Under the pieces are notes generated by a model, which saw only the letters and a program-made list of their open reading frames with translations, made no database searches and was not told the origin of the DNA. DNA of 63,944 bases, the filler included, from Candidatus Desantisbacteria bacterium CG1_02_49_89 (GTDB lineage Bacteria > Desantisbacteria > UBA1551), in NCBI GenBank assembly GCA_001871075.1. It is 4 parts of 4 records of this genome, joined end to end, with 100 filler letters (N's around TTAATTAATTAA, not from the genome) between each part and the next. Parts side by side here need not be neighbours in the genome. Positions count along the whole stretch, not along the records: positions 17,110 to 32,868 come from MNUP01000054.1; 3 more parts are not named here. One strand, written 5' to 3'. This document shows, piece by piece, positions 1 to 63,944 of this stretch (its first letter is position 1; the number at the start of each line of letters is the position of its first letter). The translations under genes were made by a program, and so were the position numbers.

Positions 1-776
1 TTAGCGGTACCTTTGCTTATGGAAGCGCGCAGCATAACCGAGAACTCCTTGGGCAGGAAATCCACGGAGCGGATATCAAGCTGTGAGGTTGCGGGCAGGG
101 CGCTGATAGTTACGTTATCCTGCTTGCCTGCAAAACCGAACTGAAAATCCTCTCCCGCGGTGCGCGTCGCTTCAATAACAAGTATTTCCATCATGACCTG
201 GGGAGGAGAAACATCTATAACAGAAATATAATCCTCTGTTTTTCTCACGACATCTTCTCCGCCTGAAACATAGATCGCGTTCTGCTCCTCGAGCACTTTA
301 AGGTTCGCCGCGGGTATGCCCGTAGGCAGAAGAGCAACAGCGTCAGACGCCTTTATATATTGGAGCATTATTAATTTTTCCGTGCATGGCTTCTTCTGCT
401 CTTTTGCCGGCGCTTTCTCTTCTTCTTTCGCGGCGATTGCCGGCTTGCTTCCGTCTTTTGCCAGCTTCACGATATAGAGCACGTCGTCTATGATCGTGTA
501 AGTGGACCCGGTGGAATCGCACAGGGCTTTCAGGACGGTCCACAGCGGCACGGTGGAATATTTGCCGGTTACCTTGCCTTCAACGTCGGTTCCGGGCAGG
601 ATGGTTATTTTGGTCATATTGGATATGTTCTTCAGCGCCCCTGCTATGTCCAGGTTCTTGAATTCAATGGTGACCGGGTCGTTCATCCTTTTTTCCACGT
701 TCTGGGCGCATACCGGCGCTGTTACGGCAAAACCTGTTGCAATTGCCACAATAAAAATCATAATCCTATTTTTCAT
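1..776 (-). CDS. Secretin (PilQ/GspD family), 3'-truncated at window edge
   Basis: Absent from the ORF track because it has no stop in the window. Manual translation from ATG 776: signal peptide MKNRIMIFIVAIATGFAVTAPVCA, N0-like VTIEFKNLDIAGALKNISNMTKITILPGTDVEGKVT, N3-like LQYIKASDAVALL...NAIYVSG, secretin entry motif IDVSPPQVMMEILVIE. Confidence 0.85.
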   Translation of the reverse strand, partial: MKNRIMIFIVAIATGFAVTAPVCAQNVEKRMNDPVTIEFKNLDIAGALKNISNMTKITILPGTDVEGKVTGKYSTVPLWTVLKALCDSTGSTYTIIDDVLYIVKLAKDGSKPAIAAKEEEKAPAKEQKKPCTEKLIMLQYIKASDAVALLPTGIPAANLKVLEEQNAIYVSGGEDVVRKTEDYISVIDVSPPQVMMEILVIEATRTAGEDFQFGFAGKQDNVTISALPATSQLDIRSVDFLPKEFSVMLRASISKGTA

Positions 777-847
777 ATCCCATCCCTTCATGACGTAAAA
801 ACTATTCAGCCACGGATTTACAAAATTTCCACGAAAACACGAAAGTA

Positions 848-927
848 CCCCCTGCAGTCCGATGCAACATCGGACTCAACGCAGGGGCCTGCGCGCCAGA
901 GCTGAGCGGATGGCGCTGCGGACGGAG
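848..927. repeat. Structured double-hairpin dispersed element (homologous to 44251-44338; partial copy at 27440-27478)
   Basis: CCCCTGC-hairpin-AAC-GCAGGGG-CCTGC-GCGCCA..TGGCGC; the 44251 copy has the same layout with compensatory changes. Confidence 0.7.
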
Positions 928-1004
928 GCACGGAGACACAGAGAATTGTTTGCGATGCACGATGCACGAAGAACGATGCACGAGTAAAAACTCTGACACT
1001 GTAT

Positions 1005-3008
1005 TTAAAAGGGCATCTGGTACACTGATTTCGAAATGAAAGCAACGGCTATACCCGCCATTCCTATCAAGCCCATACCGCAGGAATATCCCGCAAGCAG
1101 GACCGGCGCGTAGGATTTCCAGGTTTCTTTTCCGTACCTTTTCGCAAAAACATATCTCCCAAGGAGGCCTCCGAACATTAAGGGAATTGAGCCGTGAGGC
1201 CATCCTCCAAGCCCGCCGAGAAGGCCGTAAAAGAAAAGCATTGGCAATTTAAGGAAATGGGTAAATGCCAGCAAGCCGCTCCCTATCGCCCCTCCCGCGA
1301 GTATGTATTGCCACTTTATGGATTCCAGAAGCCAGCTCCTTCCCTCGATGGTGGCAGTTGACCACAGGCACTGCATAGTCGCGTTCAAAGGCCAGAATTT
1401 TGCCGCGTACGGATAGACTGCCGACGGTATCGGGCCGAGTTTCCATAACAGCGACCAAAAAATGAAGCTCGTGAACATTACTATCGGGAACATAAGGAAT
1501 TCGGCTTTTATTATGCTCGTGAATTTCGTTCCTGTCAGTTCCACTTCTCTGAAGAACTGGGACATATATCCGTGGTCCTGAAGGGGGATCGGGGTGAACC
1601 AGATAGCCACTCCCTTGTAACCCATGTTCCTGCTGAACACGAATATCCCTTCCCTGATATAGGGAACGCCCCAGTCTCCGCCTGTCAATCCCCTCATCCT
1701 CGCGGAAACATACGTGTCCAGCGGAGACCAGACAAAAGCAAAGAATACAAAAAATATAAACGGGAATGTGGGAACGAGTTTGTGCGCGAGGAAAAGAAAA
1801 CCGCACATAGAGCTGATCCATAAAACTCCCGCGAGCCAGATCGGTATGTCCCCCCGTCCCGGGACAGGCTTAAGGCTTCCCCTTACCGCCTGGTTCTTCT
1901 TGCCGGATGTAAAGCTTTTTACGGTCGAGACAATTCCGATAACGGCTATTACGAGAGCCGTCCCTATGCCGACGCTCATCCAAAAATTTATGCTTGTGGC
2001 GATCCCTGTCTGGATCGAGCCCATCCCGTGCCGCCAGGTATGGAAAACCCCCATCCTGTAGAGTATGGGATGCAGCACGATCTGGCTCAGAATAGTAGTT
2101 ATAAAAGTACCGATTACGATCGGAAAAGGAATAACAAAACCGACAAGGATACCGCTCATATCCGTGTTCAGGCCCCATATGGCGGACGGCAGAATGCCTT
2201 CCACGTTCGTGGTCAGATCGATAAAAGGTATTGGCAGGATCTAAAAAGTTTTTCCGAAGATCGCCGTTGAAAACGCGGGTATAAATACATAAATAAATCC
2301 GAAAGCAACCCCGATCACCGCGCCGATGCTGAATACATTCCACCTCCACGTGTCTCTTTTCCCGCCTGACGCGTCGGCAAGCGCCGTGGCCCCTTCCGCG
2401 CCCACTGGAGCCATCGGGAAAGGAAGCTTTTCAAGGTCAGATGTTACTTTGAAAACAAAAAACCCGCCCCCGAACCAGTTGAGCCTTCCCAGTATCGAGC
2501 ATATGAACATCAGCCAGACAGGCTGCAGCCAGTCCTTGTGCAGAAAAGTCCTTGCGGCATACGATTCAGAGCCGGGGAAAGGAGCGATCCATCTTACACC
2601 CTCTGCTTTCAGATATTCAACAATGCCGAACCCGTATGCGGCAGGCGACTGGAGAAGGTACTGGTTCCATATAAAACCCGCGAACGGGCCCCCTCCCACA
2701 AGCCCGCCTGCGATGTAATAAAGAATATATATTTCCTGTTTCTTCATTTTGCCGAATGACCTTCGCACAATTTCCATGAACAGGATGATGGTCACCCATT
2801 GCGCGGCAGAACCTATCCCGCCGCCTATCAGGAGCCCGAGATATATGGACGCGGGCATCATTATGAAACCCACGAAAAATGCCCCTATTACCGCGTACCA
2901 CGTGAAACCTTCCTCAAATATTTTCGGCGCGGCCTCGCGCTTGGTTCCCACGCTGGTATCTTCTTTTCCCCAGGTTGATATTTGCTCAGGCTCGTTTTTC
3001 TCTTTCAT
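1005..3008 (-). pseudogene. OPT-like peptide transporter membrane protein (~667 aa) interrupted by one in-frame TAG at 2241-2243
   Basis: ORFs 2241..3008 and 1005..2204 share a frame and read ...FGKTF*ILPIPFIDLTTNVEGILP...; polytopic hydrophobic protein with OPT-like LPFPMAPVGAEG motif. Confidence 0.7.
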
Positions 3009-3109
3009 GTGTATTCCTGATTTCGGCGATAAAATAAATCCGATTACAGCGATTTAATTCTTTTAACTAATAGCAGGGCAAGCCCTGCAGCTACGTTGTA
3101 TTCCGGGTT

Positions 3110-4132
3110 TTAACTTTCAGCTTTCAGCTTTGAGCTTTCAGCTTGCTCAAGCTGCGGCTTTTCCATGCTTCCCAGCTTGTCCTCAATGCGGCCCAGCCTG
3201 CGTTCACCGTCGGAGTATTTGCCCTGGGCGTCTTTCAGGTGCCTTCCCAGCACCTCGAAATCCTCCCTGAACCTTTTCAGGTCCCCTTCCAGCCGTGAAA
3301 GGTTCTGCAGGACCTGCTGCGCGCTCTTCTCAAGCGTCATTCCCTTCAGGCCAAGCGCTATCACCTGCAGGTAGGCGTAAAAGCTGTTGGGAGAGACCGG
3401 GATCACCTTCCTGCTTATCGCGTAAGGGAAGATCCCCTTGTCCTCCCCCGGCATTTCATCCCTTGTTATGCTCTCGTAATACACGTTCTCCGCGGGTATA
3501 TACATCATCGCGAAATCATACGTTCCCTCGTCGGGAAGTATGTATTTTTCCGCTATATCGTCTACGTGTTTTTTTACGTCGCTGAGGAATTTTTTCCTGC
3601 AGGAAAGCCTTTCGTCCTCTGTCCGGCTTTCAACGACCCTTTTGAAATTTTCAAGCGGGAATTTCGCGTCCACAGGCACGAACCTGTTCCCCGCTTTTAT
3701 GACCGCATCCACAACGTCGCCCGTCTTAAACCTGTGCTGCATTTCGTAAGCGCCGGGCAGGACCTGGGAAAGCAGTTCCTCGAGGAACAGCTCGCCGAGG
3801 TTTCCCCTCAGTTTGGGCGGGCTCAAGATCTGCTGCAGGTCGGACAGACCCTTGCCAAGCTCTTCCACCCTTTTTGTGGCTTCTTTCATGGCGCCCAGGT
3901 CTTTCTGAACGTCGGCCATCACCTGGTTGGAAGCCCGGCTTGTGCCGGCAACGTCTGAAAGCCTGTCGCTCATTTCCTTGCGCAGGGTCAGGATCTCTTC
4001 CCTGGCTCCTGTCATTTCCCCTACTTTTCCGGCAAGGTCATTGATCCTGCCTGAACTGCGCAGGATAACCGCAAAAAAAATAATGAGAACTGCCAATACA
4101 AATAAAAAAATGATTAACGTGACCAATTCCAT
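3110..4132 (-). CDS. rmuC: DNA recombination protein RmuC
   Basis: N-terminal TM plus coiled coil; RGNLGELFLE, VDAKFP, DFAMMYIPAENVY and VSPNSF motifs. Confidence 0.92.
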   Translation of the reverse strand: MELVTLIIFLFVLAVLIIFFAVILRSSGRINDLAGKVGEMTGAREEILTLRKEMSDRLSDVAGTSRASNQVMADVQKDLGAMKEATKRVEELGKGLSDLQQILSPPKLRGNLGELFLEELLSQVLPGAYEMQHRFKTGDVVDAVIKAGNRFVPVDAKFPLENFKRVVESRTEDERLSCRKKFLSDVKKHVDDIAEKYILPDEGTYDFAMMYIPAENVYYESITRDEMPGEDKGIFPYAISRKVIPVSPNSFYAYLQVIALGLKGMTLEKSAQQVLQNLSRLEGDLKRFREDFEVLGRHLKDAQGKYSDGERRLGRIEDKLGSMEKPQLEQAESSKLKAES

Positions 4133-4166
4133 ATATTATTCCATATACCAATATATCAATTTTATT

Positions 4167-4194
4167 ATTATACCATAAATATATTAATTGTCAA
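4167..4194 (-). promoter_or_regulatory. Sigma70-type promoter for rmuC
   Basis: Minus strand TTGACA-16 bp-TATAAT with extended TGn. Confidence 0.7.
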
Positions 4195-4195
4195 T

Positions 4196-4232
4196 AAAAA
4201 AAAGGGCTACCGCCGCAGGCGGCAGCCCTTTT
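4196..4232 (-). terminator. Intrinsic terminator after PorV-like gene (probably bidirectional)
   Basis: AAAGGGCTACCGCC-GCA-GGCGGCAGCCCTTT hairpin with A/T tracts on both sides. Confidence 0.8.
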
Positions 4233-4244
4233 GTTTTCATATCC

Positions 4245-5237
4245 TTAAAACTTCGCGGTTATGGAGATCCTGTGCGTTGTGCCGAGGTCCCCGAACGGGA
4301 CAAACGCGTAATCCACAAGGTAATTCAGGAACTGCGCTCCGCCCCCGAACGTGATGCCGGCTGGCTCAGAACCCTTGTAGCCGACCCTTGCGGATATCAT
4401 GTTGTTAAAAGTGTATTCAACGCCGGCATTCACAGAGGTCACGTTATCAGTCATCGCGTTCACGTCAAACAGGCACATGAGCGCGTGTTCCTTGGTATTG
4501 AGTATCTTGCACGCAACCCCTGCTTTTATGTTTGAAGGGAACATCACGTTCGCCCCATCCGCCAGGTACCTGAAGGTCGTGCCGAAATTCTGGAGCATGA
4601 ACCCGGCCTTGAGGTAATCATTGATGGTATATATGATCCCGAAATCAAGAGCCGCGCCGAAAGCCGAATAGTCGCCTATGGTCGAAGAAACCATCTTGAC
4701 AGTCAGGCCTATGCTTCCCGAGGTCAGCAGTTTTGAGGCGGCTGAAATGCCGATCGCGTAATCCGTGGCAGTGAATGTCCCGTCCTGCCCGCCGTAAAGG
4801 CCTCCCGCTGTTTCCAGGGTCTTTGGTATGCTTCCGTAGCCGGTATAGGTGAAATTCGCGCCGAAAGCAAGGATCTTCTCTTTTCTGTCCTCACTCCTGA
4901 TATTTCCCTTGCCGTCAGCGATCTTTACGGTCTTGATCCTTTCAACAGGCTGGGCATACGCGAGATACTCCGCACTTATTCCCTCTACCCAGACGTTGTG
5001 CATGAAAGTAACCTGCTTGTTATCGATCTCGATAAGCCCTGCGGGATTCCAGTAGGACGCGTTGATATCGTCTGCCGCCGCGACAAAAGCGCTTCCCATA
5101 GCAACAGGCCTTGCTCCGGCTTCCATTTTAAGGAACTGTAATCCTGCCGTGCCCTTGTCTTGCTCACCGGCGAACGCAGGCGCTACGCACACTGCCGCTA
5201 CCAGCAGCAGTGCAGTTATTTTTGCAAATATTTTCAT
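4245..5237 (-). CDS. PorV/PorQ family (UPF0164) outer-membrane beta-barrel
   Basis: Signal peptide; FLKMEAGARPVAMGSAFVAAADDINASYWNPAGL; C-terminal DYAFVPFGDLGTTHRISITAKF. Confidence 0.88.
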   Translation of the reverse strand: MKIFAKITALLLVAAVCVAPAFAGEQDKGTAGLQFLKMEAGARPVAMGSAFVAAADDINASYWNPAGLIEIDNKQVTFMHNVWVEGISAEYLAYAQPVERIKTVKIADGKGNIRSEDRKEKILAFGANFTYTGYGSIPKTLETAGGLYGGQDGTFTATDYAIGISAASKLLTSGSIGLTVKMVSSTIGDYSAFGAALDFGIIYTINDYLKAGFMLQNFGTTFRYLADGANVMFPSNIKAGVACKILNTKEHALMCLFDVNAMTDNVTSVNAGVEYTFNNMISARVGYKGSEPAGITFGGGAQFLNYLVDYAFVPFGDLGTTHRISITAKF

Positions 5238-5516
5238 TTTGTCCTCCCGTGTTAATATAAATCCATAATACTGATCCTAGATACTGGATCCTGGATGTCC
5301 CAAAGGTCCCAATGGGATCCCTTTGGGGGATCCCCTCGGGACAATCTCGTTTTTAAGACGGGATTGCTTCCCCGCCACAAATATTGGCGGGTCGCAATGA
5401 CATAAAAAGCGTCAACCTTGATCTAACATCCGGGATCCCCGCCCTGAAACCTTAGGGCGAGGCTCGCCCAGGCATAGGCCATGTGGGCGGCAGCATCCAG
5501 GATCTGGTATTTTGTA

Positions 5517-8500
5517 TTATCGTATAAGCCCTATCTTACCGGTCGTCCTGTTGCCTGACGGGTTTGTAATAACGTAGATGTAAATACCCGGAGCCACATC
5601 AACGCCAGAGGCGTTCTTGCCATTCCAGCTTGCCTCTCCGTTAGGATCATCAACTGCAACCTCTTTTATGAACTCGCCGACAGAATTGTAAATCCTGATG
5701 GTTGCCAGTTTTGTCAGATGATTAAACTTAACGGTTCCTCCCACGGCTTGTGCGGGTATATACGGGTTCGGGAACACCAATACACCGCTCAGATCACTAC
5801 CAGCCTGGTAAGGCCTGAATATCATCAGCCTGTACACGGAGAAGTGGCTCACTGTCACAGTGACCGTCCTGTTCACTAAGTCAACCTGCACCGCGCCTGC
5901 CACAAGCTCCCATGTCCTGCCGTTAAGCACGAATACGCGCAGGTTCGACGGGTTTTCCAAGCCAAGCCACACGCCCGCGTAGGAAATCGTTATCCTCACG
6001 GCGCTGGTATTGTTCAGGGTTACGTCAGTGGAAGTATCGCTGACCCTTACAGCCCTTATGCTCACTATCCTGCCGTTCAGCTCGCTGATGCCCGCGTACT
6101 GGCCGTTTATAAGAGCCCACGTGTTCGCTTCGCAGATCGAATCGTTTATAGTCATGAACGCGATCACTATACTGGCGGGTTCTGTCAGGCTGCCTGCGGG
6201 TATATTAAGTTCTACTATCGTATCTCCGAACTCGTTCATCAGCGTGTAAGACCTGTCCTCGTTGGCCGGGCTGAACACATCAATGGTCCTTGCCAGGTGC
6301 ACTCCGAGAGCCGGGCCCTTGTCGTCCTTCGCGCCGACAAAAATGTCAACGGTCATCCTGCCTGTCCTATTGGTCGTCTTTGTGACGGTGAACGTCGAAG
6401 CGCCTAAGTTGCCGGGCGCAAGGCCAAGCGGGTTGGGCTTGGTGACCGTGAACTCGGAGCTTATGTCCTCGCCATCCATCGTGAACACCACGCAGCTTGT
6501 CGCCGTGTCGATCGTGACGTTCTTCATACCTATATTCTGAACGGTGAGCGACATCGTCCAGGTATTGCCGCTTGAGGGCACAGTATTCGGGACCGTAACG
6601 ACTCCCACCTGCGCTATACCGGTTATCATTATGGTATCGCTCTTCGCGTCCGAAATGTTGCCGCACGCATCTATGAACTTCACCCACACGGTCTTGATTC
6701 CGTCAAGCACGTTCTGCGAGAGTACCCAGTTCGCGCTTGTCACGTAGGCGATCGTATTCACAGTGCTGAAGTTGTCATTCGATACCGCGATCTGGCCGTT
6801 GCCTGCCTGGGTGTCGACAGAGCTGAAGTTCAGCGTTACCGTGTAGGTGTTCACGTACTGGTCCCCGTTGTTTATCTTCACGCTTCCGGACGGAGGAGTA
6901 AGGTCAACCACTATGGTGTCGCTCCTCACAGGCGAGACATGGCCCAGCGCGTCAAAGTATTTCGCGTAAACGTACCTTTCACCGTCACCGGTATTAGGCA
7001 GCGTCCACACGATGCCGGCAGGATCGTAAGCCCTGGCTACAAAGTTAAGGTTGTCGTTGGAAAGCATCACCTGCGCGATGCCGGACTGCGTGTCCACCGC
7101 GTAAATATTCACGATCACGTTTATGCTGTTGACATAGTCGAACCCTGCATTAAGAGCGAACGCTCCGTCAGGATAAGCCACGTCTATGACTATCGTATCC
7201 GTGGCAGTGACCGAATTACCTACCTTATCTATATATCTTACCGTAACCGTCTTCAGGTCATCGCCCGCGGAAAGCACAAGCGCCCTGCTGCCCGGCGTGT
7301 AAGCGGAAGTATTATCTACCCCGCCTTCGCTTATCACAACCGTATCAACGCTGGTAAGCGCGTCTGAAGCCGAAAGCGCTATGCTCACGGTCCAGTTTTC
7401 CGTGTAATTGGCGCCTGTATCTATAACCACTGAACCCGAAGGTGAAGTTACGTCAATGAGTATCGTGTCGGAATAAACCGGCGAGATATTGCCGGGACGG
7501 TCTATGAACCTTGCGGTAACCGTCTTCACGCCGTCAGAAACGAATGTCCATACCTTTGCGCCTGCAAGCGCGGAGGTCTCCGTGTTCACACCGTCGGAAA
7601 TGACCATGGTGTCAACAAGAGATTCCGTATCCGCAGCGTTGAGCGTCAGGTTGACGGTAAGGCTGTTGAACAGCACGCCTTCGTTTATGGACACCGAACC
7701 TGAAGGATTGGTGACGTCTATAAGGATATTATCCGTCGCCTGCGCGGAAATGTTTCCGGCATGATCAATGAACCACACCTGGATCATCCTGTTGCCGTCG
7801 TATGTGAACGTCCACGCCTTGCTCGTTGCGTAAGCGCTGGTGCTGGTGGACACCCCGTCGGTTATGACCATGGCGTCAACCGCTACCTGCGTATCCGCAG
7901 CGTTGAGCGTCAGGTTAATGCTCATCTTGTTAAGGAACAAGTCCTCGTCAATTACCACTGTGCCGGACGGAGGCGTGATGTCTATAAGGATGCTGTCCGA
8001 CGCGTTTGCGGAAACGTTGCCCGCCTTGTCCAGGAACCTGGCGTTGATCACGTTGACGCCGTCGGCATCAAATGTCCATCCTATTGCTGTTGCATACGGC
8101 ATAGTGTTAACATTGGTGCCGTCGTCTATGACCATTGTATCAACGGAAACCAGCGCATCTGAAGCGCTGAGCGCCATCGTAATGGTCCTGCTGTTATGCA
8201 GGATGCCCTGGTCTATAGCTACCGTCCCGGACGGAGGAGTGATGTCTATAAAGGTCGTATCCGAGAACGATCTGGAGACGTTGCCTGCCGCGTCAATGAA
8301 CCTTACGGACACGGTCTTGTTCCCTTCGGAATAGATAGCCCATGCCACAGCCGGGCCGAAAGCGTAGGTGTTCGTGGTAACCCCGTCACTGATTATCATC
8401 GTGGTAATGGCGCTCTGCGTGTCTGCAGCGGCGATCGTAAGGTTGACGTTAAGATTGTTGCAAATCTTGCCCTCGTCGATCGTGACCGTCCCGGAAGGAG

Positions 8501-11500
8501 GAGTAAGGTCAATAAGTATGTTGTCGGTGAACACTCCGGATACATTCCCGATATGATCTATGAACCTGACACTCAGTGTATTGTTGCCGTCGGTTGCGAA
8601 CGTCCAGGTCTTTGAAGCGGCGTAAGCGCAGGTACTCGTATTAGTACCGTCGGATATTACCATGCTGTCTATCGCGCACTGCGTATCCACAGCCGATATC
8701 ACCGTGCTCACGGTCCTGTTATTATACAGCGGCTTCTGGTCGATCGAAACAGTTCCCGAGGGAGGGGTCATGTCGATAACTATGTTATCGGCGAACTGCT
8801 TGGACGTGTTGCCCGCGTCGTCCGTGAACTGCACACTGACCCTCTTTGTCCCGTCGGACGTGAATGCCCATGGCTGGGTAGCGGCGTACGCGAGCACGCT
8901 TGTGTTCTCGCCGTCGCCTATGATCATGCTGTTCACTGAAACCTGCGTGTCATACGCGCTGATGGTCAGGCTGACCGCCATGTCGCCGTGCAGGTCTCCT
9001 TCGTCTATACCAATGGTTCCCGAAGGAGGCGTGAGGTCTATTGTTGTTGCCGCTGAATACCAGACAGACAGGTTGCCTGCCGCGTCAATGAACCTTACGG
9101 ACACGGTCTTGTTGCCGTCGCTGGCGAATGTCCAAGGAGCGGCTGCCGCGAATGGCAGAGTGCTGCCGTTCACGCCGTCCATGATCATCATTGTGGTGAC
9201 CGCTGACTGCGTGTCAGCTGAGGCAAGCGTGAGGTTGACCGTAAGGCCGTTATACAGAATGCCTTCATCAATTGATACCGAGCCTGAAGGCGGGGTAAGG
9301 TCGATCGTTATGTTATCCGAGAACTGGGATGAAACATTCCCGACGTGGTCAATGAAGCTGACGTTCACGGTCTGGTTGCCGTCGGAAACAAATGTCCACG
9401 CTTTGGTTGGCGAATAAGCGGAGGTGCTGGTCGCGGTCCCGTCCGAAACAACCATCGTGTCTACCGAGGTCTGCGTGTCCGCAGCAGTTATGCTAAGGCT
9501 GACCGTGCGGCTGGCGTAAATCGGCTTCTGGTCTATGACGACCGATCCCGAAGGAGGCGTAAGGTCTATCTCGATATTGTCGGTGAACCATCCGGACGCG
9601 TTGCCCGCGTTGTCGATGAATTTCGCATTTATGGTCTTGCTGCCGTCTGAACCGAACACCCATGCCCTGCTTATCGCGTAAGGTTCGGTGCTTGTAGTGA
9701 CCCCGTCGGTCAGGACCATGGTGTCAACCGTAAGCTGGGTATCAGCCGCGGATATCGCGAGGTTCACGCTAAGGCTTCCGAAAATCGTGCCTTCAATAAA
9801 TGACACGCTCCCTGAAGGAGGAGTAAGGTCAATCAGCACGGCATCCGAAGCGGTATCCGACTTGTTGCCCGCCCTGTCGATGAACCTGGCATAAACGCTC
9901 TTATTTCCGTCCTTTGCGAAAGTCCATGCGTGCGAAGTCGCGTACGCGAACGTGCCTGTGGCAGTCCCGTCATAGATAACCATTGTGTCAACAGGGACCT
10001 GTGTGTCATCCGCGCTGATGGTAAGATTTACCGTCAGGCCGCCGCTGTAAATATCGCCTTCGTCAATGCTGACCGTCCCGAAAGGAGGCATAACATCTAT
10101 CACTGTCGTGTCTGAGGCAGCCGCGGAAGAATTACCGGCCTTGTCGATGAATTTCACTGTTACGGTCTTGTTCCCGTCGCTTACGAATGCCCAGGACTTG
10201 CTGGTTGCGTACGCGTAGGTGTTCACGTTTTCGCCGTCAGAGATAACCATCCAGTCCACGGTAACCTGGGTGTCCGCAGAAGCAAGAGTAAGACCAATAA
10301 GATGCCCGTAGTAGAGATGGCCCTGGTTGATCGAAACGCCTGCCGTTGGCGGAGTAATATCAATGACCGTCGTATCCGTAGCCCCGGCTGAAACGTTACC
10401 GGTGCTGTCAATGAACCTGGCCGTTATCGTCTTGCTGCCGTCGGATGCGAACGTCCACGTCTTGCTTGTGGCGTAAGGTTCTGTGCTTGTCGCCGAACCG
10501 TCGGTGATTACCATTGTGTCAACGTATGTCTGGGTATCGGACGCGCTCAGCGTGAGGTTAACGGTCAGGCTGTTGTGCAGGTCTCCCTGATTTATGGAAA
10601 CTGTGCCTGAAGGAAGGTTAAGGTCCACAAGGATGGTGTCTGAGGCAGCCGGGGAAATGTTGCCGGCGCGGTCGATGAATACAACCGTAACAGTCTTATT
10701 GCCGCCTGTTGCGAATGTCCATGCCTGCGCAGGAGCGTAAGCGTAGGTGTTCACCGCTGCGCCGTCCGCAATAACCATGGTATCAACAACTGACTGCGTG
10801 TCAGCCGAAGCAAGCGTGAGGTTGATCGTCAGGCCGTTGTAGATCGTTCCCTCGTCTATCGAAACAGAAGCTGAAGGAGGAGTGAGGTCAACCATCACGT
10901 TATCTGTTGCCTGGGTGGAATTACCCGCCCTGTCAAGGAACGAGGCTGTTATTGTCTTGCTGCCGTCGGATGCGAAGGTCCACGGAAGCGCTGCGGCGTA
11001 TGCGTAAACAGCGGTATTAGCGCCGTCGCCTATGACCATAGTATCCACAGGGGTCTGCGTATCTGAAGCTGCAAGCGTCAGGTTGATATTCAAGCTATTT
11101 ATGAGGTCTCCCTCATTAATTGTAACTGTACCGGAAGGATTCGCGAGGTCAAGATATATCGAATCGCTGTATTCGCCGGATATCCATCCCGCGCCGTCCT
11201 GGAACTTCACCTGGACGGTCTTTGTCTCATCCCCTGCTCCCGCGTTCCACTGGACCCGGGACGCGTAAGGCAGAGATGCAGTAGTGGCAAAGCTGTCATT
11301 GCTCACTAATACATTATATACCTTATTATTATCTGTCGCGTTCAGCCACAGGGTCACGGTGTTGGAATTCGCGAAAAGCTGGTTGTCATTTATGTTCATT
11401 GAGCCGACCGGCGGATACGTGTCGATCACTATCGTGTCTGTCATCACCGTTGAGGCCCAGTCCATTTCGTCTATGTATTTTACCCAGACAGTCCTTACGC

Positions 11501-14500
11501 CGTCAGCGACTCCATACAGTGTCCACGGCACAGAAGCGATGCTAGTATAGGTCTCAAAACTTGACCAGAACTCGTCGTTGGAAACCTGGATCTCCTTTAT
11601 CCCGGACTGCGTCTCTATTCTGCTGAAATTCAGGACAACCGTGTAGGTATTGCTGTATTCCGCGCCGCTGTTTATAAGCACGCTGCCGGACGGCGGGGTT
11701 ATGTCAACGCGGATGCTGTCCGTGAAGTTGGCGAAATTGTCCACATTGTCGTAGAACTGCACCCACACTGTCTTTGTGTCGTCTGTCATGAACAGCTTCC
11801 AGGACATCTGAGAGCTGCCGTCACTAAGTGGGAACGTCTCTATGCTTGAAACAAAGCTGTCGTTGCTGACCCATATCTTGTATGTCCCGCTCTGTGTATC
11901 CATGACCGTCAGGTTCAGCGCGACGGTGAACGTATCAGTGAACACCGCGCCGGTGTCTATCAAAACGGTCCCTACAGGCGGCGTGATGTCGATCTCTATG
12001 CTGTCAGTGCAGGTAGAGCTGTTGCCGGGCCTGTCAAAGTACTTCACGTACGCTGTCCTGACCAGGTCTCCGGGTATCAGTATCCAGATAGTGGTGCTAT
12101 TATATAAGGAAGAGCTTTCAGGTATCGTGTAGGTGTTGGCGGGCATGAAATCAGGATAGTTGCTTATGACAACCGTGTCTATCGGCGACATCCCGTCCGT
12201 TGCGGCAAGACCGAGTGTGACCGTGTTTCTCGCTGTATAGGTATCCCCGTTGTTGATAATGACGGTTCCGACAGGCGGGACCATGTCTATGTTAATGGTA
12301 TCCTGCCAGGTTCCGGACACGTTGCCGACATTATCAATGAATTTGACGTAAACGATCCTCAGTCCTTCACCCGGATACAGGATCCAGGCTTGCGGAGCTT
12401 CGCTGTAAGCGCGGGTCTCTACTTCAGCCTCGAACGTGGGAGAGTTGCTGATCACCATCAGGTTAAGCCCTGACTGCGAATCCAGTGCTGAAATGTCAAG
12501 CGCGACCGTGCTGGTGTTCGTGAATTCAGCGTTGCTGTTTATGATAATGCTGCCGTTGAACGGCGCTGTAAGGTCAACGTTGATGGTATCGGTGGTGGTG
12601 CTGCGGTTGCCGACATGGTCAATGAACGCGGCGTAAACCGTTATCGTCTCGTCTTCCGGACCCAGGTAGAACGGCTGGATCATTCCCGGGATGTAGGCGT
12701 AGGTTTCCGCGGTCGCGAAATCAGGATCCAGGCTTCTTACGAATGTTTCAACCCCTGACTGGGTGTCAAGCGCGGAAATAGTTGTCAGGAAGACGTTCGG
12801 AGTGCTGGTGAACAGCGCGCCTGTGTTGATCACAAGCTGGTCGTTATACGGCGGGCTCACGTCAACTATTATGGAATCAGTATACGTGCGCGTATTGCCC
12901 GCGCCGTCGTAGTATCTCAGGTAAATGGACTGCGTGTCCACACCGTCAAGGGTCCACCCGAAATCATTCATGTTTATGCTGTTGGACCACGGGTTGAGCT
13001 GCGCCGGGAAGGTGAAAGCAGAGGTGTTGGACAGGAGCACATAATCTATCCACCAGGTGTCCGCTCCCGCGAAATCCACGGTCGTCAAGCTTGAGCCAAT
13101 GAACGTTTCGCCGTTGGCAAGCATCAGCCACGAGCCGTACGGAGCTGTCTTGTCGATAATGATGGTGTCGGTATTAAACGCAGTTGAAGGAGGCCCTGAG
13201 AACGGACCATTGCCGGCCCGGTCAATGAACGCAACTATAATCTGTGTTTCGCCTTCAGTCGGGCCGAACGAGATCGGGTAATGGCTGTCGCTTACTGAGT
13301 TGGTATCGTTGTATTCAACAACAACATCCGGGTCGGTGTTAATGCTGGTCAGTATCGCGACCCAGCCCAGTTCAAAGTTGTCGGTCCCGTCGTAGTAAAC
13401 CGAGACGTCGCTGAACCTTGTATACAGGTCGCCGGTGTTTATAATCACCTGCGACACGACCGGGAGCTCAAAATCAACTATAATAGTCTCAACCTGCGTC
13501 ACGACCGCGTTGGCTGCATAATCATAATACCAGATTTGGATATTTTTTGTGCCCTGGGCGTATGCCGCAGCCAGGTCAAAAGTCACCGTATTTCCGAAAG
13601 GCGGCGAATACCACTGGGAAGCAGCCCCGGCGTCAGCCTCTATCCATATTCCGCCGATGCCGAAGTTATCAGTCACCTGAAGCTCAACTCCTATTACCTG
13701 AGTGTTGGTATAGATATAGGTGTCTGAAATTCCGAGCGGGACGGGGCTTCCAGGCGGGATACTTCCATCCGGGTCATACGGCGCCAGCCCGGCGTTTTGC
13801 GGCGGTTCTGTGTCGATGACAATGGTGTCATAAACCGTTAAATTGTTCCCTGCCCTCTCAATAAAATTCACGTACACAGTCCTTGTGCCCTGGCCTGTGA
13901 TGGTCACCCATCCGTTATAATTAGGATTATAAGGGACCGTGATGCCGTCAGAGAAATCAACGTAGTTGCTTATAACCATCGTGTCAACCGGCGAAAGGTT
14001 GTCCCACGCGTTCAGGGTGAGATTGACATTATTTGAGTTGCAGTATTCCGCATACCATGAACCGTTCACATTTACCGTGCCGTTTGGCGGCTCTGTGTCC
14101 AGAATAACCGTGTCTGAAACTACCGTTGGCCCGTACAGCGGGCCGCCGTTGCCTGCCCGGTCTGCAAAGTAAACGTAGATGGTCTTCGTACCCTGGCCTG
14201 ATATTATGGTAAGCCAGTGCGTGTCCCCGTCCACAACAGGAGCGTTATAGTTGCCAAGGTACCAGGCGGGGTTGAAAACGTCAGTCTCTGACGCGAGCGC
14301 CCAGCCAACAGCGTAATTGTCTGTCGCGGATATGTTCAGCTTGAAAAGCGTGTTATTTGTATATTCGCTACCGTCATTAATGACCGCTGAGCAGGACGCA
14401 GGGGGTTCTGTGTCAACGATGATGGTGTCGCCCGTAGTGAAATTGGTATTGTTGGCGTTGTCAACAACTCCGCCATAGACCCTTCTCTCGCCTTCGCCGA

Positions 14501-16856
14501 ACGGGAACGTTTCAGCGCCGGGATAGGTCAGGTTGAACGTCATTGAATTATCGCCGGAGACCCAGTTTGTCCCGAACCAGTAGTTATGTATCTCATCGTA
14601 AGTCTCGGTGTTTGAGGACGCCCAGCCTGATACTCCGGAAATATTGTCGGTCGCGGTGGCGTGGACAGTGACAGTTTCCTGGTTGGTGTAAGTGAAGGTA
14701 TCGGAAGTCAATGCCGGATTGTACGGATCGAACATGCCGCTTGCGTCGTAAACGGTTATGGCAAGGTCCTGCGGCGGCTCAGTGTCTATGGTTATCGTAT
14801 CGCTGAGCGTTATGGACTGGTTCCCGCAGGGGTCAATGTATTTCACGTAAACGGTTCTTACGCCCTGGCCCGGGGGCGTTGTAGTCCAGGGATACGTGGG
14901 CTGGTTGGGGATGGTATTGACTTCCGAAGAGAAATCAATATAGTTGCTTATAACTATAGTATCCACCTGGAAGTTGTCAACAGGGCTGAAACTCACGGTT
15001 ACGTCGTTTGAATTCCAGTAGGTCCCGCCGGCGAACGGAGCCTGGAACGCGTAGTCTATCCCCATGAACGCAACCGACCCGGAAGGCGGCTCTGTGTCCA
15101 ACTTGATGCTGTCAAAAGTCCAGCTTGCGCCGGGCCCGCCGTTCCCCGCAGCATCCATAGAATAAAGCCAGATGGTCTTGGTGCCCTGGCCGGTCTCTAT
15201 CGTGTAAAGCGTTGTTTCCGAAACGGTAGGCGCATAGTATTGCAGTGTTTTATACGAAGGCGAGAATGCGTCCGTCTCCGAGAGCACTATCCACTTTATG
15301 AAGTTCTCGTCCTGCGAGCCGAAGCTCACTTCCACCACTGAGGTATTCGTCCATTCAGCGCCGGCGTTTATCGTCATAGTGCAGTAGGAAGGATTGAACC
15401 AGTCAAGGTATATCGTGTCCTGTGTGAGAGTTGCGTTATTCGCTACATCGCCGAGCTCAAACGTTACTTTTCTCTCTCCCTGCACAAGGGGCGGGGCGCT
15501 TGCACCCCAGCTCAGGTCAAACGTTGTCTTGTTTGGCCCGCCCTGCACAACAGAACTCCAGTTCCAATTTGCAGGGTCCCAGTTTGTTTCGCTCCAGGTC
15601 ATGGAATCGCAGTTTGAAAAAGCATAATACGATTCAATGAGTGTATCAGCGCCGTCAATATCAAGGATAACATTAGGCGAGTTTGTGTAATCCATAGTAT
15701 CTGAAATAACGTCCGGATTAAGGTCATACGTCGTTGAGTCGGCGTCATAGACCGATGTCCAGAATATAGAAGGGAAAGTCGTATCTATGGTAATGTCGTC
15801 GGTGCACACGTATCCGTTCCCGGCCCCGTCAATGTACTTGACGTACACGATCTTTGTCTCTGTTGCGCCGGAAGTGTGCCAGGCATAGGTATTCTGGTTG
15901 TCAATTGTTTCGGCGGTCGTGAAATCCTTGTTGTTGCTTATGACTATCGTATCAACTATATAGTTGTCAGCCGCGGTGAAATATAGAGTGACTGTTTCTG
16001 AATCCCAGTAAGGCCCGCCGGCCCATCCTGCGTCAAAATATCCGTTCCTTCCCCAAATTGACATAAAACCGGAAGGCGGCTCTGTGTCGACAATGATGTC
16101 ATCCCAAACATTATACCAGTTTGTCATAGGAGAAAAATCTGAAAACCAGCAGTTAAGGTTCACTATACCCTGCTCTGGAGTCTGCATCACCCATTGAACC
16201 TGTGTATTATAAGTACTTGCGTTGATAGTCCAATTACTCCAAGCACCCCCGTCTTCCTGTATCCACATTTGGTAAAGCGTCCCGGGGTAAGTATCGGCTG
16301 CAGCCTGGTATTGTCCCGCGTCACTGTAGTAGTCTGCCGCTTTAATATTGATACGGAGGGTCGTTGTGTTAACGTAGGTAGCAGAGGTATTTATATTATA
16401 TTCACTCGTAGCAGGTGTGCCTGTATCAATGATTATAGAATCCGTGCCCACCAGGCCCGTATTTGCCGTCCCAAAAGCCGAATCTGTTGCGGTAACGTAA
16501 AGACATTTCAGCCCTGACCCTGTTCCAAGCCAGTAGTCGGTAGCAGTGTAGTATCCTGTCCCTGAATCAACTGTTGTTGCTCCTGCCATACCGGGGTTCC
16601 TGCTGTAGGTGGTGGAATCCACGCTAACCTGCGTATCACTGGTTGTCGAGTAGAAAGCGAGGTTAAAATTGCTCTGGTATGTCTTGTTCCCGGTCCCGCT
16701 TGGGTCAATGAGATCAACAAGCGGCCTTCTGGGCCCGGTTATATCCTGTTCTACATACATCAACCTTCTGCCAGGCAAGGTAAAAGAAACTATTGTGGTG
16801 TTACATAAATCCCTTGACATTTGATTCTGCTTTGAGTTGTCATTGCGAGCGACCAA
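5517..16856 (-). CDS. Giant Ig-repeat surface protein with C-terminal FlgD-Ig/T9SS-like sorting domain; true 5' end is beyond the contig end and is cut off by a MITE
   Basis: Roughly 30+ tandem ~90-110-aa repeats (D(L/I)TPPSG.V.I..G...V.L...A.D...F.D.AGN); C-terminus VFPNPY...IRIYN..GE...WNGKN..G..VAPGIYIY; first 21 codons of the ORF are MITE-derived. Confidence 0.85.
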   Translation of the reverse strand: MVARNDNSKQNQMSRDLCNTTIVSFTLPGRRLMYVEQDITGPRRPLVDLIDPSGTGNKTYQSNFNLAFYSTTSDTQVSVDSTTYSRNPGMAGATTVDSGTGYYTATDYWLGTGSGLKCLYVTATDSAFGTANTGLVGTDSIIIDTGTPATSEYNINTSATYVNTTTLRINIKAADYYSDAGQYQAAADTYPGTLYQMWIQEDGGAWSNWTINASTYNTQVQWVMQTPEQGIVNLNCWFSDFSPMTNWYNVWDDIIVDTEPPSGFMSIWGRNGYFDAGWAGGPYWDSETVTLYFTAADNYIVDTIVISNNKDFTTAETIDNQNTYAWHTSGATETKIVYVKYIDGAGNGYVCTDDITIDTTFPSIFWTSVYDADSTTYDLNPDVISDTMDYTNSPNVILDIDGADTLIESYYAFSNCDSMTWSETNWDPANWNWSSVVQGGPNKTTFDLSWGASAPPLVQGERKVTFELGDVANNATLTQDTIYLDWFNPSYCTMTINAGAEWTNTSVVEVSFGSQDENFIKWIVLSETDAFSPSYKTLQYYAPTVSETTLYTIETGQGTKTIWLYSMDAAGNGGPGASWTFDSIKLDTEPPSGSVAFMGIDYAFQAPFAGGTYWNSNDVTVSFSPVDNFQVDTIVISNYIDFSSEVNTIPNQPTYPWTTTPPGQGVRTVYVKYIDPCGNQSITLSDTITIDTEPPQDLAITVYDASGMFDPYNPALTSDTFTYTNQETVTVHATATDNISGVSGWASSNTETYDEIHNYWFGTNWVSGDNSMTFNLTYPGAETFPFGEGERRVYGGVVDNANNTNFTTGDTIIVDTEPPASCSAVINDGSEYTNNTLFKLNISATDNYAVGWALASETDVFNPAWYLGNYNAPVVDGDTHWLTIISGQGTKTIYVYFADRAGNGGPLYGPTVVSDTVILDTEPPNGTVNVNGSWYAEYCNSNNVNLTLNAWDNLSPVDTMVISNYVDFSDGITVPYNPNYNGWVTITGQGTRTVYVNFIERAGNNLTVYDTIVIDTEPPQNAGLAPYDPDGSIPPGSPVPLGISDTYIYTNTQVIGVELQVTDNFGIGGIWIEADAGAASQWYSPPFGNTVTFDLAAAYAQGTKNIQIWYYDYAANAVVTQVETIIVDFELPVVSQVIINTGDLYTRFSDVSVYYDGTDNFELGWVAILTSINTDPDVVVEYNDTNSVSDSHYPISFGPTEGETQIIVAFIDRAGNGPFSGPPSTAFNTDTIIIDKTAPYGSWLMLANGETFIGSSLTTVDFAGADTWWIDYVLLSNTSAFTFPAQLNPWSNSINMNDFGWTLDGVDTQSIYLRYYDGAGNTRTYTDSIIVDVSPPYNDQLVINTGALFTSTPNVFLTTISALDTQSGVETFVRSLDPDFATAETYAYIPGMIQPFYLGPEDETITVYAAFIDHVGNRSTTTDTINVDLTAPFNGSIIINSNAEFTNTSTVALDISALDSQSGLNLMVISNSPTFEAEVETRAYSEAPQAWILYPGEGLRIVYVKFIDNVGNVSGTWQDTINIDMVPPVGTVIINNGDTYTARNTVTLGLAATDGMSPIDTVVISNYPDFMPANTYTIPESSSLYNSTTIWILIPGDLVRTAYVKYFDRPGNSSTCTDSIEIDITPPVGTVLIDTGAVFTDTFTVALNLTVMDTQSGTYKIWVSNDSFVSSIETFPLSDGSSQMSWKLFMTDDTKTVWVQFYDNVDNFANFTDSIRVDITPPSGSVLINSGAEYSNTYTVVLNFSRIETQSGIKEIQVSNDEFWSSFETYTSIASVPWTLYGVADGVRTVWVKYIDEMDWASTVMTDTIVIDTYPPVGSMNINDNQLFANSNTVTLWLNATDNNKVYNVLVSNDSFATTASLPYASRVQWNAGAGDETKTVQVKFQDGAGWISGEYSDSIYLDLANPSGTVTINEGDLINSLNINLTLAASDTQTPVDTMVIGDGANTAVYAYAAALPWTFASDGSKTITASFLDRAGNSTQATDNVMVDLTPPSASVSIDEGTIYNGLTINLTLASADTQSVVDTMVIADGAAVNTYAYAPAQAWTFATGGNKTVTVVFIDRAGNISPAASDTILVDLNLPSGTVSINQGDLHNSLTVNLTLSASDTQTYVDTMVITDGSATSTEPYATSKTWTFASDGSKTITARFIDSTGNVSAGATDTTVIDITPPTAGVSINQGHLYYGHLIGLTLASADTQVTVDWMVISDGENVNTYAYATSKSWAFVSDGNKTVTVKFIDKAGNSSAAASDTTVIDVMPPFGTVSIDEGDIYSGGLTVNLTISADDTQVPVDTMVIYDGTATGTFAYATSHAWTFAKDGNKSVYARFIDRAGNKSDTASDAVLIDLTPPSGSVSFIEGTIFGSLSVNLAISAADTQLTVDTMVLTDGVTTSTEPYAISRAWVFGSDGSKTINAKFIDNAGNASGWFTDNIEIDLTPPSGSVVIDQKPIYASRTVSLSITAADTQTSVDTMVVSDGTATSTSAYSPTKAWTFVSDGNQTVNVSFIDHVGNVSSQFSDNITIDLTPPSGSVSIDEGILYNGLTVNLTLASADTQSAVTTMMIMDGVNGSTLPFAAAAPWTFASDGNKTVSVRFIDAAGNLSVWYSAATTIDLTPPSGTIGIDEGDLHGDMAVSLTISAYDTQVSVNSMIIGDGENTSVLAYAATQPWAFTSDGTKRVSVQFTDDAGNTSKQFADNIVIDMTPPSGTVSIDQKPLYNNRTVSTVISAVDTQCAIDSMVISDGTNTSTCAYAASKTWTFATDGNNTLSVRFIDHIGNVSGVFTDNILIDLTPPSGTVTIDEGKICNNLNVNLTIAAADTQSAITTMIISDGVTTNTYAFGPAVAWAIYSEGNKTVSVRFIDAAGNVSRSFSDTTFIDITPPSGTVAIDQGILHNSRTITMALSASDALVSVDTMVIDDGTNVNTMPYATAIGWTFDADGVNVINARFLDKAGNVSANASDSILIDITPPSGTVVIDEDLFLNKMSINLTLNAADTQVAVDAMVITDGVSTSTSAYATSKAWTFTYDGNRMIQVWFIDHAGNISAQATDNILIDVTNPSGSVSINEGVLFNSLTVNLTLNAADTESLVDTMVISDGVNTETSALAGAKVWTFVSDGVKTVTARFIDRPGNISPVYSDTILIDVTSPSGSVVIDTGANYTENWTVSIALSASDALTSVDTVVISEGGVDNTSAYTPGSRALVLSAGDDLKTVTVRYIDKVGNSVTATDTIVIDVAYPDGAFALNAGFDYVNSINVIVNIYAVDTQSGIAQVMLSNDNLNFVARAYDPAGIVWTLPNTGDGERYVYAKYFDALGHVSPVRSDTIVVDLTPPSGSVKINNGDQYVNTYTVTLNFSSVDTQAGNGQIAVSNDNFSTVNTIAYVTSANWVLSQNVLDGIKTVWVKFIDACGNISDAKSDTIMITGIAQVGVVTVPNTVPSSGNTWTMSLTVQNIGMKNVTIDTATSCVVFTMDGEDISSEFTVTKPNPLGLAPGNLGASTFTVTKTTNRTGRMTVDIFVGAKDDKGPALGVHLARTIDVFSPANEDRSYTLMNEFGDTIVELNIPAGSLTEPASIVIAFMTINDSICEANTWALINGQYAGISELNGRIVSIRAVRVSDTSTDVTLNNTSAVRITISYAGVWLGLENPSNLRVFVLNGRTWELVAGAVQVDLVNRTVTVTVSHFSVYRLMIFRPYQAGSDLSGVLVFPNPYIPAQAVGGTVKFNHLTKLATIRIYNSVGEFIKEVAVDDPNGEASWNGKNASGVDVAPGIYIYVITNPSGNRTTGKIGLIR

Positions 16857-16955
16857 AGGGAGCGTGGCAATCTCGATTTTTAGGTCGAGATTGCTTCGTC
16901 GTTAACACTCCTCGCAATGACAGCCCAAATGTAAAGATCTGTTAGAGACACCACA
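16794..16955 (-). mobile_element. 162-bp MITE with 4-bp target duplication (ATAG on minus strand)
   Basis: Terminal inverted repeats TGTGGTGT/ACACCACA; CTAT at 16790-16793 and 16956-16959; near-identical to 63718-63879. Confidence 0.9.
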
Positions 16956-17009
16956 CTATGATCTCGTTTGTTCCTGTTTTCCAGGCAGAAATATTTTTCC
17001 CCGGCGTAT

Positions 17010-17109
17010 NNNNNNNNNNNNNNNNNNNNNNNNNNNNNNNNNNNNNNNNNNNNTTAATTAATTAANNNNNNNNNNNNNNNNNNNNNNNNNNNNNNNNNNN
17101 NNNNNNNNN
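17010..17109. other. Artificial contig linker
   Basis: N44-TTAATTAATTAA-N44, stops in all six frames. Confidence 0.98.
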
Positions 17110-17538
17110 AAAAAGTAACTATTCATATATGAAGATTTGTTTATAAGTTGCCATAATAATTATCAACAGAGCAAAAAAGAATGAAAACTATACCAATTTG
17201 CAAGAATTTAAAAACTGTTACCGACGACAAAGGGTTAAAAACAGGGCGTTTTCACGCATTTTTCAGGTAAAGTCCTGAGTTACTCCGAAGGAGTCCCTTT
17301 GGGACAAAAACTGTGTTAACCTGTGGTTTCAGAAGCAGTCATTTGTCATTAGTCGTTTGTCATTACTAAAAGACAAATATTTCTCTGTGTTCTCTATGGT
17401 TAATTTCGTGCTTTCGTGATTTCGTGGTAATAAAGATAGTCATTAGTCATTTGTCATGAGTCATTTGTAAAAGCCGAAGATTTCTCTGTGCCTCTGTGTC
17501 TCTGTGGTGAATTATTTAAATTTTTCTTTGGAGGGGAA

Positions 17539-20500
17539 ATGCATAAATTAACAGCAGTGGTAACGGCGTGCGTTATGATCGCGGGATGCGCATTCGGGGA
17601 GGTGGCGGTGGGCGGCAGCGGAAAGGGCGTGAGCATTTCAAACGGGCTTACGAAGATCAACGTGGTCCTGAAGGACGGGGATGCGGTCGGTTTCGAGGTT
17701 TTCAGCACGGTGAAGGGCGAGCTTCAGGTCGCGCTTGTGGAGCTTTCTTCCTCCGCAAGGTGGAAGGCTAAGACCGTCGAATCCGGCAAAAAGGGGACGG
17801 GCTCATTTTCCAGCGCATTTTTCACGTTGAAAGGTATGGATACCGCGGGCACAAAAGGCACGCCGGAATTCGGCCCGGATTCCTATATAACCGTTTCTCT
17901 TGACGAGGGCAATCCTTTCCCGCAGGTGGAATTCAAGTTCGACCTGAAATCTTTTAACGCGGACAAATGGGAATCAGCCTGGGGCAGTGGATGCCCGATG
18001 TATTTCCTGCGCTGCACGCTTGACGAAGCCCAGTGTTTCTACCAGGGAGGGGAGCTTTTCCCGTCCCCGACGTTCGACCCCTATCCGATAACAATGCCGC
18101 AGATGAGCGGTGACTGGTCCCCTTCCAGGTGGTCATACGCGCCTGCTATCGGCGCGAACCCGGTCCCGGCAATGGGTTTATGGGCTCCGCAGATAAAGAA
18201 ATTCGTCGGCTACGAGTTCCAGCACAGCCGTTCAACCAACAGGAGCGAGAAATTCATAGCCAGCTCATACTGCGCCGGAGAGGACGCGCATCCTAAGCAG
18301 TTCTTTACCCTATTATACCCATACGCGAAGGGACAGTGGCGCAAGTTGAGGTATCCTGACAAGCCGGCTGTTATCGGCACTCATTTCAGGGTCATATACA
18401 ACCTTGACCTTCCTTCATTCCAGGACCCAAATGATTTTGTTATTCATTATATATATCGGACATACCTGGACCTGCTTCCTGACTGCCCGAAGATGAACGA
18501 TCTGTCCTGGATGAAAGGGACCCAGGGTTCCCCTGACGAATACGGCGCGCTTCTGCTGTATGACATGGGAAAGCGCAAAGGCAAGCCAGGCAGAGGCGCA
18601 AGCCGGCTTTACGTTAAATATGACCAGAGCGAAAAACAGTTCTTCAAGGCCGGCGCGACCCAGCTTATCGGCCACCAGACAGGGAAAGCCATCAATCTCG
18701 CTTACCTTGTTAATAACCAGAATGCCATAAAGGATTACAAGGCACAGATCGAGTTCCTTTTACCGAAGGCGATCGAAAAGACCTATGAGAACGGGGATAA
18801 GTGCTGGGTGTGGAACCACCCTCTTGAAGGCGCTTTCAACGACGGGTACAAAGGGGATGCCGCGACTTCAACCCAGCACATGTTCAACTGGAGCATAGCT
18901 GAGGCGATGCTTTATATTTATATAAACGAGAAAGATGAAAGCTACCTGAAATATATCGACGGCATGCTTTTATGGACAAAACATTATCTGTATGACCGGG
19001 CAGGAATGGCTGACATACCGCAGTCAATATTTTCCATGGGAGCGGGCAACGGCGGGGAGTTCTGCCTGGATTACTATTACACATTCAGGAATGACCCGAA
19101 AAGAAAAGAGCTTGCGAAGCAGGCTTTTGACCTTGCGAAGATGGTTGTTTTCAGGAACGTGTATTACTATACCGATGACCCGGATAATTACGATGAGCTG
19201 GATCCCACTTTCCTGATGCAGGCGGTCAACGCCCAGTACTGGCTTGGAATGGTGACCTGGGGAGAAATGGGCAGGATCCCTGAAATGCTGATGCAGATAT
19301 ACGCCGAAACAGGCGACCCTGTGGCGAAATATATCACCCGCGGTTGCCTTGAAAGGTTTTTCTGGGGCGCCAGGAACACCAAGCTCGAATTCTGGGAGAA
19401 CATAGACGTTTTCGGCGAGTCAAACGGCGAGAAGGGCAAAGGTTCAGGCGGGTGGGGGGCGTGCAATTTCAAGAGATACGCCCAGCCTGTCGGTGACGCT
19501 CTGGCAAGAGTTGTCATGGGCCAGGGCGGGGCAATGGCTTTCTGCGTTAAGACATTCGCGGTTGACATAGCCGATTACTGTTACGAGCCGGAGAACAATT
19601 TTGAATTCAAGGTTACTGTTGATAAAAGCCTTGCGGGAGCTCCTTTGGGGGAATTCGGCCTGATCGCCACAGCACCGAGGCGGGACCTGCGCGGAAAAAA
19701 AGTTTATTTGAACGGCAAGGAACTTGAATCAGGCACATTTGTCATTTCCACGATCGGCGAGGACGTTTTTCTGGGAGCCGTGAAAGCCGGCGACGTTGTG
19801 ACGGTCGGGGATATTAAAGCGCACAAGCCCCTGAAAACAGAGCAGGAAAAAGTAAGGGTCATACCCAAAGGCAAATACGTGAAAGAAGACGCTTTCGCGC
19901 TTCTCAATCTCTATCCTGTCGCGGATACGAAGATAGACGCGACCTGGCAGGGGGACTGGGGCGGGTACATACCGGGTAAAAGGTACGTTTCAGGCATACC
20001 CTGCCTTATGATAGACCCGGTTTTCAATTCTGACAAAACAGCTGTGGGCGGCGGGGTGCAGGTTCCTGTCGATGAAAAGGTGCAGGCAATTTTCGTTTTC
20101 GCCTCAACCGGCGGCAGGATCGGGAAGATAGGCGATTACACCGTGGCCTATTCCGACAACACGACCCAGAATTTTGAGCTTGTCGGCGGGGCGGACGCGT
20201 TCGCAGGCTCTCCTTATTACAAAAGGACCTGGCAGATAAAGATGTATCCCAACATTCTGCCAGCGGAGAAATCCGTGAAATCTATCGTTTTTTCCAAGGG
20301 GTCTATGATATTCGCGGTCACGCTGCAGCTGCTGCGGACAGAGGACGCGTCAAAGGCTATCGAGATCATGAAGTCCGCGACAGAGATGAAAATGATGGCG
20401 GAAAGCAATTACAATTACCAGTCACCCGATAAGAAAAACCCGCTTGACCTCGCGTGGTGGAACAAGGACTGGCATTACAGGACACTTATCCAGCTGGGCG

Positions 20501-22167
20501 CGGGTTCGGTTGACAGGCAGGACCCTATAATAAGGATAAAGGAAGATTTCTCCCTGCTCCTGGAACAGGCAGGGGTTTCGGACGCGTTTGACACGAATTC
20601 AGTGCGCGTCGTGGAATACGACGCTGCGGGAAAGGCTTTCGAGATCCCGGCGCAGTTTGACTGCGTTCTTGGGGAAAAAGCCCGCGGTGAGGCTGTGTGG
20701 ATAATCCCCGGAAAAATGAAAGCGGGTGAGAAAAGGAACTTCTGCATATACTTTGACACCGTGAAGAGCCCAAAGAAACCCGTAAGATCCGAGATCAAGT
20801 ACAGCACGGATAACGGCGTGCTGCTTGTGGAAACAGGGAAGGGCGGGGCAAGGCTTGAGTTCAGCCTGGACGGCAGCGCCAGGGGCCCGCGCCTGGAATC
20901 CGTGATCTTTGACAATGAGAACAACAATGATTTCGACAACCAGGAGAATGTGCTGGGCCCTTCAGGATATAACGAGGGGTACGGCGATCTTACCGTGTGC
21001 CAGGACCCTATATGCTGGTTTAATTTTGGGGGATTGCAGGACGCTTCCGCGGTCGCGGACGTGGTTTCAAGCGGGCCTGTCTCGCTTACCGTGAAGATCT
21101 CAAATAAGGAACTATACGGCGGGGGAAAAGGCTCTCTGGATTCAGGGACAAAGGTCGTGGGATACGCTGACTGGTATTTCAGGTTCTTTAAAAACCAGAA
21201 AAGGATAGACCAGTGGGTGGATATCAACCTGCTGAGCAGCGGGCACAAGTGGACAAGGGAGCTTACGGCCAGGTATGGCCTTAACACCAGCGAGGGTGCC
21301 GGAGCGTCAGGGGAAGGCGGGGTGTTCTACGCGTTTAACAGCGAGCTCGCCGCCGTGGTGCTTGAGGACGAGGCAGGCCGCAAAAAGCCCGGCATCGTTT
21401 TCACTGAGGACGGAGGCGTGATACAGGTCGGGTTTGAAAGGTATGACAAAAAGGGCATGTATTATCCGGGAAGGTGGTTCATTGTTCCGGGCGGTCAGCC
21501 TGCGGAATATTATAATTCGCAGGCAATGCTGTTCCCGTTCGCGCAGTACGCGGTTGAAGTTCTCGGGAAATCCGGGGTTGAGAAGCTTGAGCCGAAACCG
21601 GTCCAGCCGAAAGCTTTTGACACAAAGCGTGAAATGGCTGCCCCTGAGGAAGGGGAAGCCGCGGCAAAGCCTGCGGCGGCCGCGCTCACGTTCTCGGACA
21701 GCGTCTATCTGATCATGGGAAAGAAAGACGTGAGCTTCGGCCTGAAGCGCAAGGACAATCCTGACGAGGGAAGGTCAAAATCCGGGACCAGGGCCGGAAA
21801 AGAATGCGGTTATCCGGGTGAGAACAAGAACGGACCCGGCAGGATGTTCTATTTTGACATTGACGACAAGTTCATAGCGGACGCGAAAACCCAGAAATTC
21901 ACCATTGCCGTTGAATACTTTGACGAAGGCCCTTCCGCGGGCCTGGAATACGATTCAACGGATGAGGCAGTGCAGAAATGCCCGACAGCAGGCGCGTTCA
22001 AGGACTACCCGGAGAAGATAGAGATAGAAGATTCGGGGAAATGGAAGACGTTTACATTCAGGATAGAGGACGGGCGTTTTAATAATTCCTGCAACGGAGC
22101 GGATTTCAGGTTCTCCGCAGAGGGTGAGTTCTGCATTTCCAGAATAACTATCACTAAGGCAAAATAG
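17539..22167 (+). CDS. Large secreted multidomain protein, possibly carbohydrate-active; paralog of 22630..27357
   Basis: ATG 17539 after GGAGGGG RBS; signal peptide; aromatic-rich helical core; WW..DWHYR module; C-terminal beta-sandwich/CBM-like domain. Confidence 0.75.
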   Translation: MHKLTAVVTACVMIAGCAFGEVAVGGSGKGVSISNGLTKINVVLKDGDAVGFEVFSTVKGELQVALVELSSSARWKAKTVESGKKGTGSFSSAFFTLKGMDTAGTKGTPEFGPDSYITVSLDEGNPFPQVEFKFDLKSFNADKWESAWGSGCPMYFLRCTLDEAQCFYQGGELFPSPTFDPYPITMPQMSGDWSPSRWSYAPAIGANPVPAMGLWAPQIKKFVGYEFQHSRSTNRSEKFIASSYCAGEDAHPKQFFTLLYPYAKGQWRKLRYPDKPAVIGTHFRVIYNLDLPSFQDPNDFVIHYIYRTYLDLLPDCPKMNDLSWMKGTQGSPDEYGALLLYDMGKRKGKPGRGASRLYVKYDQSEKQFFKAGATQLIGHQTGKAINLAYLVNNQNAIKDYKAQIEFLLPKAIEKTYENGDKCWVWNHPLEGAFNDGYKGDAATSTQHMFNWSIAEAMLYIYINEKDESYLKYIDGMLLWTKHYLYDRAGMADIPQSIFSMGAGNGGEFCLDYYYTFRNDPKRKELAKQAFDLAKMVVFRNVYYYTDDPDNYDELDPTFLMQAVNAQYWLGMVTWGEMGRIPEMLMQIYAETGDPVAKYITRGCLERFFWGARNTKLEFWENIDVFGESNGEKGKGSGGWGACNFKRYAQPVGDALARVVMGQGGAMAFCVKTFAVDIADYCYEPENNFEFKVTVDKSLAGAPLGEFGLIATAPRRDLRGKKVYLNGKELESGTFVISTIGEDVFLGAVKAGDVVTVGDIKAHKPLKTEQEKVRVIPKGKYVKEDAFALLNLYPVADTKIDATWQGDWGGYIPGKRYVSGIPCLMIDPVFNSDKTAVGGGVQVPVDEKVQAIFVFASTGGRIGKIGDYTVAYSDNTTQNFELVGGADAFAGSPYYKRTWQIKMYPNILPAEKSVKSIVFSKGSMIFAVTLQLLRTEDASKAIEIMKSATEMKMMAESNYNYQSPDKKNPLDLAWWNKDWHYRTLIQLGAGSVDRQDPIIRIKEDFSLLLEQAGVSDAFDTNSVRVVEYDAAGKAFEIPAQFDCVLGEKARGEAVWIIPGKMKAGEKRNFCIYFDTVKSPKKPVRSEIKYSTDNGVLLVETGKGGARLEFSLDGSARGPRLESVIFDNENNNDFDNQENVLGPSGYNEGYGDLTVCQDPICWFNFGGLQDASAVADVVSSGPVSLTVKISNKELYGGGKGSLDSGTKVVGYADWYFRFFKNQKRIDQWVDINLLSSGHKWTRELTARYGLNTSEGAGASGEGGVFYAFNSELAAVVLEDEAGRKKPGIVFTEDGGVIQVGFERYDKKGMYYPGRWFIVPGGQPAEYYNSQAMLFPFAQYAVEVLGKSGVEKLEPKPVQPKAFDTKREMAAPEEGEAAAKPAAAALTFSDSVYLIMGKKDVSFGLKRKDNPDEGRSKSGTRAGKECGYPGENKNGPGRMFYFDIDDKFIADAKTQKFTIAVEYFDEGPSAGLEYDSTDEAVQKCPTAGAFKDYPEKIEIEDSGKWKTFTFRIEDGRFNNSCNGADFRFSAEGEFCISRITITKAK

Positions 22168-22180
22168 TCAATTACCTTCA

Positions 22181-22215
22181 CCCTCCCCCTTGAACGGGGG
22201 AGGGATGGGTGAGGG
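22181..22215. repeat. Left palindromic end flanking DUF559 gene
   Basis: CCCTCCCCC-TTGAAC-GGGGGAGGG-ATGGGTGAGGG; inverted counterpart at 22558-22594. Confidence 0.8.
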
Positions 22216-22606
22216 TGGTTATTTGAATAAAAAATTAAGGGATCTTGCTAGAAATCTTAGAGATAATTCTACAGATACAGAGAATTATATATGGAGATTT
22301 TTAAGGAATAACCAATTAGAAGGATTTAAATTTCGCCGTCAGCATCCAATAGGGAAATATATCGTAGATTTTGTTAATTTAGAAAAGAGAATTATCGTTG
22401 AGGTAGATGGAGCGCAACATCTTACTAACAAAGAAAAAGATAGAATAAGAGATGCCTGGTTTAAAAAAGAAGGATTCAGAACTTTGAGATTCTGGGATAA
22501 CGAAGTATTAAACGATATCGAGTGTGCATTAGAAATCATAAGAGGAGAACTTTTATTCCCCTCACCCGAACCCTCTCCCGCAAAGGGGCGAGGGCGAAGG
22601 AATTAA
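22205..22606 (+). CDS. DUF559 / Vsr-like endonuclease domain protein
   Basis: ARNLR..STDTE..IW..LR..QL.G.KFRRQHPIG.YIVDF, EVDGAQH, D..RDAW...G..TLRFW; AT-rich relative to neighbours; start may be TTG 22223. Confidence 0.9.
   Translation: MGEGGYLNKKLRDLARNLRDNSTDTENYIWRFLRNNQLEGFKFRRQHPIGKYIVDFVNLEKRIIVEVDGAQHLTNKEKDRIRDAWFKKEGFRTLRFWDNEVLNDIECALEIIRGELLFPSPEPSPAKGRGRRN
22558..22594. repeat. Right palindromic end flanking DUF559 gene
   Basis: CCCCTCACCCGAA-CCCTCTCCCGCAAAGGGGCGAGGG, inverted relative to the left end. Confidence 0.8.
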
Positions 22607-22629
22607 ATATAATTTCAACGGGGGTTTTT

Positions 22630-25600
22630 ATGCCTAGACGTTTTATATTTTTGATTTTACTTTTAGCATTCAGCTTTTCCGCCCCGATATTATATCGGGG
22701 CGAGACCTCGCCCCTTTGGGGCGGGCAGCTTGCCCACGCCGGCTCCGGCGCCAGCGCCATCTGGAATTCGCTTGCGCGGGTGGAGGTCCTGAAAGCCGAA
22801 AAAGGCGCGTATGGGTTTACCGTGAAAGCCGAAGGCAGCAAGAAGGTCTGTAATGTTGAACTGACAAGCGGCCAGAGGTGGACAGCGTCTGACGTAAAGA
22901 CCGGGCAGGAAGGCAGTGTTTCCTGGGTTATTTTCAAAGGCATAGATACCACAGGGACAAAAGGGACACCTGTTTTTGGGGATGATTCATTCATCAAGGT
23001 ATCCCTTAAAGAGAACAACCCGTTCCCGGAAGTTGAGTTCTCGCTTAATTTCGCGTCTTTTGACGAAGGCAAGTGGAAAACAGGGCTTTCCCCGGTTTCC
23101 CCGCTCTATTACCTGCGCTGTACCCCTCCGAAATCCACTATGTTCTATATCGGAGGCGGTTACATCCCGTCTCCGCAGGTTGAGGAATTTCCCTTGAAAC
23201 TGAACAAGGGAAGGATGTCAGGCGAATGGGGAGACAAGTGGTCATACGCGCCTGCGATGGCAGGCTGGGCTGTGCCAGCAGTGGGATTGTGGGACCATGA
23301 AGGAGCTTTATTCGTTGGTTATGATTTCGCGGTCGCGCGGCATACCGACAAAACCGAAAAATACATCGCGAGCGCTTACTGCGCAGGCACAGGCGACCAT
23401 TCAGGCCAGTTCTTCACCCTTGTGCATCCGTACCAGACCCAGTGGTCAAAACTCGTGTTCCCAAAATGCCCTTCGACAGCCGCTTCGCATTTTGAAATAG
23501 TATATTCGTTCGATATCCCGTCCTGGAAAGACCCCAACATGTTCGTGATGAAGCACATATACGAAGCGCATAAGGACCTGCTGCCTGAGGTCTCGAGAAT
23601 GAACGACGTGGGTTTTATGCCCGTGATCGATTCCTGGACCTCGCCGTACGGCCTAGGTTACACCACAGGCGCAGGGGCAGGCGTAATGGGAAAGAGCTCA
23701 GGCGGAGGGCTGGAGGGCGTTTTCATAGAGATCGGCACAACAGTGCTGGGAAACAGGTTCATAGCTGACGCGATGGGATGGGTCAGGTATCAGAAAAATA
23801 AAACAGGGATGCGGGGCCTGAAAGACCAGCTGAAATACCTGATGAAAAAGGCTGTGTGGATGAATATCAGCGGGGATACCTGCTGCGTCTGGGTTGACCC
23901 GCTTGAAGGGCCGGGATTTAAAAAGCAGTGGGGAGGCAAGGAAGTAGAGACGATCTACAATGAGTGCGTGTTTGACATCGGCACAGCGATGGTGTTCGCG
24001 TATATGGATAAGGGAGAGACCCAGTACCTTCCTTTTGTCGACGGCGTATATAACTGGGCGAAGCACTTCCTGTTCCAGCGCAACGGCGTATGCGATCTGT
24101 CCTGGGCTATGTTCTGCCACGTCGCCTTGAGCGGCGGCGAGAATTTCATGCTGAATTACCGCAAATTCTTCAAGAACGACCCCCGGCGCGGGAAGAATTA
24201 CGGCGAGGCGCTTGACCTTGCGGCAATGTGCCTTTACAAGACGATGTGGATCTACACCGCGGACCCTGACGAGACTGACCTGATGGACCCTTCGTTCCTG
24301 ATACAGGCGGTTAATTCTGACTGGTGGATAGGAAAAGTTACCTGGAACGAATGCGGCTGGATCCCCAGGGTAATGATACCGGTGTATGTTGAGACAGGCG
24401 ACCCGCTCTTCAAATATCTTCTGAGGGGAGTGCTGGACAAATTCTGGACAGGTTACAAGGCGGACGCGGTGCACGTTGTCGAGAATATAGAGATCTTCGG
24501 GGAGAAAAGCCCGAAAGGGGAAAGGTCAGGCTCTCCTTTTGACGGGTGCATGCTTTCCGCGAGCCGCAGGTGGGCTTACCCGGTTGGCGACGCTGTGATG
24601 CGTGTGGATGTCGGCGAAAAAGCCGCCATCGCGTTCTGCAAGGATACGCGGGATTTTGACGCCGAGGATTACGCGTGCGACCCTGAGATGAACTGCTCTT
24701 TTAAGGTGGTTTCTTTGCAGCCCTCAAAACCGTCCCAGCCGATAAACATTATTGTTACAGCGCCGTTCAAAGACCTGCGCGGGAAAAAGGTTTACGTGAA
24801 CGGGGCAGAGCTGGGTGAAGACAGAAGCGAGTTCAACGAGGTCACTGAAGGGGAAGATGTTTACATAAAAGGAGTGAAGCCGGGGGACGCCATTAAAATC
24901 GGCGAGTTAAAAGTTGAAAGTTCTCCCAAAGGGATCCATTCGGAAAAGTTGTCCCAAAGGGATCCATTCGGAAAAGTTGAAAACGTGAAAATCAGAGAAG
25001 CGAGAAAAGAAAAATACACGGAGAAGATGGGGTTCAAGTGCCTTAATCTTTCGCAATTCTGCAATAGCGCTCTTGAGCTGCGGTGGTGGAGAAAGGATGA
25101 CATGTTCAAGCTGCGCGAGGATTCCTGGTTCGGGTATTCTGCGGGAGAACACATTGCGAACGGGGTGCCGTTCATGCTTGAAGACCCGGTCCTGAATTCT
25201 GATAAGGTTTTCATCCAGGGGAACCCGGGTTCGCCGGTATCGATCCCCGTCGGGGAAGAATGCGGAGCAATTGTTCTGTTCTTCGGTTCGCTCAATTCAG
25301 AAGGCGGGCCTTCAGGCAAGGCAAGCGTTGAGTTTGAGGACGGTTCAAAAGCAGTTTTAGATGTCGCAAGCTCCACCGTGCCTGCGGATTTCACGAACAA
25401 CCTGCCTGTAAGGAACTGGGATTTCCACATGCTGTGGTTCCGGCCTGAGAAGCAGCAGAACGTTGCGCGGATAATTATTGAAAGCGGGAGGCTTTTTGCG
25501 GTGACCCTTGGAACAGAAGGCAGGCATTTTGACATCGCCGCAAGGCTTGCTTCCGGAATAGCCGAAGAGCAGGCCCTGCGCATGCAGAACTACGGTTATT

Positions 25601-27357
25601 ATCTGCCGTCAAAGAGATCGCCGGTTGACTGGGCCTGGTGGGACAAATCCTGGAAGTACCGGGCGTTGATGGAAGTTGACGCCGGTGTTTACGAGCGCAA
25701 AGACGCTGCCGTCAGGCTCAAAGAGGATTTCGAAATGCTTTTCAGGCAGGCAGGCGTGAAAGATAATTTCGATTCCAATTCTTTGAGGATCGTTGAATAT
25801 TCATCCGACGGTAAAGCGCTGAAAGAAGTACCCGCACAGTTCGATGTTCTGAAGGAACTGAATGGATCAAAGGGCGAGCTTATTTTCATAATGCCGGAGA
25901 AAAGTCCCGCAGGCGGTAAAAGATACTTCTACGCGTATTTTGATTCAAAGAAAAGCAGGAAAAAACCGCCGAAACCTTCGATAAGCGTTTTATCCGCCGA
26001 AGGCGACAGGGTAACAGTAAACACCGGAAAAGGCGGAGTGGAATTCGAATACCTGCTGGACGGGAACGGCGTGGGCCCAAGGATTACAAATATAACATTT
26101 GACACTGAAGGGAGCGGGGATTTTGCAAACCAGAATAACGCGCTGGGCCGCTCGGGCTATAACAGCGGGTACGCTGACCTGACCGCGTGCCAGGACCCGA
26201 TCCTCTGGTATAATTTCGGACTGCTCCAGTCAGATCCCTGCCAGGCGTCAGTTGTGCACCTGGGGCAGGCGTCCCTGACCCTGAAGATCTCCGGCAAAGA
26301 GCTGTGGGGGGCAGGGGACGAAATAGGGTCGGGCAAGTCTGCCGCAGGCAGGAAAGGCCTGGCAGACCTGTATTTCAGGTTCTACGCGGGCAAACCCGAG
26401 TTTGATTCCTGGATCGATTACAGCCTTGAAAAGCCGGATACAAAATGGACAAGGGACTTGCAGGTGCGGTACGGGCTGAATGACTGGTCCGAAGCGGCTT
26501 CTGCTTCAAAAGCAGGAGTGACATATGCTACAGGCGGCCAGGTTGCTGTTGTCCCACTTGATGAGGAACAGGGAAGGTCGAAAATATCGGTTTCGTTCAC
26601 CACTGACGGCAACGTGCTCCAGCTCATGCTGGGCAAGCCGGAGTTTAAGGGCAGTTACTTCACTGACAAGTGGAGGACTATGCCCGCGCTGGGAGAGGAT
26701 GCGTACCTGGCAAACGCTATTCCCGTAAAGGTAACGCAGTACGCGATTGAGATCAATGAAAAGTCAGGCGCGAACAAGCCTGAAATTATTTCCGTGAAGC
26801 CTGAGCTATACAGCACCATAAAGGCTGTTGCCTCCGCTGAACAGGAAAAGCCGCTGCCAAGCCCCGAAGGAGTTCTTAACAAGGATTTTTCTTTTGAAGA
26901 AAAGGGCAGGTACTGGGGCTGCGAACCTGACGAGAGCTATTTTTATTACGGGGATTCACACTCAGGCAGGACCTGCGTAAGGCTGAGCATCGCGAAGGGC
27001 GGGCTTGCGCTTATCAGGACCAATCCTCTGTCAAGTTATCTTATGGACCTCAGTCCGAACAAGAACTATAAGGTATCGTTCTGGGCTAAAGCAGTGGGCA
27101 GTGAAGCTACCGTGATGGTCAACTTCTACGGAGGCGGGGCGCATGATTTCAAGCAGATACCCTTCAAGGTCGAGGCAAGTGAAGAATGGAAGAAATATGA
27201 GATGGTCGTGCCAACAGGCAATTTTCCTAAAGGAATGAAGGAAGGCAAGATATTCGCGTCTTCTTCGGTTATCCCGGGCCTCAGGATATGGTTGTTAAGT
27301 GAACCCGCGGAAGTTTATATAGACGATGTTGAGATCCGCGCCCCGGCCCAGCAGTAA
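22630..27357 (+). CDS. Large secreted multidomain protein, paralog of 17539..22167, with C-terminal CBM4/9-like domain
   Basis: Shared blocks with the paralog (GTKGTP.FG.DS, WSYAPA, QFFTL..P, DP.FL.QAVN, ETGDP, DLT.CQDPI.W.NFG); C-terminal NKDFSFEE...SHSG...YKVSFWAK...YIDDVEI. Confidence 0.78.
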   Translation: MPRRFIFLILLLAFSFSAPILYRGETSPLWGGQLAHAGSGASAIWNSLARVEVLKAEKGAYGFTVKAEGSKKVCNVELTSGQRWTASDVKTGQEGSVSWVIFKGIDTTGTKGTPVFGDDSFIKVSLKENNPFPEVEFSLNFASFDEGKWKTGLSPVSPLYYLRCTPPKSTMFYIGGGYIPSPQVEEFPLKLNKGRMSGEWGDKWSYAPAMAGWAVPAVGLWDHEGALFVGYDFAVARHTDKTEKYIASAYCAGTGDHSGQFFTLVHPYQTQWSKLVFPKCPSTAASHFEIVYSFDIPSWKDPNMFVMKHIYEAHKDLLPEVSRMNDVGFMPVIDSWTSPYGLGYTTGAGAGVMGKSSGGGLEGVFIEIGTTVLGNRFIADAMGWVRYQKNKTGMRGLKDQLKYLMKKAVWMNISGDTCCVWVDPLEGPGFKKQWGGKEVETIYNECVFDIGTAMVFAYMDKGETQYLPFVDGVYNWAKHFLFQRNGVCDLSWAMFCHVALSGGENFMLNYRKFFKNDPRRGKNYGEALDLAAMCLYKTMWIYTADPDETDLMDPSFLIQAVNSDWWIGKVTWNECGWIPRVMIPVYVETGDPLFKYLLRGVLDKFWTGYKADAVHVVENIEIFGEKSPKGERSGSPFDGCMLSASRRWAYPVGDAVMRVDVGEKAAIAFCKDTRDFDAEDYACDPEMNCSFKVVSLQPSKPSQPINIIVTAPFKDLRGKKVYVNGAELGEDRSEFNEVTEGEDVYIKGVKPGDAIKIGELKVESSPKGIHSEKLSQRDPFGKVENVKIREARKEKYTEKMGFKCLNLSQFCNSALELRWWRKDDMFKLREDSWFGYSAGEHIANGVPFMLEDPVLNSDKVFIQGNPGSPVSIPVGEECGAIVLFFGSLNSEGGPSGKASVEFEDGSKAVLDVASSTVPADFTNNLPVRNWDFHMLWFRPEKQQNVARIIIESGRLFAVTLGTEGRHFDIAARLASGIAEEQALRMQNYGYYLPSKRSPVDWAWWDKSWKYRALMEVDAGVYERKDAAVRLKEDFEMLFRQAGVKDNFDSNSLRIVEYSSDGKALKEVPAQFDVLKELNGSKGELIFIMPEKSPAGGKRYFYAYFDSKKSRKKPPKPSISVLSAEGDRVTVNTGKGGVEFEYLLDGNGVGPRITNITFDTEGSGDFANQNNALGRSGYNSGYADLTACQDPILWYNFGLLQSDPCQASVVHLGQASLTLKISGKELWGAGDEIGSGKSAAGRKGLADLYFRFYAGKPEFDSWIDYSLEKPDTKWTRDLQVRYGLNDWSEAASASKAGVTYATGGQVAVVPLDEEQGRSKISVSFTTDGNVLQLMLGKPEFKGSYFTDKWRTMPALGEDAYLANAIPVKVTQYAIEINEKSGANKPEIISVKPELYSTIKAVASAEQEKPLPSPEGVLNKDFSFEEKGRYWGCEPDESYFYYGDSHSGRTCVRLSIAKGGLALIRTNPLSSYLMDLSPNKNYKVSFWAKAVGSEATVMVNFYGGGAHDFKQIPFKVEASEEWKKYEMVVPTGNFPKGMKEGKIFASSSVIPGLRIWLLSEPAEVYIDDVEIRAPAQQ

Positions 27358-27521
27358 AACCGCGTATGGCGTATGGCTTATCGCCAGAAACAGATTTACG
27401 AAGTAAAAATCATTTTTAAATAATCACTGTCCCTAAAGGACCCCTGCGTTTTGCTTTCATGAGAAAGCTGCAGGGGTAATCAGCAGTTAATAATCACCGT
27501 AATCATTCAGTTGCGGAGCAA

Positions 27522-29855
27522 ATGATGGAACGCGTGTGGTGGATAGTTTTTCCTGTAATCATGCTGCTTACCGGGATCTGCGACTGGCACCCGATGCCGG
27601 GCCTGGAGATCGCGGTATTCCTGTTCCTCTTCATTGTTCCTTTGATCGCGGGATCCCGGGATGCCGGCACGCAGAAACAGCAGCGCGGCAAAGGCATATC
27701 AGCCTACTGCGGAAGGCTTATCGAGACGGGTGTTCTGATGCTTGTGTCGGTTGTGCCCTGGATTGTGGACACAAGGGCCTTTAATGCCGCGCTTGTCAAG
27801 ACCGTGTTTTCGCACCTGCTGATCTTCACTATGGCGGCTGCGTGGTTCCTGAAAATTTTAGAGGAAGGTTATTTCAGGCCTGCGAAGACCGCGCTGAACG
27901 TGCCGGTTCTCGGTTTCTGGGCGTGGTGCCTGATTTCGTTCTTTATCTCCCCGTACAAATACGCTTCGATGGAGGAGCTGTACCGTTTTTCAAGCTACTT
28001 TCTGCTTTTTTTTATAGTGGTCAACAACATAAAAGAAAAAGCGCAGTTTAAAAGGATCGCTGCGACAATGCTTGCAGGTTCCTTCGTGATAGCTTTGTAC
28101 GGCATCCTGCAGCGCCTCGGCATTGAATTCGTGGACTGGCCGTCCGGCGGAAGGATAATAGCAAGCCTCGGTAACCCGGATTTCTACAGCGGCTACCTCT
28201 GCGTTACGATACCTGTAAGCGCGGCAATGATAACCGAAGGTTCGGGATCAAAGGCTGCAAGGATCTTTTATACCGTCCTTTTTATCCTTCAGCTTGCCTG
28301 CCTTTATTTTACCTTCACTCGCGGAGGCTGGGCTGCGGTGCCGCTTGCCCTGTTGTTTCTGTTATTCCTAAAAATGCGCGCGGGCGGAAAGGACAAATTT
28401 TTTGCAGACAGGACCCGGGTAAGGATCTTCTGGGCTTCTGTTTTGGTAATTTCGGCCGGAGCGGCATGCGTGTTTTTCTGCAAACCTTTTGAACAGGCGA
28501 AGAACAAGGTAAAAACCATGTTCGGTTTCGCGGGCGGTGTTTTCAGGGAGGCGCCCGAGTTCCTTACTATGACAGGCCCTTATCCTGACAGCGTTTCGCC
28601 GGAGTGGATCGCGGAAGGCGGCAACAACGGCATCCTTTCCCGCAACCGCATATTCTATTCGCGCATGGAAGGCACTGCCGGGGTCAGGGTAACGCTTTGG
28701 TACGGTTCGTGGAGGATGTTCCTGAAAAATCCCCTGGCAATGGTGTTTGGCAGCGGCATAGGCACATTCCACCAGGAGTTCCCCCGGTTCAGGCCGCCAT
28801 ATCATAGGTTCAAGACGGTTTTCTTCGATAATACTCACGCGCATTCCGAATACCTGGAAATGCTGGCTGAAACGGGAATTGTTGGTCTGGCGCTGTTTAT
28901 ATGGATCGTTGCGGCGTTCTTCTTTGCAAAGCCCGGTCTTGAACAGCTTGACAGGTTCAGGAAAAACCTTTATTGCGGCCTGGTTGCCGCTGTTTTTGCG
29001 GTCCTTTTCGAAAACCTTGGCAGTGTTAACCTGCGCTGGACTTCATGCGCTTCGCTTTTCTGGGTTTGCCTTGGTCTGGCAACCGCGCTGGTTCGCGTAA
29101 AAACCGATCAGGATACCGGGAACAAAGGTCAGCCTGCGCCGGTTGCGGTTGTTCCTGCGGTATCAGGAAAGACAAAGCCTTTGCCTGCCAATGCAAAGCT
29201 TCTCGGTTACTCTTTGTCATTGATCTTGCTTATTTTGGTTTATATACCAACCATCAATTTTCTAACAGCCGATATTTTCCAAAAAAAGGGGGCTTTTAGC
29301 AAGGATGAACCCGGAGAATGGGAAAAAGCTATAGAATATTACAATAAAGCGCTAAAATATAACCCGGTAAGCCTTGAGATACCTTATAAGCTTGCTTTTG
29401 CGTATGCCAGGAAAGGGGATCTTGGCCAGGCACTTAAAATTTATTCAAAGATTGCAAAGCTGGCTCCTGATTACTATCAGGTTCACCATAATAAAGGATA
29501 TATATATTATATACTGAAAAACATGGATCCTGCGATAAAAGAGCTTGAAATAGCTGTAAGGCAGGATTGGTCAAACGATCTCGGGTTCTACCTGCTTGGT
29601 AAGGCTTATGAGGAGAAGGGAGATCTTGAGAAGGCGGAAAAGGCCTATCATAATGCAATTGAATCCAGGAAAGCAGTAAATAAGTATCTGGATAACAACG
29701 CTCCCTGGGTTAATACAGATGCCTATCTGGCGCTTGCAGAGCTATATACAAAGCTTGACAGTCCACTTGAAGCACAGGCCTGTTATGAAGCTGTCCAGAA
29801 TGCTGAATCGGATAATCCAGATCTGCCAAATAAACTGAAAAAGCTAAATAAATAA
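27522..29855 (+). CDS. O-antigen ligase (Wzy_C) family membrane protein with C-terminal TPR repeats
   Basis: Multi-TM; SLGNPDFYSGY, TFTRGGW, FGSGIGTF, HAHSEYLEMLAETGIVG; TPR repeats at C-terminus. Confidence 0.88.
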   Translation: MMERVWWIVFPVIMLLTGICDWHPMPGLEIAVFLFLFIVPLIAGSRDAGTQKQQRGKGISAYCGRLIETGVLMLVSVVPWIVDTRAFNAALVKTVFSHLLIFTMAAAWFLKILEEGYFRPAKTALNVPVLGFWAWCLISFFISPYKYASMEELYRFSSYFLLFFIVVNNIKEKAQFKRIAATMLAGSFVIALYGILQRLGIEFVDWPSGGRIIASLGNPDFYSGYLCVTIPVSAAMITEGSGSKAARIFYTVLFILQLACLYFTFTRGGWAAVPLALLFLLFLKMRAGGKDKFFADRTRVRIFWASVLVISAGAACVFFCKPFEQAKNKVKTMFGFAGGVFREAPEFLTMTGPYPDSVSPEWIAEGGNNGILSRNRIFYSRMEGTAGVRVTLWYGSWRMFLKNPLAMVFGSGIGTFHQEFPRFRPPYHRFKTVFFDNTHAHSEYLEMLAETGIVGLALFIWIVAAFFFAKPGLEQLDRFRKNLYCGLVAAVFAVLFENLGSVNLRWTSCASLFWVCLGLATALVRVKTDQDTGNKGQPAPVAVVPAVSGKTKPLPANAKLLGYSLSLILLILVYIPTINFLTADIFQKKGAFSKDEPGEWEKAIEYYNKALKYNPVSLEIPYKLAFAYARKGDLGQALKIYSKIAKLAPDYYQVHHNKGYIYYILKNMDPAIKELEIAVRQDWSNDLGFYLLGKAYEEKGDLEKAEKAYHNAIESRKAVNKYLDNNAPWVNTDAYLALAELYTKLDSPLEAQACYEAVQNAESDNPDLPNKLKKLNK

Positions 29856-29862
29856 GGGAAAT

Positions 29863-30861
29863 ATGGCAAGACCTATCAGAATAGTATACGAGGGCGCCCT
29901 GTACCACGTTACTTCAAGGGGTAATGAGCGAAAAAGGATCTTCCAGAACTCGGATGACAGGAGGAAATTTTTATCTATTATCAACGAAGCATACCAGCGA
30001 TATGGCATTTTTCTTCACTGCTTTGTTCTTATGGATAACCACTATCATATGATGATCGAGACTCCGAAAGGCAATCTTATACAGGCAATGCATTATATTA
30101 ACGGAAAATATACACTATTCTATAATTGGAGGCATAAAAGAACAGGCCATCTTTTCCAGGGAAGGTATAAAGGCATTCTTGTTGAAAAGGATGAATACCT
30201 GCTTGAACTGAGCAGGTATATACACTTAAACCCGGTCCGGACAGGGGAAGTGGCTAATCCGGCAAACTATGTCTGGAGCAGTTTTGTCTACTACATGGAT
30301 AGCTCCAAGACAAGCCCGGATTGGTTGAGAAAAACCTTTATTTTAGGCCAGTTTTCTCATAAAGACAACCAGGCAAGGTCAAGATATGCCGGGTTTGTTA
30401 AGGAAGGTATCCGAAAATCACCCCAGAACCCCCTTTCAAAGACCTATGCCCAGGCTATTCTTGGCAGTGAAAGGTTCAGAATACAGGTAAAGGAAAGGCT
30501 GGGCAAGCCCAGGATCCAGCCAGAAGTGCCTTCCACCAGGAAGCTCGCCGAAGATTCCTGGCTTACCCCTGAAGAGGTGATAAAGCTGGTTGCAGGATAT
30601 TTCGGTGCGCCAAAGGATGTCATGGTTTTGAAGGGCAAGAAGGCCAACCTGGCAAGAACTGCTGCAATTTACCTGTGCAGAAAATACACGCCCGCAAGCC
30701 TTTTAAGCCTTAGTTCCCATTTCGGAAATATAGTGTATTCATCCATTACGCAGGTCTCAAGAAGAATGGAGAACAAGCGGAAAGTTGACAGATATCTTGA
30801 CAGGAAGATCAGGGCTGTTGAAAAGGTGCTGGAAAACAAGCGGTTGCAAAGAGTTTCTTAG
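29863..30861 (+). mobile_element. REP-associated tyrosine transposase (RAYT, Y1 HUH) with C-terminal DnaA_C-like HTH
   Basis: YHVTSRGNER, LMDNHYH (HUH), GHLFQGRY, YIHLNPVR, YVWSS; C-terminal ARTAAIYLCRKYT..SL....HFG. Confidence 0.88.
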
Positions 30862-30873
30862 TATATTTATTTT

Positions 30874-30957
30874 GAGTGAAATGTCAAGACCTGACCCCAG
30901 TTTTATCAGTGTGAAAAGAAAAAATGGAAAGAGTGAAATGTCAAGACCTGACCCCAG
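30874..30957. repeat. Two identical 27-bp direct repeats separated by a 30-bp spacer
   Basis: GAGTGAAATGTCAAGACCTGACCCCAG at 30874-30900 and 30931-30957. Confidence 0.95.
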
Positions 30958-30992
30958 CGGTTTAAAATAATTTGGGAAAAGTGATTTTTTAC

Positions 30993-31020
30993 TTGACAAA
31001 AAGCCAGGAATAAATATAAT
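30993..31020 (+). promoter_or_regulatory. Sigma70-type promoter upstream of the DUF11 cluster
   Basis: TTGACA-16 bp-TATAAT. Confidence 0.65.
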
Positions 31021-31437
31021 ATAACCAGTAAGATAATTAACGTAAGACGCTCTTATACCTAACTACAAAATCCTTTCTCATCTTTTACGACAAACCCAAT
31101 CTCTCACACTTACACGCTTTCAAAAGCGCCTTGCCGTTGCGGTACGCCAAAAGTAAACTTAAAAGTAAACTTTAATCTTCGTTCGAGTGTCAAACTTATC
31201 GGGACTAAAAGACCAGGCTGTGATTATTTTTTGCCGCAGGCCCTGGTTTTACATACGGTAGCCGCAAGCTTGAGCTTGCGTATTTTCAAAAGAAAAGATC
31301 CTTTGAAACCCGGTTATCAGTTTTCAGCCAAAAACCTGCTTTTTATCATTTTTAAAAGAAAGCGGGTTTGGCCCAGAAAGACCCTGCGCATATGTATATG
31401 ATAGATTTGACAGATTTGATAAAATTGGAGAGAATAG

Positions 31438-32028
31438 GTGAGTAAAATAAAAACATCTTTATCTTATAAAACCAGCCCGGAGAGAATAACCGAAGACGCC
31501 AACAGATACATCAGGTTCTGGGGCGCCTGTATTTCGATCAGCCTATGCATGCTTTTGCTTGTATGGGCTGTTTTTATTTCCGGAGGCCCGGCAACGTCCT
31601 ATGCCGACATCCAAAACTTCGCCTCATACAGCCAATATAATAATTTATCTCTGGAAGACACCCAGACCGGTCCGTATACTAATACAGTAAATGGCACATA
31701 TACATACCATCAGCTCGTTCTCGTTAAATACTCGATCAACCGCCGCCTGTATCCAAGCGGCACCAACTGGTCAGACACCCTGGCTGTCGATGCGGTCCAG
31801 GACGATACGGTTGAGTTCAGGATCACCTGGCAGGATTCAGGTGTCGGAGGCACGGCTGACACGGTTGTTCTTACAGACGCGGTGCCATCGAACGTGACCT
31901 ATATTGACAGCCAGATAGTATCAGGCGGCGGGACGCTTTCTTATTCAGCGCCTACATTACTCTGGTTGAAGAATAACGTAAGCCCGGGAGAGACCGGGGA
32001 TATCAGATACAGGGCAAGGGTGAACTAA
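31438..32028 (+). CDS. Secreted single DUF11-like domain protein (permuted topology)
   Basis: GTG after GGAG; hydrophobic leader; VDAVQDDTVEFRITW...VVLTDAVPSNVTYI...VSPGETGDIRYRARVN. Confidence 0.8.
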   Translation: MSKIKTSLSYKTSPERITEDANRYIRFWGACISISLCMLLLVWAVFISGGPATSYADIQNFASYSQYNNLSLEDTQTGPYTNTVNGTYTYHQLVLVKYSINRRLYPSGTNWSDTLAVDAVQDDTVEFRITWQDSGVGGTADTVVLTDAVPSNVTYIDSQIVSGGGTLSYSAPTLLWLKNNVSPGETGDIRYRARVN

Positions 32029-32032
32029 TAAA

Positions 32033-32572
32033 ATGTCTAACCTTATAGCGAACATGCATTTTGGTAAGAAAATAACGGCAGCACTTATCGCCCTGGTTGC
32101 CATAGTATGTATTTATGTTATACCAGCATTAGCAGTTACAACAGTAGTTAATAAATGCACAAGCACCTTCCAGATGACAGGAGCCGCAGTCACAACCTCA
32201 GGATGGGATACCGCGAATGTCAGGGTTCAGACCAGCCCAAGCCTCACAGTAAAGAAATACGCAAAAAATATTAGGACCGGGATCGAGCAGGATTACAGCG
32301 TTGACGCAGTCACAGGCGACTCGATCGAATTCAGGATCACCTGGTCAAATGACGGAGAAGCAAAAGCAGATACGATCGTGCTCAGGGATTATATACCTTC
32401 AGGCATGACATATATCGCGGCTTCAGCGACTGACACGGAAATTAACTGCGACAGCCCGACAACAGCAACATACAACGCAGGCCTGGTCAGTTACACAGGC
32501 ATAGGAGCCGCAGGAACAGACCCAAGCCCTGCTGCTAACGGCGTGATAAGGTTCAGGGTTACGGTGAACTAA
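32033..32572 (+). CDS. Secreted single DUF11-like domain protein (permuted topology)
   Basis: Signal peptide ending ALA; PSLTVKK, GDSIEFRITWSNDG, IVLRDYIPSGMTYI, VIRFRVTVN. Confidence 0.85.
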   Translation: MSNLIANMHFGKKITAALIALVAIVCIYVIPALAVTTVVNKCTSTFQMTGAAVTTSGWDTANVRVQTSPSLTVKKYAKNIRTGIEQDYSVDAVTGDSIEFRITWSNDGEAKADTIVLRDYIPSGMTYIAASATDTEINCDSPTTATYNAGLVSYTGIGAAGTDPSPAANGVIRFRVTVN

Positions 32573-32696
32573 TAATAATAGCTCATAGCTCATGGCTCAT
32601 AGCAGAAACAAAAACGAAAATAAAAATAAAAGCAAAAAGAAATAAGTAAAAAGTAAAAGAAACAAGTAAGAGTAACAAAAATTAAAAGGAGGCAGT

Positions 32697-32868
32697 ATGA
32701 AAAGGTTCATGGTAGCAGCGGCAGTGGTGGTCGGGTTGGTCGGATTGGTCGGAATGGTCAGAGTTGCTGACGCGGTAACAGTCATCAATAACTGGTGCAC
32801 AGGAACATATCAGCTGACAGGGAAAACGGTTGCAAGCAGCGGGATAGACAGCGCGGTAGTCAGGGCTC
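32697..32868 (+). CDS. Third paralogous secreted subunit, 3'-truncated at contig end
   Basis: AGGAGG RBS; signal peptide ending ADA; VTVINNWCTGTYQLTG...SGIDSAVVR matches VTTVVNKCTSTFQMTG...SGWDTANVR of 32033. Confidence 0.8.
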
Positions 32869-32968
32869 NNNNNNNNNNNNNNNNNNNNNNNNNNNNNNNN
32901 NNNNNNNNNNNNTTAATTAATTAANNNNNNNNNNNNNNNNNNNNNNNNNNNNNNNNNNNNNNNNNNNN
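32869..32968. other. Artificial contig linker
   Basis: N44-TTAATTAATTAA-N44. Confidence 0.98.
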
Positions 32969-32970
32969 TT

Positions 32971-33522
32971 CCCACTGCTTTTTCAGGAAAGCAAAAAGTG
33001 GGACTCGCTTTATGCGGCCAGTGGCCAGTAAAAGACATAAATGATTCAAAGAAATTAACGGCAAAGACAAGAGAAAGGCTTTTTGAAGAGATCAATAAAA
33101 ACGCTTATTCGGTGGGTGTCGGGATAGTTGATAACGAAATAATTGATAAGTCGAATATACTTGAGGCCGCCTTGCTCGCGATGAGAAAGGCGGTTTTTAA
33201 TTTAATGGACCCGCCCGGATATATATTAATAGACGGCCTGCAGGTTCCGTTCCCGAAAGGGCACTGCGTTCCCCAGCAGGCCGTGGTCAGGGGAGACAGC
33301 AAAGTCATTTCGATCGCGGCCGCCTCCATAATAGCCAAGGTCACCAGGGACCGTATTATGGGGGAATACGCGAGAAAGTTCCCGCAGTATAAATTTGAAG
33401 TCCATAAAGGCTATCCGACAAAAGAGCACGTGCGCATCCTGAATGAACTGGGGCCGTGCCCGATCCACAGAAGGACTTTCAAACCGGTAAAAGCAGTGTC
33501 CAGTATCCAGTATCCAGTTTAA
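32971..33522 (+). CDS. rnhB: Ribonuclease HII, 5'-truncated at contig start
   Basis: INDSKKL, NILEA, ILIDG, GDSK..SIAAASIIAKVTRD, HKGYPT, IHRRTF. Confidence 0.93.
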   Translation, partial: PTAFSGKQKVGLALCGQWPVKDINDSKKLTAKTRERLFEEINKNAYSVGVGIVDNEIIDKSNILEAALLAMRKAVFNLMDPPGYILIDGLQVPFPKGHCVPQQAVVRGDSKVISIAAASIIAKVTRDRIMGEYARKFPQYKFEVHKGYPTKEHVRILNELGPCPIHRRTFKPVKAVSSIQYPV

Positions 33523-33610
33523 TAATATTATAATATTTAAAATTTCTTTCATTATAGAGAGTAGCGGTCGGATTTATCGGGACATAATAATAAAAGGATT
33601 GAGCGAATCT

Positions 33611-33976
33611 ATGGACAAAATAGGTTTGGGCAAGCGCGGTGAGGATATCGCGGCTGGTTACCTGAAAAAGCGGGGTTATAAGATAATAGAAAGGAATTAC
33701 AGGTCCAGGCTGGGCGAGATAGACATAGTTGCCGCGCATAGGTCCTTCACTGTTTTTGTGGAAGTTAAGACCAGGACAGGGAACGATTTCGGCTTTCCGC
33801 AGGAATCAGTTGAAGAGCGTAAGCAGCGCAGGATGGTCAGGGTAGCCCAGGTCTATATAAAGCACAGGAGGCTGCCTGATGGTCATTTCAGGTTTGATGT
33901 AGTCAGCATAGATTTTTCCGGGAAAAAGCCGTCGGTAAACCTGATCCCGGGCGCTTTTTTGTCCGAACCCGAGTGA
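33611..33976 (+). CDS. yraN: YraN family (UPF0102) endonuclease
   Basis: LGKRGEDIAAGYL...ERNYR...GEIDIVA...FVEVKTR...RFDVV; follows rnhB. Confidence 0.92.
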   Translation: MDKIGLGKRGEDIAAGYLKKRGYKIIERNYRSRLGEIDIVAAHRSFTVFVEVKTRTGNDFGFPQESVEERKQRRMVRVAQVYIKHRRLPDGHFRFDVVSIDFSGKKPSVNLIPGAFLSEPE

Positions 33977-34007
33977 CGGTAAAAATCATGATTTCAGCTG
34001 TTTTTCC

Positions 34008-34036
34008 TTGACTTTTTTGTAAAAAATAGATATAAT
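34008..34036 (+). promoter_or_regulatory. Sigma70-type promoter
   Basis: TTGACT-17 bp-TATAAT. Confidence 0.7.
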
Positions 34037-34069
34037 ATATAGTAGTAATTTAATAAATAAGAGAAAAAT

Positions 34070-35119
34070 ATGAAAAAAATCTTGTGTTCCACCACAATTG
34101 TATCTTTGGTCCTGCTTGGTTTCTGCTTGGCAGTGCCTTCTGTATGTCATGCATCGCTGCATTCAATAACCGATCTTGCGGTAAGCGAGGCCGGTTATGA
34201 TTCAGCAGGCTTTTACGTCAAGCTTTCCTGGACCGCGACAACAAATGACGACCCGATTGATTTCGGGGCGCAGTTCCTCTATTATTTATACAGCCGCAAC
34301 GGCCGGGACGGCTTATCCTCTGCTTCTTTGGACAGCCAGTGCATAGCAACTACATCATCTAATAGTTATAGCTGGCATCCGTCCGTGACCCAGGATTATA
34401 TGTTTATGGTGATCGCTACCGAAACCTTCGGGTTGCACGTGGGGGACAGCACCTGTTCAAACACGGCGGTAAATCATTGCCCTTACGGTTTATACGGCAC
34501 CGAAGGGACCAACGGGGCAAGCTGGAGTTTTCCCTTTAGCCTTCGGGGTAACGCTTATGTGAATGTCAGGATCTACGCGCCCGGCGCAATCCTTAATCAG
34601 GACACTTACGGCCATACGGTTCACGACGCCGCATACAACAGCTGCATAAGAAACCTTGTTGTAAAGCAGTTAATGTCTTACGGGTCGCAGAGCGCCTCGT
34701 GGAACTGCAAAGACGACACGGGAACTTATGTTACCAGCGGTAATTACCTGGTTCTGGTCGAGGCAATATTAAACGACACCGAAGTGATAGGCAGCGAGAC
34801 CGTCACCGCGTCTGTAAACGTCGAGATAGGCCAGACCGTGCACACTTACCCGAACCCGTCAAAAGGCCAGCCGATCAATTTTGAATATATTGTCGGCACC
34901 GCGCCTGCCGAAATTACCATTGAAGTTTATACGATAACCGGGGAGCTTGTCTGGACCAATACTTATAATTACGCGAGCACCGGAACGAAAACAGAGATGT
35001 GGAATTGCCTGAACAGTTCCGGATGTTTGATCGGTAGCGACATATACGTTTACAGGATAATCCAGAAGGTCGGCACTGATACGACTATCGCGGTAAAAAA
35101 ACTCATTTACGTGAGATAA
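34070..35119 (+). CDS. Secreted protein with Fn3-like and FlgD-Ig domains plus T9SS-like C-terminal sorting domain
   Basis: Signal peptide; SWNCKDDTG..V.SGNY; TYPNP...IEVYTITGELV...WNC.N..G..IGSDIYVY...KKLIYVR. Confidence 0.75.
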   Translation: MKKILCSTTIVSLVLLGFCLAVPSVCHASLHSITDLAVSEAGYDSAGFYVKLSWTATTNDDPIDFGAQFLYYLYSRNGRDGLSSASLDSQCIATTSSNSYSWHPSVTQDYMFMVIATETFGLHVGDSTCSNTAVNHCPYGLYGTEGTNGASWSFPFSLRGNAYVNVRIYAPGAILNQDTYGHTVHDAAYNSCIRNLVVKQLMSYGSQSASWNCKDDTGTYVTSGNYLVLVEAILNDTEVIGSETVTASVNVEIGQTVHTYPNPSKGQPINFEYIVGTAPAEITIEVYTITGELVWTNTYNYASTGTKTEMWNCLNSSGCLIGSDIYVYRIIQKVGTDTTIAVKKLIYVR

Positions 35120-35120
35120 A

Positions 35121-36113
35121 ATGAAAAAAGAAAAAAGACCTATTTTATGCTTAAGCATAACAATAATTATGGCATGCGCCTTTATTTTCAGCGTGTTTTG
35201 TACGCATGCCGGCGCGCAGATAACAAACGTGGGAACGAGCACCGCGAATTTCCTTAAAATTGGGCTCGGGGGACGTTCCGCCGGAATGGGCGGTGCTGTT
35301 GTTGCCTCGGGCGAGGGCGTTGAATCTCTTTTCTGCAATCCCGCCGGACTTTCTTTGGCGAAAATGGTGGAATTGGGCGCCAGCTTCAATAACTGGTTTG
35401 AAGGCATATCCAACACGTACCTGGCATTCGGGTATCCTTTTAAGAACGGCAAAACCGTCCTGGGCCTGACTGCCGCTTACTGGAACATGGGCGAGATCGA
35501 GGTCACATCGACATCCTCGACAGTCGAAAGGTATGCGACCGTTACCGAGGGTTTCGGCGGAGTTTCTATCAGCCACGCGTTAATGCCCGGCCTGCTTGCA
35601 GGCATATCTGTGAAATATATATTCCAGGACCTGGTTGCCTGTTCAGTAAACGGTGTTTCGGCGGATGTCGGTCTGGTTATACTACTCGGTGATATGGTCC
35701 GTATCGGAGTTGCCGGGCAGAATTTAGGGACGGTCCAGGCGGTAGGCGGAACCCAGGATGCGCTTCCAACAGTGGTAAAGGCGGGCGGTTCTCTAACACT
35801 CTGGAAAACCGCCACGATCGAGGTGGACGCAGTGATACCCAGGGATAATGATGTAAAGCTGCAGGCCGGCCTGGAATACCTGATAAAGTCTTCGGAATAC
35901 AATAGCGCGATAGCCCTTCGCGCAGGATACAACCAGGCAGAAGCTACGAGTGCCACAGCAGCCCCGAGCGACCTTTCGGGGATCTCGGTCGGAATAGGAA
36001 TAAGGGGATGTGTGGGAGAAGGCTCTTCCGAGAATATGCTTATTGATTACGCCTACGTTCCTTTCGGGGGTTTCGGCGTGACCCACAGGTTCTCCATGGT
36101 GATGAGATTCTAA
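35121..36113 (+). CDS. PorV/PorQ family outer-membrane beta-barrel
   Basis: FLKIGLGGRSAGMGGA...NPAGL; C-terminal DYAYVPFGGFGVTHRFSMVMRF. Confidence 0.88.
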   Translation: MKKEKRPILCLSITIIMACAFIFSVFCTHAGAQITNVGTSTANFLKIGLGGRSAGMGGAVVASGEGVESLFCNPAGLSLAKMVELGASFNNWFEGISNTYLAFGYPFKNGKTVLGLTAAYWNMGEIEVTSTSSTVERYATVTEGFGGVSISHALMPGLLAGISVKYIFQDLVACSVNGVSADVGLVILLGDMVRIGVAGQNLGTVQAVGGTQDALPTVVKAGGSLTLWKTATIEVDAVIPRDNDVKLQAGLEYLIKSSEYNSAIALRAGYNQAEATSATAAPSDLSGISVGIGIRGCVGEGSSENMLIDYAYVPFGGFGVTHRFSMVMRF

Positions 36114-36156
36114 ACTACTTTGAAATGTCATTGCGAGTGGAACGAAGCAATCTAAG

Positions 36157-36188
36157 AATGGGCTCGATGACCTCGGGCCCATTTTTTA
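36157..36188 (+). terminator. Intrinsic terminator after second PorV-like gene
   Basis: ATGGGCTCGA-TGACC-TCGGGCCCAT followed by T-tract. Confidence 0.75.
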
Positions 36189-36303
36189 TTTAAAGATGAT
36201 TACGGTGATTATTGACTGATGATTACAGTGTTAAAAACAAATAAAACAATAGTTTTATCTAACCAACTAACAAACTAACCAACGGTATTTCGGGGCGCTC
36301 CGC

Positions 36304-37446
36304 ATGAGCAGAAATGTAAAAGTGTTACTGCTGATATCGGTCATATTCGGGCTCGCGCTGGGGATCTACGAGTTTATTTTCCCGCTTTACCTGAACGATA
36401 TGCACATTTCCTTCCGGAACATGGGGATCATATTCTCGCTGAGTTCCATAGCGATGTTCTTTATAAGGATCCACGCCGGCCAGCTCGCGGACGTCCACGG
36501 AAGAAAAAAGTTTTACTCGCTTGCGTTACTGGGCTCGGGCTTAGCCAGCCTTTTTACTCCTTTTACCCTGAGGATCTCTTTGCAGACGGTCCTGAAAAGT
36601 CTCAGGGAAGCGTGCGCGGTGGTGCAGGAGAGCATCCATTCCGTCGCGCTTTACGAGAATGTAAAGTCAAAATTCCTGGATTTCATAGGCAAGACCGTGG
36701 GCGCGCAGTGGGTTTTCCAGGGCCTGGGAGCCCTGGTCGCGGGCGGGATGCTGGTATTTTTCGGATACAGGAACATTTTTCTTTTCAACGCGGGGCTGCT
36801 TTTTTCCGCCTTCCTGATCTTCACAATTTTTTTCAGCGAGAAGGACTTTAAAAAAAGCGATCCTTCCGCGGCCGTGCCGTTCAGGAAGCTTTACGCGCTT
36901 GACTTCAGCCGCCCGATGATGATCATAATGCTGTCAAGTTTCGTGTTCAACATAGGGATGGGAAGCAGCCACTCGTTCATAATGCCGCTTTTTTTCCTGG
37001 ATAAATTTGCGATCTCAAAGGGCGCGGTAAGCATCGTAATGGCGGTCCACCGCCTGACCCTGGGCCTTCCCATGATCTTCGCGGGATGGTTCATAAACGA
37101 AAAAATGAACCTAAAGCGTATTTACATATGGTTCATCGCGCTGGAAGGGATAATGATGGCGGCTTCCGCCCTGATACCGAATTTTTTCATTGCGACCGCG
37201 GTCTGGCTCGCGCACGATTACGTCGGCGCTGCGTTCTGGAGTCCGGTGTCAAAAACCCTTATCCAGCGGTATTCAAGGCAGGAGTCCCGTGCCTACGACG
37301 TGAGCAAGGTAGCGGCTTTCTCAACCCTGGGCCTGATAATCGGCCCGCTTATTGCCGGGTGGCTCGCGGGTATTTCGATAAGCGCCCCGTTCTTCGCGGC
37401 CGGGATGATCATGATAGTGTCCGCGCTGATGCTTGTTCCCCTCTAA
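36304..37446 (+). CDS. MFS transporter
   Basis: About 12 TM segments; MFS motif A-like GQLADVHGRKK. Confidence 0.88.
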   Translation: MSRNVKVLLLISVIFGLALGIYEFIFPLYLNDMHISFRNMGIIFSLSSIAMFFIRIHAGQLADVHGRKKFYSLALLGSGLASLFTPFTLRISLQTVLKSLREACAVVQESIHSVALYENVKSKFLDFIGKTVGAQWVFQGLGALVAGGMLVFFGYRNIFLFNAGLLFSAFLIFTIFFSEKDFKKSDPSAAVPFRKLYALDFSRPMMIIMLSSFVFNIGMGSSHSFIMPLFFLDKFAISKGAVSIVMAVHRLTLGLPMIFAGWFINEKMNLKRIYIWFIALEGIMMAASALIPNFFIATAVWLAHDYVGAAFWSPVSKTLIQRYSRQESRAYDVSKVAAFSTLGLIIGPLIAGWLAGISISAPFFAAGMIMIVSALMLVPL

Positions 37447-37498
37447 AAGACAACCACGGAGACACGGAGGCACAGAGAACCACAATTTATATATTTTC

Positions 37499-37527
37499 TT
37501 GACAAAATATCTTTTATCTGGTATAAT
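37499..37527 (+). promoter_or_regulatory. Sigma70-type promoter for fba
   Basis: TTGACA-17 bp-TATAAT with TGn. Confidence 0.75.
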
Positions 37528-37588
37528 TTTTAACATCGTAATCTCTTTTGAAATCACCGTAATCAGCATTTAAAAAGGAGGAAAGGAA

Positions 37589-38785
37589 ATGGCAGCAAAA
37601 CTATACTCGTTCGTGCCCCTTATGCAGGCAGCAGAGCAGGCTTCTTTGAAAGGGCACCCTTCGGCAGTGGGCGCTTTCAACGTAAATTTTTACGCCCAGG
37701 CAGAAGGCATACTCGAAGGGCTTAAAAGGGCGGAAGCACCCGGAATAATACAGGCAAGCAAGGGGGCGAATAAGTTCCAGGGAGGCGCGGACAAGATCCA
37801 GTACATGCTCCTGAAAGCAATGGATAATATGAAGTTCGGAAATCCCATTGCCCTGCACCTTGACCACGGTGACACAAAGAGCGCGAAAGACTGCGTTGAC
37901 AAGGGATTCAGCTCGGTAATGATAGACGCTTCCAAGCTGGACGAGCCGCAGAACATAGAAACCACGAAAGAGATCGTGTTATACGCGCACGCCAAAGGTG
38001 TTGGTGTTGAGGGCGAATACGGGAAACTCGCCGGAGTGGAAGAAGACATCGCTCACGAAAACACAACCTACGCGGACCCCAAGTTCGTGCCGGTTTTCCT
38101 GGACAGGTCAGGCGCGGATGCCCTTGCCGTGGCATACGGCACCTCGCACGGCCCTAACAAGGGAAAGACAAGCGCCCTTAACGTGGGCATAGTCACAGAA
38201 AGTTACGCGGGCCTGAAGGCGTACCGCATGAACACGCGGTATTTCCTGGTGGGCCACGGCTCTTCAACCGTCCCGAAAGAACTTGTGGATGAGATAAACA
38301 GGTTCGGAGGAACGCTGAAGGGCACAAGCGGCGTGCCGGATTACATGATAAAGAACGCGATAAAGGAAGGGATAAGGAAGGTCAACATAGATACCGATCT
38401 GCGGCTCGGAATAACCGCCGTGTTCAGGAAATATTTAAGCGACCATAAGGACATAGAGAAGAAGTCGGAAATACTGGGAGTGATAAAAAGGGTTTTCTCG
38501 GGTGAAACGCCGGCGAAGGACAAGGACGGGAACCCCGTTGATTCCGGAGGTCTTGTTGACCCAAGGAGCTACCTGGACCCGGTAATGGCGATGGACCCCG
38601 GTATCCTGAGGGAAGATTACAGGAAGCTTAAAGACGAAGCCTTCATCGAAGTAATGAACATGGTAAGGGAAAGGATCGCGGAGCACGTGAAGGGCCTCTG
38701 CGTCATGTTCGGTTCCGCCGGTCTTGCTTCCCAGGTCGATACGGGGATGACGCTGGAAGCAATGGCCGCGCAATACGGCAAATAA
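37589..38785 (+). CDS. fba: Class II fructose-bisphosphate aldolase
   Basis: AVGAFN, LHLDHG, SSVMIDAS, VEGEYG, GTSHG, HGSS, KVNIDTDLR, DPR. Confidence 0.9.
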   Translation: MAAKLYSFVPLMQAAEQASLKGHPSAVGAFNVNFYAQAEGILEGLKRAEAPGIIQASKGANKFQGGADKIQYMLLKAMDNMKFGNPIALHLDHGDTKSAKDCVDKGFSSVMIDASKLDEPQNIETTKEIVLYAHAKGVGVEGEYGKLAGVEEDIAHENTTYADPKFVPVFLDRSGADALAVAYGTSHGPNKGKTSALNVGIVTESYAGLKAYRMNTRYFLVGHGSSTVPKELVDEINRFGGTLKGTSGVPDYMIKNAIKEGIRKVNIDTDLRLGITAVFRKYLSDHKDIEKKSEILGVIKRVFSGETPAKDKDGNPVDSGGLVDPRSYLDPVMAMDPGILREDYRKLKDEAFIEVMNMVRERIAEHVKGLCVMFGSAGLASQVDTGMTLEAMAAQYGK

Positions 38786-38826
38786 AACTGCGGGCAGCAT
38801 CCGTTTTCTTTTTCTGCAAGTAAAAG

Positions 38827-38853
38827 ATCCCCGTTTGTTTGCGGGGATTTTTT
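38827..38853 (+). terminator. Intrinsic terminator after fba
   Basis: ATCCCCG...CGGGGAT followed by T-tract. Confidence 0.7.
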
Positions 38854-38908
38854 ATTTTATACGAAGCGAGTGCAGCGAACGAAGAGAGTACAACAGGGCA
38901 GGGAAAAG

Positions 38909-39880
38909 ATGGGCATAATAGAAGCGAGAGAACTCGTAAAAAAATTCAAGAGCATAACCGCAGTGGACGGCATATCATTTGACGTGCCGCAGGGGGAGCT
39001 TTTCGGCATACTGGGCCCCAACGGCGCGGGTAAGACCACAACCATAAAGATGCTTACAACCTTGCTGATGCCCACGTCGGGCAGCGCCTTTGTGGCCGGC
39101 TTTGACGTATACAGGCAGAGGGATGAGATCCGCGAAAGCATAGGGATAGTTTTTCAGAACGTGGCGCTGGACCTTTACATGACCGGCAGGGAAAACCTGG
39201 AATTCCACGCGTGGATGTATGACATGCCCGGAAAGCTCATGCGCGACAGGATAAAGGAAATACTCAAGCTTGTGGAGCTTTCAGGCAGGGCTGACGACCT
39301 TGTGGAGACCTATTCCGGCGGCATGCGCAGGCGGCTTGAGATAGCCAGGGGCCTTATGCACCGCCCAAAAATACTTTTCATGGACGAGCCTACGCTGGGG
39401 CTTGACGCCCAGACAAGGCGCAGGATATGGGAATACATACGGGTGCTTAACAAGGGAGAAAAGATCACCATCATCCTTACAACGCATTACATGGAAGAAG
39501 CGGATTTCCTCTGCGAGAGGGTGGGTATAATTGACCGGGGCAGGATAGTCGCTATGGACTCACCCGAAAACCTGAAGGGAATAATTGGTTCGGATTCGGT
39601 CACGCTGGACGTGGACTCCGGGGACTGCGGCCTTTTTGAGCAGCTCGGGTTTGTGAAGAGCTGCGGAAAAACAGGCGGCCTGTTCAGCCTGAACGTGGAA
39701 GACGGGGAGGGTAAGATACCGGAAATAATGCTGTTCGCCCAGGCGCACGGCATAAAGGTCCGAAGGGTCGGGCTTAAAAGGCCCAGCCTTGAGGACGTTT
39801 TCCTGAAATTTACCGGGACCAAGATACGGGAGGGTTCAGGGACCGAAGAGGAAGAAGAGGAAGAGACGGGCAGGCAATGA
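38909..39880 (+). CDS. ABC transporter ATP-binding protein (DrrA-like)
   Basis: GPNGAGKTT, YSGGMRRRLE, DEPT, TTHYMEEA, PSLEDVFL. Confidence 0.93.
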   Translation: MGIIEARELVKKFKSITAVDGISFDVPQGELFGILGPNGAGKTTTIKMLTTLLMPTSGSAFVAGFDVYRQRDEIRESIGIVFQNVALDLYMTGRENLEFHAWMYDMPGKLMRDRIKEILKLVELSGRADDLVETYSGGMRRRLEIARGLMHRPKILFMDEPTLGLDAQTRRRIWEYIRVLNKGEKITIILTTHYMEEADFLCERVGIIDRGRIVAMDSPENLKGIIGSDSVTLDVDSGDCGLFEQLGFVKSCGKTGGLFSLNVEDGEGKIPEIMLFAQAHGIKVRRVGLKRPSLEDVFLKFTGTKIREGSGTEEEEEEETGRQ

Positions 39881-40653
39881 AACCAATAAAAATAAAGGCG
39901 ATATACATAATATGGCTGAGAGAAATGCGCAGGATATGGCGCTTCAAAAGCGAGCTCATAGGTTCGCTTGTGATGCCGGTCATGTTCCTGGTTTTCCTGG
40001 GGCTGGGGCTCAACGGCGCCGCTGTGCCCGGCATTCCCAGGGGAGTCAGCTACATTGATTTCATAATGGCGGGCGTGATCGGGATGACGCTTCTTTTCAA
40101 CAGTATGTTCGGGGGAATGGACCTTCTCTGGGAAAAGGAGATGGGATTCCTCAAAGAAGTGATGGTGTCACCCGTATCCCGGCTTTCGATCTTTATCGGG
40201 AAGGTCGTGGCAAGCTCCACCACTTCGATAATTGAAAGCGTGATGATACTGCTCCTGGGCATGCTGCTGGGATTCAAGTTCCCCGATTTCGGCAGGTTCA
40301 TGCTCACCCTGATGTTCATGCTTGTGACCTCATTCACTTTCCTGGGCCTGGGGCTCGCGATCTCGTCAAGGATGAAAGACACGCAGGGTTTCCCTGTAGT
40401 TATGAATTTCGTCATATTCCCGCTCTTCTTTTTGTCAGGGGCTTTCTACCCGGTTGAGGCGCTTCCGGGGATCCTCAGGCCGCTGTGTTATTTCGACCCG
40501 CTCACCTACGGGGTTGACGGGATGCGGGCGGTGCTGATAGGAGTTTCCTCCATGCCCCCGATCCTTGATTTCGCGGTCCTTTCGCTCTTCTGCCTTGCTA
40601 TAATCCTGATCGGGGTTCACCTGTTTGAGACGGGAAGCGACATAGGGAACTGA
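39877..40653 (+). CDS. ABC-2 transporter permease (DrrB-like)
   Basis: Six TM segments; EKEMGFLKEVMVSPVSR, FLSGAFYP, PLTYGVD; ATGA overlap with the ATPase. Confidence 0.92.
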   Translation: MKPIKIKAIYIIWLREMRRIWRFKSELIGSLVMPVMFLVFLGLGLNGAAVPGIPRGVSYIDFIMAGVIGMTLLFNSMFGGMDLLWEKEMGFLKEVMVSPVSRLSIFIGKVVASSTTSIIESVMILLLGMLLGFKFPDFGRFMLTLMFMLVTSFTFLGLGLAISSRMKDTQGFPVVMNFVIFPLFFLSGAFYPVEALPGILRPLCYFDPLTYGVDGMRAVLIGVSSMPPILDFAVLSLFCLAIILIGVHLFETGSDIGN

Positions 40654-40705
40654 ATATCGCATTGCGTTATCTTGAATGAAATTTAATATTGAACCGGGAG
40701 GCGTG

Positions 40706-43700
40706 ATGAAACTTAGTGCCGGGATCGGTTTGCTGTGCCTGTGTTTCGCGCTGGGCGTGAAGGCGCACGCGACAAAGATCGTAGAGCCGGAGAAGAACCC
40801 GGCCCAGAATTTCTGCACCAACGGCGGGTTTGAGGACGGGCAGGACGCTGGCAGGCCGGCGTGCTGGGATTATTTCGGCAGGGAGTTTGAGCTCACCTCT
40901 GACGCGCATTCGGGAAATTACGCCATAATCCTGCGCGCGGAGGGCAGCAACCCGATGGGCCTTAACCGCAGGCAGGTGCCGGGCGGCACAGGGTCGATGA
41001 TCACCCTGAAGAAAGGCAGGATCTCGTTCTGGTACAAGATCATTTCCTCCGAAACTAAAGGGGATAACTTTCGTTTCTTCGCCATAGCTGTGCCTGAAAA
41101 AGGCGCTGAGCTGGGCAGGGCGCAGTTCACTTTCCCGTCCGAACACGTCGGAGACGGAAAATGGCACAGGGGGGAATTCAGCTATGATTTTTCAACCAAC
41201 GAAGCCATAGCGTATATCCACGTCGCTCCCAGGATAAACGAGGGCGGCACTGCGGGAAAAGGTGAAATAATCCTTGATGATATTGCCGTTTCCATTATAG
41301 GCCCGAAGCTGAGGATCTCGTCCTTGTCGGTTTCAAAAGCTGTTATAAAACCGGGGGATGAAGCAGAGTTGGCAGTGGGTGTTGAAAACTGCGGGGATAT
41401 GCCTGCCGAAGGAATAAAGGTATCCGTGTCTACGATGCCGCAGGGCATGCGGCTTGAGCCTTCAAGCGCGCAGATCGTAGATAGCCTTGAGCCGGAAAGA
41501 TCCGCGCAATTCTCCTGGAAGATAAAACCCGCAAAGGACGGAATATACGACAGGCTCACCGCTGTTGTTTCAGCGAAGGATTTCCCGAAAACAGAGATCT
41601 CGTCTCTTGTTATCGCGGGGCGGACCCCGCCCATGATCGCCGAAAAGGGAAAAGCAAGGGCGTACAAGGCAGGCGCGGACGCGGACGCGGTCCTTGAAAA
41701 CGAGAGCGTAAGGCTTATCGTGGCAAAAAATATTTTCGGTTACGGGTGCGCCTCAATAGATGTGATGACTAAAGACGGCTGGAAAAGAGCCGCGGGTTTC
41801 CCGCACCTGGGTTTCCTTGCCCTGAACGTCAAAGGCAGGGCGGAAAGATACCCGGTCTTCTGCGAAAACTGCGAGCCGGAGGACAATCCTTCTTCAGGCA
41901 GGCTGAAGTTTTCGGGGAAACTTTATGACAGCGGGAAATGCGAGTGGAAATTTTCTTTTATATTTGAGTTGAAGGACAGATCGAAAAGGATAGAGGTTGA
42001 GTCAAAGGCATGGCCTTCCGAGGACAGGGAGCTTTTGTGTTTCCAGGGAGTGACCCTGCTTGCGGGAGAGGGAGGTTTCGGCGGCTTAAAGGACGAAGCC
42101 TGGGTCCCGGGCCTGGAATACCTCAGCTCCGAAGAGCAGTCCTCAAACAAGCTGGACGCGGTTTACCCGATAAGCGAGCGCTACGTTCCCCACCCGCACA
42201 GGATCACCATTCCCCTGCTTGCTGTAGTTAAGGACAGTATGCTTGTCAGCCTGCAATGGGATATGCTGCAGAAATGGGACGGCACAAACATCAAGCCAAG
42301 CGCCGTGTTTTCAAGCCCCAACCATCACGAGGGCCAGGACAACCACCTGATGGCGCTTTTCGTGCCTTCAGTGCCTGAGTGGGTCAATGAGAACGAGCGC
42401 GAAGCATCAAAGCCGTATAAGCTGGGGAAGAATAAGCCTGTTACCCTGAAAGCGCAGATGGTCGCGGACTATCCCGCGAAGCTTATCAATTCCGTGGACC
42501 ACTGGTTCAGCGCGTTCGGGGTGCCTGATATGCCGGAAATGCCGCGCACTTTTGAAGAGGGTATAAGGCTTTCGCTGGACGGGGAAAATTTCAGGTACGT
42601 GCCTGAGAAAAAGGGATGGTACGGAACAAGCAACAAGGCGTACGGCGCAGGTCCGAACCCGGACCTGTGCGTGTATATGTGGATCGATTCAATAAGAACG
42701 CCGGACGCGGGCAGGAAGCAGCAGCTGCGCGGCCGGGTCCTTGAAGTCGCGAAAAAATTGGGCACAGGCCGGGGTATAAACCTTTCCCTGCATCTGGGCA
42801 AAGCATATCTTGCGATGAAGGGCGAGATGTCCCGGATCCGCAGCCTACGCGCAAGCCAGAAGCCTGACGGAGGCTGGGCATGGACGCCGCCTGACAAGCA
42901 GAAAGAGATCCTTGGCAAAAAGGGCAAAGAGGTTTCAGGCACAACAGCAAGGAACGCAAGGGATCTGATGAGGATCGCGAGGATCACAGGGGACTCTGTT
43001 TGCCTGAGCACGGGAATGAAAGCCCTGAAGTTCCTTGAAACGGTTGACAGGATCCCAAGGGGAGGCCAGACCTGGGAAGTGCCTTTGCACACCCCTGATG
43101 TTATAGTCGCGGCTGACGCGTGCATGGCTTCTATCGACGCGTACAGGATAACCGCGGATAAACACTATCTGGATGAGGCAAGATACTGGGCGTATACCGG
43201 CATCCCTTTCTTCTATATGTGGAAACTGCCTGAAAGGCCGATAATGCTTTACGCGTCGATCCCGGTGCTGGGAGCAACGATGTATGTCGGTTCCTGGTTC
43301 GGCCAGCCTGTCCAGTGGTGCGGGATAGCGCATATTTATCCTCTTCTGCACCTTGCGAAATACGACAATTCGCTTCCGTGGCGCAAGCTTGCGGAAGGGA
43401 TGACAATATGCTCGATGCAGCAGCAGTTCACGATGGACCTGCGGATGTATCCTGATAAGAAAGACACCCCGGACAGCAAATTATACTGGGATTACCGTAA
43501 GGGCATCGAGGATAACGTGGGCCTGTACCCGGATAACTTCGCGCTTGTGAACGGAAAACAGGTGTGCTGGGAATACATGATCTCGCCAAACACGCACTAC
43601 CCCCTGACCCGGTGCATCTACAATTTCCTGGGCGTGGAACCTGAAGCCCAGACAGAGATTTTGCGCTCAGGCGATGCAAGGGTCCATATTACAACAGTCG

Positions 43701-43990
43701 CGAAGATTACAAAGGCTGAATTGGCCGGGGGCAAAATATCGGTTGATCTGCAGTTCTTCCCGGAAGAAATCTGCCAGGGCATCGTATGCGGTATCTCCAG
43801 GCCTGCAAAAGTAACGAAGAACGGGACAGAGATCCCGTTCTTCGAGGCAATTGACGATCCGGCAGAGGGCTGGGAATTCCATACCAGGTCAGCGGATTCT
43901 CAGGAAGGTTTTCTGGTCTGGAAGATCACGCATTCCAGATCCGACAAACTTGAGATTTCCGGTTCTTCCGTATTGCCCGTCGGTAAATAG
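40706..43990 (+). CDS. Large secreted protein: CBM4/9-like + Ig (CARDB-like) + probable alpha-barrel domain
   Basis: GGGAGG RBS, signal peptide; NGGFEDG...DAHSG...ILDDI; VENCGD...LEPERSAQFSW; Q.PDGGW helical region. Confidence 0.72.
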   Translation: MKLSAGIGLLCLCFALGVKAHATKIVEPEKNPAQNFCTNGGFEDGQDAGRPACWDYFGREFELTSDAHSGNYAIILRAEGSNPMGLNRRQVPGGTGSMITLKKGRISFWYKIISSETKGDNFRFFAIAVPEKGAELGRAQFTFPSEHVGDGKWHRGEFSYDFSTNEAIAYIHVAPRINEGGTAGKGEIILDDIAVSIIGPKLRISSLSVSKAVIKPGDEAELAVGVENCGDMPAEGIKVSVSTMPQGMRLEPSSAQIVDSLEPERSAQFSWKIKPAKDGIYDRLTAVVSAKDFPKTEISSLVIAGRTPPMIAEKGKARAYKAGADADAVLENESVRLIVAKNIFGYGCASIDVMTKDGWKRAAGFPHLGFLALNVKGRAERYPVFCENCEPEDNPSSGRLKFSGKLYDSGKCEWKFSFIFELKDRSKRIEVESKAWPSEDRELLCFQGVTLLAGEGGFGGLKDEAWVPGLEYLSSEEQSSNKLDAVYPISERYVPHPHRITIPLLAVVKDSMLVSLQWDMLQKWDGTNIKPSAVFSSPNHHEGQDNHLMALFVPSVPEWVNENEREASKPYKLGKNKPVTLKAQMVADYPAKLINSVDHWFSAFGVPDMPEMPRTFEEGIRLSLDGENFRYVPEKKGWYGTSNKAYGAGPNPDLCVYMWIDSIRTPDAGRKQQLRGRVLEVAKKLGTGRGINLSLHLGKAYLAMKGEMSRIRSLRASQKPDGGWAWTPPDKQKEILGKKGKEVSGTTARNARDLMRIARITGDSVCLSTGMKALKFLETVDRIPRGGQTWEVPLHTPDVIVAADACMASIDAYRITADKHYLDEARYWAYTGIPFFYMWKLPERPIMLYASIPVLGATMYVGSWFGQPVQWCGIAHIYPLLHLAKYDNSLPWRKLAEGMTICSMQQQFTMDLRMYPDKKDTPDSKLYWDYRKGIEDNVGLYPDNFALVNGKQVCWEYMISPNTHYPLTRCIYNFLGVEPEAQTEILRSGDARVHITTVAKITKAELAGGKISVDLQFFPEEICQGIVCGISRPAKVTKNGTEIPFFEAIDDPAEGWEFHTRSADSQEGFLVWKITHSRSDKLEISGSSVLPVGK

Positions 43991-44001
43991 TAATCTATAT
44001 T

Positions 44002-44350
44002 TCCTCTCCCCTTGCTTGCCCGCCAATATTGGTGGAGGGTGGGAGAGGATTAAGGTGAGGGGATACTTAATAGGGTAAGATTTCGCCCGTGTTTTGTAGC
44101 GGTCCCGATTTATCGGGACATCTTTCGTGGGTTGCTGGCTGTGTTTGTTTTCGTAACTCAGGGCTTCAGCCCTGAATGTTTCAAATAGGGTTTTAATTTA
44201 TCTTTCGTAGGGCAAGGCTTTAGCCTTGCGATATTTCCTTGACCCCTGCTACTCCGACCCCTATAGCCCCGATAAATCGGGGCTTAACATAGGGGCCTGC
44301 GAGCCAGAGCTGGGTCGATGGCTCTACGGTCGGAGTAAGCTGCTGGGGTC
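44002..44350. repeat. Cluster of REP-like and miniature palindromic elements of several families
   Basis: DUF559-type hairpin with nested insert (44002-44062), GTAGCGGTCCCGATTTATCGGGAC, GTAACTCAGGGCTTCAGCCCTGA, GTAGGGCAAGGCTTTAGCCTTGC, long multibranch stem 44241-44350. Confidence 0.8.
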
Positions 44351-44382
44351 TTCGTCTCCGGGATCGAATGGTAGCTTTTTCC

Positions 44383-44411
44383 TTGACAAATTCGAACATC
44401 TATGTTATACT
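44383..44411 (+). promoter_or_regulatory. Promoter of toxin-antitoxin pair
   Basis: TTGACA-17 bp-TATACT. Confidence 0.7.
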
Positions 44412-44459
44412 ATTAAACAGTTGGAAAGTTAAACTATCAAACATAACAGGAGATGAACT

Positions 44460-44738
44460 ATGGACACAGAAGTAGTCAGGATAAAAACCAAATACCAGAT
44501 CGTGATCCCTGTCGCTCTGAGGAAAAAGCTGTCATTTAAAATAGGCGATCTTTTGGAAGCAAGGGTCAAGGGGGATGAAGTTCTTTTAAAACCCGTAAAA
44601 ACAATTTCAAAGGACCAGGCGTGGTTCTGGACAGAACGCTGGCAGAAAATGGAAAAAGAGGCGCAGGAGGACATTGATGCCGGCAGAGTGGAAGAATTTA
44701 ATAATATTGATGACCTTATAAAGGCTCTGAAAAAATGA
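44460..44738 (+). CDS. AbrB/MazE/SpoVT family antitoxin
   Basis: KYQIVIPVALRKKL..KIGD.L; DQAWFWTERWQ..E.EA..DI.AGRV. Confidence 0.88.
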   Translation: MDTEVVRIKTKYQIVIPVALRKKLSFKIGDLLEARVKGDEVLLKPVKTISKDQAWFWTERWQKMEKEAQEDIDAGRVEEFNNIDDLIKALKK

Positions 44739-44995
44739 GATTTATCTTTACGAAGAAATTCAGAAAATGCTATGAGCCGCTGCCCGCGGAAATACAGGAA
44801 ACAACTAAGGAAAAATTGCGCCTTCTGGTACAGAATCCCCGCCACCCTTCTTTGAGGGTTAAGAAAATGCAGGGGGCCAAAGGTATCTGGGATGCAAGCG
44901 TCACGATGGATTACCGGCTGACATTTGAAATGGCGGCTGATAAATTAATTTTAAGAGCCATCGGCAAACACGACGAAACTCTCAAAAATCCTTAA
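44735..44995 (+). CDS. RelE/ParE superfamily toxin
   Basis: FTKKF.K.Y..L, NPRHPSLRVKKMQG, DYRLTF, IGKHD; overlaps the antitoxin stop. Confidence 0.85.
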   Translation: MRFIFTKKFRKCYEPLPAEIQETTKEKLRLLVQNPRHPSLRVKKMQGAKGIWDASVTMDYRLTFEMAADKLILRAIGKHDETLKNP

Positions 44996-45348
44996 GATTG
45001 ATAAGATGTAAATAAATAAAAACCTTTTTCTTGTCCCATTGATCTTTCGCCCGCCCCGATGTCCATCGGGGCGGATAGGGCAGACCTTTTCGAAGACCCC
45101 CGCCAAATGCCCGGTTGTTTAAAATTAGTTTACGCTTTACCCCCCCCCACCCCCACAGGCAGAAATACCCACTGGAATAGGCCCAGAACTGCACCAGTAG
45201 GGGTTCTATGGCGTTCTGGGGCGAGTTCTCCCTATATATAAACATCTATCAAGCCTAATAGAGAAATTCAACCGTGCTTGTCTGGGTGTATTATTCGGTA
45301 AATTGCTTGATTTTAAAGGGAATTGTGGTATAATCAAAGTCAGGTCAA

Positions 45349-45459
45349 TATTATAAACTATTTATGGTTTATAAAACTTAATCTGCAATATTTAGTTTAT
45401 AAACCTTTTTAAGTTTATAAACTTTTATGCTTGACTTTTAATTTATAATATGATATAAT
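45349..45459 (+). promoter_or_regulatory. Promoter with repeated GTTTATAAAC palindromes (putative operators)
   Basis: Perfect palindromes at 45395 and 45413, degenerate copies at ~45349 and 45367; TTGACT-17-TATAAT at 45431-45459. Confidence 0.6.
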
Positions 45460-45481
45460 AAAAGCGTAAAGGGAGGTCTTT

Positions 45482-46750
45482 ATGCAAATATGGGAAAAAA
45501 TGGGTTTCAGAGATAATCCGTATGATAAGGATAGCCTGGAAGTAAGCGAACAAGGTTCCAATCTTTTTATAGACCGAGATTCGGAAAGCAAATATTTCCA
45601 GACAGTGCTTTCGTCCGCAAGCGGCGGATTAGTAATGGTCGAGGGTGACGTGGGTGTCGGAAAGACAAGTTTCATAAATATCCAGCAATACCAAAGTCTT
45701 AAGAAGAAAGATGACATGCCGTATCTGCTTCCGTGTTTTGAAACAGTCGAGATCTGCGAGCCGATTGATACTTTCCAAATCCTGCTTTCTGTTTTGTCGC
45801 ACTGTTTCCAAGCATTGGAGAGCATTTTAAAGGACGAGATAAAAAAGGATGATAGGCTCAACGAGATTTCTCGTCTAATTGGGCAGTCTATCCTGTCTTC
45901 CCTTTCCTGGCAGGCAGGCGTTAGTATACCGGGTGGCGCAGGCGGATCAGTCGGATTAGGAAGTACTAAAACACAAACAGTGCCTGCGGGAGTGTCTGCC
46001 CAGATACTTATCAATGCATTAGACAATATGCAAAAGATAATAAGGGAGAAATATGGATTTGAGGGAGTTTACGTGCTCTTAAATAATTTAAACGTAATAT
46101 CCGATTCTGGAATAGTAGCGCTTTTTGACCGTATGCGCGACATTTTCGTGAAAAGAAAAAATTTCTGGTGGATTTTGTTAGCCAGGAAAGGGATATTTTC
46201 AATGATGGAAAGAGAAAGTAGCCGCGCAAGTGAAATGTTCAACGGAGAACCCATAGTATTGGCACCTCTTCCCTGGCCCGAAATAGAAAGGGCAATAGAC
46301 CTTAGAATAAAATATTTCCGTACAAGAGAGGACGCTGAACCGCCCGTACCAATAGAGATAGTCCATCTTTTATATGATATTTCCAAGGGAGAAATAAGGT
46401 ATATCTTTAAAAGGATAACGGATTTAGTTATAAATTTTAAATCTAAATACCCGTCGACTGGAGCCATAAACTATGATGAGGCATTACTTACCCTGCGTCA
46501 ATTAGCAGCGGAAAGGCTTAAAGAGCAGAGGTCTTTGTCAAAAACCGACTGGGTCGTGTTGGAAAAGATGGCGGATGCAGGCGAGTTCAGGCCTAAAGAC
46601 TTCCAATGGTTTGGTTTGAAAAGTGCCCAATCCTTGAACAAATACATACAAAAATTCCTGGAGCTAAATTTACTTTATAGATTTGAGGAAGGGAAAGCAT
46701 CCATCTACCGTTGTGCTGGAGACGTGAAACTATATTATCAAAAAAAGTAA
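45482..46750 (+). CDS. P-loop AAA+ ATPase with probable C-terminal winged helix
   Basis: Walker A GDVGVGKTS; N-terminal GFRDNPY; SKGEIR lid; C-terminal helix-turn-helix-wing pattern. Confidence 0.75.
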   Translation: MQIWEKMGFRDNPYDKDSLEVSEQGSNLFIDRDSESKYFQTVLSSASGGLVMVEGDVGVGKTSFINIQQYQSLKKKDDMPYLLPCFETVEICEPIDTFQILLSVLSHCFQALESILKDEIKKDDRLNEISRLIGQSILSSLSWQAGVSIPGGAGGSVGLGSTKTQTVPAGVSAQILINALDNMQKIIREKYGFEGVYVLLNNLNVISDSGIVALFDRMRDIFVKRKNFWWILLARKGIFSMMERESSRASEMFNGEPIVLAPLPWPEIERAIDLRIKYFRTREDAEPPVPIEIVHLLYDISKGEIRYIFKRITDLVINFKSKYPSTGAINYDEALLTLRQLAAERLKEQRSLSKTDWVVLEKMADAGEFRPKDFQWFGLKSAQSLNKYIQKFLELNLLYRFEEGKASIYRCAGDVKLYYQKK

Positions 46751-46938
46751 ATAAAGGGGACGGTTCTATTTTTCTAACCAAAAGCAGAATTTCAATAAAT
46801 TCCCGGATGAGTTCGGCTGGTGGGAAAAAAGAATCAGGTATAAAGAAGCAAAAGGATAAGCGAAATCCTGTCGGACAATAAAAGTAATTTTACTTACTTC
46901 CGTTAAATATTTTTACTTAAATTAAAAAGGTGGGAAAG

Positions 46939-47367
46939 ATGAATAAACTATTTTCGTCCTGGCAGTTATTTGCTCTGGGTTCGGCTTTTTTCGCGAGCCT
47001 TACGGCTATATTCGGCAAGATCGGCGTGAGCAAGATGAATTCCGATTTCGCCACGTTTATCCGCACGGTTGTCGTCCTGTTTATCATCGCGCTGATCGTT
47101 ACGATCAGGAACGAATGGAGTTTTACGGATATTCCGAAAGTATCGCTTTTATTCCTGGTGCTGTCCGCGGTTACCACGGGTTTTTCCTGGCTCTGTTATT
47201 ACCACGCTCTTAAAATAGGGCCTGCGAACAGGGTCGCGCCCATAGACAAGCTGAGCGTTGTATTGGTCATAATTTTCGCCGCGATGTTCCTTAAGGAACG
47301 CGTAACGTGGAAGGTTGGTTTAGGGGGGTTGCTGGTAACAGCAGGAGCTGTATTTCTGGCATTTTAA
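46939..47367 (+). CDS. EamA family (DMT) small transporter
   Basis: SAFFASLTAIFGKIG, ATFIRT, SWLCYYHAL, VAPIDKLSVV. Confidence 0.9.
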   Translation: MNKLFSSWQLFALGSAFFASLTAIFGKIGVSKMNSDFATFIRTVVVLFIIALIVTIRNEWSFTDIPKVSLLFLVLSAVTTGFSWLCYYHALKIGPANRVAPIDKLSVVLVIIFAAMFLKERVTWKVGLGGLLVTAGAVFLAF

Positions 47368-47406
47368 CAATGGGGTTAATCAATAGAAGGTCAGCCGGGG
47401 CTTTGC

Positions 47407-47435
47407 TTGACTTTATTTTCAATGTGTGGTATAAT
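47407..47435 (+). promoter_or_regulatory. Promoter of first DUF5678 module (near-duplicate at 48050-48078)
   Basis: TTGACTTTATTTTCAA..TGGTATAAT, 17-bp spacer, in both places. Confidence 0.7.
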
Positions 47436-47478
47436 GTTACTATCATACACCAGATTTATTTATCAGGAGGCAAAGGAA

Positions 47479-47670
47479 ATGAAAGCATTGGATATGACGC
47501 CAGTTATTAAGAAATATTCAGGATTTTTTGTAGCTTTGAGCTATGACAGAAAAAAAGTATTAGGCAAAGGATATACGCCCGAAAAAGCCCTTAAGGAAGC
47601 AAGGGAGAAGGGATTTAAAGACCCTATTTTGACAAAAATCCCCGTTAAAAACAGCTTATATTTATTATGA
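47479..47670 (+). CDS. DUF5678-like small protein
   Basis: KKYSGFFVAL...KVLGKG.T...A..EA..KG.KDP; homologous to 48139..48351. Confidence 0.75.
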   Translation: MKALDMTPVIKKYSGFFVALSYDRKKVLGKGYTPEKALKEAREKGFKDPILTKIPVKNSLYLL

Positions 47671-47735
47671 AGGAAATAAAATTCCCTTACATAATAACTC
47701 ACAATAAAAAAAAGGTGTCAGGTCTTGACATGTGA
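47667..47735 (+). pseudogene. Truncated 5' stub of a probable aspartyl protease partner
   Basis: ATGA-coupled MKEIKFPYII... resembles the start of 48339 (TLTIPY); runs into the GGTGTCAGGTCTTGAC motif and stops after 22 codons. Confidence 0.45.
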
Positions 47736-47753
47736 CATATCTTATGATATAAT
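47725..47753 (+). promoter_or_regulatory. Consensus promoter whose -35 lies inside the RAYT-associated motif
   Basis: TTGACA-17 bp-TATAAT with TGn. Confidence 0.7.
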
Positions 47754-47811
47754 CCCTTTTATACAGTATCCAATGAGTTAATCCAACCTAAAGAAAGGAT
47801 CTCCCGCCAAA

Positions 47812-47994
47812 ATGGGCAGGCCGTTAAGGATCGAATTCGAGGATGGTTTCTATCATATCACTTCAAGGGGAAACGAAAGGAAAAAGATATTCCTGGACGA
47901 TTATGACAGGAAGAAATTCCTGGAGTTCCTGAAAGAGTATCACCTTAAATTCAGGGCGGTCTTCCATTGTTTCATCATGGGGGTCAGACCTTGA
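47812..47994 (+). pseudogene. N-terminal fragment of a second RAYT transposase
   Basis: MGRPLRIEFEDGFYHITSRGNERKKIF...HCFIM, ending just before the HUH motif at GGGGTCAGACCTTGA. Confidence 0.88.
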
Positions 47995-48138
47995 ATATAG
48001 GAATTATTCTCTTGACTTCCTCTGCTCATTCTGATATAAATTATTACGCTTGACTTTATTTTCAAAATATGGTATAATATTAATGTCGGATTACGTAGCT
48101 ACTTGAAATCCATAAATAAATTCTGCAAAGAGGGAAAT

Positions 48139-48351
48139 ATGGCAAGAGAAAATAAGGTTGTTGATTTGACATCTGCTTTATCCCGATATGAAGGTAAGTG
48201 GGTGGCTTTATCCAGGGATGAAAAGAAAGTAGTAGGGAGCGGCAGGACCCTCAAAGAAGCAGTGAGGGTTGCAGGGAAAAAGAACTGCAAAGACCCTGTT
48301 TACACCCAGGTTTTTTCGTTCAGTAAAGGGCTTGCCCCATGGCTACTTTAA
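48139..48351 (+). CDS. DUF5678-like small protein
   Basis: RYEGKWVAL..DEKKVVGSG.TLKEA. Confidence 0.8.
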   Translation: MARENKVVDLTSALSRYEGKWVALSRDEKKVVGSGRTLKEAVRVAGKKNCKDPVYTQVFSFSKGLAPWLL

Positions 48352-48764
48352 CAATTCCATACTATAAACTTCCATATAAACCGAGTGAAGCCTTCCCCGA
48401 GGAAGAAAATGTCTGGAGACCCTTCGTTGAAGTCCGGATAAATAATAAGACGGCACACATTGACTGCCTTGCCTTGCTTGATTCGGGGGCAGACAATTGC
48501 CTTTTTCCGGCCGAAATCGGCGAATATTTGGGAGTTGATATCAGGAAAGGGAAAACCAAGGAATTTGGAGGAATCGGGAAAGGAAAAATTAAAGCCTATT
48601 TTCATGACGTGCTTTTGCGGATAGAAAATATATCTTTTAAGTGTTGCGCAGGTTTCACTTATGACAGACTACCATACGTGCTGTTGGGTCAGAATGGCTT
48701 TTTTGACCAGTGTATTATAAGTTTTGACCTGCCCCAGAGAATCATTCGCATTTCTGTTCCTTAA
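48339..48764 (+). CDS. Retropepsin-like aspartyl protease
   Basis: RPFVEV, ALLDSGAD catalytic motif, GGIG flap, LLGQ..FFD. Confidence 0.88.
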   Translation: MATLTIPYYKLPYKPSEAFPEEENVWRPFVEVRINNKTAHIDCLALLDSGADNCLFPAEIGEYLGVDIRKGKTKEFGGIGKGKIKAYFHDVLLRIENISFKCCAGFTYDRLPYVLLGQNGFFDQCIISFDLPQRIIRISVP

Positions 48765-49006
48765 TAATCTCTGAGAATTGGAATTTTTAATAAAAAACGC
48801 AGAAAACCGCCAAAAAAGGCGGTTTTTCTACTTTTTCTTGCTTTTTTGCCAAAATAGTATATAATATAAAGTCTAATAAATTAGATAATTAGACGACTGG
48901 ATAATTGGATAACTGGTTAAAGCATTCGCAAGGCTGAAGCCTTGCCCTACGACTGCTAAGAACGAGATTGCTTCACTATCGCTCGCAATGACAGGAGAGA
49001 GAAGAT

Positions 49007-49845
49007 ATGCTGGCACGTGTGTATTCATCGGCGATTATAGGGGTGGACGCGTATACCGTTGAAGTAGAAGTTGACATCGGCAAAGGCCTCCCTGTATTTG
49101 ATATAGTAGGGCTGCCTGACGCTTCGGTAAAAGAAGCAAAAAAACGCGTCCGGTCCGCGATCAAGAACAGCCAGTTTGAGTTCCCCGCGCAAAGGATCAC
49201 GGTAAACCTCGCGCCTGCCGACATCAAGAAAGAAGGTTCTTCCTTTGACCTTCCGATCGCCATAGGCATATTAGTCGCTACAGGACAGCTTGAAGCCGAG
49301 GAATTCGGGGATTTCATAATACTCGGAGAGCTTGCGCTTGACGGCAGGATAAGAAAGATAAACGGAACCCTGCCCATAGCCATCGCAGGCAAGAAAGCCA
49401 AAAAGTCGCTTGTAATACCTTCGGAGAACGCGAAAGAAGCGGCTATTGTGGAAAAGCTTGACGTGTTCGCGGTTGACAACCTGAATAAAACATGCGAATT
49501 CCTCAGCGCAAAGTCAACGATACAGCCCTATTCATATAACATAAAGGAGGCGTGGAAGGAAGCCTCGGAATACGAAGTGGATTTCTCCGACGTGAAAGGC
49601 CAGTATCACGTGAAGCGCGCCCTTGAGGTCGCGGCAGCCGGAGGGCACAACTGCATTATGGTAGGGCCGCCGGGTTCAGGCAAGACAATGCTTGCCCGAA
49701 GGCTTTCCACTATCCTTCCTTCTATGGTGCTTGACGAGGCGATCGAGACAACAAAGCTTCACAGCATAGTTGGGCTTGTGCCTTCAGAAAAAGCTATGAT
49801 CGCGACCCGGCCTTTCAGGGCTCCGCACCACACGGTCTCGGACGT
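49007..49845 (+). CDS. comM: YifB/ComM Mg-chelatase-like AAA ATPase, 3'-truncated at contig end
   Basis: IVGLPD.SVKE, ITVNLAPAD.KKEGS.FDLPIA, DVKGQ, GPPGSGKTM, RPFRAPHHT. Confidence 0.93.
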
Positions 49846-49945
49846 NNNNNNNNNNNNNNNNNNNNNNNNNNNNNNNNNNNNNNNNNNNNTTAATTAATTA
49901 ANNNNNNNNNNNNNNNNNNNNNNNNNNNNNNNNNNNNNNNNNNNN
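49846..49945. other. Artificial contig linker
   Basis: N44-TTAATTAATTAA-N44. Confidence 0.98.
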
Positions 49946-50035
49946 TAAATTGTAAAAGTCAAATTTTTAAAAGTTTTAAAATTTAAAATTAAAAATTTGC
50001 AATTTGAGATTTGCAATGTTTTAAGGAGTAGAAAC

Positions 50036-50770
50036 ATGTTCTGGTGGGCGATAGGCAGCACGATATTAGTAAGCCTGATCTCGCTTGTGGGAGTGTTTAC
50101 GCTCGCGATAAGCGACAAAGTCCTAAAAAAGCTTGTGTTCCTGCTGATGGGTTTCTCAGCGGGGGCTCTGCTCGGGGGCGCGTTCCTGCACCTGATCCCG
50201 GAGGCTGCCGAAAAAGCAGGCGGGATAAATATTTATCTCTGGGTGATAGTAGGCCTGGTTGCCTTCTCAATCCTTGAAAGATATTTCTACTGGCGCCACT
50301 GCCATGAGGGCGTATGCGACGTGCACGCGTTCACCTACCTTAACCTTATCGGTGACGGGTTCCATAACCTGATCGACGGTATGGTCATAGCGGCAAGTTA
50401 CGCCGCGGGAATTAAAGTGGGGATAATCACGACGATCGCGGTCATTTCGCACGAGATCCCGCAGGAAATGGGAGATTTCGGTGTGCTTGTATACGGAGGG
50501 TTCACAAAAACAAAAGCGCTGTTCTTCAATTTTCTCTCCGCGCTGACAGCGGTTGCAGGCGCGTTCATAGGGTTCTATTTTTACAGGCATATTGAAGGCT
50601 CGGTCCCGGCCCTTCTCGCGTTTACCGCGGGCGGGTTCATATACGTTGCGGCTTCTGACCTTATACCGGAGCTGCAGCACCAGAAGGATACAAAAAGAGG
50701 CAACATCGCGTTCGTGTTCTTCCTGGGCGGCCTTGTTTTCATGTGGGCTGCCAGGTTTCTCGGCCATTAA
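50036..50770 (+). CDS. ZIP family metal transporter
   Basis: AFLHLIPEA, HCHE, DGFHNLIDG, HEIPQEMGDFG, IYVAASDLIPEL. Confidence 0.93.
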   Translation: MFWWAIGSTILVSLISLVGVFTLAISDKVLKKLVFLLMGFSAGALLGGAFLHLIPEAAEKAGGINIYLWVIVGLVAFSILERYFYWRHCHEGVCDVHAFTYLNLIGDGFHNLIDGMVIAASYAAGIKVGIITTIAVISHEIPQEMGDFGVLVYGGFTKTKALFFNFLSALTAVAGAFIGFYFYRHIEGSVPALLAFTAGGFIYVAASDLIPELQHQKDTKRGNIAFVFFLGGLVFMWAARFLGH

Positions 50771-50883
50771 ATACAGTTGAACGTCGTAAGTTATAATCCC
50801 CCTGCCATCCCCCTTTGGAAAAGGGGGAAAGAGGGGGATTTGAAAACGCACGACGCACGACGCACGACTAATATAGAGGAAGC

Positions 50884-52287
50884 ATGAAAGCGACTTTGCA
50901 ATTCCTGGGCGGGGCAGGCGGGGAAGTCACGGGTTCAATGCACCTGCTTGAGCTTGGCGGCAAAAAAATACTCATTGACTGCGGTTTCTTCCAGGGCAGA
51001 AGGGAAGAGTCCATGAAAAGGAACCGCGTTTTTCCGTTTGACCCCAGGACAATAGATGCCCTTGTCCTGTCCCACGCCCACATAGACCACTCAGGCAACA
51101 TACCCAACCTTGTCAAGCAGGGGTTCAGGGGAAATATCTATTCAACCGTGGCGACCAGGAACCTGTGCGCGGTGATGCTGAAAGACGCGGCCCACATACA
51201 GGAACAGGACTCTGAATACATAAATAAAAAACACCATCTTGAGTATATGTCAGCCGTGGAACCGATCTACGGCATTAAAGATGTCGAAGACAGCATGCAG
51301 CTTTTTATAGGCATCCCTTATAACAGAAGCATAAACGTGTATGAAAACCTTACAGTTACTTTCAGCGACGCGGGTCATATACTCGGCGCCGGGTTGTCCG
51401 CTTTTGACATAAGGCAGGACAACAGGACCCTGCGCCTGGGCTACATCGTGGACCTGGGTAGAAAAAGGCTCCCGATACTGTCAGACCCGGTTGTGATACC
51501 CGGCATGGACCACGTGATCATTGAAAGCACTTACGGCGACAAGCTGCACGATGATATCGGGGACAGCCTGAACGAGCTGCGCGACGCGATAAACCGCACC
51601 GCGGGGCGCGGGGGTAAGGTGATTATCCCGGCATTTTCTCTTGAAAGGACGCAGGAAGTCCTTTTTTTCATACGCAAACTTATAGATGAAAAGCAGATCC
51701 CCGCGCTTCCCGTGTACGTGGACAGCCCGCTTGCCGTGAACGTAACCGAGGTTTTCAGGTTCCACTCGGAATATTTCGACGAGGAAACAAGGGATATGCT
51801 TGCGCGCGGGGAAGACCCGTTCAGCTTTGAAGGCCTGCATTTCGTGCGCAGCGTGGCCGACTCGAAGGCGATCCAGTTTAACCCAAACCCCATGATAATT
51901 ATCTCCGCGTCAGGCATGTGCGAAACAGGCAGGATCCTGCACCATCTGAAAAATAACGCCGAAGACCCGCGTTCCACTATACTGATCATAAGCTTCATGG
52001 CGCAGCACACCCTGGGAAGAAGGATAGTTGAGAGGCAGCCGAGAATAAAGATATTCGGAAAAGAATACAGCCTGAAGGCAGAGGTCGTGATCCTTAACAC
52101 CTTCTCCGCTCACGCTGACCAGAAAGAGCTGATGGAATACGTAAACAGCGTCAGGGAAAAAGACCCGCGGTTCTACGTGGTCCACGGCGAAGAGAAGCAG
52201 AGCCAGGCCCTGCTTGAAAAGATGATAGGAGCGGGTATTACGAAGGTTGCGGTCCCGCAGCGCGGCGATAAGGTAGAGCTTGGCTGA
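50884..52287 (+). CDS. MBL-fold beta-CASP metallo-hydrolase (YSH1-like RNase)
   Basis: SHAHIDHSG, AGHILG, ESTYG, IPAFSLERTQE, FSAHAD, VHGE. Confidence 0.92.
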   Translation: MKATLQFLGGAGGEVTGSMHLLELGGKKILIDCGFFQGRREESMKRNRVFPFDPRTIDALVLSHAHIDHSGNIPNLVKQGFRGNIYSTVATRNLCAVMLKDAAHIQEQDSEYINKKHHLEYMSAVEPIYGIKDVEDSMQLFIGIPYNRSINVYENLTVTFSDAGHILGAGLSAFDIRQDNRTLRLGYIVDLGRKRLPILSDPVVIPGMDHVIIESTYGDKLHDDIGDSLNELRDAINRTAGRGGKVIIPAFSLERTQEVLFFIRKLIDEKQIPALPVYVDSPLAVNVTEVFRFHSEYFDEETRDMLARGEDPFSFEGLHFVRSVADSKAIQFNPNPMIIISASGMCETGRILHHLKNNAEDPRSTILIISFMAQHTLGRRIVERQPRIKIFGKEYSLKAEVVILNTFSAHADQKELMEYVNSVREKDPRFYVVHGEEKQSQALLEKMIGAGITKVAVPQRGDKVELG

Positions 52288-52419
52288 ACGCGAAGATTGT
52301 CGTACGTCGTACGTCTTGCGTCGTGCGCATGAATCTTTTAAACGTATGACCTACGACATACGACGGTATTTACGTAAGACGCGCGACGTATGACGCATGA
52401 CGGCATAACAGGAGGCAAA

Positions 52420-53067
52420 ATGAAAAAGGCGTTGATCGTATGGGGAGGATGGGACGGGCATGAGCCGAAGCAGTGCGCGGATATATTCGAGCCTTATCTG
52501 AAAAGCCAGGGGTATGAAGTTATTGTGTCCAATACCCTGGCCGCATACACGGACCAGGAACTGATGAAGTCCCTGAACCTTATCGTGCCGATATGGACAA
52601 TGAGCTCGGTTACCGCGGATGCCGAGGTTAAACTTCTCCTTGAAACAGTTAAAAACGGCGTTGGGCTGGCAGGGTGGCACGGTGGGATGGCTGATTCTTT
52701 CCGCATGAACACGGAATACCAGTGGATGGTAGGCGGCCAGTGGGTCGCGCACCCCGGCGGCCTTGTGGAATATGAAGTGAATATAATTGATCACAATGAC
52801 CCCATCACAAAAGGCCTGAAAGACTTCAAGATGAAGTCAGAGCAGTATTACATGCACGTAGACCCCTCGAACGAAGTGCTTGCGACCACCACGTTTTCAG
52901 GCCTTGACGCTCCCTGGACAAAGGGATGCGTGATGCCGGCTGTTTGGAAAAGGATGTGGGGCAAAGGACGGATATTTTATACTTCTCTGGGACACGTTGC
53001 GGCGGATTTCAATGTGCCGGAAGCGCTCGAGATAGTTAAGCGCGGGATGCTCTGGGCGAGCTTGTAA
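52420..53067 (+). CDS. ThuA domain protein
   Basis: [37 protein letters not shown]. Confidence 0.9.
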
Positions 53068-53173
53068 AACAGTGGTGAGTGGCCAGTGGTCAGTTGTTAG
53101 TGAAGGAAAACAGCTTTTTTTAACTTTGACACGTTGATACGTTGATACGTTGACACGTTTTTGGGAGGTGAGC

Positions 53174-53878
53174 ATGGCTAGGCCGCGTTGCGTTATAAAA
53201 CACCACGAGGACAGGGAGCTCCTTACTCACGTTAAAAAGAAAACCCCGGATTTTCCGTACAGGGATTCCTGGAGGACTTTCAGGATTTTGGGCGAATTCG
53301 TAGAGGGCTTCGACTCCCTTTACAAAATAGACAAGGGCGTTACGATATTCGGCGGCACGCGCGCCCCCAGGACCAGCCCCTACTACAAGGCGGCCGAGAA
53401 GGTGGCATACGGGCTTGCAAAGAACGGTTTTGCGGTGATCACAGGCGGGGGCCCGGGCATCATGGAGGCGGCAAACAAGGGCGCGTATGACGCTGGCGGC
53501 ATATCGGTTGGGTGCAACATAGAGCTTCCCTGCGAGCAGATCCCCAACAAATACCAGACCATAAAACTGAATTTCCGCTACTTCTTTGTAAGGAAAATGA
53601 TGTTCGTGAAATACGCGCGGGCGTTCATAATTTTCCCGGGCGGCCTGGGTTCAATGGACGAGTTCTTTGAGTCCTTCGTGCTGGCGCAGACAGGGAAAAC
53701 CCAGCATTTCCCCATAATCCTTTTTGGTTCCGAATACTGGGATGGCCTGCTCGCGTGGATGCGCAGCAAGATGCTGAAAGAGGGCTATATAGATAAAAAA
53801 GACCTTTCTCTGCTGACCGTTACTGACAGCCCCAGGCAATGCGTAGACATTGTCGTGAGGAAGTCGGCCCGGAAATAA
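53174..53878 (+). CDS. LOG family (TIGR00730-like) Rossmann-fold protein
   Basis: EFVEGF, ITGGGPGIMEAANKGA, YFFVRK.MF, PGGLGSMDE. Confidence 0.9.
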   Translation: MARPRCVIKHHEDRELLTHVKKKTPDFPYRDSWRTFRILGEFVEGFDSLYKIDKGVTIFGGTRAPRTSPYYKAAEKVAYGLAKNGFAVITGGGPGIMEAANKGAYDAGGISVGCNIELPCEQIPNKYQTIKLNFRYFFVRKMMFVKYARAFIIFPGGLGSMDEFFESFVLAQTGKTQHFPIILFGSEYWDGLLAWMRSKMLKEGYIDKKDLSLLTVTDSPRQCVDIVVRKSARK

Positions 53879-54011
53879 ATACAGTTTATCCCAAAGGGAT
53901 CCCTTCGGGACAAGTTTACAAGTCAATAAGTTTACAAAGTTTTATTTTAACTTTATAAACTCTGTAAACTCTGTAAACCAAATTCATTCTTAATTTTTCA
54001 GGGAGTTTACT

Positions 54012-56048
54012 ATGCTTAAGCTGGATGCGGAAACCGGAAGACTTTTTTCAGGCAAACTGGATCTGGAGTTCGCTGACAGGCAGTATTGCCGCGCGATCAC
54101 GGGCTTTGCCGAGCACAAAAGGATGATCATCAATGCCGGGCTTGCAAGCAGGAAAATCGTCAACAAAGGCAGCGGCATAACAATAACGGGGATTTTTGAG
54201 CACACCATGGTTGAACTGGTGCAGGAATTCAGGCAGAACAACGGTGTGCTTGAAGAGACAATAACCCTGCGCAACAGGGGTTCAGTGCCGGTGGACCTTG
54301 AGAAAGCGGATTTCGGTTTTACCGCAGATCTGGCAAGCAGGCAGGGCTGGCGCCTGTGCGCGATCCCTTTCAGGGTGCAGCTGGACGGAAGCGCGCATGA
54401 TTATAGCGGCGAAGCGCTTTCAGCGGGTAAGTTCCGGAACGCCGTATACTCTGACACCACCCGGCCTGAGCCGGCGCTGAAAGAACAGGGTATCCTTCGT
54501 TCTGAAGCATGGGCATGGGGTCCGGGGGACAAGGGCCTGGTGATCATTAAATACAACAACAACGCGTTCGAACTGTCTGTTGCCTGCCCGCAAAAGCCAG
54601 GCATTCTACGTTTCGGAGGCGCCGGATTCTGTTTATACGGAGAACCGTCAACCTGCAGGCAGATACCCGCTGGCAAAACCATAGTTTTCGGGACCACGTA
54701 TTACATGGAGTTTGAAGGCGGCCTGGACAAGGCGTTTTATCTATACCGCGATTTCCTGGAAGGAAAAGGGCACGGGTTCCCGGAAAACTATGACCCGCCT
54801 GTGAACTGGAACGAGCTTTATGACGTGGGCTGGTACCATTCAAACACAGAAGAGCTGAAAAAGCATTACACCCGCGAAGCTCTGCTGAAAGAAGCTCAGA
54901 AAGCCAAAGATTGCGGGTGCGAGCTTCTGTACCTGGACCCGGGATGGGAAGTTACGGAAGGCACGACCCTGTGGGATGAATCCAGGCTTGGGTCTGTTTC
55001 AGAGCTCGTAAAGACCCTGAAGGACAAATTCGGGCTGGGCCTGGGTTACCGCACCATACTCCGCACCTACAAGGATCTTTGGGACCATAAATATCTGGTA
55101 AAGCACTCTTCTGACGCGGTTCCGTCTTCCGTTTCCTTCGGGGGAACTCCTATGTGGGAACCCTGCCTGTGCAGCCCGGAATTCTTCAGGGAAAAATTGA
55201 AGCGCATACTCGCGATCTCAGGCAAGGGTGTTAAATTCATGATGTTTGACGAGATGGACTGGAGAGGGCCCTGCCTTGATCCTTCCCACGGACACCCTGT
55301 GCCGGCAACGCCGCTTGACCACGCGCTCGCGGTCTACAAACTGTGCAGTGAAGTCAGGAAAAAATGCCCCGGGCTTGTCATAGAGGCGCACGACCCTGTC
55401 TGGCCATGGAGCACCTGCGTGTACGTGCCGCTGTATTTCAGGCAGGGGTTCGGCAGAAAAGGAAGTTACGACGAGAACTGGGGATTCGAATACATGTGGA
55501 ACTGCATTGATGACCTGAGAACCGGCAGGGCGCTTGCCCTGTATTATTACGCGCTTGGCTGCGGCATACCTTTATACCTGCACATAACCATGGCCGCGGA
55601 CAACGATACCTGCGTGTTCTTTTGGTGGGCGGCGTCAACCGTAAGGCACCTCGGCATAGGCGGCAAACAGAGCAACCCGACAGTAGAGGGGGCGGGGAAA
55701 CTGCCTTCGTTTGACCCCGAGAAGCGGTTTTCCGCGTATAAAGAGCAGATGAGAATATACAGGAGCCTTAAACCTTATTTTGTCAGGGGAAAATTCTTCG
55801 GCATTGACGAAAAGATCCACCTTCACGTGCTTCTGGGCAAAAAAGGCGGGGTGGTCAGCGTTTTTAATCTCGAAGAAACAGAAAAAGAGATCAGGTTCAG
55901 CATACCGCTCGAGCTTCTGAATACGGATTCAGCGCTTGAGGTCCGGGGCGCCGCGGCGCAGTGGTCGGAAAAAAACGTTGAGCTGAAGCTTAAGCTGGGA
56001 CCGATGAGCCCCGCTGTCATATGCATCGGCTCCGCGATAAAACCTTAA
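54012..56048 (+). CDS. Putative glycoside hydrolase, GH36/alpha-galactosidase-like TIM barrel
   Basis: N-terminal supersandwich-like region, PVNWN, LLYLDPGW, GVKFMMFD. Confidence 0.6.
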   Translation: MLKLDAETGRLFSGKLDLEFADRQYCRAITGFAEHKRMIINAGLASRKIVNKGSGITITGIFEHTMVELVQEFRQNNGVLEETITLRNRGSVPVDLEKADFGFTADLASRQGWRLCAIPFRVQLDGSAHDYSGEALSAGKFRNAVYSDTTRPEPALKEQGILRSEAWAWGPGDKGLVIIKYNNNAFELSVACPQKPGILRFGGAGFCLYGEPSTCRQIPAGKTIVFGTTYYMEFEGGLDKAFYLYRDFLEGKGHGFPENYDPPVNWNELYDVGWYHSNTEELKKHYTREALLKEAQKAKDCGCELLYLDPGWEVTEGTTLWDESRLGSVSELVKTLKDKFGLGLGYRTILRTYKDLWDHKYLVKHSSDAVPSSVSFGGTPMWEPCLCSPEFFREKLKRILAISGKGVKFMMFDEMDWRGPCLDPSHGHPVPATPLDHALAVYKLCSEVRKKCPGLVIEAHDPVWPWSTCVYVPLYFRQGFGRKGSYDENWGFEYMWNCIDDLRTGRALALYYYALGCGIPLYLHITMAADNDTCVFFWWAASTVRHLGIGGKQSNPTVEGAGKLPSFDPEKRFSAYKEQMRIYRSLKPYFVRGKFFGIDEKIHLHVLLGKKGGVVSVFNLEETEKEIRFSIPLELLNTDSALEVRGAAAQWSEKNVELKLKLGPMSPAVICIGSAIKP

Positions 56049-56223
56049 ACCTTTTAACCACGAATTTTCACGGATTCCCACGAATTTCTGTAACTCAAAC
56101 CTTCAGGTTTGATATCAGGGCTGAAGCCCTGAGTTACGATAAAACTCCTTGTTGTTGCTCTGACACGTTGATACGTTGACACGTTGACACGCTTTTAAAT
56201 CTATGACTTACGGCGGAATTAAC

Positions 56224-56979
56224 ATGATAGACACCCATGCTCATTTAACGGATGCTGACTTTGACGCTGATCGCGCGGAAGTCATTGAGCGGGCAAAAGA
56301 AGCGGGAGTTGAAAAGATAATCTGCATTCTCTGCGAATTCAATGAAAAGAACCTGGCGATTTTCAAAGAACTGCTAAGCCGGGATTTTATTTTCGGCGCT
56401 GCGGCAATACACCCGCATGACGCAAAAGACTTCGAAAACAGAAAAAGCGAATTTTTGAAAACATTGGGGTTTCCGAAAGTAGTTGCGGTTGGCGAAATAG
56501 GGCTGGACTATCATTATATGTATTCCCCGAAAGAGATCCAGGTGAAAGTTTTTGAAGAGCAGCTGCTGATCGCAAAGGAAAAGAACCTTCCTGTTGTTAT
56601 ACACTCAAGGGAAGCTCCAGCGGATACCCTTGATATCATAAAGAAGCAAAAGCCGCGCAGGGGAGTAATGCACTGTTTTTCCGGGGATGAAAAAGAAGCG
56701 AAGGAATACCTGGGACTGGGTTTTTATATTTCGTTCGCAGGGCCGCTCACTTTCAGGAACGCGGCAAAGCCCAAGGAAGTGATAAAAATGATCCCCGATA
56801 ACAGGCTTTTGCTTGAAACAGACTGCCCGTGGCTCGCGCCCCAGGCGTTCCGCGGCAAGCGCAACGAGCCGGCGTATATTAAAAGCACGTACGAAGAAGC
56901 CGCACGCCTGCGCAACACTACAGTTGAAAAACTTTCAGACACTGTTACTACAAATACAAAGGAACTATTTAACATATAA
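56224..56979 (+). CDS. tatD: TatD family hydrolase
   Basis: IDTHAHL, IHPH, GEIGLDY, IHSREA, HCFSG, LETDCP. Confidence 0.93.
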   Translation: MIDTHAHLTDADFDADRAEVIERAKEAGVEKIICILCEFNEKNLAIFKELLSRDFIFGAAAIHPHDAKDFENRKSEFLKTLGFPKVVAVGEIGLDYHYMYSPKEIQVKVFEEQLLIAKEKNLPVVIHSREAPADTLDIIKKQKPRRGVMHCFSGDEKEAKEYLGLGFYISFAGPLTFRNAAKPKEVIKMIPDNRLLLETDCPWLAPQAFRGKRNEPAYIKSTYEEAARLRNTTVEKLSDTVTTNTKELFNI

Positions 56980-57146
56980 AATATTACTTTGACACTGATT
57001 TGCACAGATTGCCGCGGATTTTCACATTCAGCTTTCAGCACCTTCGGGCATTCAGCAATCAGGGCTGAAGCCCTGAGTTACAATAAAATTCCTTGCCGTT
57101 GATTCATAACTCATAACTCATAATTCATAATTAAAGGAATAACCCA

Positions 57147-58214
57147 ATGACCGAAATGACTTCTCACGAAAGATTTAAACGAATGTACGAGCACAGGGAG
57201 GCTGACCGGGTCCCGATAATTGACGGGCCGTGGGGCGCCACGATCGAAAGGTGGCAGGCAGAAGGAATGCCGAAGGACATGGATTTCACGGATTTCTTCA
57301 AGCTTGACCACGTTGCGGGCATTGGGGTTGACAACAGCCCCAGGTATGAATCGAAGGTAATAGAGGAAACAGACAAATACGCGATCTACACGACAAACTG
57401 GGGCGCAACCCTTAAGAACTGGAAGCACGCGGCTTCAACCCCTGAATTCCTGGACTTCAGGGTAAAGGACAAAATAAGCTGGGCTGACGCGAAAGAAAGG
57501 ATGAGGCCGGATAAAGACAGGATCCCCTGGGACCATTTGAAGGCGAACTATAAAACCTGGAGGGAGAAGGGATGGTGGATACAGGCAGGCCTGTGGTTCG
57601 GGTTTGACGTGACACACGCCTGGACAGTTGGCACAGAGCGTCTGCTTATGGCGCTCATCGAAGACCCTGAATGGTGCGCGGACATGTTCAACCACTACTT
57701 AGACGTGAATATCGCGCTGCTGGATATGGTATGGGACGCGGGATACACATTCGATTGCGCGGGCTGGCCTGATGACATGGGTTACAAGTATAACCAGTTC
57801 TTCTCCCTGAACACTTACCGGAAAGTATTAAAGCCGGTGCACAAGCGCGCGATAGACTGGATACATTCCAAAGGGGCAAAGGCGCATTTGCATTCCTGCG
57901 GCGACGTGAATCCTTTCATGCCTGAATTTATCGAGATGGGCCTGGACGCGCTGAACCCGCTTGAGGTCAAGGCAGGGATGAACCCTGTTGAGCTTAAAAA
58001 GAAATATGGAAGCAAGCTTGTCCTGCACGGCGGCATTAACGCGGTTTTGTGGGATGATATTGACGCGATCGAAGCGGAGATGAAAAGGGTTGTGCCTGTC
58101 CTGAAACAGGGCGGCGGTTATATATTCTCGTCCGACCACTCTGTTCCCTCGAGCGTGAGCCTGGAGAACTTCAGGCGCATCACAGCCCTGGCGAAGCAAC
58201 TTGGCAGATATTAA
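57147..58214 (+). CDS. Uroporphyrinogen decarboxylase-like (URO-D/MtaA-CmuA superfamily) protein
   Basis: EADRVP, DDMG, HSCG, LNPLE, GGYIFSSDHSVP. Confidence 0.85.
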   Translation: MTEMTSHERFKRMYEHREADRVPIIDGPWGATIERWQAEGMPKDMDFTDFFKLDHVAGIGVDNSPRYESKVIEETDKYAIYTTNWGATLKNWKHAASTPEFLDFRVKDKISWADAKERMRPDKDRIPWDHLKANYKTWREKGWWIQAGLWFGFDVTHAWTVGTERLLMALIEDPEWCADMFNHYLDVNIALLDMVWDAGYTFDCAGWPDDMGYKYNQFFSLNTYRKVLKPVHKRAIDWIHSKGAKAHLHSCGDVNPFMPEFIEMGLDALNPLEVKAGMNPVELKKKYGSKLVLHGGINAVLWDDIDAIEAEMKRVVPVLKQGGGYIFSSDHSVPSSVSLENFRRITALAKQLGRY

Positions 58215-58351
58215 ATAACGTTCATCGTGCATCGTTCTTCGTTCATCGCTAAAGCTTTAACGAGCAACCAGCAACCAGTAACGAGTAACCGCTCTTGCGA
58301 TGCACGACCCGCAAGGGCGAAGCACGAAGCACGAGATGAAGGAGGTAAGGA

Positions 58352-58900
58352 ATGATCACAAAGTCAGAGAGGAAGAAGGCGCAGGACAAGGCGGCGCAGT
58401 ACCTGAAAAGAGCGGGTATAGTATTAACGCCGAAGGAAAAGAAGAGCATTGAGGTCGCGGACCTGGGCTTGGGCGATTTCAGGAACACAGGGCTTGAACT
58501 GGTTGTTTACGTGAACACTCGAAGATGCTGCGCGAAGGAGCTTATCCTGTTCCCGAAGCAGACCTGCCCCGAGCACAGGCACCCCAGGATCAGCAAGGAC
58601 AACCCCGGCAAGGAAGAGACTTTCCGCTGCAGGTGGGGCAGGATCTATCTTTATGTGCCGGGCAAAAAAACAAAGAACCCGCACGCCACTCCGCCCAAAG
58701 GCACGGAGAAATATTACACTGTATGGCACGAGGTAGTGCTGAACCCCGGCGACCAGTATACGCTTTCGCCCAACACCCGCCACTGGTTCCAGCCAGGCCC
58801 GAAAGGCGCGGTTGTTTCCGAATTCTCTACAGCAAGCGTTGATGAAAAAGACTGGTTCCCCAATCCCAATATCAACAGGATAACAAAAGTCACGAAATAA
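58352..58900 (+). CDS. D-lyxose/D-mannose family sugar isomerase (cupin)
   Basis: YVNT.RCCAKEL, CPEHRHP, GKEETFR, HWFQ, SEFST. Confidence 0.9.
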   Translation: MITKSERKKAQDKAAQYLKRAGIVLTPKEKKSIEVADLGLGDFRNTGLELVVYVNTRRCCAKELILFPKQTCPEHRHPRISKDNPGKEETFRCRWGRIYLYVPGKKTKNPHATPPKGTEKYYTVWHEVVLNPGDQYTLSPNTRHWFQPGPKGAVVSEFSTASVDEKDWFPNPNINRITKVTK

Positions 58901-59003
58901 AATGACGTTCATCGTTCTTCGTTCATCGTCTTAACACATGACCCATGACACATGACACATGACTGTTTCTGCGATGCACGATGCACGATGCACGACGGAC
59001 GAA

Positions 59004-60428
59004 ATGAAAGTAACACTAGTTAACACCAACCTGATGAAGCCGCCTGTGGTGCCGGTCGGCCTTGATTACCTTGCGACTGCCCTCAAGCAGAAAGGGCATG
59101 ATGTGGGCCTTCTTGACCTGTGCATGGCGGATGACTGGAAAAAGGCGTGCGACGGATATTTTGAGAAAAATCAGCCTGACGCCATAGGCGTAACTGTCCG
59201 CAACACGGATGACTGCTATTTCGCGAGCCGCGATTTTATTATGCCAGGCATAAAGCGGATCGTGAATTATATCAAGACAAAAAGCCCGGCACCGATGATC
59301 GCAGGCGGGGTGGGTTTTTCCCTGATGCCGGAAAAAGCTCTGGATCACCTGGACATAAAACTCGGCATAGCGGGCGAGGGCGAGGAGTCTTTGCCAGCTC
59401 TTCTTGATGTTCTGGGAAAGACCGACGAATACCGGAAGATCCCGGGGCTTGTGCGCAAGGTGTCCGGGAACTTCGTCAGGAACCCGCCCAGATACATCGA
59501 CCTTTCGACCATAAAGCTTTCCGCAAGGGATACAGTTGACAACCTTTGGTATTTTAACGAAGGCGGGATGGGAGCCGTTGAAACAAAGCGCGGGTGCGAC
59601 CAGAACTGCATATACTGCGCCGACCCTCTTGCGAAAGGCAGGATATGCCGCGCGCGCCCTCCGGAAGACATTGCGGATGAATTTGAGAACCTGCTGAAAC
59701 TCGGGATAACCCACTTCCATCTCTGCGACAGCGAGTTCAACCTGCCTTACGAACACGCGGTTGCTGTCAGCAGGGAACTGGCAGACCGGGGACTGGGAGA
59801 CAGGATCCGATGGTACATTTACGCAAGCCCTGTGCCGTTTGACGTGAACCTTGCGCGCCTGATGAAAAGCGCGGGGTGCGCGGGAATAAATTTCGGCGTT
59901 GACAGCGCGAACTACTCTATGCTCAAGACCCTTGGCAGGAATTTTATGCCCTCAGACCTGCTCTACGCGGCGAAGACATGCAGGAAACAGGGCATAGCCG
60001 TGATGTTCGACCTCCTTATAGGGGGGCCGGGGGAAACCAGGAAGACCGTTAGCGACACGATAAAGTTCGCGTCGGATTGCGATCCTGACAGGATCGGGGT
60101 CGCTATGGGGATAAGGGTGTACCCGGGCACGCCTTTCGCTGACTGGGTGAAAAGCGAAGGCGACAGGAAAAAGCTGCACTGGGGTAAAACAAAGGACAGC
60201 GGTTTCTTCGCGCCCGTCTTCTACCTTGAGAGCGATTTCACAAGCTGCATACAGAACCTGATAGCAGGGGATGAAAGGTTCTTCTTCCCCCACGCCAGGA
60301 ACAAGAGCTATAACTACAACAACAACAAGGCCCTGGTTGACGCCATAAAAGGCGGCGAGCGCGGAGCGTTCTGGGACATAATGAGACGTACCCCTGTGCC
60401 GAAGCGCGGCTCGGAAATAGAGTTGTGA
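59004..60428 (+). CDS. B12-binding domain radical SAM protein
   Basis: PVGLDYLA N-terminal domain, GEGE, RGCDQNCIYC (CxxxCxxC), GGPGET. Confidence 0.9.
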   Translation: MKVTLVNTNLMKPPVVPVGLDYLATALKQKGHDVGLLDLCMADDWKKACDGYFEKNQPDAIGVTVRNTDDCYFASRDFIMPGIKRIVNYIKTKSPAPMIAGGVGFSLMPEKALDHLDIKLGIAGEGEESLPALLDVLGKTDEYRKIPGLVRKVSGNFVRNPPRYIDLSTIKLSARDTVDNLWYFNEGGMGAVETKRGCDQNCIYCADPLAKGRICRARPPEDIADEFENLLKLGITHFHLCDSEFNLPYEHAVAVSRELADRGLGDRIRWYIYASPVPFDVNLARLMKSAGCAGINFGVDSANYSMLKTLGRNFMPSDLLYAAKTCRKQGIAVMFDLLIGGPGETRKTVSDTIKFASDCDPDRIGVAMGIRVYPGTPFADWVKSEGDRKKLHWGKTKDSGFFAPVFYLESDFTSCIQNLIAGDERFFFPHARNKSYNYNNNKALVDAIKGGERGAFWDIMRRTPVPKRGSEIEL

Positions 60429-60498
60429 TTATTATTCCTCTTGTTTCTCCTCTCCCCTAAGGGGAGAGGATGCAAGGTGAGGGGGGGAATGAGTTGTA

Positions 60499-61584
60499 AT
60501 GAAAATAAAATATATTTTGTCAGCCTGCGTTCTTTACACGGCAACCGCGATGATAAACTTAAACGCCAAGACACTATTTGACGCTGCGGACCTTCACAGC
60601 GACGTCCTTTTAAATATCCTGGAGGATCCCGGGTACCTGGATAAGGATAAACCGGGCCAGCATACAAGTTTCAGGACGATAAAACAGGGGAATTACAGGC
60701 TTATCGTTGTGATAGTGTCCGGAGACTTCTTCTTTGACAGGAACATGGAAAAGCCGGGCTGGATAAGCCGCAGGCTGTGGAAGGAACTCGGGAAATACAG
60801 GCTAAAGAAAAGAGAATTTGCCGGACACTGCATCGATCTTGTTAAAAAAACATTTAAGGATAAAAAGGATTTTGTGCTGGTGACAGGCCGCAAAGACCTG
60901 GATACTGTCGAGAAAGAGAAAAAGACAGGCATACTGCTCGGTGTCGAGGGAATGCGGGTGGCGGAAAATCCCGGGGACGTAGAGTGGCTTTATGAAAACG
61001 GCGTCAGGGTGTTCGGGCTTGTCTGGAACAGCGATAACAAGTTCGCGCATTCCCACAAAAGCAAATCCGGCCTGACAGAGGAAGGGAAAGAGCTTGTCAG
61101 GGCTATCGCAAAGGCAGGCGGGATAATAGACCTGTCGCATGCCTCGGAAAGGACGGTCCTCGACGCGATAGAAACGGCAGGCAGGGACTGTCCGTTCATG
61201 GCAAGCCATTCGGGGGTAAGGCAGATATCAGATGTATCCCGCAACCCGTCCGATGAAGCGATAAAAGCGATTGCGGGGACCGGGGGCATAATAGGCGCGA
61301 CTTTCTACAGGACGCTCATAAAGAACAGGAACAACAAAAGTCCTGTCTACGCTACAACAGATGACGTGCTGGACACGATTGACTGTATGGCAAAGATGAT
61401 CCCGATCTCTAATGTGGCGATTGGGACGGATTACGGCTCAATTATACCGCCGAAAGGCCTTGAGAACGCCGGATGCATCCAGAAAATAGGCGCGGGCATG
61501 CTTAAAAGAGGGTACACTCAGGAAGAAGCCAACAAGGTTATGGGTGCAAACGCGCTTAAATTTTTAAGGAAAGCTCTGAAGTAG
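60499..61584 (+). CDS. Membrane dipeptidase (peptidase M19)
   Basis: DLHSD, LGVEG, GLT..G, IDLSH, ASHS, RN..DE, IGTDY. Confidence 0.88.
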   Translation: MKIKYILSACVLYTATAMINLNAKTLFDAADLHSDVLLNILEDPGYLDKDKPGQHTSFRTIKQGNYRLIVVIVSGDFFFDRNMEKPGWISRRLWKELGKYRLKKREFAGHCIDLVKKTFKDKKDFVLVTGRKDLDTVEKEKKTGILLGVEGMRVAENPGDVEWLYENGVRVFGLVWNSDNKFAHSHKSKSGLTEEGKELVRAIAKAGGIIDLSHASERTVLDAIETAGRDCPFMASHSGVRQISDVSRNPSDEAIKAIAGTGGIIGATFYRTLIKNRNNKSPVYATTDDVLDTIDCMAKMIPISNVAIGTDYGSIIPPKGLENAGCIQKIGAGMLKRGYTQEEANKVMGANALKFLRKALK

Positions 61585-61596
61585 TGCCTCCGTCCC

Positions 61597-61625
61597 TTGC
61601 ATAATCTCTTTAAATATGATATAAT
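61597..61625 (+). promoter_or_regulatory. Sigma70-type promoter for htpX
   Basis: TTGCAT-17 bp-TATAAT with TGn. Confidence 0.55.
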
Positions 61626-61764
61626 GTATGTTTAGTATAATAGTTTAAAGGTTTCGCGGCTTAAGGGTTTGAAGGTTTTAAAACCTCGAAACCGCTAAAC
61701 CCGAAACCTCGAAACAAATAGTTCACGTACGACGTAAGACGCTCGACGACCGACGGAGGTTTAC

Positions 61765-62622
61765 ATGAGCAATATCTGGAAAACAGGCATACTGATGGCA
61801 GCGCTGACAGCGCTGATGATCCTGATCGGAAAGGTTTTAGGCGGGACTGACGGGATGTTCTTCGCGTTCGCGTTCGCTCTTCTGATTAATTTCGCCTCGT
61901 ACTGGTTCTCTGATAAGATCATCCTTTCGATATACAGGGCAAAAGAAGTGGATGCCGTTAAATCACCCCAGCTTTACAGCACTGTCCAGCACCTTGCGAA
62001 CACCATGCAGCTCCCGATGCCAAAGGTATATATAGTCCCGAGCCCTTCGCCCAACGCCTTTGCAACAGGCCGGGACCCAAAGCACTCCGCGGTCGCTGTT
62101 ACAGAAGGGAACTTGCAGCTTTTAAACAGGGATGAGCTTGAAGCTGTTATGGCCCACGAAATGACGCACATAAAGAACCGCGATACCCTTATATCCACGG
62201 TTGCGGCTTCGCTTGCAGGCGCGGTCACAATGCTTGCAAGGTTCGCGGGGATGTCCGCGTTTTTCGGGGGGAGCAGGGATGATGACAGGGGCGGGGGAGG
62301 GCTTGCGATCCTGATATACCTGCTTGCGCCTCTTGCAGCGCTTCTTATCCAGCTTGCGATCTCCAGGTCAAGGGAATTCATGGCTGATGAAGGCAGCGGC
62401 AGGGTGACCAGAAGGCCTGCAAGCCTTGCGAGCGCTTTGCAGAAACTGGTTGCCTCAGTAAAACAGGCGCCTATGGCGGCAGAACCAGCTACGGCCCACC
62501 TTTTTATAGTCAGCCCGTTTGCCGGAACCGGCTTTATACAGCTGTTCAGCACCCACCCGCCGGTCGAGCAGAGGGTTGAGAAACTGCAGGAGCTGGACAA
62601 ACTTATAAGGGCAGGAAAGTAA
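61765..62622 (+). CDS. htpX: Zinc metalloprotease HtpX
   Basis: PNAFATGRDP, HEMTH, ISRSREF.AD, FSTHPP. Confidence 0.94.
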   Translation: MSNIWKTGILMAALTALMILIGKVLGGTDGMFFAFAFALLINFASYWFSDKIILSIYRAKEVDAVKSPQLYSTVQHLANTMQLPMPKVYIVPSPSPNAFATGRDPKHSAVAVTEGNLQLLNRDELEAVMAHEMTHIKNRDTLISTVAASLAGAVTMLARFAGMSAFFGGSRDDDRGGGGLAILIYLLAPLAALLIQLAISRSREFMADEGSGRVTRRPASLASALQKLVASVKQAPMAAEPATAHLFIVSPFAGTGFIQLFSTHPPVEQRVEKLQELDKLIRAGK

Positions 62623-62822
62623 AACTCAGTTTACAGAGTTTATAAAGTTTACAAGTAGCGCTGTGCCCGCCAATTGGTTTGGCGGGGTGCGACGTTTCGT
62701 CGCACGACGTAGGGGCGGGCTTGCCCGCACCGTCTGTCATTGCGACACGCCAATATTCGTGGCGGGGAAGCAATCTCGTGTGGAAGGTCTATTTCGAAAA
62801 CAGATCCAAAAGGAACTCCAAT

Positions 62823-63620
62823 ATGAATATAAAAGGGAAGGTAGTTATCGTAACAGGCGGAAGCCGCGGCATAGGCAGGGGGATCTCCCTTAGCCTGGCC
62901 AAAGAAGGCGCGAAGGTGGCTGTTAATTATCACAGGCACCCGGAAAACGCGAAGGATACCGCGAAGAAGATCGAATCCCTTGGCGGGGAAGCTATGATCG
63001 CCAGCGCTGACGTGACAAGCTCTTCCCAGGTCAAACACATGGTAGCTTCTGTTATTGACAAATGGGGAAGGATAGACGTTTTGGTGAACAATGCCGGGCA
63101 CATCGCAGGCGGGGGATTATTAGATATCACGGAAGAAGAGTGGGATAAAATGATGGCGGTCCACCTGAAAGGCCCTTTCCTGTGCTGCAAGGAAGTCGTG
63201 CCGCACATGATAAAACAAAGGAAAGATGAAAAGGGCTGGGCAGGGAAGATCATCAACATCAGCTCGGTCGGAGGGGTGGCAGGCCAGTCAGTCATGCATT
63301 ACTGCACGGCAAAAGGAGGGCTGATCACCCTCACGCAGTCCCTTGCCAGGCATCTGGCAAAATTCAACATAATGGTGAACGTCATCGCTCCGGGGCCTAC
63401 GGTCTCAGACCTTGGGAGTTCCGAGCCCAACACAGAGGAGAAACACGAGCAGAAGAGGAAATGGGCAAGGGAAAGCGGAAAATTCCCGCTGGGCAGGATC
63501 GGGGAGCCGGAAGACATAGCCAACGCGGTATTATTCCTTATTTCAAACGACTACATTACCGGGGAGACCATCAGCATCTCCGGCGGCTGGGGCACGCTTT
63601 ACAACGAGCTTCTTATGTAG
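62823..63620 (+). CDS. SDR family oxidoreductase (FabG-like)
   Basis: TGGSRGIG, NNAG, NISS, YCTAK. Confidence 0.92.
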   Translation: MNIKGKVVIVTGGSRGIGRGISLSLAKEGAKVAVNYHRHPENAKDTAKKIESLGGEAMIASADVTSSSQVKHMVASVIDKWGRIDVLVNNAGHIAGGGLLDITEEEWDKMMAVHLKGPFLCCKEVVPHMIKQRKDEKGWAGKIINISSVGGVAGQSVMHYCTAKGGLITLTQSLARHLAKFNIMVNVIAPGPTVSDLGSSEPNTEEKHEQKRKWARESGKFPLGRIGEPEDIANAVLFLISNDYITGETISISGGWGTLYNELLM

Positions 63621-63717
63621 CGGTGCCTGCCCGCCAGTTTTTGTGGAGGGCGATTTATCGCACATAAAAATAGGGACACACGGTAGGTTAATACCCCCCC
63701 AATAATTTGCAACCTAG

Positions 63718-63879
63718 TATGGTGTCTCTAACAGATCTTTACATTTGGGCTGTCATTGCGAGGAGTGTTAACGACGAAGCAATCTTGACCTAAAAATCGA
63801 GATTGCCACGCTCCCTTTGGTCGCTCGCAATGACAACTCAAAGCAGAATCAAATGTCAAGGGATTTATGCGACACCATA
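63718..63879 (+). mobile_element. 162-bp MITE flanked by CTAG duplication
   Basis: TIR TATGGTGTC/GACACCATA; CTAG at 63714-63717 and 63880-63883. Confidence 0.9.
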
Positions 63880-63883
63880 CTAG

Positions 63884-63944
63884 TGTGGTGTCTCTAACAG
63901 ATCTTTACATTTGGGCTGTCATTGCGAGGAGTGTTAACGACGAA
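63884..63944 (+). mobile_element. Third MITE copy in head-to-tail tandem, truncated by window end
   Basis: TGTGGTGTCTCTAACAGATCTTTAC... directly after the CTAG. Confidence 0.88.

Follow-up and report, generated by a model that had tools for sequence, protein, structure and literature searches.

Candidate subunits of a split-CLIPPER (DUF11) surface fibre in an operon of an uncultured groundwater bacterium

An operon of an uncultured groundwater bacterium probably encodes the subunits of a surface fibre or stalk built from a split CLIPPER (DUF11) domain, assembled by hairpin complementation and held by a probable intermolecular Lys-Asn isopeptide lock. It lies within the window, the whole chain of MAG contigs (63,944 nucleotides, filler included) that was analysed, and consists of three co-oriented open reading frames on the plus strand, g1, g2, and g3, that code for secreted DUF11/CLIPPER paralogs. 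Conservation of the Lys-Asp-Asn residues, structure models, and the gene orders of paralogous loci suggest that head-to-tail joining of these proteins probably yields a surface fibre that locks itself.

Layout of the operon and anatomy of its subunits

The three tandem secreted paralogs of the original prediction are all present (Table 1), with g3 incomplete through the contig end. The g3 reading frame meets the N/TTAATTAATTAA linker at position 32869, which is the end of contig C80, and the gene is not genuinely short because its frame runs into that end. The last 171 nt of C80 overlap the start of the reverse-complemented contig C28 with 164/171 identities (96%), and the two contigs are linked through this 171-nt overlap. 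Promoter-like sites number 6 in the region, against 3.0 +/- 1.7 in shuffled sequences, and no terminator-like site was found in the spacer between g2 and g3. In the relative L039, g3-like genes are tandemly triplicated and each is preceded by a similar A-rich spacer. This triplication, together with the Shine-Dalgarno sequence and A-rich leader that g3 has of its own, hints that g3 may be the major subunit.

Table 1. Coordinates of the operon features, counted along the window
Feature	Position	Strand	Basis or remark
Promoter-like site TTGACA-16-TATAAT	30993..31020	+	Upstream of operon; 12/12 consensus matches, consensus match only
Second promoter-like site	31407..31435	+	Directly 5' of g1; 10/12 consensus matches
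GGAGAG ribosome-binding site of g1	31427-31432	+	Read from sequence
g1, 196-aa subunit	31438..32028	+	ORF, DUF11 match, A1 profile match
g1 divergent hairpin, about residues 57-92	31606-31713	+	Sequence
g2, 179 aa	32033-32572	+	Starts 4 nt after g1
g2 signal peptide, residues 1-34	32033..32134	+	Cleavage after A-L-A predicted from sequence
g2 putative donor hairpin, residues 35-66	32135..32230	+	TVVNKCTSTFQ ... SGWDTANVRV, invariant N40
g2 putative acceptor body, residues 67-179	32231..32572	+	Incomplete CnaA-like/CLIPPER domain; DUF11, TIGR01451, and 9IFR matches
A-rich spacer, 124 nt, with AAGGAGG before g3	32573..32696	+	Sequence
g3, first 57 codons: signal peptide (residues 1-26) and putative donor hairpin with N32	32697..32868	+	

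Across the family, a predicted AxA cleavage site lies 4 to 5 residues before an invariant asparagine. The body of g2 carries K75 on strand A and D119, and ends with IRFRVTVN and the stop codon. g1 has a long N-terminal signal or anchor with predicted cleavage after SYA at residue 56, and its incomplete CLIPPER body spans residues 93 to 196, with K97 and D147. On a profile of the small subunits (A1), g1 matches positions 6 to 168 with 150.6 bits, and the available part of g3 matches positions 1 to 53 with an E value of 1.6e-13. Orthologues of g1 occupy the same position in loci L033 and L042.

Both complete subunits match the Pfam model of DUF11 (PF01345), g1 with 26.0 bits and g2 with 32.3 bits at a gathering cut-off of 24.6, and their paralogs score between 24.8 and 30.8 bits. 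With the TIGR01451 model (cut-off 24), g2 scores 38.6 bits and g1, at 22 bits, falls just short. The DUF11 match of g1 (residues 119 to 195) covers HMM positions 13 to 84 of 114 and that of g2 covers positions 13 to 62; g1 ends about 30 HMM positions short of the end of the model. A whole one-chain DUF11 domain has the order Lys, Asp, Asn, last strand, which is not found here, where the Asn strands precede the Lys strand.

The relation of the hairpin to the missing strands was mapped on P0133, a canonical tandem DUF11 protein. Residues 287 to 397 of P0133 correspond to Pfam DUF11 positions 10 to 111, and the A1 profile aligns to the same protein with positions 50 to 168 at residues 258 to 372 and restarts at position 22 from residue 373. 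From this double mapping, the hairpin (A1 positions 22 to about 50) therefore corresponds to DUF11 HMM positions of about 88 to 111. Sequence mapping thus confirmed that the hairpin after the signal peptide is homologous to the two strands that close a canonical DUF11 domain. The giant protein P0019 contains 24 contiguous units of the mature profile, repeating every 146 amino acids. Pfam searches with isolated hairpin peptides, which are too short for HMMER, returned a DUF11 match for 0/5, and when g2 was compared with the tip protein P0016 by BLASTP, the body was aligned (E 1e-16) but the hairpin was not. Among PDB sequences, the A1 profile retrieved two chance-level glucanase matches only (E 0.17 to 0.18), with 9IFR absent, and phmmer with P0133 gave 0 matches; a match of P0089 to 9IFR (E 0.041) served for motif mapping and not as evidence of homology.

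The Pfam alignment, one of the checks proposed with the original prediction, agrees with its claim that the bodies lack the last two DUF11 strands, g1 stopping at HMM position ~84 of 114. That these strands stand after the signal peptide holds through the P0133 mapping, with one caveat: the g1 segment YNNLS..EDT..TNTVNGTYT resembles the internal hairpin of the tip proteins, so the DIQNFAS motif of g1 may be something other than the homologous Asn strand. The description of the subunits as circularly permuted fits the order of the sequence, but the arrangement is better described as a split domain, since each of the two parts seems to serve a different domain of the assembled structure.

Lys-Asp-Asn triad and docking models

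The Lys-Asp-Asn isopeptide of DUF11/CLIPPER domains is crystal-proven (PMC12617251). The motifs VDVVK, LTLND, and NVVNKVT of 9IFR correspond to LTVKK, VLRDY, and TVVNKCT of g2, and by this comparison the Asn, Lys, and Asp of the subunits match the crystal-proven triad. The three residues are invariant in a 19-sequence alignment with a mean column identity of 44%. Each is also present in 47/47 distinct small subunits, a set that was de-duplicated from 52 ORFs of <260 aa with profile scores of >100 and that includes the 19 profile-building sequences. Of 7964 profile matches, the best 150 were covered by the analysis. Donor-only proteins retain the Asn in 3/3 cases, and the acceptor-only proteins retain both the Lys and the Asp. 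A role of the conserved Cys (C42 in g2) in a disulfide or thioester was considered and set aside, because this residue is Ser or Ala in 8/47 subunits.

The AF2 monomer of g2 has a body with pLDDT of >90 and a hairpin with pLDDT of 42 to 55 that is left unplaced. Three copies of g2 residues 35 to 179 modelled with ESMFold2 scored 0.66 (runs of 0.66, 0.71, and 0.66), and the best of 3 controls scored 0.00; the 0.66 mark was reached by 20/30 proteins solved as one-chain pairs and by 1/23 solved as single chains, in a calibration that, unlike this job, did not use a custom alignment and three copies. The runs show at least 79% contact agreement, with partner pLDDT of at least 86. In the modelled interface, hairpin residues 37-49, 54, and 56-68 face residues 68-77, 86-94, 98-106, and 110-125 of the neighbouring body. 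Modelled pairs of residues 73/75/77 with 59/61 place hairpin strand 2 parallel to strand A. In the trimer, strand 2 is next to the Lys strand and the Asn strand next to the Asp strand. The parallel pairing of strand 2 would be impossible in cis with a linker of 4 to 5 residues. The models thus support docking of the hairpin in trans onto a neighbouring body, although the three-copy model may pass through memory of intact CnaA/CLIPPER domains.

The modelled g2 body aligns with 9IFR in VIA with a Z score of 9.1 and an rmsd of 1.9 Å over 91 residues at 20% identity (model residues 66-179 on 92 of 123 chain residues), and in Foldseek with an E value of 3e-2, a probability of 1.00, and a TMt of 0.57. 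In VIA, an AP-4 mu4 chain ties with 9IFR at Z 9.1, so the fold by itself counts for little. Isopeptide pilins, namely, RrgB, BcpA, SpaA, and PilA, make up the other best structural matches.

The low-error pairs of the trimer model include K75-D59 and D119-C42, and K75-N40 is not among them, so a Lys-Asp bond, or no bond, is also compatible with the model. An assembly by hairpins that stays noncovalent, with the Asn, Lys, and Asp as structural residues and with strand complementation as the only link between subunits, in the manner of chaperone-usher, TasA, and type V pili, is nevertheless unlikely. The trimer model, which supports docking and shows no K75-N40 contact, would suit it, and so would the statements that some DUF11 domains are without the bond (Costa et al., PMC12617251) and that BsaA oligomers are SDS-stable even without theirs (PMC11580942). 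However, the triad is retained throughout the 47 subunits while most other positions vary, and its motifs match those of a crystal structure that has the bond. The probable covalent lock is therefore preferred here.

Of what the original prediction had said on these points, the retention of the acidic residue and the conservation of the triad in homologs are borne out. Donation of the hairpin to a neighbour is favoured by the invariant triad, the unplaced hairpin of the monomer, the trimer score against that of its controls, and the collinear end pieces described below, whereas the Lys-Asn pair is not listed; likewise, comparison of monomer and homo-oligomer models gave docking in trans, but with the pairs K75-D59 and D119-C42.

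Paralogous loci, export, and proposed assembly

Paralogous loci show a recurrent gene order. In C140, a protein of 796 aa with a hairpin-less body at its C terminus is followed by 2 subunits, a 437-aa donor-only CHU_C protein, and a PorV-like/OmpA barrel. The order in C28 is a subunit (a full 167-aa paralog), a 425-aa donor-only CHU_C protein, and a PorV/PorP-like barrel, and in L040 a subunit precedes a 438-aa donor-only CHU_C protein. In L041, a LamG/Big_1 protein of 1503 aa, whose last body is hairpin-less, comes before a subunit. In L036, a hairpin-less 175-aa subunit, the one small subunit with an acceptor only, comes before a natural fusion with the order hairpin-body-hairpin-body-hairpin. 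The tip proteins contain Laminin_G_3 domains. Donor-only proteins lie directly 3' of a small subunit gene in 3/3 cases, and a PorV/PorP-like barrel comes next in 2/2 donor-only loci with downstream DNA. The survey of neighbourhoods for an export or assembly gene, as originally suggested, retrieved CTD proteins and barrels at the paralogous loci. Contig C80 itself is without a tip or anchor gene.

The only hit of a single-protein scan across genome contigs was a 30-residue stretch in an Actinomadura record, which was taken as ordinary DUF11 and rejected as a family member. The candidate phylum has 2 genomes in the GTDB set searched, and the other genome was without a match.

The donor-only proteins of C28, C140, and L040 match CHU_C with 27.9, 29.6, and 34.7 bits (cut-off 27), and TIGR04131 with 20.8 to 21.5 bits, under its cut-off of 35. 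The adjacent barrels match PorV_fam with 64 bits (cut-off 90) and PorP_fam with 38 bits (cut-off 90.55). Genome-wide there are 28 PorV-family and 20 CHU_C matches, many of them in adjacent pairs. The T9SS-core model PF14349 had no match in the genome, which is 93.5% complete, and five collinear sub-threshold matches of TIGR04189, with a best E of 6.3e-20, mark an SprA-like frame of 1660 aa. GldM and GldL had no match in this genome, nor in control genomes, so that this search is without a positive control. The small subunits are without a CTD, and the LPXTG sorting signal is absent from them, all ending right after the ..FRxxVN strand. A Pfam/NCBIfam scan of neighbours showed no chaperone or usher genes beside the scanned subunit loci, and TasA/camelysin or SipW-type matches were found neither in g1 and g2 (Pfam, NCBIfam) nor in g3 (Pfam) nor in the scanned flanking genes of the paralogous loci.

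In the assembly proposed here, a mature subunit would begin with a two-strand hairpin that follows the signal-peptidase site by 4 to 5 residues and bears the isopeptide Asn (N40 in g2). A linker of 4 to 5 residues would lead to a CnaA-like Ig body with the Lys strand (K75) and the catalytic Asp (D119), which stops short of its last two strands and which its own hairpin would be unable to complete. The hairpin would enter the open body of the preceding subunit, with strand 2 parallel to strand A and strand 1 antiparallel to the Asp strand, so that a full CLIPPER domain would be rebuilt from two chains. The rebuilt Lys-Asp-Asn triad would then probably form an autocatalytic intermolecular isopeptide, a natural lock of the SpyTag/SpyCatcher kind. 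The order of assembly would be that of the genes, with N-to-C polarity. The acceptor-only tip would be a giant LamG/Big_1 protein with an incomplete last body or a hairpin-less small subunit, and the shaft would be made of donor-plus-acceptor subunits, namely, g1, g2, g3, and their paralogs. The terminator would be a donor-only protein whose T9SS type-B C-terminal domain the adjoining PorV/PorP-like barrel would tether to the outer membrane. From these data we infer the covalent bond, the length of the polymer, its anchoring, and the export of the subunits that are without a CTD.

The subunits could also form a fixed hetero-oligomeric stalk rather than an open polymer, each paralog having one place between the tip adhesin and the CTD anchor, which would imply a giant T9SS adhesin delivered in pieces. 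This seems improbable, even though the order g1-g2-g3 is kept in L033, a relative with 51% identity, 2 to 5 or more different paralogs stand in a row in L034 and L039, an unsplit counterpart exists in P0089 (26 DUF11 stretches and a CHU_C CTD), and units are naturally fused in L036. The homotrimer model of g2 scores as a self-complementing chain, though such models do not resolve specificity, and the tandem g3-like genes with their near-identical hairpins, seen in L039 and in the C80/C28 overlap, fit a repeated shaft unit.

The natural fusion of L036 (317 aa) was also modelled with AF2, using alignment A3, and gave a mean pLDDT of 66.9. Its hairpins reached pLDDT of 29-35 (first), 48-81 (middle), and 29-33 (last) with an alignment that covered one repeat, the other 29 rows lying on the second repeat only. 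The hairpin after body 2 was undocked (pLDDT ~30), and VIA on this model did not reveal the partner body of the middle hairpin. Stand-alone, circularly permuted monomeric Ig-like proteins with the hairpin in cis, for example, secreted lectins or surface-layer parts, are very unlikely: a permutation would agree with the sequence order taken by itself, some VIA alignments begin at model residue 54-57 and so include hairpin strand 2 near its own body at low confidence, and the hairpin following a body in the L036 fusion was left undocked, but the hairpin is of low confidence in the AF2 monomer of g2, only 4 to 5 linker residues precede the parallel strand, the same strands come after the body in canonical DUF11, and the donor-only and acceptor-only proteins in collinear order would be left unexplained.

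The open fibre locked in trans thus remains the preferred reading. A broader proposal, which we hold tentatively and at slightly less than even confidence, is that these loci represent a new class of diderm fibre, "split-CLIPPER pili," with autocatalytic ligation that needs no sortase, chaperone, or usher, an acceptor-only tip, and a T9SS-CTD donor-only terminator seated on its own barrel.

Relation to known systems and significance

The subunits share with CLIPPER/DUF11 domains (PF01345, TIGR01451, 9IFR) sequence homology, a CnaA-like fold, and the Lys/Asp/Asn motifs. In CLIPPER domains, the triad lies on one chain in the order Lys-Asp-Asn and stabilises the tandem stalks of giant adhesins (PMC12617251). 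Here, in contrast, the Asn strands are at the N terminus of a small protein of its own, and the bond would therefore link one chain to another. The text of the CLIPPER survey (PMC12617251) contains none of the terms "split," "permut," and "SpyTag" (0 occurrences each), and the literature searched, with subscription journals outside its coverage, yielded no account of a CLIPPER fibre that is split or intermolecular.

A related principle is that of BsaA, a TasA-family protein of Clostridium perfringens, described as "donor strand exchange and lock" (PMC11580942). An N-terminal segment of BsaA enters the sheet of the next subunit, an Asn-Lys isopeptide forms under catalysis by an acidic residue of the acceptor, and Ala substitution of any of the three residues abolishes oligomerization (PMC11580942). 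BsaA is Gram positive, SipW dependent, and uses a single donor strand, whereas the present subunits have a two-strand CnaA-like hairpin in a diderm; the fold families are unrelated, with no TasA/camelysin Pfam match in g1-g3. For the thread of Sulfolobus acidocaldarius, the title of a preprint names donor strand complementation and isopeptide bonds in one filament (PMC9715654), but the thread is archaeal, and the split-CLIPPER loci are bacterial. The principle is thus known from BsaA and archaeal threads, and the split-CLIPPER form, by analogy, would vary it.

Chaperone-usher pili (type 1, P) also have distinct ends, with a tip adhesin made of a lectin and a pilin domain and a terminator subunit that anchors the rod. 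They use one donor strand and no covalent bond, and depend on a periplasmic chaperone and an usher, none of which were seen beside the loci here. The haloarchaeal tat-fimbriae (TafC/TafE/TafA/TafF) are modelled with donor strands connecting, in order, a laminin-G-like tip, an adapter, the major subunit, and an anchor (PMC11821415); Laminin_G_3 domains are likewise present in the tip proteins here. These fimbriae are unrelated, archaeal, and Tat dependent, and in PMC11821415 "isopeptide" occurs 0 times and the apparent "DUF11" is DUF1102. T9SS type-B CTD cargo with PorP/SprF-like barrels (PMC9143113) resembles the CHU_C donor-only proteins and their adjoining PorV/PorP-like barrels, although the barrels here are under the NCBIfam cut-offs and the organism apparently belongs to none of the phyla named for T9SS.

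With sortase-assembled Gram-positive pili the similarity is structural only. Such pili need sortase. SpyTag/SpyCatcher is an engineered split CnaB2 in which a peptide docks as a strand, the Lys and the catalytic acid lie on the Ig-like partner, and the lock forms spontaneously. It differs in its CnaB fold and its Lys-Asp bond and in not being a polymer.

If the bond forms in trans, the operon would represent a distinct route to covalent fibres for outer-membrane bacteria, without a sortase or a chaperone-usher machine. The widespread CLIPPER stalk domain would then be divisible into self-ligating modules, and adhesin stalks could be built from pieces, with a length set by subunit supply. With the donor-only CTD proteins and their private PorV/PorP-like barrels, T9SS-type anchoring would extend beyond its known uses. 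The hairpin/body pair of each paralog is a candidate tag for orthogonal protein ligation, and the family, if the proposed mechanism is true, would be a natural polymerising counterpart of SpyTag/SpyCatcher, with a tag and catcher pair for each paralog.

Organization of the operon and permutation of its subunits

The window joins, through N/TTAATTAATTAA linkers, contigs of one metagenome-assembled genome, which has 150 contigs, spans 2.48 Mb, and is 93.5% complete; the operon lies at the end of contig C80. The three tandem paralogs of the original prediction were recovered as co-oriented genes for small secreted DUF11/CLIPPER proteins (g1 to g3), of which the third is incomplete. Further 5′ on C80 are an O-antigen-ligase-like/TPR gene and an IS200-like gene. 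The gene order g1-g2-g3 is kept in a relative (L033, 51% identity), which also breaks past the third gene. The last 171 nt of C80 and the first 171 nt of reverse-complemented contig C28 are identical at 164 of 171 positions, the pattern expected of an assembler break at tandem paralogs, and three g3-like genes in metagenome locus L039 have common 5′ ends. Taken together, these observations suggest that the operon probably extends into C28-type genes, the predicted continuation being a further g3-type gene, a 425-aa terminator, and a barrel. The window stretch occurs in groundwater and aquifer metagenome runs. The phylum has two genomes in the GTDB set searched, and the subunit profile had no match in the other one (87% complete).

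The IS200-like gene encodes a Y1 transposase fused to a DnaA C-terminal HTH domain, and the direct repeats that follow it have an 18-nt core with six copies on three contigs. L033 carries an orthologous transposase gene and similar “CEMSRPDP”-coding repeats upstream of its operon; gene and repeats may be a REP/RAYT-like system.

Positions and gene orders of the operon, related loci, and neighboring features
Feature	Contig or locus	Position	Description
Transposase gene	Window (C80)	29863-30861	IS200-like Y1 transposase/DnaA HTH fusion
Direct repeats	Window (C80)	30874-30957	Two exact 27-nt copies, 57 nt apart, 3′ of transposase gene
Promoter-like TTGACA-16-TATAAT	Window (C80)	30993-31020	Perfect match; consensus only
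g1	Window (C80)	31438-32028	196 aa
g2	Window (C80)	32033-32572	179 aa; starts 4 nt past g1
Spacer before g3	Window (C80)		124 nt, A-rich, contains AAGGAGG
g3	Window (C80)	from 32697	Cut at 32868 by contig end
C140 gene 1	C140		At least 796 aa; complete domain with own hairpin, then last domain, an incomplete body ending FRFRVTID
C140 genes 2-3	C140		Two donor-plus-acceptor subunits
C140 gene 4	C140		437 aa; hairpin alone (LITNTCTGVYW...) at mature N terminus, CHU_C/T9SS type-B CTD at end
C140 gene 5	C140		PorV/PorP-like barrel fused to OmpA domain
C28 gene order	C28		Subunit, 425-aa donor-only CHU_C protein, PorV/PorP-like barrel
Large protein 3′ of barrel	C28 (L013)	3-4157, minus strand	At least 1385 aa, runs off contig
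Divergent split set	C10 (L015)	1083-7289	1340-aa SBBP/LamG/Big_1 protein, 297-aa Big_1 + DUF11-like protein, 191-aa protein
L041 gene order	L041 (metagenome)		1503-aa Big_1/LamG protein with C-terminal hairpin-less body, subunit
L036 gene order	L036 (metagenome)		175-aa acceptor-only subunit, natural fusion hairpin-body-hairpin-body-hairpin
L040 gene order	L040 (metagenome)		Subunit, 438-aa donor-only CHU_C protein
Subunit arrays	L034, L039 (metagenome)		4 to 5 or more consecutive subunit genes
CTD-barrel cassette	Window (C82)	34070-36113	CTD-bearing protein directly before PorV-family barrel
CTD-barrel cassette	Window (C78)	4248-5711	As above

Pfam DUF11 matches g1 (26.0 bits) and g2 (32.3 bits; gathering score, 24.6), and the match in g1 reaches the last residue yet ends at position 84 of the 114-position HMM. 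In P0133, a canonical tandem-DUF11 protein, residues 287 to 397 correspond to Pfam DUF11 positions 10 to 111, and residues 258 to 372 to positions 50 to 168 of A1, a small-subunit profile of 19 sequences (14 taken from the protein collection, the other 5 encoded in this genome); a new A1 match opens with position 22 at residue 373. The N-terminal hairpin part of A1 therefore coincides with the last ∼25 Pfam DUF11 positions. In the 5697-aa protein P0019, 24 matches to the mature profile abut one another, repeating every 146 aa. The motifs VDVVK, LTLND, and NVVNKVT of the crystal CLIPPER chain 9IFR, placed through a weak phmmer match that served mapping only, have as counterparts LTVKK, VLRDY, and TVVNKCT in g2. 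The DUF11/CLIPPER isopeptide Lys715-Asp748-Asn806 has been shown crystallographically (Costa et al. 2025, PMC12617251). From these mappings, motifs, and triad it follows that the permutation was read correctly: the Asn strand and the last strand precede the Lys strand in the subunits.

All 19 aligned sequences have N40, K75, and D119 (numbered as in g2). The wider set comprised 52 small open reading frames or proteins from this genome, metagenome loci, and search matches (<260 aa, profile score >100, coverage from position ≤12 to ≥140), 47 of them distinct after de-duplication and including the 19. All 47 carry the Asn, the Lys, and the Asp; the neighboring Cys is found in 39/47 and D59 in 43/47. 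In g1-type proteins the Asn cannot be placed unambiguously; their hairpin is similar to the one inside the tip proteins.

Predicted docking of the hairpin

AlphaFold2 modeling of full-length g2 with A1 gave a body (residues 70 to 179) with pLDDT above 90 and a hairpin (residues 35 to 65) at 42 to 55. The body aligns with 9IFR (Z of 9.1, RMSD of 1.9 Å over 91 residues, spanning 92 of the 123 in the chain), a Z also reached by an unrelated AP-4 chain; the remaining top matches are the isopeptide pilins BcpA, PilA, and RrgB, and Foldseek E values were weak (4.7e-3 to 3e-2). Three copies of g2 residues 35 to 179 in ESMFold2 scored 0.66 (runs of 0.66, 0.71, and 0.66) against 0.00 for the best of three controls, a mark attained by 20 of 30 proteins whose solved structure is a pair of one chain and by 1 of 23 whose structure is a single chain, with an input (custom alignment, three copies) that differed from the calibration; the pass may also reflect memory of intact domains. 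Contact agreement between the runs was at least 79% and partner pLDDT at least 86.

In the trimer model, hairpin residues 37 to 49, 54, and 56 to 68 contact residues 68 to 77, 86 to 94, 98 to 106, and 110 to 125 of the neighbor. In the listed pairs, hairpin strand 2 runs parallel to strand A (59 with 73 to 75, 61 with 77), and strand 1 runs antiparallel to the Asp strand (42-119, 44-117, and 46-115). The model thereby reproduces the canonical CLIPPER arrangement with strands supplied by two chains. Folding of the hairpin onto its own body finds some favor in VIA rows that group hairpin strand 2 with the body; however, only 4 to 5 residues link this strand to strand A, a geometry from which we infer that identical pairing is impossible within one chain. 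The modeling supports docking in trans, with a hairpin of low confidence in the monomer; K75 touches D59, and K75-N40 is not among the listed pairs.

Proposed end pieces and paralogous loci

The paralogous loci give the strongest support. All three donor-only proteins lie directly behind a small subunit gene, and all three keep the Asn. The 175-aa subunit of L036 is acceptor-only because its signal peptide directly precedes the Lys strand; in the adjacent fusion, Pfam DUF7933, another isopeptide family, spans body 2 into the next hairpin below its cutoff (20 versus 26.5 bits). Read from tip through shaft and terminator to barrel, the gene order matches the N-to-C direction of an unsplit giant adhesin; P0089, for example, contains 26 DUF11 stretches and CHU_C. 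Contig C80 carries no tip gene.

Two further loci were observed. In the more divergent set on C10, the ITVTK strand of the 191-aa protein is preceded by an N-terminal hairpin of its own (VQNIAVGTF ... SEQVTADIV). The large C28 protein contains three Big_1 stretches, Laminin_G_3, and a calcineurin-like phosphoesterase.

On computational grounds, the head-to-tail, isopeptide-linked fiber first proposed is the best-supported reading. Head-to-tail complementation by the hairpin is likely; a covalent lock is somewhat favored; and anchoring through the CTD and barrel has about an even chance.

Possible anchoring and export, and known systems

Type-B CTD proteins are described as anchored at the surface by association with PorP-like proteins (PMC9143113). 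The genome has 28 PorV/PorQ-family and 20 CHU_C matches, many of them adjacent CTD-then-barrel pairs (at least 10). The module seems to serve the organism as a general means of holding surface proteins. In the window cassette on C82, the CTD protein (349 aa) has FlgD_ig and a T9SS-type tail and the barrel (330 aa) scores 128 bits against a cutoff of 90; such cassettes suggest a large expansion of private cargo-barrel pairs in a 2.5-Mb genome.

A SprA-like 1660-aa open frame on C60 (loci L043 and L044) gives five collinear matches to TIGR04189 (best E value, 6.3e-20), under the family cutoff; outside Bacteroidota, it may represent a distant T9SS-like translocon. Searches for GldM and GldL, run without a positive control, found neither in the genome. 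Speculatively, the CTD-less subunits might be assembled into a chain in the periplasm and exported through a SprA-like pore, with the terminator CTD leading.

In Clostridium perfringens BsaA (N35/E56/K74, backed by mutants; PMC11580942), a donor strand is reported to insert and then to be locked by an autocatalytic intermolecular isopeptide, and the Sulfolobus thread is likewise reported to combine the two (PMC9715654). CLIPPER itself is described solely as an intramolecular domain, and the literature searched on DUF11/CLIPPER with isopeptides, donor strands, pili, type-B CTDs, and the outer membrane, mostly outside subscription journals, gave no split form. The operon would share its principle with BsaA and the Sulfolobus thread, realized with a different, very widespread domain in a groundwater/aquifer diderm of a barely sampled phylum.
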